A DNA stretch of 11,130 nucleotides from a virus. Its lineage: Duplodnaviria > Heunggongvirae > Uroviricota > Caudoviricetes. The notes beneath the pieces were generated by a model. It was given only the letters and a program-made list of their open reading frames with translations, was not told the origin of the DNA and did no database searches. The stretch lies in the IMG/VR virus record IMGVR_UViG_2778261303_000003. One strand, written 5' to 3'. Below, in pieces: positions 1 to 11,130 of the stretch (the first letter of the stretch is position 1; the number at the start of each line of letters is the position of its first letter). The position numbers were made by a program, and so were the translations under genes.

Positions 1-135
1 ATGATTGAACAAATTAACATCGCTCTTGAGCAAAAAGGGTCCGGGAATTTCTCAGCCTGGGTCATTGAAGCCTGCCGTCGGAGACTAACGTCAGAAAAGA
101 GAGCATATACATCAATTAAAAGTGATGAAGAATGA
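1..135 (+). CDS. ylcI: YlcI-like small phage protein (DUF3950-type as I recall); 44 codons visible, probably 5'-partial because the window starts here
   Basis: Open frame from base 1 to TGA at 133-135, translating MIEQINIALEQKGSGNFSAWVIEACRRRLTSEKRAYTSIKSDEE; matches the C-terminal part of the DLP12 prophage YlcI as I remember it. Position beside ybcW/ybcV is consistent with DLP12 gene order. Confidence 0.55.
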   Translation: MIEQINIALEQKGSGNFSAWVIEACRRRLTSEKRAYTSIKSDEE

Positions 136-299
136 ACATCCCGCGTTCTTCCCTCCGAACAGGACGATATTGTAAATTCACTTAATTACGAGGGCATTGC
201 AGTAATTGAGTTGCAGTTTTACCACTTTCCTGACAGTGACAGACTGCGTGTTGGCTCTGTCACAGGCTAAATAGTTTGAATGATTAGCAGTTATGGTGA

Positions 300-506
300 T
301 CAGTCAACCACCAGGGAATAATCCTTCATATTATTATCGTGCTTCACCAACGCTGCCTCAATTGCTCTGAATGCTTCCAGAGACACCTTATGTTCTATAC
401 ATGCAATTACAACATCAGGGTAACTCATAGAAATGGTGCTATTAAGCATATTTTTTACACGAATCAGATCCACGGAGGGATCATCAGCAGATTGTTCTTT
501 ATTCAT
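300..506 (-). CDS. ybcW: YbcW-like small prophage protein, function unknown
   Basis: 68-aa ORF with ATG at 506..504 preceded by GGAG (7-nt spacer); translation [20 protein letters not shown]... matches the DLP12 YbcW family from memory. Confidence 0.8.
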
Positions 507-791
507 TTTGTCGCTCCATGCGCTTGCTCTTCATCTAGCGGTTAAAATATTACTTCAAATCTTTCTGTATGAAGATTTGAGCACGTTGGCCTTACATACA
601 TCTGTCGGTTGTATTTCCCTCCAGAATGCCAGCAGGACCGCACTTTGTTACGCAACCAATACTATTAAGTGAAAACATTCCTAATATTTGACATAAATCA
701 TCAACAAAACACAAAGAGGTCAGACCAGATTGAAACGATAAAAACGATAATGCAAACTACGCGCCCTCGTATCACATGGAAGGTTTTACCA

Positions 792-1202
792 ATGGCTCAG
801 GTTGCCATTTTTAAAGAAATATTCGATCAAGTGCGAAAAGATTTAAACTGTGAATTGTTTTATTCTGAACTAAAACGTCACAACGTCTCACATTATATTT
901 ACTATCTAGCCACAGATAATATTCACATCGTGTTAGAAAACGATAACACCGTGTTAATAAAAGGACTTAAAAAGGTTGTAAATGTTAAATTCTCAAGAAA
1001 CACGCATCTTATAGAAACGTCCTATGATAGGTTGAAATCAAGAGAAATCACATTTCAGCAATACAGGGAAAATCTTGCTAAAGCAGGAGTTTTCCGATGG
1101 GTTACAAATATCCATGAACATAAAAGATATTACTATACCTTTGATAATTCATTACTATTTACTGAGAGCATTCAGAACACTACACAAATCTTTCCACGCT
1201 AA
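792..1202 (+). CDS. ybcV: YbcV-like prophage protein (DUF1398-type as I recall), function unknown
   Basis: Long ORF 669..1202; I place the start at the ATG at 792 ([11 protein letters not shown]..., 136 aa) because it has a GGAAGG Shine-Dalgarno 8 nt upstream. The upstream GTG at 669 and ATG at 750 lack a ribosome-binding site. Confidence 0.8.
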
Positions 1203-1492
1203 ATCATAACGTCCGGTTTCTTCCGTGTCAGCACCGGGGCGTTGGCATAATGCAATACGTGTACGCGCTAAACCCTGTGTGCATCGTTTTTAATTATTCC
1301 CGGACACTCCCGCAGAGAAGTTCCCCGTCAGGGCTGTGGACATAGTTAATCCGGGAATACAATGACGATTCATCGCACCTGACATACATTAATAAATATT
1401 AACAATATGAAATTTCAACTCATTGTTTAGGGTTTGTTTAATTTTCTACACATACGATTCTGCGAACTTCAAAAAGCATCGGGAATAACACC

Positions 1493-1786
1493 ATGAAAAA
1501 AATGCTACTCGCTACTGCGCTGGCCCTGCTTATTACAGGATGTGCTCAACAGACGTTTACTGTTCAAAACAAACCGGCAGCAGTAGCACCAAAGGAAACC
1601 ATCACCCATCATTTCTTCGTTTCTGGAATTGGGCAGAAGAAAACTGTCGATGCAGCCAAAATTTGTGGCGGCGCAGAAAATGTTGTTAAAACAGAAACCC
1701 AGCAAACATTCGTAAATGGATTGCTCGGTTTTATTACTTTAGGCATTTATACTCCGCTGGAAGCGCGTGTGTATTGCTCACAATAA
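1493..1786 (+). CDS. bor: Bor outer-membrane lipoprotein (serum-resistance moron of lambda)
   Basis: 97-aa ORF MKKMLLATALALLITGCAQQ... with a lipobox (LITGC); essentially identical to lambda Bor as remembered; convergent with Rz as in lambda. Confidence 0.95.
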   Translation: MKKMLLATALALLITGCAQQTFTVQNKPAAVAPKETITHHFFVSGIGQKKTVDAAKICGGAENVVKTETQQTFVNGLLGFITLGIYTPLEARVYCSQ

Positions 1787-1792
1787 TTGCAT

Positions 1793-1818
1793 GAGTTGCC
1801 CATCGATATGGGCAACTC
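1793..1818. other. Perfect palindrome/hairpin (11-bp stem, 4-nt loop) between convergent bor and Rz
   Basis: GAGTTGCCCAT-cgat-ATGGGCAACTC read directly from the sequence; flanks are not T-rich, so it is not a classical intrinsic terminator. Confidence 0.5.
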
Positions 1819-2279
1819 TATCTGCACTGCTCATTAATATACTTCTGGGTTCCTTCCAGTTGTTTTTGCATAGTGATCAGCCTCTCTCTGAGGGTGAAAT
1901 AATCCCGTTCAGCGGTGTCTGCCAGTCGGGGGGAGGCTGCATTATCCACGCCGGAGGCGGTGGTGGCTTCACGCACTGACTGACAGACTGCTTTGATGTG
2001 CAACCGACGACGACCAGCGGCAACATCATCACGCAGAGCATCATTTTCAGCTTTAGCATCAGCTAACTCCTTCGTGTATTTTGCATCGAGCGCAGCAACA
2101 TCACGCTGACGCATCTGCATGTCAGTAATTGCCGCGTTCGCCAGCTTCAGTTCTCTGGCATTTTTGTCGCGCTGGGCTTTGTAGGTAATGGCGTTATCAC
2201 GGTAATGATTAACAGCCCATGACAGGCAGACGATGATGCAGATAACCAGAGCGGAGATAATCGCGGTTACTCTGTTCAT
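1818..2279 (-). CDS. Rz: Rz i-spanin (inner-membrane spanin subunit)
   Basis: Translation [45 protein letters not shown]... is near-identical to lambda Rz; the ATG at 2279..2277 overlaps the endolysin stop (ATGA). Confidence 0.95.
1877..2059 (-). CDS. Rz1: Rz1 o-spanin (outer-membrane lipoprotein) embedded in the +1 frame of Rz
   Basis: 60-aa [63 protein letters not shown] with a lipobox (VVGC) and proline-rich core; lies entirely inside Rz, as in lambda. Confidence 0.9.
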
Positions 2280-2773
2280 TGCTGACCCCACAAACAGATT
2301 TCACGCTCAATCTCACGACGAGTCATGAGACCTTTCCATTGCTTACCGCCAGCATATGTCCAGCGACGTAGCTGATCACATGCGCCTTTGATATCGCCCT
2401 GGTTTATTTTGCGAAGAAGCGTCGATGTTCTGAAATTGCCAGCACCCACGTTGTAAACGAATGAGTAAAGAGCGCCGCGCGTTGTTTCCGGTATATCGAC
2501 TTTGATGTACGGGTTAATTTGTCTGGCGACAGTGGCAAGGTCTTTATTCAAGAGTGCTTTGCATTCTGCTTTGGTATACGTTTTACCGAGCATGATGTCT
2601 TTTCCTGTATGCCCGTGACATACAGTCCATACACCAACAATATCTTTATATGGTATGTAGCTGACACCTTCCAGACCATCGTCACCACTCGGACCAGTGA
2701 TGAGCACAGACGCTATGGCAACAGCCCCACCACCAATAGCAGCTGCTACAGCCTTGCGTAATGATGGCGACAT
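2276..2773 (-). CDS. R: SAR endolysin, phage-21 R21-type lysozyme (T4-lysozyme-like muramidase with N-terminal signal-anchor-release domain)
   Basis: 165-aa ORF with a Gly/Ala-rich weakly hydrophobic N-terminus ([20 protein letters not shown]) followed by a catalytic E-x8-D-x5-T signature ([17 protein letters not shown]); its start overlaps the holin stop by one base. Confidence 0.92.
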
Positions 2774-2988
2774 TATTCACCTCTCGCAGCCTTACGCTTA
2801 TCTTCTTTAATCTTGAAATAAAGGTTTGTCAGGTACGTCAGCAGGCCAAATACCAGGCTACCCAGCACTCCAATTGCCGCCCACTGTGAGGGCGTGACTT
2901 TATCTAGCAGCTGTAAAAACCAGTACCCGGCACTACCTGCTGAGGTGCCATAGGCGACACCCGTTGTTAACTTATCCATGGATTTCAT
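2773..2988 (-). CDS. S: Pinholin, phage-21 S21-type, with dual-start motif (antiholin from Met1, holin from Met4)
   Basis: 71-aa [29 protein letters not shown]... with two transmembrane segments and a charged C-terminus; GAGGTGGGG Shine-Dalgarno upstream; M-K-S-M dual start as in S21. Confidence 0.9.
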
Positions 2989-3100
2989 AACCCCACCTCG
3001 CAGACAAAGCGGGTGTAAATTGAGGGAATACTACGAAACGTAACAGACTCGGAGTCAGTGAATAACTCAGGTATTGGGTTATCAGCTAATATCGAGACTC

Positions 3101-3133
3101 AAAAAATGGAAAAACCCGCTCGACGGCGGGTTT
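3101..3133 (-). terminator. Putative intrinsic terminator hairpin (better on the - strand) between the porin promoter region and the holin
   Basis: AAACCCGC-tcgacg-GCGGGTTT stem-loop at 3112-3133; on the - strand it is followed by TTCCATTTTTT, on the + strand only by TTTAAG. Confidence 0.45.
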
Positions 3134-3561
3134 AAGCTGTGTGACGAAGTAACCACTCTTAACAGCATAACCAATTTTTTACGTACGTAAACCACTAAAT
3201 GATATTTGCGAGAATGCTACCGAGTATTGAAAACACCACTACAAATACATAAGCAAATCTCAACAAATAACCAACAAATAATTTCCAGCGTTATTTTTAG
3301 TCAATTTAAATTGAACCTTCAAATTATAGAGCACTTATAAATAACAGCCATTAATATAAATTGGCTAATAGATTTATTTTTATTCAGTCAAGAGCCATGA
3401 ATAGGATTCGATAGAAAAAAGTTCAGATAAAAATAGAGATCTACTTCACAAATCAAACGAGAAACCAAAACTTACATCTTGAAATATTCACATTGATTAG
3501 ATGAATATTTATCGCGCAGTGACATCATTTTTTAATAATAGTTCAAAAAAAAGGGCTCACG

Positions 3562-4644
3562 ATGAAAAAATTAACAGTGGCAATTTCTGCTGTAGCTGCA
3601 TCAGTACTGATGGCGATGTCTGCTCAGGCAGCTGAAATTTATAATAAAGACAGTAACAAGCTGGATCTGTACGGGAAAGTTAATGCTAAGCACTACTTCT
3701 CCTCTAATGATGCAGATGATGGTGATACTACTTATGCCCGTCTTGGCTTCAAAGGTGAAACCCAAATCAACGATCAACTGACTGGTTTCGGTCAGTGGGA
3801 ATATGAATTCAAAGGCAACCGCGCTGAATCTCAAGGTTCCTCCAAAGATAAAACCCGTCTTGCCTTCGCTGGCCTGAAATTCGGTGACTACGGCTCCATC
3901 GATTACGGCCGTAACTACGGTGTAGCATACGACATCGGTGCATGGACCGACGTTCTGCCAGAATTCGGTGGCGATACCTGGACCCAAACAGATGTATTCA
4001 TGACTGGTCGCACCACAGGTGTTGCAACTTATCGTAACAACGACTTCTTTGGTCTGGTTGATGGCCTGAACTTTGCAGCTCAGTATCAGGGCAAAAATGA
4101 CCGAAATGAAGTAACTGAAGCTAATGGCGATGGTTTCGGTTTCTCAACTACTTATGAGTATGAAGGATTCGGCGTGGGTGCAACCTATGCTAAATCTGAT
4201 CGCACTAATAATCAGGTTATCTACGGTAACAACGGTCTGAATGCTTCTGGTCAAAATGCTGAAGTATGGGCAGCTGGTCTGAAATATGATGCGAACAACA
4301 TCTATCTGGCCACCACCTATTCTGAAACCCAGAACATGACTGTTTTTGGTAATAACCATATTGCCAACAAAGCACAAAACTTCGAAGTAGTTGCACAATA
4401 TCAGTTCGACTTCGGTCTGCGTCCGTCCGTTGCTTATCTGCAATCTAAAGGAAAAGACTTGGGTGCTTGGGGTGATCAGGACCTGGTTGAATATATTGAT
4501 GTAGGTGCAACCTATTACTTCAACAAAAATATGTCCACTTTTGTTGACTACAAAATCAACCTGATTGATAAGAGCGATTTCACGAAAGCATCTGGCGTTG
4601 CTACCGATGATATCGTTGCTGTAGGTATGGTTTACCAGTTCTAA
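3562..4644 (+). CDS. nmpC: OmpC/OmpF-family general porin, prophage-encoded (NmpC/Lc-like moron)
   Basis: 360-aa ORF with a typical signal peptide ([23 protein letters not shown]), porin motifs throughout and C-terminal ...VGMVYQF; sits between Q and the lysis genes in the opposite orientation, as nmpC does in DLP12. Confidence 0.92.
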
Positions 4645-4832
4645 TTTGATTACTAAAAGATATGTTGTGGGAGGCTTTGCCTCCCCAACATATAAGTGGC
4701 TCCCTCAAGCCACTTCCTTTAGAAGCACAACCTTGCTTCTAACTATATAAACCTTCTGTTATATATTACCCTTTATTTTTGGGGGCGTTTCAACGCCCCA
4801 TTTTTAATAACTTTTAGTAAATAATTGGCATA
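4645..4832. promoter_or_regulatory. Q-to-porin intergenic region: expected site of the late promoter/qut/tR'-like element (- strand) and of the porin 3' UTR with a possible IpeX-like sRNA (+ strand)
   Basis: Two strong hairpins seen: GGGAGGC-ttt-GCCTCCC (about 4669-4685; on the - strand followed by ACATATCTTTT) and GGGGCGTT-tc-AACGCCCC (4782-4799; on the + strand followed by ATTTTTAA). Placement immediately downstream of Q matches the lambdoid late-control region; exact promoter boxes were not confidently identified. Confidence 0.45.
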
Positions 4833-5216
4833 TTAATTAGAGTTATTAACAACGATATCCATCTCTAACCGGATATCTAATGCCATTAACATCCCTTCAA
4901 TTATACCCTCAGCCTTCTGTAACCTTTTCCCGATATAACCATCAGAGCAGCAATGCTTACCTGCCAGTGACATGAATGTCATACCGACTACATAATAATC
5001 TACTAATAAATCGTGCAAATCGCTGTTGTTCTTTTTCAGACGGGCCATGCACCCGCAAATGATCATCGCGTCATCGTCACAACATTGCGGGCGAGATTTT
5101 ACTTTTGAAGGAATTAATCCCTTAAAACCGGCGGCAATGGACGACCAGGTCACATCTTCATGATTATTAGCCGCCCACGCTCCCCAACGCTCAAGAACCA
5201 TCTGAATATCACGCAT
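4833..5216 (-). CDS. quuD: Late-gene antiterminator Q (DLP12 QuuD / phage-82-like type)
   Basis: Translation [24 protein letters not shown]... with cysteine cluster ([12 protein letters not shown] ... HCCSDG); ATG at 5216 preceded by GGAG; the longer track ORF begins at an upstream TTG. Confidence 0.9.
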
Positions 5217-5301
5217 CAACTTACTCCACAAAAATCAGACCAGAACGCCAATTACAAGCAAAAATCAACAAAACAGTATTAGTTGATTGTTATCTCTGAC
5301 T

Positions 5302-5439
5302 TCATACTCCTGCTCCTGTCAGGGTTTTGGCGTAATTCTTCAGTATTCGGTAATCGGTCAAAACAGAACCGGGGAAACGATATAAGCGCAGGCGCACCCA
5401 GCGGCGGCGAAGACGCTCTGCCATATAAGACTCAAACAT
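5302..5439 (-). CDS. ylcG: Small basic protein YlcG-like (45 aa), function unknown
   Basis: Not in the ORF track (under 60 aa); hand translation from the ATG at 5439..5437 gives [45 protein letters not shown] then TGA at 5304..5302. Its start overlaps the rusA stop (TGATG), and it sits between rusA and Q as in DLP12. Confidence 0.6.
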   Translation of the reverse strand: MFESYMAERLRRRWVRLRLYRFPGSVLTDYRILKNYAKTLTGAGV

Positions 5440-5801
5440 CATTCATCTCCCAGTTCGGTGATGGTCAGTTCCAGCCTCCCACCTTTGGTAACAGGCATCT
5501 TCACAACGCGGTAATCAACGACCTGAGCATCATCCAGCCAGAAACCTGCTTTAGTGAGTGCGTCAAAAGCGGCTTTTTGCAGATTATCCAGGTCACGGCG
5601 ACGGCGATCCGGCATGTGGCACTCAATGCGGATTTTCACAGGCATAGCCAGGCCGATATCCAGCATTGCGTTTTTAATGATTCGGGCGACGTTATCGCGG
5701 TATGCCTGCCCTTCTGCGCTGATGTGCGTGCGCCCGCGATTATGCCGGTAGTAGCGGTTATTGCTCGGAGGCCAGGGTAATGTGATGCTGTAGGTATTCA
5801 C
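5439..5801 (-). CDS. rusA: RusA Holliday-junction resolvase (crossover junction endodeoxyribonuclease)
   Basis: 120-aa [29 protein letters not shown]... matching RusA; the initiation codon here is GTG (5801..5799), overlapping the stop of the ybcO remnant (GTGA). Confidence 0.93.
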
Positions 5802-5926
5802 GCCTTAATAACCCCCTCTTTCAGCCAGATAACCTGTGTTCTCGCCATACCTTCCAGCGCGCATTCTTTTGCATATGCAGCATCGACTTGCTTGGCATGC
5901 CCTTTACCGGCAATCTTCTGTATGCG
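5798..5926 (-). pseudogene. ybcO: 3' remnant of a ybcO-like gene (DUF1364-type); N-terminal part missing
   Basis: Hand translation of the frame ending at TGA 5800..5798 gives ...[42 protein letters not shown], matching the YbcO C-terminus as remembered, but in-frame TAG codons at 5929..5927 and 5935..5933 and no plausible start leave only about 42 codons. Confidence 0.55.
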
Positions 5927-6007
5927 CTAAACCTAGATAGAATCCACTCTGTGCATATTGAAGCCCGCTCTATGCTTCCTTTCAGGTATTGAAGGGATTG
6001 AGATGGG

Positions 6008-6355
6008 CTAAGCATTATTGGCCTCCTGCATCAGGAGAAAGACAATCATGGCGGCGCGGAGAGGTCTGGTATCAAATATTGGGCTTACGCCTTTTGCATC
6101 CACACACCATTCAGTTAACTGGTCTAAGATAGAAATCCTGTATTTCTCAATAATCGGCCATGAAGCGCTCGGATCATTGCAGTAGTCAGGCAAATGATTT
6201 AATGGCTCAAAAGTTGTATCAGCATTTCCGTAATACCATTTGTTGGTGTTATTCCCTGATGTTTCCGGTTTACTTGCCCAAAGGCCTTTAAAAATTATGT
6301 CTCCTACCATTCTGTTAATTTCAAAATCACTTAACTGTGAATAATCCATTGTCAT
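6008..6355 (-). CDS. Uncharacterized nin-region phage protein (about 114-116 aa); family not recognised with certainty
   Basis: ORF 6008..6391; likely start at the ATG at 6355 (ATGA overlap with the ninE stop) or the ATG at 6349 (GAGG 8 nt upstream). Translation [62 protein letters not shown]... No catalytic motif recognised. Confidence 0.7.
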
Positions 6356-6528
6356 TTCCTCGCACGATATCTTAGCCACCGGATATCCCACAGGTGAGCT
6401 GTGTAATTGAAGGTTTTTACGTCAGATTCTTTTGGGATTGGCTTGCGTTTATTTCTGGAGCGTTTCGTTGGAAGGTATTTGCAGTTTTCGCAGATGATGT
6501 CGGTGAAACTTCGTCGCTGTCGCCTCAT
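6352..6528 (-). CDS. ninE: NinE-like protein
   Basis: 58-aa product from the ATG at 6528..6526: [58 protein letters not shown], closely resembling lambda NinE; the start overlaps the methyltransferase stop (ATGA). Confidence 0.85.
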
Positions 6529-7052
6529 GCCGCCCTCCTGACGCCCTGCCCGATCGCCATCAATGCCGCTTTGGATACGGTAGTAAACATCCGTCGAGGA
6601 CTGATGAACGGTCGCCAAATCAGCAGCATGGAGCCTTTGCTGTTTCCCTTCTTCTCCAGCCCTGTCGATGGTTCGATAAAATTAATCCGTCCATCAGTGA
6701 TAATGCGAACTTCGTCGACACTCTCCAGAGCCTTGCTGAACCATCCGACTGACATATCCTCTGGCACAAGCATAACTACCGTCTGTCGCTGTTGTATGCA
6801 CTGCTCAGCGGCTTTTTCCACCCACGGCCTGATATTGCTGTACGGTGGGTTATTCCAGATTGCACCGTGGCTTACCCACTCAGAATTGAGCGCGTCGTCG
6901 GCCTCAGTTAGCCAGTGAGCACACAGAGCATTTTTGTCGCTCGCTGCCGAATCCAGCCAGAATCCAAACTCAATATCCAGTGCATCAAAAAGCCAAAGCG
7001 GCGTTTGCCAGCAGTCCTTGTCGTGTGCTGGCGTATTTGATTTGATAGTCAT
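6525..7052 (-). CDS. Phage Dam-type DNA N6-adenine methyltransferase (small orphan MTase, no adjacent restriction gene)
   Basis: 175-aa product from the ATG at 7052 ([26 protein letters not shown]...), containing the NPPY catalytic motif ([14 protein letters not shown]); its start overlaps the ninB stop (ATGA). Confidence 0.85.
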
Positions 7053-7489
7053 GCAGCCCGATCTCCCCATCTCGCTTTCCACTCCAGAGCCAGTCTCGCT
7101 TCGTCTGACCACTTAACGCCACGCTCTGTACCGAATGCCTGTATAAGCTCTAATAGCTCCGCAAATTCGCCTACACGCATCCTGCTGGTTGACTGGCCTA
7201 TTACCACAAAGCCATTCCCGGCAAGGTTAGGAACAACATCCTGCTGCTTTAATGCTGCGGTAAACACACACTTCCAGCTTTCTGCATCCAGCCAGCGACC
7301 ATGCCATTCAACCTGACGAGAGACGTCACCTAAGCAGGCCCATAGCTTCCTGTTTTGGTCTAAGCTGCGGTTGCGTTCCTGAATGGTTACTACGATTGGT
7401 TTGGTTGGGTCTGGAAGGATTTGCTGTACTGCGTGAATAGCGTTTTGCTGATGTGCTGGAGATCGAATTTCAAAGGTTAGTTTTTTCAT
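7049..7489 (-). CDS. ninB: NinB (Orf family recombination mediator)
   Basis: Translation from the ATG at 7489: MKKLTFEIRSPAHQQNAIHAVQQILPDPTKPIVVTIQERNRSLDQNRKLW..., matching lambda NinB. Confidence 0.93.
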   Translation of the reverse strand: MKKLTFEIRSPAHQQNAIHAVQQILPDPTKPIVVTIQERNRSLDQNRKLWACLGDVSRQVEWHGRWLDAESWKCVFTAALKQQDVVPNLAGNGFVVIGQSTSRMRVGEFAELLELIQAFGTERGVKWSDEARLALEWKARWGDRAA

Positions 7490-7504
7490 GACTTCCCTCT
7501 CCCC

Positions 7505-7537
7505 CAAATAAAAAGGCCTGCGATTACCAGCAGGCCT
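7505..7537 (-). terminator. Intrinsic terminator between ren and ninB (tR2-like)
   Basis: AGGCCTGC-gattacca-GCAGGCCT 8-bp stem (7514-7537); on the - strand it is followed by TTTTATTTGGGGG. Position between ren and ninB matches lambda tR2. Confidence 0.7.
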
Positions 7538-7562
7538 GTTATTAGCTCAGTAATGTAGATGG

Positions 7563-7853
7563 TCATCTTTTAACTCCATATACCGCCAATACCCGTTTCA
7601 TCGCGGCACTCTGGCGACACTCCTTAAAAATCAGGTTCGTGCTCATCTTTCCTTCCCGTTCTTCCCTGGTAGCAAACCGGTAATACACCGTTCGCCAGAC
7701 CTTACCTTCGATAACCAGAAGACCTGCCCGTGCCATTTTAGCCGCGGCCTGATTTATGCTGGTTACTGTTGCGCCTGTTAGCGCGGCAACGTCCGGCGCA
7801 CAGAAGCTATTATGCGTCCCCAGGTAATGAATAATTGCCTCTTTGCCCGTCAT
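7563..7853 (-). CDS. ren: Ren (Rex-exclusion protection protein)
   Basis: 96-aa ORF MTGKEAIIHYLGTHNSFCAPDVAALTGATVTSINQAAAKMARAG..., matching lambda Ren; ATGA overlap with the P stop. Confidence 0.95.
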   Translation of the reverse strand: MTGKEAIIHYLGTHNSFCAPDVAALTGATVTSINQAAAKMARAGLLVIEGKVWRTVYYRFATREEREGKMSTNLIFKECRQSAAMKRVLAVYGVKR

Positions 7854-8551
7854 ACACTTGCTCCTTTCAGTCCGAACTTAGCTTTAATTTCTGCGATCTT
7901 CGCCAGAGCCTGTGCACGATTTAGAGGTCTACCGCCCATAACAGGAAGTTGTTTTACTGGTTCAGGTATCGCCTCACCACGGTTAATTCTCGCAGTCATA
8001 TGGACAAGCTCATCTGCGGCCTTACGGCGTAATTCCGCATCAGTAAGCGCATTGGCCCGCATGTTCTGATACAGGTTGGTAACCAGCCAGTAGTGCGCGT
8101 TTGATTTCCACGGATAAGACTCCGCATCCGGATACAGGCCTCGCTTCCGGCAATACTCGTAAACCATATCAACCAGCTCGCTGACGTTTGGCAGTCCGGC
8201 GATAACGGATGCTTCTTCCCGGCACCATGCAACAAACTGCCCGGGTGATGGCAGGAATGGTCGATTCTGCCGACGGGCTACGCGCATTCCTGCGTTAACC
8301 TGTTCCATTGTGGTGATCCCGTTTTCCCGGAAAGCCAGAACCCACTGGCGGCGGATTTCGTTCAGTTCGTTCTGGTCACGGTTAGCCAGACTCGCCGGGA
8401 AAGTTGCCAGTAACTGGCTGAACACACCGTTGATGATCTGCGCTACCTGCTGTACCTGCGGCTTTTCGTCGTACTGTTCCGGCATGTTGTTGGCGATCCG
8501 ACGCATCTGCTCACGGTCAAAGTTAACCATCTGTGCGGCGATGTTTTTCAT
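7850..8551 (-). CDS. P: Replication protein P (DnaB helicase loader)
   Basis: 233-aa ORF MKNIAAQMVNFDREQMRRIANNMPEQYDEKPQVQQ..., matching lambda P; ATGA overlap with the O stop. Confidence 0.97.
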   Translation of the reverse strand: MKNIAAQMVNFDREQMRRIANNMPEQYDEKPQVQQVAQIINGVFSQLLATFPASLANRDQNELNEIRRQWVLAFRENGITTMEQVNAGMRVARRQNRPFLPSPGQFVAWCREEASVIAGLPNVSELVDMVYEYCRKRGLYPDAESYPWKSNAHYWLVTNLYQNMRANALTDAELRRKAADELVHMTARINRGEAIPEPVKQLPVMGGRPLNRAQALAKIAEIKAKFGLKGASV

Positions 8552-9447
8552 AGATCCACCCCGTAAATCCAGTCTGTGTTTGTCAGGTCGAGTTTTGGTT
8601 TGCTGGCTATCACGCCTGCCTGTTGCTTGTTACGGTTGATTTCGAGTTGGGTCCACTTATCGCGGAGTTTGGCCGGGCTCAGCACGTTACCGGACCAGAA
8701 GTTGTCCTGGCATGCCCAGCGGAACAGCACGCACATGTCGCGGTGGTTACGTCCGTCACGTTCACGCATCAGGCGGATATCGTTAGCCCACCCTGCAAAA
8801 TTCGGTTTTCTGGCTGATGGCGCGATGGTCTTCACCATGTCAAACATCCACTCTGCGGCGGTCAGGTCTTCTGCTGTCCCCCACTTGCTGCCACTCTGAA
8901 TTGCAGCATCCGGTTTCACCACAGAAAGGTCGTTTTCTGGCTGGTCAGAGGATTCGCCAGAATTCTCTGACGAATAATCTTTTCTTTTTTCTTTTGTAAT
9001 AGTGTCTTTTGTGTCCCCCTGTTTTGAGGGATAGCAATCCCCCAATTTGAGGGATGTTTTATCCCTCGTTTTAGGGGATTGTCCCTCGTTTTGAGGGATA
9101 CACCATTCTGAGATGTTTTTATTTGGTCCAAACATGCCGCCTTGCTGCTTGATAATATTCATTCTGACGAGTTCTAACTTGGCTTCATTGCACCGTTTGA
9201 CAGGTAACTTTGTAATCTCGCTAAGTTGAGAATCGGTGATTCTGTCCATTGGTTTATTCCACCCATAGGTTTTACGCAGAATGGCAAGCAGCACTTTAAA
9301 CTGTCGCTTGGTCAGATCTGCGCCCGAATAAGCCTCAAGCAGCATATTTGATAGTCTGGCGTAACCATCATCGAGATCTGCCACATTACGCTCCTGTCCG
9401 GCAAAGTTACCTCTGCCGAAGTTGAGTATTTTTGCTGTATTTGTCAT
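8548..9447 (-). CDS. O: Replication initiator O (origin-binding protein)
   Basis: 299-aa ORF MTNTAKILNFGRGNFAGQERNVADLDDGYARLSNMLLEAY..., matching lambda O; contains the ori iterons internally. Confidence 0.97.
   Translation of the reverse strand: MTNTAKILNFGRGNFAGQERNVADLDDGYARLSNMLLEAYSGADLTKRQFKVLLAILRKTYGWNKPMDRITDSQLSEITKLPVKRCNEAKLELVRMNIIKQQGGMFGPNKNISEWCIPQNEGQSPKTRDKTSLKLGDCYPSKQGDTKDTITKEKRKDYSSENSGESSDQPENDLSVVKPDAAIQSGSKWGTAEDLTAAEWMFDMVKTIAPSARKPNFAGWANDIRLMRERDGRNHRDMCVLFRWACQDNFWSGNVLSPAKLRDKWTQLEINRNKQQAGVIASKPKLDLTNTDWIYGVDL
8975..9100. repeat. Lambda-type replication origin: four iterons plus adjacent AT-rich region, inside O
   Basis: Iterons at about 9014-9031, 9038-9054, 9062-9078 and 9082-9098 (TCCCyc..TTTGAGGGA-type direct repeats), flanked at 8980-9010 by the AT-rich tract TCTTTTCTTTTTTCTTTTGTAATAG. 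Confidence 0.9.
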
Positions 9448-9458
9448 AATGACTCCTG

Positions 9459-9536
9459 TTGATAGATCCAGTAATGACCTCAGAACTCCATCTGGATTTG
9501 TTCAGAACGCTCGGTTGCCGCCGGGCGTTTTTTATT
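9459..9536 (+). ncRNA. oop: OOP-like antisense RNA overlapping the 3' end of cII (approximate ends)
   Basis: Hairpin CGCTCGG-ttgccg-CCGGGCG followed by TTTTTTATT (9508-9539) on the + strand, antisense to the cII C-terminus; matches the position and terminator shape of lambda oop. The 5' end is inferred, not seen. Confidence 0.55.
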
Positions 9537-9773
9537 GGTGAGAATCGCAGCAACTTGTCGCGCCAATCGAGCCATGTCGTCGTCAACGACCCCCCATTCA
9601 AGAACAGCAAGCAGCATTGAGAACTTGGGAATCCAGTCTCTCTTCCACCTGCTGATCTGCGACTTATCAACTCCCACAGCTTCCGCTGTCTTCTCAGTTC
9701 CAAGCATTGCGATTTTGTTAAGCAACGCACTCTCGATTCGTAGTGCCTCGTTGCGTTTGTTTGCACGAACCAT
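9480..9773 (-). CDS. cII: CII transcriptional activator (lysogeny establishment)
   Basis: Translation from the ATG at 9773: MVRANKRNEALRIESALLNKIAMLGTEKTAEAVGVDKSQISRWKRDWIPKF..., matching lambda CII over its length. Confidence 0.97.
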   Translation of the reverse strand: MVRANKRNEALRIESALLNKIAMLGTEKTAEAVGVDKSQISRWKRDWIPKFSMLLAVLEWGVVDDDMARLARQVAAILTNKKRPAATERSEQIQMEF

Positions 9774-9852
9774 ATGTAAGTATTTCCTTAGATAACAATT
9801 GATTGAATGTATGCAAATAAATGCATACACCATAGGTATGGTTTAATTGGAT

Positions 9853-9885
9853 GCCCTTTTTCAGGGCTGTGATGTGTAAGAGCGG
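9853..9885 (-). promoter_or_regulatory. nutR site (boxA and boxB) for N-dependent antitermination
   Basis: On the - strand: CGCTCTTACACA (boxA) followed by GCCCTGAAAAAGGGC (boxB hairpin), between cro and cII. Confidence 0.85.
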
Positions 9886-9891
9886 TGTTAT

Positions 9892-10906
<1,015 letters not shown>

Positions 10907-10956
10907 TGATAAGTCGCCGAGATGCTCGTAGAGCATACAGCGATGCAGGAGAATTT

Positions 10957-11004
10957 ATGGCACTTAATTTAGAAAGAATATCTTTTATAACCCCATTTGG
11001 GTAA
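10957..11004 (+). pseudogene. Start of an ORF with a strong Shine-Dalgarno downstream of cI, cut off after 15 codons by IS1
   Basis: AGGAG-aattt-ATG at 10946-10959; translation MALNLERISFITPFG then TAA, a stop supplied by the IS1 terminal repeat. It could instead be a fortuitous intergenic ORF. Confidence 0.3.
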
Positions 11005-11130
11005 TGACTCCAACTTATTGATAGTGTTTTATGTTCAGATAATGCCCGATGATTTTGTCATGCAGCTCCACCGATTTTGAGAACGACAGCGACTTCCGTC
11101 CCAGCCGTGCCAGGTGCTGCCTCAGATTCA
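10999..11130 (-). mobile_element. insB: IS1 insertion sequence, partial (right inverted repeat and 3' end of insB; continues beyond the window)
   Basis: GGTAATGACTCCAACTTATTGAT at 10999-11021 matches the IS1 terminal inverted repeat; the following 110 bp match the IS1 right end from memory with one mismatch. On the - strand this encodes the InsB C-terminus ...HYQ with stop at 11017..11015. Confidence 0.88.

Follow-up and report, generated by a model that had tools for sequence, protein, structure and literature searches.

The right end of phage lambda carries a short run of accessory genes in the order bor, lambdap78, lambdap79 and cos, with a homologue of ylcI between lambdap79 and cos; the RefSeq record describes p78 as a 177-aa “head protein” with a GTG start and leaves the ylcI homologue unannotated. 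In Escherichia coli K-12, prophage DLP12 holds the same genes as borD-ybcV-ybcW-ylcI-nohD (b0557-b0560, b4589) and is the source of the published data on FNR, PdhR, H-NS, sigma70, the transcription start and Rho that are used below. A related module, nohA-ynfO-ydfO (K-12 b4533, b1549), occupies the same place beside the small terminase gene in Qin-type prophages. Its ylcI homologue is ~93% identical over the first 55-57 residues and its ybcV homologue ~80%, and the structure of YdfO has been solved (PDB 2HH8). This module is without the ybcW cassette described below: its ynfO, of 77 aa, ends at what is the PdhR box in our sequence, 57 nt separate it from ydfO, and gnsB, ynfN and cspI stand in place of bor.

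The DNA analyzed here (the window, 11,130 nucleotides in full) shares the gene order and orientation of the lambda right end and differs from it by few SNPs. Compared with DLP12, the ybcW-ybcV spacer differs at 3 of 285 positions (575, 669 and 735), and two of these three SNPs break the inverted repeat and the tandem on which attention had initially been focused. The window also has an intact porin gene, in contrast to K-12, in which IS5 interrupts nmpC.

Gene content and position of the segment

Three open reading frames occupy the first part of the window, followed by bor after ybcV. The features of this part outside the ybcW-ybcV control region are as follows.

1-135, plus strand: 3' part of ylcI (codons 21-64 and the stop), DUF3950 / YlcI-YnfO family
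236-263, no strand assigned: 8-bp inverted repeat GTGACAGA/TCTGTCAC in the spacer of the convergent ylcI and ybcW
300-506, minus strand: ybcW = lambdap79, 68 aa, PHROG 657, sense with the late operon
778-783, plus strand: ybcV Shine-Dalgarno sequence GGAAGG, 8 nt before the ATG at 792, unchanged in the alignment of relatives
792-1202, plus strand: ybcV = lambdap78 core, 136 aa, DUF1398, antisense to the late operon
1041, minus strand: equivalent of a K-12 Rho-termination region (NC_000913.3 coordinate 579345, plus strand), antisense to ybcV
1259-1294, plus strand: terminator-like hairpin and T-run downstream of ybcV, from a consensus scan only

Nucleotide identity over positions 1-1500 is 99.7% with the lambda right end and 99% with DLP12, while several E. 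coli chromosomes match the window there at 100% and carry RefSeq genes ylcI, ybcW, ybcV and bor. Together with the Pfam matches, these identities confirm the ylcI-, ybcW- and ybcV-like assignments of the original prediction. The domain search suggested along with it placed ybcV in DUF1398 (PF07166; 157 bits against a cut-off of 22, profile positions 1-119 of 119, E 3e-46) and ybcW in no Pfam family. The window edge truncates ylcI. The gene begins 60 nt further upstream, and the ATG found at position 1 is its codon 21, an internal one. The part inside the window matches DUF3950 (PF13132) with 74 bits against a cut-off of 25 (E 9e-21), and the full protein, taken from an identical genome, matches NCBIfam NF041551 with 37.6 bits against a cut-off of 30.

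The cargo position proposed for these genes also held up, with the packaging gene nohD ~390 bp beyond ylcI in a matching E. coli genome and with cos and Nu1 as neighbors in lambda. Their composition differs from that of the neighboring phage genes (GC of 32% in ybcV, 39% in ybcW and 40% in the spacer between them, versus 49% in the lysis genes). In addition, they vary in presence among otherwise collinear relatives, as expected of morons: the ybcW cassette is absent from Qin-type loci, and ybcV is absent beside ybcW in phages PhiR63_1 and HannyBb, where ybcW is placed after gnsB. Most Stx phages match the window in bor alone or in the start of ylcI alone. Homology and gene order together show that the segment belongs to a lambda/DLP12-type prophage, at whose right end it forms the accessory (“moron”) region that separates the lysis cassette and bor from the cos/terminase genes. 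The right-end stretch is well known and nearly invariant, and its finding here is essentially ordinary.

Because they are oriented against late transcription and are AT-rich, ybcV, ylcI and bor would need promoters of their own. No terminator was found after ybcW or ylcI, and the repeat at 236-263 is followed by no T-run on either strand; the ybcW-ylcI pair has been catalogued among the convergent excludons, whose transcripts overlap. Rfam covariance models gave no match in positions 1-1500 even at E up to 1, and PADLOC profiles for anti-phage defence gave chance-level matches only (E 0.001-0.017, partial coverage).

Mosaic structure of the spacer

The original prediction had placed ybcW and ybcV as divergent genes across 285 bp, and the spacer is indeed 507-791. 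Comparison with Qin-type loci divides it into two parts of different history, which are defined by the following features.

104-712, no strand assigned: ybcW cassette, ~610 bp in lambda/DLP12-type prophages, with ~50 bp in its place in Qin-type prophages
713-733, plus strand: relic of a ynfO-type 3' coding end (E-V-R-P-D and a TGA stop), now non-coding, from junction alignments

Homology to Qin-type loci is limited to positions 1-103 and from 713 to ~1221-1378, with blastn breakpoints at 103/713 in seven loci. In L029-L034 and L040, and likewise in K-12 Qin, the ylcI homologue stands directly upstream of the ybcV homologue with no ybcW between them. The cassette holds a new 3' end for ylcI, ybcW itself, the inverted repeat and the FNR box, and the YnfO proteins, which end in QVRPD, agree with the assignment of the relic. 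The junction alignments show a mosaic spacer: 507-712 arrived with the cassette, whereas 713-791 consists of what is left of the ynfO 3' end, followed by the former spacer between ynfO and ydfO. What is new in this analysis is the delimitation, by alignment, of 104-712 as a cassette that is absent from Qin-type prophages, where ynfO comes directly before ydfO. The ~610-bp cassette interrupts what is a compact ynfO-ydfO pair in those prophages. The 177-aa form of p78 annotated in lambda, which starts at GTG-669, spans this joint and is not conserved.

The pairing of ynfO with ydfO invites a different view, in which ylcI/ynfO and ybcV/ydfO form a regulator-effector pair, toxin-antitoxin-like or autoregulated, with YlcI as an Arc/Mnt-like ribbon-helix-helix DNA-binder and the module split by the ybcW cassette in lambda and DLP12. 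The two genes are tightly spaced and co-oriented in Qin-type prophages. YlcI is small (64 aa) and basic (pI 10.5), with an Arg/Thr-rich N-terminus that could serve as an Arg-rich arm; in its AF2 model an unstructured N-terminus is followed by two helices at positions compatible with this fold, and hhalign aligned NIRFP...G-S of YlcI with NLRWP...G-R-S of Arc in the expected register, as a weak match. BLASTP gave no alignment, and neither a PDB profile search nor Pfam at E up to 10 returned anything for this idea. The YlcI representative search and the genome scan were contaminated with sequences of the lambda control amplicon of Oxford Nanopore (3.6 kb). We consider a regulator-effector pair of this kind quite unlikely.

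Control signals in the ybcW-ybcV spacer

The regulatory data discussed in this section come from K-12 DLP12 or lambda, are transferred by sequence identity, and derive from genome-scale screens, not promoter dissections. The start-site coordinate was mapped through the K-12 alignment, with the offset checked against the published coordinate of the FNR site. Neither the PdhR box nor the mosaic nature of the spacer had been picked up in the earlier reading of this DNA. The features concerned are listed below.

555-580, no strand assigned: inverted repeat in the ybcW leader, with 9-bp arms TCAAATCTT (555-563) and AAGATTTGA (572-580) and an 8-nt loop
678, minus strand: equivalent of the ybcW-sense transcription start of K-12 Cappable-seq (U00096.2 578931, plus strand), giving a 172-nt leader
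682-730, no strand assigned: invariant block of 49 bp, which contains the FNR and PdhR boxes and straddles the joint 712/713
688-701, no strand assigned: FNR box TTGACataaATCAT, 8 of 10 matches to TTGAT-N4-ATCAA, center 694.5, which holds the TTGACA
714-730, no strand assigned: PdhR box AAGAGGTCAGACCAGAT, core palindrome GGTcagACC at 718-726, a published K-12 gSELEX site
733-750, plus strand: exact tandem of AAACGATAA, two copies (733-741 and 742-750)

The regulation independent of late transcription that had originally been proposed for the spacer can be modeled as an autonomous pair of sigma70 promoters, fully separate from the late operon, in which TTGACA acts as a -35 element, the inverted repeat forms an operator or a hairpin in the leader, and the tandem AACGATAA offers repeated binding sites. 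All three motifs exist, with corrected extents. The inverted repeat has arms of 9 bp instead of 8, and the 8-mers first picked lie at 556-563 and 572-579, with the end given as 581 slightly off; the TTGACA stands at 688-693, not 697-702, and forms half of the FNR box; and the tandem is real but extends over 733-750 instead of 733-747. The repeat is somewhat less frequent than expected by chance, and the tandem clearly so. Among dinucleotide shuffles of the 285 bp, 1.7% held an inverted repeat of at least 9 bp (P ~0.017) and 7.6% one of at least 8 bp, while an exact 9-bp tandem occurred in just 0.05% (P ~0.0005), and the tandem can therefore be taken as a true duplication. Either strand can form the 555-580 hairpin, at a free energy of ~-9.5 kcal/mol.

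Against this proposal, there is no sigma70 -10 element at 16-18 bp after the TTGACA, and a consensus scan shows no promoter-like site in 507-791; the hexamer, which is rarer than chance across the whole window (3 found versus 8.3 expected), overlaps the ChIP-defined FNR box, and ybcW lies inside the late transcription unit. The inverted repeat is altered in relatives by uncompensated changes and by loop insertions of 8-16 nt: A575G breaks an arm in K-12, Tritos and L027 have two arm changes and a 16-nt loop insertion, and a C-G pair is broken in PhiR63_1 and HannyBb. The tandem is imperfect in K-12 (AAGCGATAA) and in L027 (AAACAATAA/ACACGATAA) and missing in the Qin type. We judge the autonomous-promoter model very unlikely. 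Nor did the “structured” character ascribed to the control region find support, for the ybcW leader RNA (678 to 500) folds no better than shuffles (MFE z = -0.82), its covariation term is -0.12, and the 555-580 hairpin is absent from the RNAalifold consensus fold.

The three motifs are thus not the functional elements for which they had been taken, the repeat and tandem being polymorphic without compensation and the TTGACA being half of another site. Slippage duplication of the tandem needs no function. In the overall explanation that we regard as probable, both repeats, inverted and tandem, arose by accident in particular lineages. The second tandem copy gives a -10-like GATAAT (746-751), the sole part kept in relatives. 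Two small ORFs of the spacer, 592-714 and 542-655 (minus strand), were rejected as candidates; their frames are broken by 1-, 8- and 16-nt indels among relatives.

That the spacer has regulation of its own nevertheless stands on other grounds, namely the sigma70 peak, FNR target, start site and PdhR site published for K-12. The ybcW-ybcV spacer is an FNR ChIP-chip target in that strain, with a predicted FNR site under H-NS where FNR binding rises in a strain lacking hns and stpA. A sigma70 ChIP-seq peak at U00096.2 578910 is ~5-fold higher without oxygen, and ybcW expression is ~4-fold higher without oxygen. No wild-type FNR ChIP-seq peak was called at this spacer, and a term search placed ybcW only in Tables S2, S6, S7 and S12 of Myers, and not in Table S8 (FNR-dependent operons). 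Overexpression of T4 MotB gave strong derepression in a study that ties MotB to altered H-NS-dependent repression. By sequence alone, FNR-like sites with at most two mismatches are at chance level in the window (11 versus 8.7 expected). The center of the FNR box is at -16.5 from the sole mapped start (678), instead of near -41.5 as in class II sites; such a position suits a repressor, whereas expression is higher without oxygen. Class II spacing would be obtained with a second start near 653, but none is on record.

PdhR is mostly known as a repressor. The PdhR box, whose center lies 44 bp upstream of the ybcW start site, is identical in K-12 and is a weak consensus match with 4 mismatches; the K-12 publication gives 10 of 14 positions matched. 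In a K-12 pdhR deletion, RT-qPCR of ybcV and ybcW mRNA showed drops of 10-fold and 8.9-fold. This effect could be indirect; in the mechanism we favor, PdhR at -44 from the start at 678 would activate ybcW. For ybcV, the -10-like GATAAT at 746-751 may serve as promoter element, with FNR at ~-62. This promoter is a guess, because no ybcV start site was found in the plus-strand Cappable-seq data or in three further published data sets.

The 49-bp block that contains both boxes is unchanged in 19 of 19 distinct lambda-type spacers, including two that are just 85% identical overall, and at 15% divergence 49 nt would stay unchanged by chance with a probability of ~3.5e-4. The block could also be a short recombination tract instead of a product of selection. 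A more skeptical interpretation regards the whole spacer as silent, H-NS-coated junk at a recombination joint, with ybcW a mere passenger of the late operon, ybcV decaying after being cut from the ylcI promoter, and the FNR and PdhR sites fortuitous. Both boxes are weak matches, the PdhR box is relic coding sequence, the missing wild-type FNR peak and the overlapping H-NS fit such silence, the Cappable-seq start for ybcW is weak (relative read score 3.7), and p78 and p79 are dispensable. On the other side stand the sigma70 peak with its 5-fold oxygen dependence exactly at the site, the 4-fold aerobic/anaerobic change of ybcW, the ~10-fold fall of ybcV and ybcW mRNA in the pdhR deletion, the invariance of the block while its flanks diverge, and the intact ORF and Shine-Dalgarno sequence of ybcV, at 99% identity in ~1000 E. 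coli genomes. We therefore regard a silent spacer as unlikely.

In the reading that we prefer, the working elements would be, as in K-12, the FNR box at 688-701 and the PdhR box at 714-730, in an invariant block over the joint; sigma70 RNA polymerase would occupy this site, more so without oxygen, while H-NS would cover it and limit access of FNR. A further-reaching joint reading takes 682-730 as a composite bidirectional promoter born at the recombination joint. When the cassette entered a ynfO-ydfO-type operon, it would have brought the FNR box and turned the last ynfO codons (GGTCAGACC, V-R-P) into a PdhR site; ybcV would have been rewired after loss of the ylcI promoter, and ybcW would have gained a prophage-state promoter under oxygen and pyruvate control. 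Going one step further, the ancestral operon would have been repressed by YlcI/YnfO acting as an Arc-like protein, and recombination with Qin at the same joint would be how lambda rids itself of the Vulcan trigger p79. We put this forward tentatively, as a possibility on the less likely side.

Late transcription, gene products and known systems

The proposed independence from late transcription does not apply to ybcW. The gene has the same direction as the late operon and is therefore transcribed with the late genes in active phage, its product being made during lytic growth, and CRISPRi on lambda p79 scores it as essential only through polarity on late genes. YbcW is 100% identical to lambda p79, acidic (pI 4.9) and predicted to be all-helical; it matches PHROG 657 over 68 of 68 positions (E 7.5e-48), and the distribution of p79 is narrow, with 40 phage records. 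The homologue search for YbcW yielded no useful alignment, since its results were overrun by copies, full of errors, of the 3.6-kb lambda amplicon that serves as the Oxford Nanopore control. A 2026 preprint describes lambda p79 as the activator of the Vulcan NADase (NIR-NADase) defence, with toxicity on co-expression of p79 and Vulcan, and reports that lambda-vir escapers of Vulcan delete p79, “likely through recombination with Qin.” This loss is probably a swap with the Qin-type arrangement that lacks the cassette.

YbcV is 99.3% identical to lambda p78 and aligns end to end with YdfO (PDB 2HH8, E 4e-71), and a search for an internal duplication in it gave no support, with 49 of 500 shuffles reaching an equal score. 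The original prediction had named a structural or packaging role as evidence against it, and database labels do offer one for YbcV: its match PHROG 413 is labeled “head protein,” as is lambdap78 in RefSeq NC_001416, and older records read “putative envelope protein.” These names are labels only, with the RefSeq entry for lambdap78 reading “Predicted by GeneMark.” The gene runs antisense to the late operon, which encodes all lambda virion proteins, CRISPRi found p78 non-essential in lambda, ybcV is also present in the cryptic prophages DLP12 and Qin, both tail-less and head-less, and the solved paralogue 2HH8 was deposited simply as “hypothetical protein ydfO.” We accordingly rejected the assignment as a label without evidence and consider a virion role for YbcV extremely improbable. 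The composition of the lambda virion is established and is not known to include p78.

The explanation that we find probable overall combines a lambda/DLP12 moron region with a mosaic spacer, FNR and PdhR control, and a ybcW that belongs to the late operon. In an active phage, ybcW would be read with the late genes, in agreement with the lambda data, and its product sensed by the Vulcan NADase. Without Q antitermination, transcription running on in the late direction ends at the published Rho region antisense to ybcV. If the prophage is repressed or cryptic, such read-through would be stopped by Rho in the ybcV antisense region, which would leave ybcW dependent on its local promoter.

The discovery value of this locus is small, since the genes have long been catalogued in the best-studied phage and the spacer signals already stand in published genome-scale tables. 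The spacer is nonetheless a clean example of how host FNR, PdhR and H-NS act on cargo genes where the parts of a mosaic prophage meet, and the boundaries of 104-712 explain at base-pair level how lambda can lose the Vulcan trigger p79 via recombination with Qin. Two annotations should also be corrected: nothing supports calling lambdap78 a “head protein” or giving it 177 aa, and RefSeq lambda lacks the ylcI-homologous ORF.

Among known systems, lambdoid morons such as bor and lom resemble these genes in being AT-rich, located between or at the ends of late-operon blocks and variable in presence, and probably in being expressed from the prophage. Late transcription either runs antisense to such morons or does not govern them, whereas ybcW is not independent of it, and bor and lom have known host phenotypes (serum resistance, adhesion), whereas none is established for ybcV and ylcI. 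The spacer resembles host promoters regulated by FNR and PdhR in its TTGAT-N4-ATCAA-like box, its GGT-N3-ACC core, its oxygen-dependent sigma70 and its PdhR-dependent mRNA. FNR promoters of the host have canonical sites at -41.5 or -61.5, in contrast to the weak, H-NS-masked box at -16.5 in the window, and host promoters under PdhR are mostly repressed, whereas here the box is weak and the effect would be activation. Finally, p79 can be compared with phage triggers of abortive-infection defence such as the terminase sensed by Avs: p79 likewise activates Vulcan, and escape follows its loss. Avs-type triggers are conserved core proteins; p79, in contrast, is small, accessory and narrowly distributed, and the phage can do without it.

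Gene content and annotation of the region

The ORF listing and family scans gave the following genes:

1-135, + strand: ylcI (3' part), a 44-codon ORF matching DUF3950
300-506, - strand: ybcW, a 68-codon ORF without a Pfam family
ORF end at 1202, + strand: ybcV, matching DUF1398 across the whole model
1493-1786: bor

ylcI is truncated by the window edge: its first 60 nt precede the window, and codon 21 supplies the ATG at position 1. By megablast, window 1-1500 is matched in 4087 of 5426 complete E. coli genomes, 991 of them with at least 80% query coverage and several at 100% identity, and all of these carry the annotation ylcI, ybcW, ybcV, bor. The right end of phage lambda is 99.7% identical to window 1-1500, with ybcV as lambdap78 and ybcW as lambdap79. 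This region is among the most often sequenced DNA in existence. In a matching genome, nohD (small terminase) lies ~390 bp past ylcI, and the lysis genes rzpD-rrrD-essD lie past bor. The names ylcI, ybcW and ybcV, and their placement at a cargo position between lysis and packaging genes, are therefore correct, given the family matches, the annotation of identical or near-identical genomes (including lambda and the K-12 prophage DLP12) and the neighbouring genes. In RefSeq lambda, NC_001416.1, the ylcI (DUF3950) homologue at ~48110-48304 complement, equivalent to window 1-135 plus 60 nt upstream, is unannotated.

YbcV aligns over its full length with the whole of YdfO, its homologue in Qin-type prophages, whose NMR structure (PDB 2HH8) is entered in the database as that of a hypothetical protein; YdfO-type loci are ~80% identical to YbcV. 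The family is labeled “head protein” in PHROG 413 and in current RefSeq lambda, and “putative envelope protein” in older records. We rejected a head-protein role, which exists as a label only, since the gene runs antisense to the late operon, is non-essential and persists in head-less cryptic prophages. The 177-aa form of lambdap78 that carries this label in RefSeq starts at GTG-669, and its extension, which spans the mosaic joint described below, is not conserved. Only the ATG at 792, preceded by the Shine-Dalgarno sequence GGAAGG, is a ybcV start that stays in frame across all relatives. PADLOC returned no meaningful match. Published work reports altered glycogen upon ybcV overexpression, lists ybcV as transcriptionally up-regulated in a sabinene-tolerance study and places it among the most copper-responsive genes; beyond these three, no further phenotype or expression notes for ybcV were found in the literature.

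Lambda DNA is also present in assemblies of unrelated organisms (loci L005-L028 and L035-L042; proteins P0001-P0120 and P0121-P0192), such as Kitasatospora, Bradyrhizobium, Pedobacter and various MAGs. Several of these matches correspond to the 3.5-3.6-kb lambda right-end amplicon used as an Oxford Nanopore control, and some copies are filed as “plasmids” (Brevibacillus fluminis pContig2, 3552 bp; Arcanobacterium hippocoleae plasmid unnamed1, 3566 bp). Copies with many errors have filled protein databases with thousands of spurious “variants” and with frameshifted cluster representatives. “Campylobacter phage CJLB-4” (MW057783.1, 48,361 bp), with lambda-like coordinates and with YbcW 100% and YbcV 99.3% identical to those of lambda, is very probably lambda DNA under another name.

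Repeats and host-factor sites in the ybcW-ybcV spacer

The original prediction described three motifs in the 285-bp spacer (507-791): an 8-bp inverted repeat at 556-581, a TTGACA hexamer at 697-702 and a tandem repeat at 733-747. All three exist. The inverted repeat, however, is 9 bp long, with arms at 555-563 and 572-580 and a loop of 8; TTGACA lies at 688-693; and the tandem consists of two exact AAACGATAA copies at 733-750. The observation is thus partly confirmed, with genes and spacer right, two of three motif coordinates off and the motifs lacking conservation.

An inverted repeat of at least 9 bp occurs in 1.7% of shuffles of the spacer and an exact 9-bp tandem in 0.05%. Both are real sequence features, yet neither is conserved. 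In K-12, A575G breaks the inverted repeat and A735G the tandem. Phage Tritos and locus L027, both ~85-90% identical, carry one repeat arm altered at two positions without compensation, 16 nt added to the loop and an imperfect tandem, while a stem C-G pair is broken in PhiR63_1 and HannyBb, and junction alignment shows the tandem to be absent from Qin-type loci. The 19 distinct lambda-type spacers vary within the repeat at 564, 574 and 575 and through a loop insertion, and within the tandem at 735, 737, 740, 743 and 747. The ybcW leader RNA is no more stably folded than shuffled sequences (z = -0.82), its consensus fold leaves out the inverted-repeat hairpin and lacks covariation, an Rfam search of the region gave no match, and a consensus scan found no sigma70 consensus promoter in 507-791.

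Positions 682-730, by contrast with these variable repeats, are unchanged in 19 of 19 lambda-type spacer variants, including two at 85% identity with differing flanks; the chance of 49 unchanged bases at 15% divergence is ~3.5e-4. This block carries two published K-12 transcription-factor sites, both identical here:

688-701: FNR core box TTGACataaATCAT, core of the ChIP-chip-listed K-12 site
714-730: PdhR site AtcTGGTctgACCtcTT, from K-12 genomic SELEX

An FNR ChIP-chip study lists ybcW with the site TGTTGATGATTTATGTCAAATATT (centre 578,914.5 in K-12), the reverse complement of window 683-706; the TTGACA hexamer is therefore one FNR half-site. The genomic SELEX study lists the PdhR site between ybcV and ybcW, and upon pdhR deletion their mRNAs were 10.0-fold (ybcV) and 8.9-fold (ybcW) lower. 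Judged on sequence only, the FNR box matches no better than chance would give, and the PdhR box departs from its consensus at four positions.

Myers et al. 2013 report in their supplements a ChIP-seq peak of sigma70 at 578,910, where occupancy is greater without oxygen (82 vs 434), and a predicted FNR site that overlaps an H-NS peak and lacks a wild-type FNR peak; the FNR ChIP-chip signal rises from 0.74 to 1.23 in a strain lacking hns and stpA, and aerobic-to-anaerobic expression ratios are 0.24 for ybcW and 0.30 for borD. Cappable-seq places a primary start in ybcW sense at U00096.2 578,931 (window 678), relative to which the PdhR core lies at -44 and the FNR box at -16.5. In BL21(DE3), overexpressed T4 MotB raised ybcV and ybcW more than 1000-fold, and the paper links MotB to altered H-NS-dependent repression. 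The K-12 data thus support the predicted regulation of the spacer in its own right, as host-controlled promoter activity, although this would act through FNR, PdhR and H-NS sites that the prediction had missed rather than through its motifs. For ybcV, the retrieved start-site data gave no start; GATAAT (746-751) may be its -10 element, which would put FNR near -62.

Separately, a second PdhR-like match, GAAGGTTTTACCAAT at 779-793, differs from ATTGGTnnnACCAAT at 3 positions, overlaps both the start codon and the Shine-Dalgarno sequence of ybcV and is not conserved among Qin-type loci. Such matches are enriched in the whole window (14 found vs 6.6 expected), mostly within the porin gene. Within ybcW, Cappable-seq also reports a start that is stronger, with a relative read score of 6.5, at U00096.2 579199 (window 410, - strand); outside the window it gives two starts between ylcI and nohD (cos region) directed into the packaging genes (579737 and 579773).

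The spacer as a mosaic joint

The spacer is a mosaic joint, an observation new in this analysis. In Qin-type prophages (L029-L034, L040 and K-12 Qin), ynfO, the ylcI homologue, lies directly upstream of ydfO on the same strand with a gap of 57 nt and without ybcW. By blastn, homology of these loci to the window is limited to 1-103 and 713 to about 1221-1378, and ~50 bp stand in place of window 104-712. In the junction alignments, the 77-aa ynfO frame continues through the equivalent of window 713-733 to the terminus ...Q-V-R-P-D-stop, and window 713-733 still has this end in non-coding form, as the relic E-V-R-P-D-TGA. The PdhR core GGTCAGACC is therefore a fossil of the ynfO codons V-R-P, and the FNR box lies within the inserted cassette, in its final 25 bp. 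ybcW with ~160 bp of upstream DNA is found without ybcV in PhiR63_1 and HannyBb, after gnsB and in late-operon sense.

A 2026 preprint reports that p79 (ybcW) is toxic when co-expressed with the NADase defence system Vulcan, and that lambda phages escaping Vulcan have deleted p79, with Qin as the likely recombination partner. The cassette is flanked by ~94%-identical homology on the left and by ~84% identity over 509 bp on the right; judged by these boundaries, 104-712 would be the segment expected to be lost in a p79-removing swap with Qin.

Late transcription and comparison with known prophages

ybcW is encoded on the same strand as the lysis genes and nohD/Nu1; the opposite strand carries bor, ybcV and ylcI. 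In a lambda CRISPRi study, p79 scores “essential” though dispensable, which its authors attribute to polarity on the late transcript, and p78 (ybcV) scores non-essential. A Rho-termination region mapped in K-12 at 579,345 (+) is antisense to ybcV and corresponds to window 1041, minus strand; when Q is missing, read-through in the late direction should therefore not get as far as ybcW. The ybcW-ylcI pair appears in a published list as a convergent excludon. On these grounds, the proposed independence from late transcription is reasonable for ybcV and wrong for ybcW in an active phage: ybcW also belongs to the late operon.

Elsewhere in the window, a perfect 10-bp inverted repeat, TATTCCCGGA/TCCGGGAATA (1295-1304/1350-1359, 45 nt between arms), brackets the region equivalent to the annotated bor promoter of phage HK630 (window 1336-1362), and a -10-like TACAAT overlaps the right arm. 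A perfect 11-bp repeat with a 4-nt loop, GAGTTGCCCAT/ATGGGCAACTC (1793-1818), between the convergent bor and rzpD stops is likely a bidirectional terminator or RNA-stabilising hairpin.

Taken as a whole, the interpretation in the original prediction is partly supported. All essential points were already available from literature or annotation, and we therefore rate the finding as known, with the cassette and joint analysis as a small addition. The whole 11.1-kb window occurs in no complete E. coli genome of the collection (best match 96.9% identity over 89%); past ~5 kb its prophage mosaic, with replication O/P-like genes, an N-6-adenine methyltransferase and a LexA-family repressor near 10193-10906, differs from both K-12 DLP12 and strain ACN002. 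In the region from ylcI to bor, DLP12 has the same gene order and 99% identical DNA. The window carries an intact 360-aa porin gene (nmpC/ompC-like; 3562-4644, + strand), with the lysis cassette on one side and the Q-like antiterminator on the other, whereas nmpC in DLP12 is split by IS5.

Follow-up and report, generated by a model that had tools for sequence, protein, structure and literature searches.

An ipeX-type 3' untranslated region behind a phage porin gene: identity, covariation and predicted pairing with ompC

IpeX is described as a 167-nt RNA from DLP12, which originates as a transcript of the porin promoter and is later processed (PMC12197685). According to the literature, it acts after transcription, and its expression is reported to lower OmpC and OmpF but not OmpA. 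The effect on ompC has been called Hfq-independent. Reviews state that IpeX regulates without base pairing, and another states that the regulation is not by complementarity alone (PMC12197685). The sRNAs MicC and MicF, which also act on ompC and ompF, respectively, are free-standing, chromosomal and Hfq-dependent, whereas IpeX is a product of a porin-mRNA 3'UTR. Other 3'UTR-derived sRNAs, such as CpxQ and SroC, are likewise processed from an mRNA. In Stx phages, the 258-nt leader from pR' to tR' is the source of the sRNA StxS.

The stretch of DNA analysed here (the window, 11,130 nucleotides) comes from a lambda-like coliphage, and its closest relative is phage ev243. The features that frame the locus are as follows.

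3562-4644, plus strand: porin of the Lc/NmpC type, 360 aa (Pfam Porin_1, E = 1e-152).
4645-4805, plus strand: porin 3'UTR, equivalent of the ipeX locus by identity, covariance-model match and fold; it is bounded by the porin stop codon and the last U of the terminator.
4833-5216 (ORF 4833-5231), minus strand: antiterminator Q of the QuuD type, 127 aa counted from the ATG (PF06530, E = 1e-53).
2773-2988, minus strand: holin of the S21 type, the first late lysis gene (PF04971, E = 2e-35).

The porin–Q spacer and ipeX

Because the porin gene lies on the plus strand and both Q and the holin gene on the minus strand, the porin is convergent with Q and divergent from the holin, an arrangement proposed in the first-pass annotation with which the open reading frames and the Pfam matches agree. 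The porin shares 90% identity with Lc of PA-2 and 82% with NmpC of P7, and most of its differences from Lc fall in a small number of gapped, variable stretches. It is a lysogenic-conversion moron. ORF1 of the PA-2 record, which runs antisense over the 3' end of the porin gene, was rejected as a gene; the window holds no counterpart of at least 50 aa.

The spacer between the porin and Q measures 188 nt (4645-4832), close to the 190 bp first given for it. It is about 96% identical to the nmpC–quuD spacer of DLP12 in K-12 (96.3% over 4603-4900). The alignment with K-12 (NC_000913) contains 7 substitutions and one 1-nt indel in 188 nt, and all of these differences fall at unpaired, loop or bulge positions. 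The region downstream of lc in PA-2 (J02580) is 95.4% identical to the spacer, and a covariance model built from this element matches 4645-4805. No Rfam family passes its gathering threshold anywhere in the window, and a relaxed search (E up to 10) of region 4560-4900 gives chance-level matches only. Rfam apparently holds no IpeX model, so that the identity is shown by alignment. The annotation of NC_000913.3 contains no ipeX feature.

Because the spacer matches both K-12 DLP12 and PA-2, the two loci in which IpeX was defined, the segment 4645-4805 is, judged by its sequence, an allele of ipeX, an element already known. An IpeX-like sRNA locus at the 3' end of the porin gene, together with an alignment to the nmpC 3' region of K-12, had been suggested before; the similarity is clear, and identities of about 96% to K-12 and 95% to PA-2 warrant a stronger term than "IpeX-like". 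As with IpeX of DLP12 and PA-2, the element directly follows an nmpC/lc-type porin gene and shares its strand, within a lambdoid Q–S region, and it ends in a Rho-independent terminator (stem 4782-4799 followed by ATTTTT). The flanks are also shared, with a quuD-type Q, an S21-type holin and a SAR lysozyme. However, nmpC of K-12 DLP12 is split by IS5, whereas the porin gene in the window is intact. The combination of a porin moron with an IpeX 3'UTR in phages of the DLP12/PA-2 type is in the literature, and its finding here is a rediscovery. New are the likely placement of the late promoter beyond the porin and the predicted antisense match of IpeX to the ompC ribosome-binding site.

Matches to the spacer occur in about three quarters of complete E. 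coli genomes (4167 of 5426), and at least 407 IMG/VR contigs carry the element. A pattern scan of one genome per species and a plasmid search both returned E. coli alone, and the porins returned by a protein-based viral scan were all 99% identical; the species, plasmid and viral scans thus contain no fourth lineage of the 3'UTR besides those of the window, P7 and L041. Homology to P7 covers 3499-4774 of the window, and ssb lies downstream there in place of Q. As the alignments have it, the 3'UTR moves with the porin, not with Q.

Hairpins and covariation of the 3'UTR

The predicted fold of the plus strand consists of five hairpins.

4660-4693, plus strand: HP1, a bulged hairpin of 8 + 7 pairs with loop UUU (fold and compensatory changes).
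4694-4715, plus strand: HP2, an 8-bp hairpin with loop CCCUCA at 4702-4707 (fold and compensatory changes).
4719-4742, plus strand: HP3, a 9-bp hairpin (fold and compensatory changes).
4744-4765, plus strand: HP4, a weak hairpin of A-T pairs only (fold).
4782-4805, plus strand: HP5, intrinsic terminator of the porin/IpeX transcript, with a 7-bp G+C stem (4782-4799), loop UUCA and then AUUUUU (terminator scan).

Only two hairpins had been noted previously, fewer than the four strong ones and the weak one seen in the fold. The plus-strand terminator is borne out, with its stem at 4782-4799 (GGGGCGT/ACGCCCC) and T5 at 4801-4805. The second hairpin, placed at 4655-4685 with a T-run on the minus strand, exists but occupies 4660-4693, with a stem of 15 pairs and one bulge. 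Downstream of it on the minus strand comes CTTTTAG, with four T (4658-4655), and the terminator scan made no call for this hairpin. Folding of the plus strand from 4645 to 4811 yields -61.5 kcal/mol, compared with -29.2 +/- 3.6 for shuffled sequences (z = -8.9, 0/200), and the z score of the minus-strand fold is -7.7. Across the three lineages, the fold z scores are -8.9, -6.2 and -8.7.

The hairpins are preserved by compensatory changes in two diverged lineages, P7 and L041. In the covariance alignment, 97.2% of the cells are paired (91.9% in shuffles), and 18 pairs are changed on both sides where 3.9 are expected from shuffles (0/500), although only three deep lineages, and hence few independent events, underlie this covariation. 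The alignment fitted by the model includes one spurious minus-strand row and has HP1 and HP5 of P7 out of register, and HP1 of P7 was read by hand from P7's own fold. Among 38 pairs in L041, five are compensatory, two are wobbles and none is broken; four of the compensatory pairs and one wobble belong to HP1. In P7, two U-A pairs of the outer HP1 stem are replaced by C-G and G-C. HP2 has two compensatory pairs in P7, and its loop CCCUCA is invariant across the three lineages. HP3 has three in P7 and one in L041, and the stem of HP5 is kept while its loop varies among alleles. HP4 was discarded as a conserved helix, since it is broken by a common variant at 4748 and is folded differently in P7 and L041. 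What compensatory changes keep in the three lineages is a fold of five parts, namely HP1, HP2, HP3, a single-stranded A/U-rich segment and the terminator.

Several stem substitutions leave a wobble pair on one strand. With a common A-to-G variant at 4723, HP3 still forms a G.U pair on the plus strand, and a U.G wobble in HP5 of L041 pairs on the plus strand only. Altogether, stem transitions keep a wobble at 6 sites on the plus strand and at 3 sites on the minus strand, a difference too small to tell which strand is under selection.

Predicted pairing with host porin mRNAs

One block of the 3'UTR is a candidate for contact with host mRNAs.

4750-4778, plus strand: candidate seed, A/U-rich and mostly unpaired, AACCUUCUGUUAUAU-AUUAC-CCUUUAUUU (predicted pairing and conservation).

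The seed is predicted to form 15 bp with the ompC mRNA at -21 to -7 and 9 bp at -31 to -23, with AUUAC looped out, and the resulting 24-bp duplex spans the Shine-Dalgarno sequence GAGGG. Pairing was scored in windows with correction for accessibility; whole-length duplex folding gave meaningless long duplexes. The hybrid of IpeX with ompC has an energy of -24.3, whereas shuffles give -15.4 +/- 2.1 (z = -4.2, 0/300), and none of 250 natural 167-mer controls attains this level. The run of 15 contiguous pairs is attained by 5 of 2000 shuffles. When computed in one calculation that recovers the published sites of MicC and MicF, the energies are -17.4 for MicC–ompC, -15.2 for MicF–ompF and -17.2 for IpeX–ompC. 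The target is nearly constant: 5370 of 5426 genomes carry an ompC leader of at least 99% identity. Within the 3'UTR, no stretch that is invariant among 47 distinct alleles is longer than 4753-4772; about 0.1 such invariant 20-nt runs are estimated by chance from the site density, so that this conservation is suggestive only.

The other porin mRNAs give a graded picture. The allele of the window scores z = -1.5 against ompF, a level matched by 27 of 300 shuffles and 19 of 250 natural controls and therefore insignificant alone. The P7 allele forms 22 contiguous predicted pairs with ompF (z = -3.5, 1/200). No complementarity was found to ompA or to the start region of the phage porin itself, for which the scores are at or above the shuffle mean.

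The candidate seed resembles those of the two established porin sRNAs. Positions 4758-4778 of IpeX read GUUAUAU-AUUAC-CCUUUAUUU, and MicC starts with GUUAUAU-G-CCUUUAUUG. Both MicC and, by prediction, IpeX pair with ompC at -31 to -15 with comparable energies, but the predicted IpeX pairing reaches further, over the ompC Shine-Dalgarno sequence. Likewise, UUAUAUAUUACC of IpeX is one base off UUAUUUAUUACC, the MicF motif, which the P7 allele matches exactly. Outside the 12-17-nt seed, however, neither MicC nor MicF is homologous to IpeX, and the Rfam models of MicC and MicF are unmatched.

Taken as a whole, the reading that 4645-4805 is the porin mRNA 3'UTR and an ipeX allele, acts through the block 4750-4778 on ompC, and is accompanied by a separate late module at 3191-3101 has a probability of roughly 0.8. 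The porin transcript would start at the porin promoter, end at the plus-strand terminator and then be processed to IpeX, with HP1 to HP3 as putative stabilising and processing structures. The active part would be the block just 5' of the terminator. This block may pair with positions -31 to -7 of the ompC leader, covering the Shine-Dalgarno sequence, and more weakly with the ompF ribosome-binding site from -15 to +9, and translation initiation would be blocked as by MicC and MicF. The phage porin would escape, its own start region having no match. In its specific form, the proposal is that IpeX is an antisense sRNA with a composite seed, in which a MicC-like part (GUUAUAU...CCUUUAUU) flanks a MicF-like part (UAUUACC), that occludes the ompC ribosome-binding site at -31 to -7 and that of ompF more weakly, that the P1/P7 allele is retuned to ompF, and that one transcript thereby swaps the host porin for the phage porin. 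We hold this form of the proposal to be somewhat better than an even bet. As in CpxQ and SroC, the RNA would be cut from an mRNA, and the candidate seed lies just 5' of the terminator of that mRNA. It differs from them in that the carrier is a phage moron and the predicted targets are host paralogues of the carrier gene.

Alternatively, IpeX may act without pairing, through titration of a protein or perturbation of the envelope by its hairpins, in which case the complementarity to ompC would be incidental, arising from A/U-richness or from common ancestry. This agrees with the reviews that deny base pairing and with the described Hfq independence of the ompC effect, and the invariant HP2 loop CCCUCA could be a protein-binding or kissing site. 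The 3' end bears on the same question: it combines the U-rich stretch UUUAUUUUU and a G+C hairpin with a tail of only five U (seven in P7), which is short for an Hfq-dependent sRNA. In addition, HP4 holds part of the seed, with an opening energy of about 7-9 kcal/mol. Against it stands the 24-bp match, which is unreached by 300 shuffles or 250 natural 167-mers. On the ompC side this match covers the Shine-Dalgarno sequence and part of the validated MicC site, and on the IpeX side it sits in the most conserved unpaired block. The diverged P7 allele keeps complementarity to the porin start regions, in another register. Action without pairing seems unlikely, though it deserves to be taken seriously.

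A more improbable explanation is that the 3'UTR is a cis element only, which protects the porin mRNA from exonucleases and insulates the convergent units, with no trans role at single copy. Strong hairpins directly after the stop codon that end in a terminator, the convergent orientation of the porin and Q, and the origin of the IpeX phenotype in multicopy clones are all in line with it, but stabilising hairpins leave unexplained why the most conserved part is an unpaired A/U block that matches ompC. Castillo-Keller (2006) is also said to have traced the disappearance of OmpC from PA-2 lysogens to the lc transcript with the ipeX sequence, which speaks against a purely cis role. The review cited above is consistent with this (PMC12197685).

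OmpC is a receptor for several phages. IpeX may therefore bear on superinfection exclusion. IpeX has been cited for about twenty years as a regulator that does not pair, and reviews list it as an exception among porin sRNAs; the predicted 24-bp match to ompC makes this claim testable. If the antisense action is true, IpeX would be a clean case of a phage 3'UTR sRNA that silences host paralogues of its carrier gene.

The probable late promoter module and the porin cassette

On the minus strand, a segment between the porin start and the holin gene is homologous to the region in which Q ends and late transcription starts in Stx phages.

3164-3191, minus strand: homologue of pR', with -35 TTTACG at 3191-3186, a 16-nt spacer and -10 TATGCT at 3169-3164 (aligned to pR' of 933W, 20666-20693).
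3143-3150, minus strand: putative qut equivalent, ACTTCGTC (in 933W ACATTGCC), with the conserved block TAAGAGTGGTTAC upstream of it (annotation transferred by alignment).
3101-3133, minus strand: intrinsic terminator of the late leader, ahead of the holin gene, AAACCCGCCGTCGAGCGGGTTT followed by TTCCATTTTT (terminator scan; 933W 20726-20748).

The whole of 3192-3101 is homologous to the segment of 933W and H-19B that comprises the end of Q, pR', qut and the terminator, and the terminator at 3101-3133 corresponds to the first annotated one after pR' in 933W. The assignment of pR' is by homology to a 933W annotation marked 'putative'. An ancestral Q has its stop codon inside the spacer between -35 and -10. 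By consensus scan, the porin–Q spacer contains no conserved sigma-70 promoter. A weight-matrix candidate for pR' there, TTGAAA-19-TAATAT, was rejected because its -35 element lies in the allele-variable terminator loop; the pR' homologue is found at 3191-3164 instead.

Most likely, the late operon is served by this separate pR'-qut-terminator module. The first-pass annotation had late transcription necessarily crossing the whole porin gene antisense, a claim that is not supported: the module is located between the porin start and the holin gene, so that late transcripts can begin beyond the porin. For the same reason, HP1 on the minus strand is not needed as tR'. It is accordingly very improbable that the hairpins serve the minus strand as a late leader (pR', pause site and tR') in which HP1 and its T-run form a terminator overridden by Q, with transcription running antisense through the porin: the generic cassette order of Q, pR', pause element and terminator, the T-runs after HP1 (CUUUUAG in the window, CUUUUUCG in K-12) and the good minus-strand fold noted above would fit, but the segment homologous to the pR'-qut-terminator module of phages with the same Q type lies beyond the porin at 3191-3101, scans of the spacer give no conserved promoter, the best -35 being in a variable loop, and the P7 hairpins are compensated without an adjoining Q or late operon.

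If the pR' module serves the late operon, the porin cassette appears to be a self-contained insert between a 3'-truncated Q and the promoter of Q. The moron would in that case sit insulated between Q and pR' rather than form an obstacle within the late operon, and models of lysis timing and of porin expression in lysogens would have to change. The nearest known counterparts of this module are the late leaders of the Stx phages 933W, H-19B and Sakai: Q is of the same type, and 3191-3101 on the minus strand aligns with pR', qut and the first terminator of 933W. However, in these phages pR' overlaps the end of Q, whereas in the window a 1.64 kb porin cassette lies between them and the C-terminus of Q is replaced. 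Leader homology to 933W ends at the first terminator, and a homologue of StxS in the window was rejected on this ground. Over about 125 aa, Q is 79% identical to that of 933W and 82% identical to that of H-19B, and its C-terminus diverges from the 144-aa Q of H-19B and 933W after ...RLEMD. In K-12 DLP12, an identical copy of the pR' segment precedes essD.

Hairpins of the porin–Q spacer

The window, best matched by Escherichia phage ev243 (97.8% identity, 86% of the window covered), is on sequence grounds the immunity-to-lysis region of a lambda-like coliphage. Genes near the porin 3'UTR were assigned from the ORF list and Pfam:

1493-1786, +, Bor
1818-2291, -, Rz
2276-2773, -, lysozyme
2773-2988, -, S21-type holin
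3562-4644, +, porin (Porin_1, E = 1e-152)
4833-5231, -, antiterminator Q (PF06530; ATG at 5216)
5439-5801, -, RusA

Its porin shares 90% identity with Lc of phage PA-2 and 82% with NmpC of phage P7. The ORF coordinates and strands bear out the first-pass annotation: the porin gene converges on Q and diverges from the holin gene. The two stop codons are separated by a 188-nt spacer (4645-4832). This spacer had been described as carrying two stable hairpins, but it actually holds four strong ones and a weak one:

4660-4693, +, HP1, strong hairpin (fold)
4694-4715, +, HP2, strong hairpin (fold)
4719-4742, +, HP3, strong hairpin (fold)
4744-4765, +, HP4, weak A-T-only hairpin (fold)
4782-4799, +, HP5, strong hairpin and terminator (fold and terminator scan)

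The terminator scan recovers the expected plus-strand hairpin with its T-run, the stem at 4782-4799 being followed by ATTTTT. The hairpin proposed for the minus strand also exists, but at 4660-4693 rather than 4655-4685; its T-run has four T only (4658-4655), and the scan does not call HP1 as a minus-strand terminator. For the plus-strand RNA 4645-4811 the folding energy is -61.5 kcal/mol, compared with -29.2 +/- 3.6 in dinucleotide shuffles (z = -8.9), and the minus-strand fold of the same region gives z = -7.7. Stem sites keeping a G.U wobble favour the plus strand in six cases and the minus strand in three, a split that does not decide between strands.

Identity with IpeX and conservation of the fold

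In the literature, the sources of IpeX are DLP12 and PA-2. A 2025 review describes it as a 167-nt RNA of DLP12, expressed from the porin promoter within the porin transcript and later processed (PMC12197685); elsewhere it is cited as repressing OmpC and OmpF. The window spacer differs from that of K-12 MG1655 by seven substitutions (4646, 4654, 4668, 4676, 4789, 4811 and 4822) and one 1-nt indel, every change being confined to single strands, a bulge or loops. It shares 95.4% identity with the sequence that follows lc in PA-2 (J02580). Because alignment to the K-12 nmpC-quuD and PA-2 lc regions shows the same sequence at the same locus, the suspected IpeX equivalent is present in the window; by its sequence, the element is the already known IpeX of DLP12 and PA-2. 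No Rfam family matches it in searches with the whole window and the element region, and the K-12 RefSeq record has no ipeX feature. Segment 4560-4900 is matched in 4167 of the 5426 complete E. coli genomes, where the annotated features beneath the matches are always the porin and quuD. In pattern scans, over 119 IMG/VR contigs carry the element; among one-genome-per-species representatives, E. coli alone does.

Three lineages of the element were found: A, the common lambdoid form with members 88-100% alike; B, the nmpC 3'UTR of P7 and P1-like phages (about 70% identity); and C, represented by the compared sequences L041 and L062 (about 81%). HP1, HP2, HP3, an A/U-rich single strand and the terminator make up the common fold (z = -8.9, -6.2 and -8.7 in A, B and C, respectively), and HP4 is not conserved among the variants and lineage folds compared. 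A covariance model was built from the element variants; in the structural alignment fitted to it, which includes one spurious minus-strand row and places P7 HP1 and HP5 out of register, 97.2% of cells are paired compared with 91.9% in shuffles, and 18 pairs are altered on both sides compared with 3.9 expected (0/500 shuffles). Pairing falls to 41-48% when the partner columns are slid. Among 38 pairs, L041 has five compensatory changes, two wobbles and none broken. P7 has compensatory pairs in HP2 (two) and HP3 (three), and in its own fold U-A, U-A of the HP1 outer stem become C-G, G-C.

The HP2 loop CCCUCA (4702-4707) is identical in all three lineages despite changes in the stem beneath. It is complementary to UGAGGG, which occurs in the ompF Shine-Dalgarno region and in an upstream ompC leader motif, and could make a further contact or bind a protein.

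P7 is homologous to window 3499-4774, which takes in the porin, its entire 3'UTR and a short stretch of 5' leader. Because the next gene in P7 is ssb, not Q, the hairpins travel with the porin and not with the late-control region. In P7 (L005, 1571-1589, against window 3516-3534), inner HP1 (AAGGGAGUGAUGUCACUGC) shows complementarity to the porin 5' leader GCAGUGACAUCAUUUUUUA across 18 contiguous pairs; this hybrid (-25.5 kcal/mol) hints at a 5'UTR-3'UTR contact in P7 nmpC mRNA. No comparable 5' leader match is seen for HP1 of the window itself. Two E. coli chromosomes (L006, L007) keep the porin and 3'UTR at about 90% identity with no Q annotated and ybcM as the next annotated gene downstream; Q may be degraded there.

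Predicted pairing with ompC and ompF

Published summaries state that IpeX, carried on the porin transcript, lowers OmpC and OmpF without base pairing (PMC3617542) or not by complementarity alone (PMC12197685). Against these summaries, the sequence suggests pairing: the A/U-rich block immediately ahead of the terminator is antisense to the ompC leader. Identity with IpeX is established by alignment; the pairing mechanism is what we infer. IpeX 4750-4764 (AACCUUCUGUUAUAU) is predicted to pair with ompC -21..-7 (AUAUAACAGAGGGUU) through 15 pairs, one of them G.U, spanning the Shine-Dalgarno GAGGG, and 4770-4778 (CCUUUAUUU) with ompC -31..-23 (AAAUAAAGG), the intervening AUUAC being looped out. 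The best windowed hybrid reaches -24.3 kcal/mol, compared with -15.4 +/- 2.1 when IpeX is dinucleotide-shuffled (z = -4.2, 0/300), and is matched by none of 250 natural 167-mers from phage DNA; a contiguous 15-pair run is reached in 5/2000 shuffles. IpeX does no better than shuffles against ompA or the phage porin start region. One crude accessibility-corrected score was applied to all sRNA-target pairs, including positive controls.

Accessibility-corrected scores of sRNA-target pairs
MicC-ompC, -17.4 kcal/mol, published site recovered (MicC 1-17 with ompC -31..-14)
MicF-ompF, -15.2 kcal/mol, published site recovered
IpeX-ompC, -17.2 kcal/mol, this analysis
IpeX-ompF, -10.4 kcal/mol, this analysis

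The ompF match of the window allele (UAUUACCCUU with GAGGGUAAUA, plus flanks, at ompF -15..+9) is not significant alone: 27/300 shuffles and 19/250 natural controls do as well. The P7 allele is predicted to form 22 contiguous pairs with the same ompF region (z = -3.5, 1/200) and also to pair with the ompC start codon region (7/200). The 5' end of MicC, GUUAUAU-G-CCUUUAUUG, resembles the IpeX seed, in which AUUAC replaces the G. This replacement creates UUAUAUAUUACC, one base off the MicF motif UUAUUUAUUACC, and the exact MicF 12-mer occurs in the P7 allele. A seed like those of MicC and MicF, in an sRNA said to act without base pairing, is a testable correction.

In 5370 of 5426 E. coli genomes, identity in the ompC leader is 99% or more. 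Across 47 distinct 3'UTR alleles (197 loci), 41 of 167 positions vary and the longest invariant stretch is the seed core, 4753-4772; this invariance is only suggestive support for the seed. In the proposed model, IpeX would be an antisense sRNA borne on the porin 3'UTR that would keep ribosomes from binding ompC and, to a lesser degree, ompF, with HP1-HP3 as putative stabilising or processing structures.

Late promoter and porin cassette

Promoter scans reveal no conserved pR' in the porin-Q spacer; the best -35 candidate was rejected, as it sits in the terminator loop, a part that varies freely among alleles. In a search of the porin-holin intergenic region against phages, window 3192-3110 (-) matches hundreds of Stx phages at 77-89% identity. 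The matching 933W segment is annotated with the Q end, pR' (20666-20693), qut (20707-20714) and a terminator (20726-20748). Alignment with 933W gives:

3191-3186, -, -35 of the pR' homologue, TTTACG
between -35 and -10, -, 16-nt spacer retaining the ancestral Q stop codon
3169-3164, -, -10 of the pR' homologue, TATGCT
porin-holin interval, -, conserved late-leader block TAAGAGTGGTTAC
3133-3101, -, late-leader terminator (also by terminator scan)

K-12 DLP12 has an identical pR' segment upstream of essD. Window Q is 79% identical to 933W Q and 82% to H-19B Q until ...RLEMD, after which it diverges and stops 17 residues before the end of the 144-aa H-19B Q. The last codons and stop of the ancestral Q (…GGT TTA CGT ACG TAA) persist 1.64 kb away within the pR' spacer. 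Because the Q end (window 4833-4860) differs from those of H-19B and 933W while the ancestral end survives in segment 3101-3191 (-), the porin cassette appears to have inserted into the 3' end of Q; the simplest reading of the sequence would place it (about 3193-4832) between a 3'-truncated Q and Q's own promoter.

On this reading Q acts in trans at pR', and late transcripts have no need to traverse the porin. The first-pass annotation is thus partly confirmed in its observation and supported in its IpeX reading, but not in its claim that Q-antiterminated late transcription must traverse the porin antisense, given the pR'-qut-terminator homologue between porin and holin. Placing pR' beyond the porin cassette is likewise a testable correction. 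Early rightward transcripts reading through Q could enter the porin antisense, and it is speculation that HP1 with its short T-run stops unmodified polymerase arriving from that side. In Stx phages, pR' is constitutive and terminated in lysogens (PMC7547250). No StxS homologue is claimed in the window late leader, because its homology to 933W stops after the first terminator.

In the laboratory phage 434 isolate 434B (L003), 632-4223 is the K-12 form of the region, with IS5 interrupting the porin behind codon 346; the record flags it as non-homologous to 434, and the isolate apparently acquired the DLP12 Q-nmpC::IS5 segment from its K-12 host. In several E. coli genomes, 66-70 nt match the Q 3' end (window 4831-4900; 82-84% identity) where the annotation shows an IS200/IS605 transposase gene or no feature at all. 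Two CRP sites are annotated ahead of lc in the PA-2 record; by simple start-codon offset they would fall at about 3137-3157 and 3433-3453 of the window. The former would overlap the late-leader start, and a TCACA half-site lies at 3445-3449.

Follow-up and report, generated by a model that had tools for sequence, protein, structure and literature searches.

Introduction

Lambdoid phage genomes are mosaics with abrupt transitions between modules, and joints in their non-essential P-Q region, such as the nin deletions of lambda, leave Q and the late functions working. The nin5 deletion, which takes out terminators, was obtained by laboratory selection for N-independence.

Among the closest counterparts of the locus described here are the ybcO-rusA-ylcG genes of DLP12, a defective prophage of Escherichia coli K-12, and the orf96-rus genes of phage 82. 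In the part of PMC12844172 that cites Mahdi et al. 1996, K-12 rusA is described as poorly expressed from its chromosomal context. HusR (YnfL) has been reported to activate rusA-ylcG in stationary phase, with two boxes reported in K-12. The P22-like phages (Salmonella phage L, P22) carry a related ninX-ninF region, which in phage L is accompanied by a full ninF (57 aa), orf101, a 96-aa ybcO homologue and rusA. Deletions that accompany IEE-dependent IS excision are described as having one fixed and variable distal endpoints, spanning up to tens of kb and being joined at 2-4 nt of microhomology (Kusumoto 2011; Calvo 2023, PMC9943667).

Here, an 11,130-nt stretch of a Caudoviricetes virus (IMG/VR record IMGVR_UViG_2778261303_000003), hereafter the window, was analysed. 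An earlier note on this DNA, made from the sequence alone, had described a recombination scar at 5798-6015, in which a ybcO-like gene was reduced to a 42-codon remnant overlapping a GTG-initiated rusA of questionable expression. We are confident that this interval of the lambdoid (ev207/mEp332-like) prophage is an ancient mosaic junction of its nin region, inherited both vertically and horizontally, and did not arise by recent decay.

Results

Composite structure of the junction

All genes of the junction lie on the minus strand, where the order is ninX, the first 19 codons of ninF (ninF'), a 70-nt segment termed segment X, the last 30 codons of ybcO ('ybcO) and an intact rusA-ylcG-Q. The ninX gene (6008..6349; 113 aa by the PGAP start on an identical locus) matched the Pfam family Phage_P22_NinX with 61.5 bits and was 95% identical in DNA to ninX of Salmonella phage L in pairwise BLAST. 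Its stop codon TAG (6010-6008) overlaps the following ATG (ATGCTTAG). From 6450 down to 5958, overlap included, pairwise BLAST showed 95% identity with the ninE-ninX-ninF region of phage L; the match ended past ninF codon 19 (...SIERA), which sets the limit of ninF' (5958..6015), a P22/L-type ninF start. The AGGAGG Shine-Dalgarno sequence read at 6022..6027, 6 nt upstream of the ATG at 6015, is the native ninF start signal. Segment X (5888..5957) is an orphan that matches neither flanking partner.

From 5887 down to 5400, the window was 96.7% identical to ybcO(3')-rusA of K-12 DLP12 in pairwise BLAST. The first feature of this part is 'ybcO (5798..5887), a pseudogene fragment holding the last 30 codons, stop included, of a ybcO of the DLP12/phage-82 type (DUF1364, His-Me finger nuclease). 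It is followed by rusA (5439..5801; 120 aa, GTG start), an intact Holliday-junction resolvase gene, and by ylcG (5302..5442; 46 aa, PGAP on an identical locus), which shares an ATGA overlap with the stop of rusA. K-12 has the same ATGA, along with the same GTG and GTGA overlap at the start of rusA and the same GAGGGGG element upstream of it.

Compared with K-12 DLP12 and phage 82, the window has ninF' and segment X in place of ybcO codons 1-66, the frame that normally brings ribosomes to the rusA GTG is closed, and the HusR box within ybcO is lost. Compared with phage L, it is missing orf101 together with the ninF body and two-thirds of ybcO. This destroys both small genes, NinF having lost its Cys-rich body and YbcO its residues 1-66, which make up most of the His-Me finger domain. 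The downstream rusA-ylcG-Q genes are unaffected by the scar. In contrast to nin5, the scar is natural and small, and lies within coding sequence, not at gene boundaries.

The earlier note had proposed comparison with intact regions as the way to find the breakpoint. This succeeded in that the breakpoint was located at 5887; what the note had missed is the left partner, made up of the 19 codons of ninF' and the 70-nt segment X. Since the left side consists of the ninF 5' end and an orphan segment, there must be at least two junctions. The number and order of the joining events are what we infer from these alignments: at least two illegitimate joining events would lie behind the present structure. 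In one, ninF would have been joined past codon 19 to a segment of which only the 70 nt of segment X survive; in another, segment X would have been joined at GTCGATGC (window 5887) to the final 30 codons of a DLP12/phage-82-type ybcO. Judged by sequence, with its abrupt switch between flanks similar to different phages and its inheritance in many genomes, the scar is a lambdoid mosaic or deletion joint. It is already known in the form of its PGAP annotation as a DUF1364 pseudogene; a literature search for the scar, or for the recurrent deletion endpoint described below, returned nothing specific.

Elsewhere in the window, Q and the lysis genes are separated by an intact gene for a 360-aa OmpC/NmpC-type porin (3562-4644, plus strand), which is read from the opposite strand. 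Its K-12 counterpart, nmpC, is split by IS5.

The ybcO remnant

Minus-strand translation confirmed that the frame ending at 5798 (TGA at 5800-5798) encodes the C-terminus of YbcO and that it is closed upstream by two in-frame stops, both TAG, at 5935-5933 and 5929-5927. The 5' two-thirds of ybcO are absent and the sequence upstream is unrelated, as the description of a recombination scar had held. The stops leave 42 open codons, which the earlier note had taken as the remnant. Four comparisons delimited a shorter stretch. Residues 13-42 aligned to residues 67-96 of the 96-aa YbcO structure 3G27. Against Pfam YbcO (PF07102), the frame scored 18.2 bits (E=0.0025), at profile positions 62-92 of 92 and below the Pfam gathering cut-off for YbcO of 29.9 bits. 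K-12 DNA homology begins at 5887. In tblastn searches of phage genomes, intact phage YbcO homologues matched only residues 11/14-42, orf96 of phage 82 matching residues 14-42, and the first 13 residues were found only in records bearing the same scar. Because the structure, Pfam, DNA and homologue matches cover only that part, the true YbcO remnant is about 30 codons; the other 12 of the 42 open codons belong to segment X and are open by chance.

The remnant falls outside the YbcO family, as residues 1-66 of 3G27, with the Cys-rich part (CQVRIPGVCNG...CSACH), are missing, and PGAP annotates the 90-nt ybcO fragment as a DUF1364 pseudogene, 'incomplete; missing N-terminus'. The possibility, raised in the earlier note, that intact ybcO homologues might themselves be only about 42 aa long fell away, intact ones having 96 aa in K-12, phage 82 (orf96) and phage L. 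In Enterobacter phage ENT1 (L139, ~450-696), a 5'-truncated ybcO retains about 50 C-terminal codons after stops and lies directly before rusA. This truncation is independent; the front of ybcO has therefore been lost, with the 3' end and rusA kept, more than once.

The chimeric reading frame

A 64-codon ORF in another frame (5821..6015, minus strand) starts at the genuine ninF ATG, runs through ninF codons 1-19 and segment X, and ends in the out-of-frame 3' end of ybcO, in agreement with the earlier suggestion that it is a by-product of the junction. Only aa 1-19 aligned with NinF of phage L or lambda. The remaining characters of NinF were not found: the length is not about 57 aa, the CxxC...CxxCC motif is missing, and no Pfam family matched at E<=1. 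The label 'protein ninF', which this 64-aa ORF bears in RefSeq phage records (NC_049949) and also in NCBI protein clusters, is misleading. The PGAP call of a 90-nt DUF1364 pseudogene is correct, and the locus should be read as ninF'-X-'ybcO.

The 64-codon frame was open in 71 of 71 copies, and its sole indel is an in-frame 18-nt repeat expansion. This openness, together with the in-frame indel, could be a hint of constraint. The copies carry about 20 segregating substitutions, a number that by chance would create less than one new stop on average. Almost every within-class polymorphism alters the amino acid, and frameshifted, truncated and fused derivatives of the ORF exist. From these sequence features, the ORF is read as a probable translated by-product and not as a gene. 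The 9-nt unit CAATCCCTT in ninF' (window 5986-6003) varies in copy number; one IMG/VR contig (L084) has two extra units, an in-frame gain of 18 nt that gives SLQSLQSLQ.

Distribution and polymorphism of the junction

A 501-nt query recovered the whole junction, at >=80% coverage, from 572 of the 5,426 complete E. coli genomes, and shorter queries found it in 589-590 of them. It also occurred in 27 deposited phage records, including mEp332, the PhiR and ev series and Chlobot, and several scar-bearing phage records list K-12 MG1655 or E. coli C as host. The 71 copies collected from IMG/VR and other loci comprised 49 haplotypes. It follows from this distribution and haplotype number that the scar is old and is carried by functional phages. 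At 5956, the window has A and 53 of 54 other haplotypes have G, which places Ile for Met in the chimeric ORF and Met for Val in the dead ybcO frame. An exact match to the window over 5880-5965 was found in only five of the 5,426 complete genomes.

Origin and properties of segment X

Outside the scar, segment X had a counterpart only in Stx1-type phages, in a stretch after ninE at 86% identity. In this second class, which comprises 250 STEC genomes and the phages AU6Stx1 and SH2026Stx1, ninF codons 10-19 are followed by segment X across the same ninF'|X joint, again at 86% identity. The two classes differ on both sides. The Stx1 class begins with a lambda-type ninE/ninF 5' end (VID*NRSYEQESVERA...; VID*NRSYEQ...) that has a stop and no start, and continues after segment X into unrelated AT-rich DNA and a reverse-strand 590-aa gene, not into ybcO-rusA. 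Since the second class has the ninF'|X joint and then unrelated DNA, the X|'ybcO joint is the younger of the two. In AU6Stx1 (L006:2440-2600) and the 250 STEC genomes, the ninF 5' end fused to segment X carries TAA for CAA (VID*NRSY). The AT-rich DNA that follows extends for about 380 nt before the 590-aa gene, and the stretch is unannotated in the records. An exact-pattern search of 185,579 species-representative genomes gave one match, in E. coli, and IMG/VR held segment X in the two known contexts only.

Several candidate identities of segment X were rejected. As a diverged ninF, as orf101 of phage L or as the missing part of ybcO, it gave local alignments no better than those of shuffled sequences; one marginal reverse-strand match (3/300 among 8 tests) was disregarded. 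It is also not a variant ybcO allele, since intact homologues of E. coli and Klebsiella phages read ...DEIDRRT(H/R)(F/L)VDA... and not ...IAGKGHAKQVDA...; the truncated ybcO of ENT1 likewise has the DEIDRRT(H/R)(F/L)VDA reading, unlike the scar frame (...IAGKGHAKQVDA... / ...RIQKIAGKGHAKQ...). A structured RNA was not supported, with no Rfam match and a fold energy no better than shuffled (z=+0.88). A dif/cer-like Xer site (GCGCATA...GGTAAA), considered by eye, was dismissed because its arms are a poor match and the would-be central region does not include the recurrent breakpoint. Promoter and terminator prediction found none in the scar and none between ninX and rusA; the sole terminator-like site of the scanned interval is at 5400-5383.

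Coding by segment X on either strand was rejected as well. The 14 differences between the two classes are spread 5/5/4 over the codon positions in all six frames, and with no third-position bias in any frame, segment X therefore shows no coding constraint. Its nucleotide diversity was 0.0028, compared with 0.008-0.026 in the flanks. We attribute the low value to the absence of alternative alleles for recombination, and constraint may be another cause.

Integrity and expression of rusA

RusA belongs to its Pfam family, scoring 82.1 bits against PF05866 (cut-off 22.8), and PDB entry 1Q8R was matched across residues 1-120 (E=4e-79). It is identical to K-12 RusA at 117 of 120 residues, and D70, D72 and D91 are all present. 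These three are reportedly the catalytic aspartates of RusA, according to work by Bolt et al. from 1999.

The position of the rusA GTG inside a GTGA at the stop of the remnant was confirmed. The earlier note had listed this arrangement with the scar; it is the native one of ybcO-rusA. The native upstream 86 nt are retained, and since GTG and the GTGA overlap are identical in K-12, the unusual start was not made by the scar. The start is weak, consisting of GTG and, as the only Shine-Dalgarno-like element, GAGGGGG (5812..5818, minus strand; 3' end 10 nt from GTG), and this fits a dependence on upstream translation. One IMG/VR copy (L028) has six G instead of five in GAGGGGG (window 5812-5816), which may reflect either a sequencing error or altered spacing in the start region of rusA.

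The GTGA needed for translational coupling is present, but the TAG at 5929-5927 closes the ybcO frame leading to it, and the single ATG within that frame has, as read from the sequence, no usable Shine-Dalgarno element. The stop of the chimeric ORF (TGA, 5823-5821) lies 19 nt before the rusA GTG. The true losses at rusA are thus the coupling to a translated ybcO and one of the two K-12 HusR boxes. The box within rusA is kept (5683-5698; plus strand CGGGCGACGTTATCGC; K-12 L003:1124-1139), whereas the one in ybcO codons 14-18 is absent, that part of ybcO being deleted.

The early gene set of the window is complete (cI, cro, cII, O, P, ren, ninB, dam, ninE, ninX ... Q, lysis), and transcription from pR after induction should therefore reach rusA. 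The doubt that the earlier note cast on rusA expression was borrowed from DLP12; poor expression in K-12 belongs to the context of a defective prophage, and here the early operon from cI to Q is complete. Given the native upstream 86 nt and the catalytic aspartates, there is no specific reason to doubt rusA. After induction, pR transcription would read through the nin region, and ribosomes would start efficiently at the surviving ninF start (AGGAGG, 6 nt, ATG and the overlap with the ninX stop). Their product would be a junk peptide of 64 aa, with termination 19 nt short of the weak GTG of rusA. We conjecture that terminated ribosomes might then re-initiate on rusA, standing in for the lost ybcO-rusA GTGA coupling.

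A recurrent deletion endpoint in segment X

A protein search started from the 64-aa ORF gave further fusion ORFs, which have only ...KGMPSKSMLHMQKNARWKVWREHRLSG in common with it. The contigs with these fusion ORFs, together with pattern scans of IMG/VR and metagenomes, revealed lambdoid prophages with large early-gene deletions. At least seven independent large deletions were joined exactly at TA|AAGGGCATGCC (5905|5904; CCGGTA|AAGGGCATGCC on the minus strand), a recurrent breakpoint in segment X termed site A. Their left partners differ: lambda P codon 33 (L125), lambda P codon 47 (L129), codon 61 of a 434-type cro (L127), two sites near int/xis (L133, L141), the orf60a region (L134) and the ea10/ral region (L135). 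The right flanks carry different SNP haplotypes. One further contig (L131) has a rightward deletion from site A to 5353|5352 in ylcG.

The joints at site A show 2-4 nt of microhomology (TA), and the native sequence of the left partner continues with C (NTA|C) in all six partners that could be checked. An unbiased comparison of the 1.2 kb upstream gave a junction at 5930 as the sole other truncating one. The remaining upstream breakpoints, at or near gene boundaries, are read as ordinary mosaic exchanges, without individual inspection. Derivatives of site A are rare, its right side being found in 590 complete genomes and all of segment X in 589.

A deletion in another contig (L132) starts at 5830 and ends at the same ylcG site as that of L131 (5352-5353, GATTA|CCGAATACTG). 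In L131 and L132, rusA and most of ylcG are lost and the chimeric ORF is fused to the region upstream of Q. IS100 (IS21 family) was found within the scar in two draft assemblies, at positions corresponding to 5902 (L136:~4108) and about 5875 (L137); each contig breaks off within the IS. Two copies in complete genomes show IS100 with a target duplication of 5 bp (GTTAT, GTACC/ATACC), and these targets resemble site A (GTAAA).

Further candidate causes were rejected. IS100 at site A as a common parent was found in none of the 5,426 complete genomes. CRISPR type I-E self-targeting, suggested by an AAG PAM at the breakpoint, does not fit because PAM and protospacer survive in all deletion products. 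The cleavage preference of RusA (5' of CC) misfits most partners, and for TTAC targeting of the IS200/IS605 type, the C is not kept at the joints.

Discussion

The scar could be recent decay of a defective prophage in this strain, with rusA silent as in K-12 DLP12, or its chimeric frame could be a real conserved protein. Recent decay would suit the breakage of both flanking accessory genes, the deletion of the upstream K-12 HusR box (ybcO codons 14-18) and the poor expression of K-12 rusA as given in the part of PMC12844172 that cites Mahdi et al. 1996. It is contradicted by the distribution of the junction, since about 590 complete genomes share the identical joint, as do 27 phage genomes, of which some have K-12 or E. 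coli C as propagation hosts; with the cI-cro-cII-O-P-ren-ninB-dam-ninE-ninX...Q-lysis set complete and rusA intact behind its native upstream 86 nt, we give this reading hardly any credence. That the 64-aa ORF (6015-5821) is a conserved variant of NinF also seems to us improbable, if slightly less so. It has a strong Shine-Dalgarno sequence and an ATG coupled to the ninX stop, was open in all 71 copies with a single in-frame indel (18 nt), and bears the 'protein ninF' label in NC_049949 as well as NCBI protein clusters. Against this, NinF sequence is confined to the first 19 aa, the CxxC...CxxCC body is gone with no Pfam match at E<=1, and the last ~22 aa are ybcO in the wrong frame. The homologous stretch of the Stx1 phages has no start codon and an upstream stop, substitutions between the segment-X classes show no third-position excess, within-class polymorphisms are nearly all amino-acid-changing, and derivatives with frameshift, truncation or fusion exist. 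An ancient mosaic junction with a translated by-product accounts for the interval in our preferred reading.

The shared endpoint of independent deletions raises the further possibility that segment X holds a sequence-specific fragile or target site at site A. We entertain this reading tentatively and hold it to be rather less than an even proposition. Seven left partners on different right-flank haplotypes, together with one rightward deletion, meet at the same place, and only one other truncating junction (5930) was seen in the 1.2 kb upstream. A candidate mechanism would be repeated IS insertion, for example of IS100, followed by IS excision with an adjacent deletion and microhomology joining. 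IS100 lies at 5902 in one draft assembly, from which, given its 5-bp target duplication, the flank would be predicted to start at GTAAAGGGC; the other IS100 targets (GTTAT, GTACC) resemble both site A and the left-partner sites NTAC; and deletions reaching >40 kb next to the IS, joined by microhomology, are reported for IEE-dependent IS excision (PMC9943667). However, no IS abutting site A (TAAAGGGCATGCC) was present in 5,426 complete genomes, and the elements reported to respond to IEE do not include the IS21 family. In their endpoints and microhomology, the site-A deletions match the IEE pattern; they differ from it in that IS100, in one draft assembly, is the only IS seen at site A, with none of the IS3, IS1 or IS30 families. 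In addition, the fixed end observed differs by one base from the flank start predicted for IS100, derivatives are rare (right side in 590 genomes, whole of segment X in 589), and the search for structure, palindromes >8 bp and known motifs found none. The NTA|C signature of the distal partners points to a specific enzyme over random breakage. With the same reserve, 5905|5904 may be a mechanistic hot spot that triggers one-sided, TA-microhomology deletions, by which the early and replication genes are stripped and rusA-ylcG-Q-lysis is always spared. The recurrent endpoint is the one unexpected feature of the scar; the rest is ordinary phage mosaicism.

The locus provides a clean example of a within-gene mosaic joint long carried by viable lambdoid phages, and this long carriage shows that NinF and YbcO are dispensable for phage viability (plaque formation and lysogeny). 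It also shows that rusA can persist without its usual upstream partner. If site A reflects a specific enzyme or IS, it would offer a concrete mechanism of prophage domestication.

Follow-up and report, generated by a model that had tools for sequence, protein, structure and literature searches.

The small gene that follows ninE in a lambda-like prophage is ninX, a member of a phage protein family built of conserved blocks and two hypervariable inserts

Introduction

Which family does the small gene that follows ninE in a lambda-like prophage belong to, and what might its product do? Earlier work offers little guidance: papers call the nin-region genes of phage lambda nonessential, and one paper describes the functions of the nin-region genes of phage L as largely unknown. 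The gene considered here lies in a stretch of 11,130 nucleotides (hereafter the window) from virus record IMGVR_UViG_2778261303_000003, where a preliminary description had read it as an uncharacterised protein and as a candidate anti-defence or host-takeover factor.

Results

The gene is, with near certainty, ninX, which belongs to the accessory genes of the lambdoid nin region and whose name was first given in Salmonella phage P22. No motif had been assigned to the protein from its letters; Pfam family PF10765 (Phage_P22_NinX, formerly DUF2591) nevertheless matches it end to end (62 bits against a cut-off of 22.6, E 8e-17, profile positions 1-114 of 114), and also matches 111 of 111 diverse NinX relatives. 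The signature motifs of the family (SDFEIN, DYCNxP..AWPII and a third of 10 residues) are all present, in columns conserved at 90-100%. The protein is 100% identical to the 'Phage NinX' of Escherichia phage ev243 and 96.5% identical to the NinX of phage ST104, P22 NinX aligns with it over its full length at 61% identity (BLASTP E 1e-43; 62% by tblastn), and its RefSeq name is 'phage protein NinX family protein'. It also occupies the expected slot of the nin region: ninE lies upstream with an ATGA overlap, and ninF, here a stub, begins 8 nt ahead of the ninX stop, as it also does in P22. The label 'uncharacterised' is thus lost as regards identity, the protein having a named Pfam family and a RefSeq label, and survives as regards function: PHROG 444, which matches at E 3e-44, is annotated 'unknown function', the related folds are unannotated, and the literature on the family reports no function, consisting of genome-annotation tables and the one statement on phage L. 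Nor did the searches return a characterised housekeeping phage family, the outcome that the preliminary description had named as contradicting its reading.

The family is large and reaches well beyond lambdoid phages. Clustering at 50% identity leaves 1,927 representatives (E<=1e-3), and the window allele itself occurs, at a query coverage of at least 80%, in 607 of 5,426 complete E. coli genomes (11%). Relatives are present in 306 Vibrio phage records, in phages of Klebsiella, Yersinia and Aeromonas, in a 154-kb Phapecoctavirus and in a Bcep22-like Burkholderia podovirus; the carriers are temperate as well as virulent and infect several proteobacterial groups.

The reading frame flagged at 6008-6355 is real and yields the translation that had been quoted for its first 26 residues. 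It lies on the minus strand, a point missing from the preliminary description, and the protein of 116 aa given there corresponds to 116 codons, that is 115 codons and a stop. The longest mechanical ORF starts with a GTG at 6391 and encodes 127 aa, its extension lying inside ninE and finding no support among homologues. Two ATG codons compete for the start. The first (6355..6353) forms an ATGA with the ninE stop TGA (6354..6352) and would add Met-Thr (6350..6355); an overlapping start equivalent to it is annotated in the P22 record. The second, at 6349, opens a coding sequence at 6008..6349 with 113 aa and a stop at 6010..6008. By inspection, the 3' end of ninE holds a Shine-Dalgarno-like element, GAGGAA (6361..6356), which stands 6 nt upstream of the second ATG and touches the first. 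RefSeq PGAP chose the second ATG (MDYSQL...) in a 99.9% identical E. coli record, and NinX homologues from distant hosts start with M-(D/N)-Y-S/E. Given the PGAP call, the spacing of GAGGAA and the N-termini of homologues, the second ATG is more likely the true start, and residues are numbered from it below. Short plus-strand ORFs overlap the gene.

The window is a segment of a lambda-like prophage with its early-right operon on the minus strand, in the order cro, cII, O, P, ren, ninB, Dam, ninE, ninX, rusA, ylcG and Q, followed by a porin gene and lysis genes. Within this operon, ninB (7489..7049), a phage Dam-type N6-adenine methyltransferase gene (7052..6525) and ninE (6352..6528; 58 aa by PGAP; Pfam PF05322, E 1e-41) precede ninX, and rusA (5801..5439, with a RusA Pfam match) and Q (5231..4833) come after it. 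The chain of ATGA-coupled genes reported earlier was recovered, with ATGA overlaps at ninB/Dam (7049-7052), Dam/ninE (6525-6528) and ninE/ninX. Translational coupling of ninX to ninE is plausible from this layout whichever start is used, because the second-ATG start is separated from the ninE stop by just 2 nt. Scans of ninX and its surroundings for Rfam families, tRNAs, and promoter-like and terminator-like sites returned none; the lack of a promoter or terminator at ninX agrees with a position inside a long operon. The mechanical ORF of ninE (6352-6618, minus strand) is longer than the annotated gene: it has 88 aa and a TTG start, its 30 additional upstream codons running over the end of the Dam gene, while Pfam covers only its residues 31-88 and the ATG of the 58-aa PGAP version is that of the ATGA overlap with Dam.

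Downstream, ninX does not abut the ybcO remnant as had been thought. Between the two lies the ninF stub (5950..6015, minus strand), whose ATG at 6015 places it over the last 8 nt of ninX; the remnant, a DUF1364 (ybcO-type) 3' end annotated as a pseudogene in the RefSeq 99.9% identical locus, is found at 5798-5887 (minus strand), just upstream of rusA. The first 22 residues of the stub are 73% identical to P22 NinF and the homology then stops, at what we read as a deletion scar; the reduction of ninF to a stub sets the window apart from P22. The chimeric ORF that contains the stub (5821-6015, minus strand) runs from the NinF N-terminus out of frame into the scar and the ybcO remnant. In nucleotide comparisons, 6010..5958 aligns at about 89% with the stretch where ninX meets ninF in P22-like phages. 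Viral contigs with an identical NinX are colinear with the window in 55 of 80 cases downstream of ninX and in 59 of 80 upstream, as judged to the end of the fetched 1.5-kb flank or of the contig, and the arrangement of ninX, ninF stub, ybcO remnant and rusA appears from these alignments to be common to most of the 80.

Other parts of the window were noted in passing. The porin gene (3562-4644, plus strand) is complete, of OmpC/NmpC type (Pfam Porin_1, E 1e-152), and lies between Q and the holin, lysozyme and Rz genes, and it resembles a lysogenic-conversion 'moron' of the kind found in the late region of DLP12-type prophages. A Bor lipoprotein gene (PF06291; 1493-1786, plus strand) and a DUF1398 gene (669-1202, plus strand) are accessory genes past the lysis cassette. 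The repressor gene (10193-10906, plus strand) combines HTH_3 and Peptidase_S24 domains, its product being, we presume, nearly identical to lambda cI. RefSeq labels near the repressor in the 99.9% identical locus are replication protein P, ren and lambda-type CII, and the prophage seems to combine immunity and replication genes of lambda type with a late region like that of DLP12.

To what extent is this neighbourhood shared by the family? Of 75 species-level NinX loci drawn from GTDB genomes, 11 have a Dam homologue and 20 have NinB no more than 4 kb away; tblastn places a homologue of the window NinE nearby at 6, and ORF clustering finds a NinE-like ORF immediately upstream at 17 and NinG/Rap downstream at 19. 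A linkage between Dam and NinX was considered and rejected on these counts. P22 has the same ninE-ninX-ninF slot with overlapping junctions, and differs from the window in carrying ninD where the latter has its methyltransferase. Besides the NinE-like ORF, the 75 loci revealed no conserved partner gene outside lambdoid phages, and this ORF is itself absent from the Vibrio-phage and Phapecoctavirus contexts inspected, where the neighbours of NinX are unrelated small hypothetical proteins. Because its neighbours differ in this way among phages, ninX is best described, on comparative grounds, as a self-contained module that travels from one accessory region to another.

Of the 75 loci, about 32 lie outside prophages. 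They belong to Rahnella, Rouxiella, Ewingella, Hafnia psychrotolerans, Chimaeribacter and related MAGs, where a NinX-like gene of about 100 aa (PF10765, E 9e-12) is found on the chromosome, for instance at L060:3998-4300 (plus strand), L038:3944-4246 and L052:3920-4246, with about 30 more. The gene order there is conserved: an oppA-like gene, DUF1482, DUF2766, yobH, mgrB, yebO, the NinX-like gene, DUF4060, an MBL-fold hydrolase gene and a cspC-like gene, with the DUF4060 gene always next after the NinX-like one. These copies keep the family motifs and look like domesticated versions of the phage gene, and a function confined to infection is hard to reconcile with them.

Column conservation, entropy and gaps, computed from 225 full-length members that were the best matches to the window protein and its profile and not a random sample, divide the protein into three near-invariant blocks and two hypervariable inserts, all on the minus strand. 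Block 1 (aa 1-16; 6302..6349) includes the start of helix 1 of the AlphaFold2 model and follows the family pattern M-D-Y-S-x-x-S-D-F-E-I-N-x-x-V. Insert 1 (aa 17-54; 6188..6301) is defined by entropy and gaps and has a pLDDT of 56-69. Block 2 (aa 55-74; 6128..6187; D-Y-C-N-N-P-x-D-A-W-P-I-I-x-x-x-x-I-S-I) contains Cys57, helix 2 and strand 1. Insert 2 (aa 75-94; 6068..6127), delimited by conservation, the model and comparison with P22, forms a predicted beta-hairpin, is a P22-type cassette, and across the family keeps only W81 and A85. Block 3 (aa 95-113; 6011..6067) corresponds to the C-terminal helix 3, with a 13-letter family pattern at aa 95-109. Cys57 is invariant, R98, A100, M101 and L105 are conserved at about 99%, and six polar residues are conserved by identity: D8, N12, C57, N58, D62 and R98.

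The inserts vary to such a degree that the alignment of these proteins of about 115 aa takes up 472 columns. Insert 1 ranges from 6 to 59 residues and insert 2 from 11 to 39, and at 50% identity the 225 members display 136 types of the former and 129 of the latter. Versions of insert 1 at least 90% identical to that of the window are paired with 10 mutually unrelated types of insert 2; conversely, versions of insert 2 at least 90% identical to that of the window are paired with 7 unrelated types of insert 1. From these pairings, the two inserts evidently assort independently among phages, and we found no paper describing such a pair of independently assorting hypervariable inserts in NinX. The comparison with P22 offers a direct example: block 1 and the C-terminal half (aa 55-113) are nearly identical in the two proteins, whereas insert 1 (aa 17-54) is unrelated, so that the window NinX reads as a recombinant relative to that of P22. 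A mosaic junction is also visible in DNA, near codon 65 (WPII), in E. coli WP3-S18-ESBL-09 (L161:1026-1394), whose NinX of 122 aa matches the window gene over codons 1-65 (96.9% DNA identity) and departs from it thereafter; this copy lies between DUF551 genes and the small terminase subunit gene, not in the ninE-ninF slot.

Several other irregular copies were examined. Two further partial E. coli megablast matches had been candidates for cassette junctions and were dropped as evidence of shuffling because they are insertion scars: ninX is truncated by IS1 in E. coli 300081 (L160:1201-1470) and by IS3 in E. coli FY26 (L162:1201-1299). Apparent domain fusions (P0030 NinX-DUF1364, P0034, P0101, P0002 NinE-NinX and P0150) look like deletion or read-through artefacts and were set aside as giving no functional hint. 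One of them, P0150 (152 aa), has a Cys-rich C-terminal extension, CTFCDGNG...CPQCEGKC, resembling a DnaJ-type zinc-finger motif; either NinX reads through into a small gene downstream, or the protein may truly have two domains.

The core of ninX is under purifying selection. Against P22, the C-terminal half gives dS 0.25, dN 0.064 and dN/dS 0.25, and the N-terminal block dN/dS 0.15. Other DNA retrieved for the family was either nearly identical, as in the 80 viral contigs, or, at 30-40% aa identity, too distant for comparisons at single sites. Could the gene all the same have arisen by chance, or be decaying inside a defective prophage? Remnants of ninF and ybcO lie next door, and some E. coli strains carry the IS-truncated copies just mentioned; against this, the frame is intact and of full length and recurs unchanged in isolated phages as well as in 80 viral contigs, the protein matches its family from end to end, and dN/dS is 0.25. 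The size of the family (1,927 representatives) and this dN/dS make ninX more than a chance ORF, and together with the family match and the identity of the allele in phages they effectively refute the reading as a remnant, to which we leave a negligible probability.

The preliminary description had proposed structure prediction as a check. AlphaFold2, run with a 56-sequence alignment, returned a pLDDT of 85.7 and a pTM of 0.79, with helices at 8-19, 60-69 and 96-112, strands at 73-76, 81-85 and 88-93, and low confidence at about 21-50. The predicted fold is probably a three-layer alpha/beta/alpha arrangement similar to that of the 'phage ABA sandwich' proteins 1R7L (from a phage of Bacillus cereus) and 4PUP (from Burkholderia cenocepacia J2315), which share only 12-16% sequence identity with NinX. 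Foldseek against the PDB agrees with the model, its significant matches being uncharacterised proteins only, the nearest of them unannotated structural-genomics entries; a fold search of BFVD retrieved only uncharacterised viral proteins. Family PF18066 (Phage_ABA_S), to which we take 1R7L to belong, does not match the window protein at E<=1 and matches only 2 of 111 NinX relatives, weakly (E about 0.1), which hints at a remote kinship between NinX and an equally uncharacterised family. Searching PDB sequences with the protein alone, and with two family profiles, yielded noise only (thioredoxin, E 0.04; a designed protein, E 0.44; AC54, E 1.1). T7 gp1.2, an inhibitor of host dGTPase (7U65), matches NinX in the generic range and has no sequence relationship to it; we do not take this as evidence of a shared function. 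NCBIfam holds no match for NinX, and no enzyme family or catalytic fold was matched in Pfam, NCBIfam or fold searches of the PDB.

Discussion

These observations are best accommodated, in our estimate with a probability of about 0.55, if ninX is a nin accessory gene whose product is a scaffold with a variable binding surface. Embedded as a cistron within the long rightward delayed-early operon (cro-cII-O-P-ren-ninB-dam-ninE-ninX-...-rusA-Q), ninX would be translated in tight register with ninE to give an acidic, soluble protein of about 13 kDa with an alpha/beta/alpha fold. By analogy with lambda and P22 the protein would act early in lytic growth, and it would be dispensable for plaque formation if the lambda nin genes, called nonessential, are a guide. 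The three near-invariant blocks, which correspond to the three helices and the first strand, would serve as scaffold and might also offer an unvarying docking face, and the two inserts would provide a variable surface that tunes or diversifies the recognition of partners.

Whether such a protein binds or catalyses is more finely balanced. The window protein has a pI of 4.5 and a charge of -6, and acidity holds throughout the family (median pI 4.66, median net charge -6), which argues against direct binding of nucleic acids. Since NinX is acidic, matches no enzyme family or fold, and has polar residues that can be read as helix caps, we lean to a non-enzymatic protein-binding module, at about even odds. 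The caps, S7-D8-F9-E10, N59-P60-x-D62 and N95-P96-L97-R98, were read from the sequence against the predicted helices. Three points weigh on the other side: the polar residues keep their identity more strictly than a scaffold alone would demand, and might belong to an active site or bind a ligand; the inserts could owe their hypervariability to relaxed constraint instead of selected diversity; and the nearest structures carry no annotation of their own.

The first of these points can be taken further, by regarding D8, N12, C57, N58, D62 and R98 as a catalytic site, a ligand site or a site for a conserved partner, and the inserts as merely tolerated loops. In favour of this, the invariance of Cys57 and the conservation of R98, D8 and N58 (at least 90-99%) extend across Enterobacterales, Vibrio, Arcobacter and Polynucleobacter, the domesticated chromosomal copies retain the same motifs, and the core is under purifying selection. 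We nonetheless think a conserved site of this kind unlikely: a protein of 113 aa, made of three helices and a small sheet, has scant room for a pocket, several of the polar residues stand at predicted helix N-termini and may be structural, and the searches for enzymes were fruitless. A role as a nucleic-acid or ribosome binder is far less probable again. It would rest on a C-terminal alpha-beta-beta-beta-alpha unit resembling a double-stranded RNA-binding domain or the ribosome hibernation factors HPF/RaiA, but the likeness is one of topology only: NinX has an extra N-terminal helix and an insert, its surface is acidic, and neither a basic RNA-binding motif or surface nor a significant fold match to such domains was found, so that fold score and charge both led us to reject the resemblance.

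An anti-defence role, the suggestion from which the analysis started, would be one form of the protein-binding module and would have NinX neutralise or decoy a host immune protein, with the inserts as specificity loops diversifying in an arms race. Some general features are compatible with this idea: NinX is small, acidic and an early accessory product, its two surface inserts show extreme and independently assorted diversity, phages of many hosts, temperate and virulent alike, carry it among small hypothetical genes, and in the window phage an orphan Dam methyltransferase is encoded nearby. The methyltransferase, which had been offered as an argument, loses its force once P22 is seen to have ninD in that place and Dam to accompany so few of the 75 loci. 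In Pfam, NCBIfam, PHROGs, and fold searches of the PDB and BFVD, no label or fold linked NinX to a characterised anti-defence protein, and PADLOC defence-system models gave no family match at E<=1. As the support is generic and includes nothing specific, we judge anti-defence improbable, to much the same degree as a conserved active or ligand site. More doubtful still is an extended version, drawn from the sequence comparisons, in which NinX would be a rigid display scaffold whose shuffled cassettes retarget it to diverse host proteins (immune sensors or effectors), one lineage having been captured by the host beside mgrB-yebO in Rahnella, Rouxiella, Ewingella, Hafnia and Chimaeribacter.

For the scaffold with a variable binding surface that we prefer, the locus itself is not the novelty: ninX is already known, long catalogued and annotated in public genomes, and its presence in this prophage was to be expected, so that the finding as such is of little weight. 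The family has a wider bearing. It is large, and giving it a function would annotate a great many genomes in one step; its architecture of two cassettes, and the domesticated copies on chromosomes, provide concrete experimental handles.

Follow-up and report, generated by a model that had tools for sequence, protein, structure and literature searches.

An orphan Dam-type adenine methyltransferase gene in the nin region of a lambda-like phage, with a product identical to that of VT2-Sakai

The window analysed here, a stretch of 11,130 nucleotides of tailed-phage DNA, carries between ninB and ninE a gene, dam, whose product is identical to M.EcoVT2Dam of phage VT2-Sakai. Altogether, it is very likely that the gene encodes an orphan phage N6-adenine methyltransferase of the Dam type that uses AdoMet and has GATC as its target and that it is an interchangeable cassette of the nin region expressed in the lytic cycle; its benefit, which is less certain, would most likely be a top-up of GATC methylation of the phage DNA.

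Reading frame, family and genomic context

On the minus strand, the frame runs from ATG 7052-7050 to TGA 6527-6525 and comprises 175 codons plus the stop codon. An in-frame GTG at 7112, which would give a product of 195 aa, was considered as start and rejected: homologues are 175 aa long, and the matches to the family profiles set in at residues 2-4 when translation starts at ATG 7052, which is therefore taken as the start. The protein matches PF05869, "DNA N-6-adenine-methyltransferase (Dam)", at 6.4e-65 and 218.4 bits (curated cut-off 28.1 bits) over profile positions 1-167 of 169, and the NCBIfam equivalog TIGR01712, "phage N-6-adenine-methyltransferase", at 9.7e-80 and 265.9 bits (curated cut-off 97.05 bits) over positions 1-165 of 165. 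These scores are far above chance. The protein also matches PHROG 111 (phrog_111), "DNA methyltransferase". Motif IV, NPPY, is formed by N68, P69, P70 and Y71 and a motif-I-like segment by F31-x-L33-D34-x-A36; the NPPY residues as well as F31, L33, D34 and A36 are invariant in an alignment of 41 homologues. The initial annotation had read a 175-aa NPPY N6-adenine methyltransferase at this very place and had suggested a Pfam search as a check; the open reading frame lies exactly there, all three family models recognise its product, and the PF05869 and TIGR01712 profiles are matched over their full lengths.

Table 1 Features of the dam region (positions in the window)
Feature	Position	Strand	Remarks
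dam, 175-aa phage N6-adenine DNA methyltransferase	6525..7052	-	PF05869/TIGR01712; identical to M.EcoVT2Dam (VT2-Sakai orf32, NP_050531.1)
ninB/orf, recombination mediator gene	7049..7507	-	PF05772, 2e-54; directly upstream of dam
ninE, 58 aa	6352..6528	-	PF05322, 3e-42; directly downstream of dam
Mosaic cassette, 527 bp	6522..7048	-	in place of lambda 41085-42096 (ninC, ninD and first 7 nt of ninE, 1012 bp)
Intrinsic-terminator-like hairpin	7514..7537	-	between ren and ninB; 8-bp stem with 6 GC pairs (AGGCCTGC...GCAGGCCT), then T-run (TTTTATTT)

A GTG-started ORF of 174 aa on the plus strand (6394-6918) runs antisense to ninE and most of dam. It is unsupported and in all likelihood just a shadow of the coding strand.

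dam shares an ATGA with each of its neighbours: the TGA of ninB (7051-7049) overlaps the ATG of dam, and the TGA of dam overlaps the ATG of ninE (6528-6526). This arrangement, already described in the initial annotation, is read directly in the sequence, and the identity of both neighbours is confirmed by their own profiles. Judged from the overlaps, dam is probably translationally coupled to ninB and to ninE. According to PMC8022706, overlaps of this kind typify the nin regions of lambdoid phages. A literature search for a functional link between NinB and Dam found none reported.

The region was aligned at the DNA level with lambda 40000-44500. Window 7900-7049 and lambda 40233-41084, which cover the end of P, ren and ninB, share 99.5% identity; in ninE, window 6521-6355 and lambda 42097-42263 share 95.2%. 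As the initial annotation had proposed, dam replaces ninC and ninD: identity with lambda stops at the ninB stop codon and returns 7 nt inside ninE, and since nothing aligns with lambda between the two flanks, the shorter cassette has taken the place of the longer lambda segment. Junctions that coincide with gene boundaries are textbook mosaicism for the nin region of lambdoid phages.

Further along the nin operon, NinX, RusA and the Q antiterminator were identified by profile matches; the other genes in the window are those for cI, cro, cII, O, P, ren, a porin, holin, lysozyme, Rz, Bor and a DUF1398 protein. tRNA and Rfam scans of the whole window gave no matches. Downstream of ninE, the stretch 5439-6391 (minus strand) holds NinX (DUF2591), a 64-aa ORF (5821-6015) and RusA, followed by a 46-aa ORF (5302-5442) whose place behind RusA makes it the counterpart of the "YlcG family protein" annotated in phage ev243. 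At this place lambda carries ninF-ninG-ninH-ninI, and past ninE the window showed no DNA similarity to lambda, so that the operon contains a second mosaic replacement. A gene for a 360-aa porin of the OmpC/NmpC/Lc type (3562-4644, plus strand; PF00267, 1e-152) lies between the genes for Q and holin, on the strand opposite the late operon; it looks like a lysogenic-conversion "moron" and is annotated in the same arrangement in phages ev243, ev099 and mEp332. Beyond Rz, on the strand opposite the lysis genes, are the genes for the DUF1398 protein (669-1202, plus strand; 177 aa if counted from the listed GTG start) and for a homologue of the Bor lipoprotein (1493-1786, plus strand).

The nearest phages to the whole window are the lambda-like Escherichia phages ev243 and mEp332, both with a porin gene. 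ev243, the closest complete phage, is 97.8% identical over 86% of the window. The window phage is a porin-carrying phage of lambda immunity like ev243 and mEp332, and not an Stx phage. In VT2-Sakai, a Lar-like restriction-alleviation gene (15792-16034, PF14354) lies directly upstream of ninB-dam and overlaps it; in the window, ren occupies this place.

dam is widespread. At an identity of at least 95%, 1566 of 5426 complete E. coli genomes (about 29%) carry the 528-bp gene, with up to five copies per genome. Its RefSeq label in these genomes is "phage N-6-adenine-methyltransferase", and its neighbours are labelled "recombination protein NinB" and "NinE family protein". The ninB-dam-ninE DNA matches 431 phage records and the protein (tblastn) 2134, including Stx phages at 100%. 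dam is already known, routinely annotated and among the commonest accessory genes of lambdoid prophages. Its discovery value is small, given that annotation pipelines already name it and that GATC was already assigned to the identical protein.

Target sequence and predicted structure

The protein is identical to VT2-Sakai orf32 (NP_050531.1) over all 175 residues, and orf32 likewise sits between NinB and NinE. It is the sole CDS of VT2-Sakai annotated as a methyltransferase, and a six-frame scan of VT2-Sakai ORFs of at least 80 aa gave a single (D/N/S)PP(Y/F/W/H) motif, in orf32. Two other ORFs were considered as the true M.EcoVT2Dam and rejected: orf4 (299 aa, near int) has a DUF551 domain, and orf71 (2806 aa) has LPD and MuF domains only. 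Because VT2-Sakai has no methyltransferase candidate besides orf32 and identity to orf32 is complete, the dam protein is M.EcoVT2Dam.

This protein was reportedly cloned by Radlinska and Bujnicki in 2001 and assigned GATC specificity. PMC6602927, citing Radlinska & Bujnicki 2001, gives 5'-GATC-3' as the target of M.EcoVT2Dam of the E. coli prophage VT2-Sa. The initial annotation had taken the target sequence to be unknown, a view that this report on the identical protein overturns. The predicted methylation of the A in GATC by the dam product, as reported for M.EcoVT2Dam, rests on a secondary citation and on sequence identity. The laboratory behind the VT-2 Dam work also counts VT-2 and HP1 among the phages with Dam-like genes (PMC7556043).

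The window contains 29 GATC sites, against 39.7 +/- 6.1 expected; they are neither avoided nor enriched, and composition therefore lends no support to a role. One of these sites (7060-7063) precedes the dam ATG by 8 nt and falls within the purine-rich GGGGAGATCGGG, the would-be ribosome-binding region. With 29 sites in the window this is probably chance; otherwise the enzyme would have its own target at its own translation start region.

The predicted structure of the dam protein shows a class I Rossmann-like methyltransferase fold. Its closest structural match is PCIF1, an RNA cap m6A methyltransferase, and type I HsdM subunits are also among the matches; E. coli Dam, T4 Dam and DpnM reach scores of just 7.7-8.4, with some 105 residues aligned. 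Foldseek agrees with this comparison. A sequence search of the PDB with the dam protein gave no meaningful match, and no solved structure is known for PF05869. The alignment with gamma-class catalytic domains takes in about 141 of the 175 residues and every structural match is at least twice as long, so the protein is predicted to be essentially a bare gamma-class catalytic domain without a separate target-recognition domain. In catalysis, D34 in F-x-L-D-x-A-A would bind AdoMet and NPPY 68-71 would hold the flipped adenine. Since a separate target-recognition domain is missing from the model, recognition of GATC would fall to short loops or to an oligomer. It is tempting to speculate that a conserved hairpin at about residues 121-141 (R-I-x-F-I...T-G...N-x-K-G-S) and the C-terminal helix take part in this reading.

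A small protein of this kind might also achieve GATC specificity by an unusual route, such as an obligate dimer on the palindrome or help from the coupled NinB and NinE, or might have a second activity, on ssDNA or with relaxed specificity, in recombination or anti-defence. We consider this unlikely.

It is quite unlikely that the dam product is altogether a relaxed or non-specific adenine methyltransferase with a broad anti-restriction function, like Hia5 or M.EcoGI/GII, and that GATC is merely the part of its activity that was assayed. The predicted lack of a target-recognition domain could go along with low specificity, and several adenine methyltransferases are indeed non-specific: the prophage enzymes Hia5 and Hin1523 (PMC3299994), PhiOS31_p25 and its phiP27 homologue L24 (PMC7556043), and the M.EcoGI/GII homologues, which are listed as "nonspecific" (PMC6602927). 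Moreover, PhiOS31_p25 also gives resistance to MboI and sensitivity to DpnI, so that an MboI/DpnI assay alone cannot separate a GATC-specific from a relaxed enzyme. However, these enzymes belong to other families, L24 being a 352-aa PF01555 protein and Hia5 an enzyme with DPPY and FxGxG related to alpha-class Dam, whereas VT-2 Dam, HP1 Dam and PamA, all PF05869 members, are described in papers as Dam or GATC enzymes. VT-2 is still listed as "Dam-like" by the group behind the characterisation of its Dam, which went on to discover the non-specific enzymes.

Very unlikely is a physiological substrate of RNA or ssDNA, possibly bound together with a partner protein. Such a substrate is brought to mind by the MT-A70 enzyme of PA8, another "DNA adenine methyltransferase" of an Stx prophage, which methylates 16S rRNA when bound to its partner (PMC10810198) and which is set apart from dam by family and position, as detailed below. 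That the best match of the predicted structure is the RNA enzyme PCIF1 would fit in, as would the probable translational coupling of dam to ninB, which encodes an ssDNA-binding protein.

Orphan status, expression and role

The scanned ORFs of the window contain no endonuclease-like domain, complete ev243 encodes no endonuclease apart from functions in recombination and lysis, and none is annotated in VT2-Sakai. The orphan status put forward in the initial annotation, which had seen no endonuclease partner in the window, is thus borne out and extends to ev243. That dam is the modification half of a restriction-modification system with its endonuclease outside the window, which spans only 11 kb of a roughly 46-kb prophage, is hardly conceivable in view of what was found in ev243 and VT2-Sakai, of the hundreds of phages and 1566 genomes in which dam lies between ninB and ninE and shares overlapping codons with them, and of the NCBI equivalog model, which treats the family as a stand-alone phage enzyme.

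The strong hairpin between ren and ninB lies within the stretch that is 99.5% identical to lambda, upstream of both ninB and dam. Its position would correspond to that of lambda tR2. Since a tR2-like terminator precedes ninB, dam is placed in the antitermination-dependent pR transcript and, by analogy to lambda, should be a delayed-early gene that is read from pR after N-mediated antitermination. PMC3342100 counts the identical gene of phage Phi24B (CM2/dam) among the CDS with expression tied to the lytic cycle, in agreement with the delayed-early reading. The enzyme would then be made during lytic growth or induction, and not in a stable lysogen.

What does a phage gain from GATC methylation in a host that has its own Dam? 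Virion DNA of P22 and lambda is under-methylated by host Dam because replication outruns the enzyme (PMC8022706). A phage-encoded enzyme could top up GATC methylation of the fast-replicating phage DNA whenever host Dam is outpaced. The progeny DNA would then be shielded from methylation-sensitive nucleases that cut at GATC, and MutH or SeqA would find less under-methylated DNA to act on. To our knowledge, E. coli does not commonly have MboI/DpnII-type systems, a point that weakens the case for anti-restriction. Top-up methylation is the most likely and most economical benefit that we can infer, and it is the least certain part of the explanation. By analogy to PamA of Staphylococcus aureus, an effect on host or phage gene expression is possible as well.

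Comparison with known methyltransferases

Several enzymes were considered as relatives of dam and rejected. The rRNA-directed methyltransferase of Stx phage PA8 (M.EcoPA8orf6770P) is an MT-A70 enzyme with a DPPW motif that is encoded near int and has as partner PNB-2, a winged-helix gene (PMC10810198), whereas dam has NPPY, belongs to PF05869 and lies in the nin region. phiP27 L24, which is encoded next to stx, and PhiOS31_p25 were set aside because the dam protein has no PF01555 match, and Hia5 and Hin1523 because of their DPPY and FxGxG motifs and their relation to alpha-class Dam (PMC3299994). M.EcoGIX is plasmid-borne, ssDNA-specific and unrelated, and M.EcoMIV of the ST131 prophage Phi2 belongs to another family, PF02086.

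With the alpha-class enzymes E. coli Dam, T4 Dam and DpnM (PF02086), dam shares the reported target GATC, the chemistry and the (D/N)PPY catalytic motif; the PF02086 domain with an inserted target-recognition domain that marks this class is absent from the dam protein. Among the gamma-class N6-adenine methyltransferases, M.TaqI (382 residues in the matched chain) has a large C-terminal target-recognition domain, which the dam protein lacks.

Closer is PamA of the S. aureus prophage mPhi11, which matches PF05869 at 5.6e-30, is 34% identical to the dam protein, has an NPPY active site and is likewise an orphan, encoded in the replication module. Unlike dam, it has 141 aa and no C-terminal helix. 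PamA renders DNA sensitive to DpnI, which shows methylation of GATC, is inactivated by point mutations around the NPPY site (P65T was used in vivo) and alters host virulence gene expression (PMC12435837). PF05869 members are thus able to reprogram gene expression of their host; however, the host of PamA has no Dam of its own, whereas E. coli has one and already methylates GATC.

T1 Dam and HP1 Dam are also small NPPY orphans with PF05869 over the full length, at 33% and 38% identity, respectively, and HP1 Dam is cited as a Dam-like enzyme. T1 Dam is GATC-specific; it differs from dam by a 48-aa N-terminal extension and an insertion. The genomic contexts of both genes differ from that of dam.

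Identical or nearly identical copies of dam are present in Phi24B, Stx2 phage II, HK97 and other phages; the Phi24B copy is 100% and the HK97 copy 99% identical to NP_050531.1 (PMC3342100). The closest counterpart is M.EcoVT2Dam itself, the same protein in the same slot between ninB and ninE, which differs only in the surrounding phage.

Follow-up and report, generated by a model that had tools for sequence, protein, structure and literature searches.

What occupies the position directly downstream of the repressor gene in this prophage, the slot that houses rexA and rexB in lambda, and what has the arrival of an IS1 element done to it? The window analyzed here, by which we mean the whole stretch of 11,130 nucleotides from IMG/VR record IMGVR_UViG_2778261303_000003, ends within that element, and the first-pass annotation had therefore held that the cargo of the slot could not be seen. 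Only 14 native codons of it are indeed present, but uninterrupted relatives identify the cargo without any sequence past position 11130, and we are highly confident that the window carries the beginning of gene A of a rexAB-replacing cassette of the type found in phage HK542, cut by IS1.

Apart from this locus, the window consists of an ordinary lambdoid right arm with DUF1398, bor, Rz/lysozyme/holin, porin, Q, rusA, ninX, dam, ninB, ren, P, O, cII, and cro (Table 1). The closest phage, ev243, covers 86% of the window in two aligned pieces. The porin, the Bor homologue, and the DUF1398 protein are further cargo of a lysogenic-conversion type. The first gene of the cassette-bearing operon is cI, which ends in a TGA codon at 10904-10906; its product is identical to WP_001274762, which carries the RefSeq name LexA family protein, and has precomputed Pfam matches to HTH_3 and Peptidase_S24.

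Table 1. Positions of features in the window and of related loci and protein entries in other records.
Feature	Record	Position	Strand	Basis
DUF1398 protein	window	669-1202	+	
Bor homologue	window	1493-1786	+	
OmpC/OmpD-type porin, 360 aa, between lysis genes and Q	window	3562-4644	+	
cI repressor, lambda immunity type, 237 aa	window	10193..10906	+	open reading frame; aligned to lambda cI 3' end
cI-gene A spacer, with left mosaic joint and gene A Shine-Dalgarno site	window	10907..10956	+	alignments with lambda, HK542, and E. coli
Native gene A 5' end, codons 1-14 and first base of codon 15	window	10957..10999	+	MALNLERISFITPF
Truncated gene A ORF as now read, 15 codons and TAA	window	10957..11004	+	translation MALNLERISFITPFG
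IS1 right terminal inverted repeat (IRR), 23 bp	window	11000..11022	+	exact match to GGTAATGACTCCAACTTATTGAT
IS1 right end, cut by window end; insB 3' end at 11015-11130	window	11000..11130	-	IS1A/IS1B identity
Inactivated-copy locus	L001	9896-10663		
Inactivated-copy locus	L051	2369-3136		
Inactivated-copy locus	L050	2339-3106		
Inactivated-copy locus	L052	1982-2296		
Protein entries for inactivated copies	P0011, P0014, P0016, P0031			
B-family locus	L058	3139-4121		
B-family locus	L061	3195-4199		
B-family locus	L062	3183-4280		
B-family locus	L063	3073-4112		

An insertion into the lambda rexAB slot, as originally proposed, is borne out by the mapping of both joints with lambda. Homology to lambda ends directly after the cI stop codon and resumes, in intact relatives, at the gene B/rexB stop codon and a shared terminator (CCGGCCTCAGCGCCGG followed by a T run). 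Given that the left joint follows the cI stop and the right joint lies at the shared terminator, the cassette, located between cI and the immunity terminator and co-oriented with cI, represents an exact allelic replacement of rexA-rexB. For other sequenced phages, the match with the window ends at 10907-10909, which is the end of cI. Positions 10907-10999 are 100% identical to uninterrupted E. coli prophages and to phages HK542 and HK244, and the identity with uninterrupted relatives is likewise 100% across 10600-10999. The 119 bases at 10880-10998 are present in 51 of the complete E. coli genomes, with 100% identity in 32 of those listed, and none has an interruption at this point. It had been conceded at the outset that 10907-10998 might turn out to be lambda's own cI-rexA spacer, in which case the ORF start would be fortuitous and intact rexAB would lie beyond the IS1 copy, and the presence of rexA after a near-identical cI in the close relative ev243 speaks in favor of this. 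Put to alignment, however, the segment has no homology with lambda past the cI stop, and we rejected the idea on the ground that it does not align with the lambda cI-rexA spacer; its 100% identity with the HK542-type cassette, and the match of the 14 native codons to the conserved N terminus of a protein family under purifying selection, make it vanishingly improbable.

The first-pass annotation had also described an ORF with a Shine-Dalgarno site that starts at 10957 and is stopped by IS1 after 15 codons, and this proved accurate: AGGAG at 10947-10951 precedes the ATG at 10957-10959, and the frame is closed by a TAA at 11002-11004, inside the IS1 end. It is a genuine conserved gene start and not a chance ATG, as the 14 native codons match the gene A N terminus, the native 5' end being identical in WP_001207141 and in the HK542 gene A product AFH20417. 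A second ATG in this frame, at 10906, overlaps the stop codon of cI and would lengthen the gene A product by 17 residues, and its equivalent has been chosen by some gene callers (P0001; the annotation of L003). The Met equivalent to 10957 is the first residue in divergent gene A homologues (62-79% identity); because these begin at that Met, and because the Shine-Dalgarno site precedes it, 10957 is the likely start, and the ATG at 10906 is probably not used by gene A.

The IS1 event itself is ordinary. Elements of this kind carry the transposase genes insA and insB in a total of 768 bp and duplicate 8-9 bp of their target site. From 11000 to the end of the window, 130 of 131 bases are identical to the complete 768-bp IS1A and IS1B copies in L001, L050, and L051, a match that, judged by sequence, is far beyond chance. 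The sole mismatch with the three compared copies is a C-to-T change at 11053, which turns a Val of InsB into Ile near the C terminus (HDKIIGHY). The last 37 codons of InsB lie on the minus strand with the stop at 11015-11017, and the transposase genes point against cI transcription. Since homology of the flank with uninterrupted relatives runs through 10999, the element starts at 11000 and not, as first given, at 10999; its distance from the repressor gene, put at about 90 bp, measures 93 bp after the cI stop. A simple insertion would duplicate CCCCATTTG as the target site, and the left end of IS1 would read into CCCCATTTG, then ATAGCAGCGAAGAACC, and then the remainder of gene A; on the far side, CCCCATTTG and ATAGCAGCGAAG would lead into the remaining part of A, with B, the terminator, pL, and N after it. 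Alternatively, an IS1-mediated deletion or inversion, or recombination between two IS1 copies, could have removed or moved the rest of A-B and perhaps pL/N, leaving the prophage as a truncated remnant. The window ends within IS1, so that the far junction lies outside it; IS1 matches in E. coli genomes number in the thousands (median, 10 places per genome); and several relatives are rearranged or decayed prophages (L011, L012, L014, and L016). The exact junction was moreover absent from the 5426 complete E. coli genomes, GTDB representative genomes, IMG/VR, and JGI metagenomes, and from contigs that encode the exact cI protein of the window. Against such a rearrangement, which we consider unlikely though by no means negligible, both other IS1 insertions in the cassette are simple events that duplicated 9 bp of target and left the gene otherwise intact, and the window bears no sign of rearrangement.

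The uninterrupted relatives indicate what has been interrupted. Downstream of cI these carry gene A (144 aa, WP_001207141) and gene B (200-206 aa; WP_001278659 and WP_016064020), both annotated as hypothetical, and then pL and N, with intact A and B present, for instance, in L002 and HK542. Of 5426 complete E. coli genomes, 51 carry the cassette and 99 carry rexAB, so that the cassette is about half as frequent. Among cultured phages in the phage collection, only HK542 and HK244, both of lambda immunity, carry A-B; HK542_035 (AFH20417 and AFH20416) and HK244 04/05 are the same cassette, assigned to PHROGs 5893 and 5820. Intact A matches phrog_5893 (E 3.6e-50) and B matches phrog_5820 (E 4.7e-74), both labeled as unknown function. 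The immunity-region sequences of HK244 and HK542 reportedly stem from the work of Degnan et al. in 2007. The phage and window copies agree in their place directly after a lambda-type cI, in gene A (99.3% identical as protein), and in the spacer and gene A start (100% identical as DNA), whereas the phage copies are intact and annotated as hypothetical and that of the window is cut at codon 15 by IS1. Intact cassettes are recognized by an intact A and an ATGA-overlapped B; in the window, A stops at codon 15 and the visible sequence ends before B, and this copy is a disrupted member of the group.

Several lines of evidence point to A and B as a functional pair. The two genes were adjacent in every locus examined (about 45), and a 4-nucleotide ATGA overlap between them is kept in all seven divergent loci tested, which makes them translationally coupled. 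In informative pairs (alleles 62-79% identical), dN/dS ranged from 0.05 to 0.28, and it rose to at most 0.44 between near-identical alleles that differ by few substitutions, with dS saturated elsewhere, indicating that A-B is under purifying selection. A promoter scan from PRM to the terminator yielded no site except one 9/12 match inside B, with a total count below the shuffled expectation, and the pair lacks a strong promoter-like site of its own. Repressors of several distinct types precede A-B, without exception on the same strand, in E. coli, in viral contigs of the Klebsiella/Enterobacter type, and in Phytobacter, and 20 distinct proteins, not all of them repressors, are encoded upstream of it. 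At L003, an additional 113-aa DUF3024 gene (3658-3999) lies between cI and A-B and matches the PADLOC candidate PDC-S43 (E 7e-42); the DUF3024 gene is also found in L022-L024, L026-L031, L034, L037, and L038.

More distant relatives retain the architecture of the pair. The A family is tiny, as a profile search of 1.84 billion representative proteins returned only 24 relatives of A, and relatives at 25-27% identity also precede a protein with a disordered N terminus, a coiled coil, and a C-terminal transmembrane anchor, with one such remote A-like/B-like pair situated between an S24 repressor and N. Other remote pairs (about 26% identity) lie outside immunity regions (L053 and L054, 4001-4952; L055, 466-1406): those of Photorhabdus adjoin a T6SS tssM/icmF gene and tail-fiber fragments, and one on a metagenomic contig adjoins a contractile-tail baseplate module.

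The B family extends further than its association with A. In prophages of Enterobacter, Yersinia, Pectobacterium, and Cedecea, homologues of B follow a repressor gene with one partner gene in between, whose product belongs to the A family or is unrelated to it and has 120 aa (with CxxC...CxxC), 97 aa, or 99 aa. The unrelated partners of 120, 97, and 99 aa, found in Enterobacter, Yersinia, and Pectobacterium, matched no Pfam or PADLOC family, and the N-terminal region of B varies with the type of partner. A constant membrane partner combined with swappable soluble partners in a repressor operon is the pattern expected of a sensor-effector module expressed in lysogens. We advance, as a tentative and rather speculative generalization, an undescribed, modular class of prophage immunity-region defense that would occupy the RexAB slot across Enterobacterales prophages, in which a conserved, tail-anchored coiled-coil B effector in the membrane would be wired through its variable N terminus to interchangeable small cytoplasmic sensors (the A beta-sandwich and the proteins of 120, 97, and 99 aa) and would act by abortive infection. 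One Yersinia locus (L060) departs from this arrangement, the pair there adjoining a prophage baseplate module, and no repressor was called.

The predicted structures of the two proteins are in keeping with a soluble and a membrane-bound component. Gene A encodes no hydrophobic segment, and its AlphaFold2 model is an all-beta, Ig-like sandwich (pLDDT 72, pTM 0.64), so that the model depicts A as a putative soluble beta-sandwich; in BFVD it matches uncharacterized phage proteins of comparable length. Matches of the A-family profile extend to repeated segments in giant proteins, namely P0042 (4194 aa, 22 stretches), P0054, P0057, and P0070, one giant protein so matched being named a cadherin-domain protein, and these repeat matches are consistent with an Ig/cadherin-like repeat fold for A. 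B consists of a disordered N terminus, a helix of about 80 residues (61-140) in which glycines recur with a period of 7 residues, and, near 150-173, a single transmembrane helix that constitutes its one hydrophobic segment, followed by a short, Pro/Gln-rich tail with a PIIIQVP-like motif in most homologues. Its AlphaFold2 model is essentially one long helix plus the transmembrane helix, with low confidence outside the helix. Neither A nor B has a significant Pfam or NCBIfam match or a PADLOC-DB v2 family at E <= 1. Weaker similarities comprise sub-threshold coiled-coil matches of B, of the XhlA, DUF1664, and Baculo_PEP_C type, and weak or sub-significance matches in PDB profile searches (best E 0.005-0.009) to a pilin and to coiled-coil proteins such as hemagglutinin. 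Pfam DUF6941 is matched weakly by four of 21 A-family members (best E 0.002, 18.9 bits, below the 27-bit gathering threshold), with no match for the E. coli gene A protein.

The parallel with RexAB is one of position and organization. Both cassettes fill the same slot, from the cI stop codon to a common terminator, and both comprise two genes after cI of which the first product is soluble and the second membrane-bound. RexAB confers exclusion in lysogens (e.g., of T4 rII) with loss of membrane potential, and RexB is a multi-pass membrane protein. In contrast, A-B has no sequence or profile similarity to RexAB (hhalign probability of 0.2% for both A versus RexA and B versus RexB); A is an all-beta protein of 144 aa and RexA has 279 aa; B is a single-pass, tail-anchored coiled coil of about 200 aa and RexB has 144 aa; and A and B overlap by ATGA. 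More generally, the cI-to-N interval is a recognized mosaic hotspot that houses RexAB and BstA (PMC8585504, citing Degnan et al. 2007 for its mosaic diversity). BstA, like A-B, is encoded downstream of a prophage repressor in this hotspot, in lambdoid or P22-like prophages, and is presumably cotranscribed with it (PMC8585504), but it consists of one large protein, comes with a dedicated anti-BstA (aba) DNA element, and has no similarity to A or B. A likeness by description comes from another host phylum, with soluble and membrane pairs beside the repressor. The prophage-expressed, repressor-adjacent gp30/gp31 of mycobacteriophage Butters (PMC7542560) have reportedly been described as RexAB-like, and gp30/gp31 of mycobacteriophage Sbash are said to form a repressor-adjacent two-gene defense.

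What the cassette does, and what the window prophage has lost, can be proposed on this basis. From the layout, an intact A-B would be cotranscribed with cI from PRM in lysogens. It would act as a two-component, abortive-infection-type exclusion system analogous but not homologous to RexAB, in which infection would be sensed by a cytoplasmic partner bound to the variable cytoplasmic N terminus of B, this partner being A or, in other enterobacterial prophages, one of at least three unrelated proteins in its place, and the tail-anchored coiled-coil B would serve as the membrane effector. The slot had been singled out in the first-pass annotation as a place for an uncharacterized defense gene: a conserved, uncharacterized gene pair is what we found there, and its role in defense we infer from position and architecture only. 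On these two grounds, a defense module working by a sensor-effector mechanism has, in our estimation, somewhat less than an even chance of being correct. The insertion at codon 15 destroys A and leaves cI untouched. IS1 insertions are classically polar in either orientation, for which reason expression of gene B from PRM has probably ceased and the function of the cassette is probably absent from the window prophage. An IS1-disrupted, RexAB-like two-component exclusion cassette is the best overall explanation of the locus, and we judge it about evenly balanced between right and wrong. No phenotype or experimental characterization of the cassette was found in the searchable literature.

Two other functions deserve consideration. 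The cassette could act at the inner membrane to exclude superinfecting phages, much as T4 Imm, P22 SieA, or HK97 gp15 do, with B as a barrier to genome entry and A as its chaperone or stabilizer. The placement of a co-oriented cassette downstream of the repressor gene would suit this, as would a single-pass inner-membrane B with a short, Pro-rich periplasmic tail whose PIIIQVP-like motif is found in most homologues. However, proteins known to block injection are usually small membrane proteins that act singly, whereas B is mostly cytoplasmic and has interchangeable soluble partners that fit sensing better, and some remote B-like partners stop just past the transmembrane helix without any periplasmic tail; a block to entry is accordingly improbable. 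Rather unlikely, but deserving of more serious attention, is a role outside defense altogether, the pair simply riding the highly expressed repressor operon as a determinant of lysogenic conversion or of a phage-internal function such as envelope modification, lysis timing, or induction modulation, or as an addiction module. The lack of homology to any defense protein would agree with such a role, and so would the sub-threshold coiled-coil matches of B described above, the repeated loss of the cassette, the location of some remote relatives outside immunity regions (beside T6SS or tail genes in Photorhabdus, and beside a baseplate module), and the existence of other lambda morons that are not defense genes, such as bor, which is present in the window. 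Set against this, the characterized cargo of the slot, RexAB and BstA, is antiphage; a PADLOC defense candidate is coresident in some of the prophages; and a constant membrane partner with swapped soluble partners is typical of defense modules.

Returning to the RexAB-like exclusion cassette as our favored explanation, the insertion in the window is not the only lesion that the pair has suffered. The cassette is contiguous in 45 of its 51 E. coli carriers, and the other six comprise three with IS1 in gene B, one with a frameshift, and two with an in-frame deletion in B. IS1 has entered gene B at two sites, with 9-bp target duplications of AGCGCTGCT and GGGAGATTC and elements typed as IS1B and IS1A. 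In the protein database, P0011 is a frameshifted A, so that frameshifts are seen in both A and B, and P0014 (49 member sequences) represents the many contig-end truncations of B at the IS1 site. Including the window, IS1 has hit this stretch of about 1 kb three times independently among about 50 carriers, which looks like an enrichment, and the G+C content is 38% in gene A and 43% in gene B. Such repeated hits may reflect a target preference of IS1, relaxed selection in decaying prophages, or a cost imposed by the cassette, and, as a point against our favored explanation, the repeated inactivation could mean that the cassette is dispensable or costly.

Though known by sequence for years through the GenBank records of HK244 and HK542, the cassette is uncharacterized, and we regard it as a reasonable candidate for a new RexAB-like exclusion module. 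Its attraction lies in offering a clean alternative allele to rexAB in one and the same immunity region, with a membrane partner that recombines with several unrelated soluble partners, and, HK542 being a cultured phage, it is easy to test. A third cargo, one gene of 345 aa that matches neither Pfam nor PADLOC, follows the same cI protein in other E. coli genomes (L007, L008, and L014; 6737-7774), and one immunity type carries at least three cargos in this slot, namely rexAB, A-B, and the 345-aa gene.
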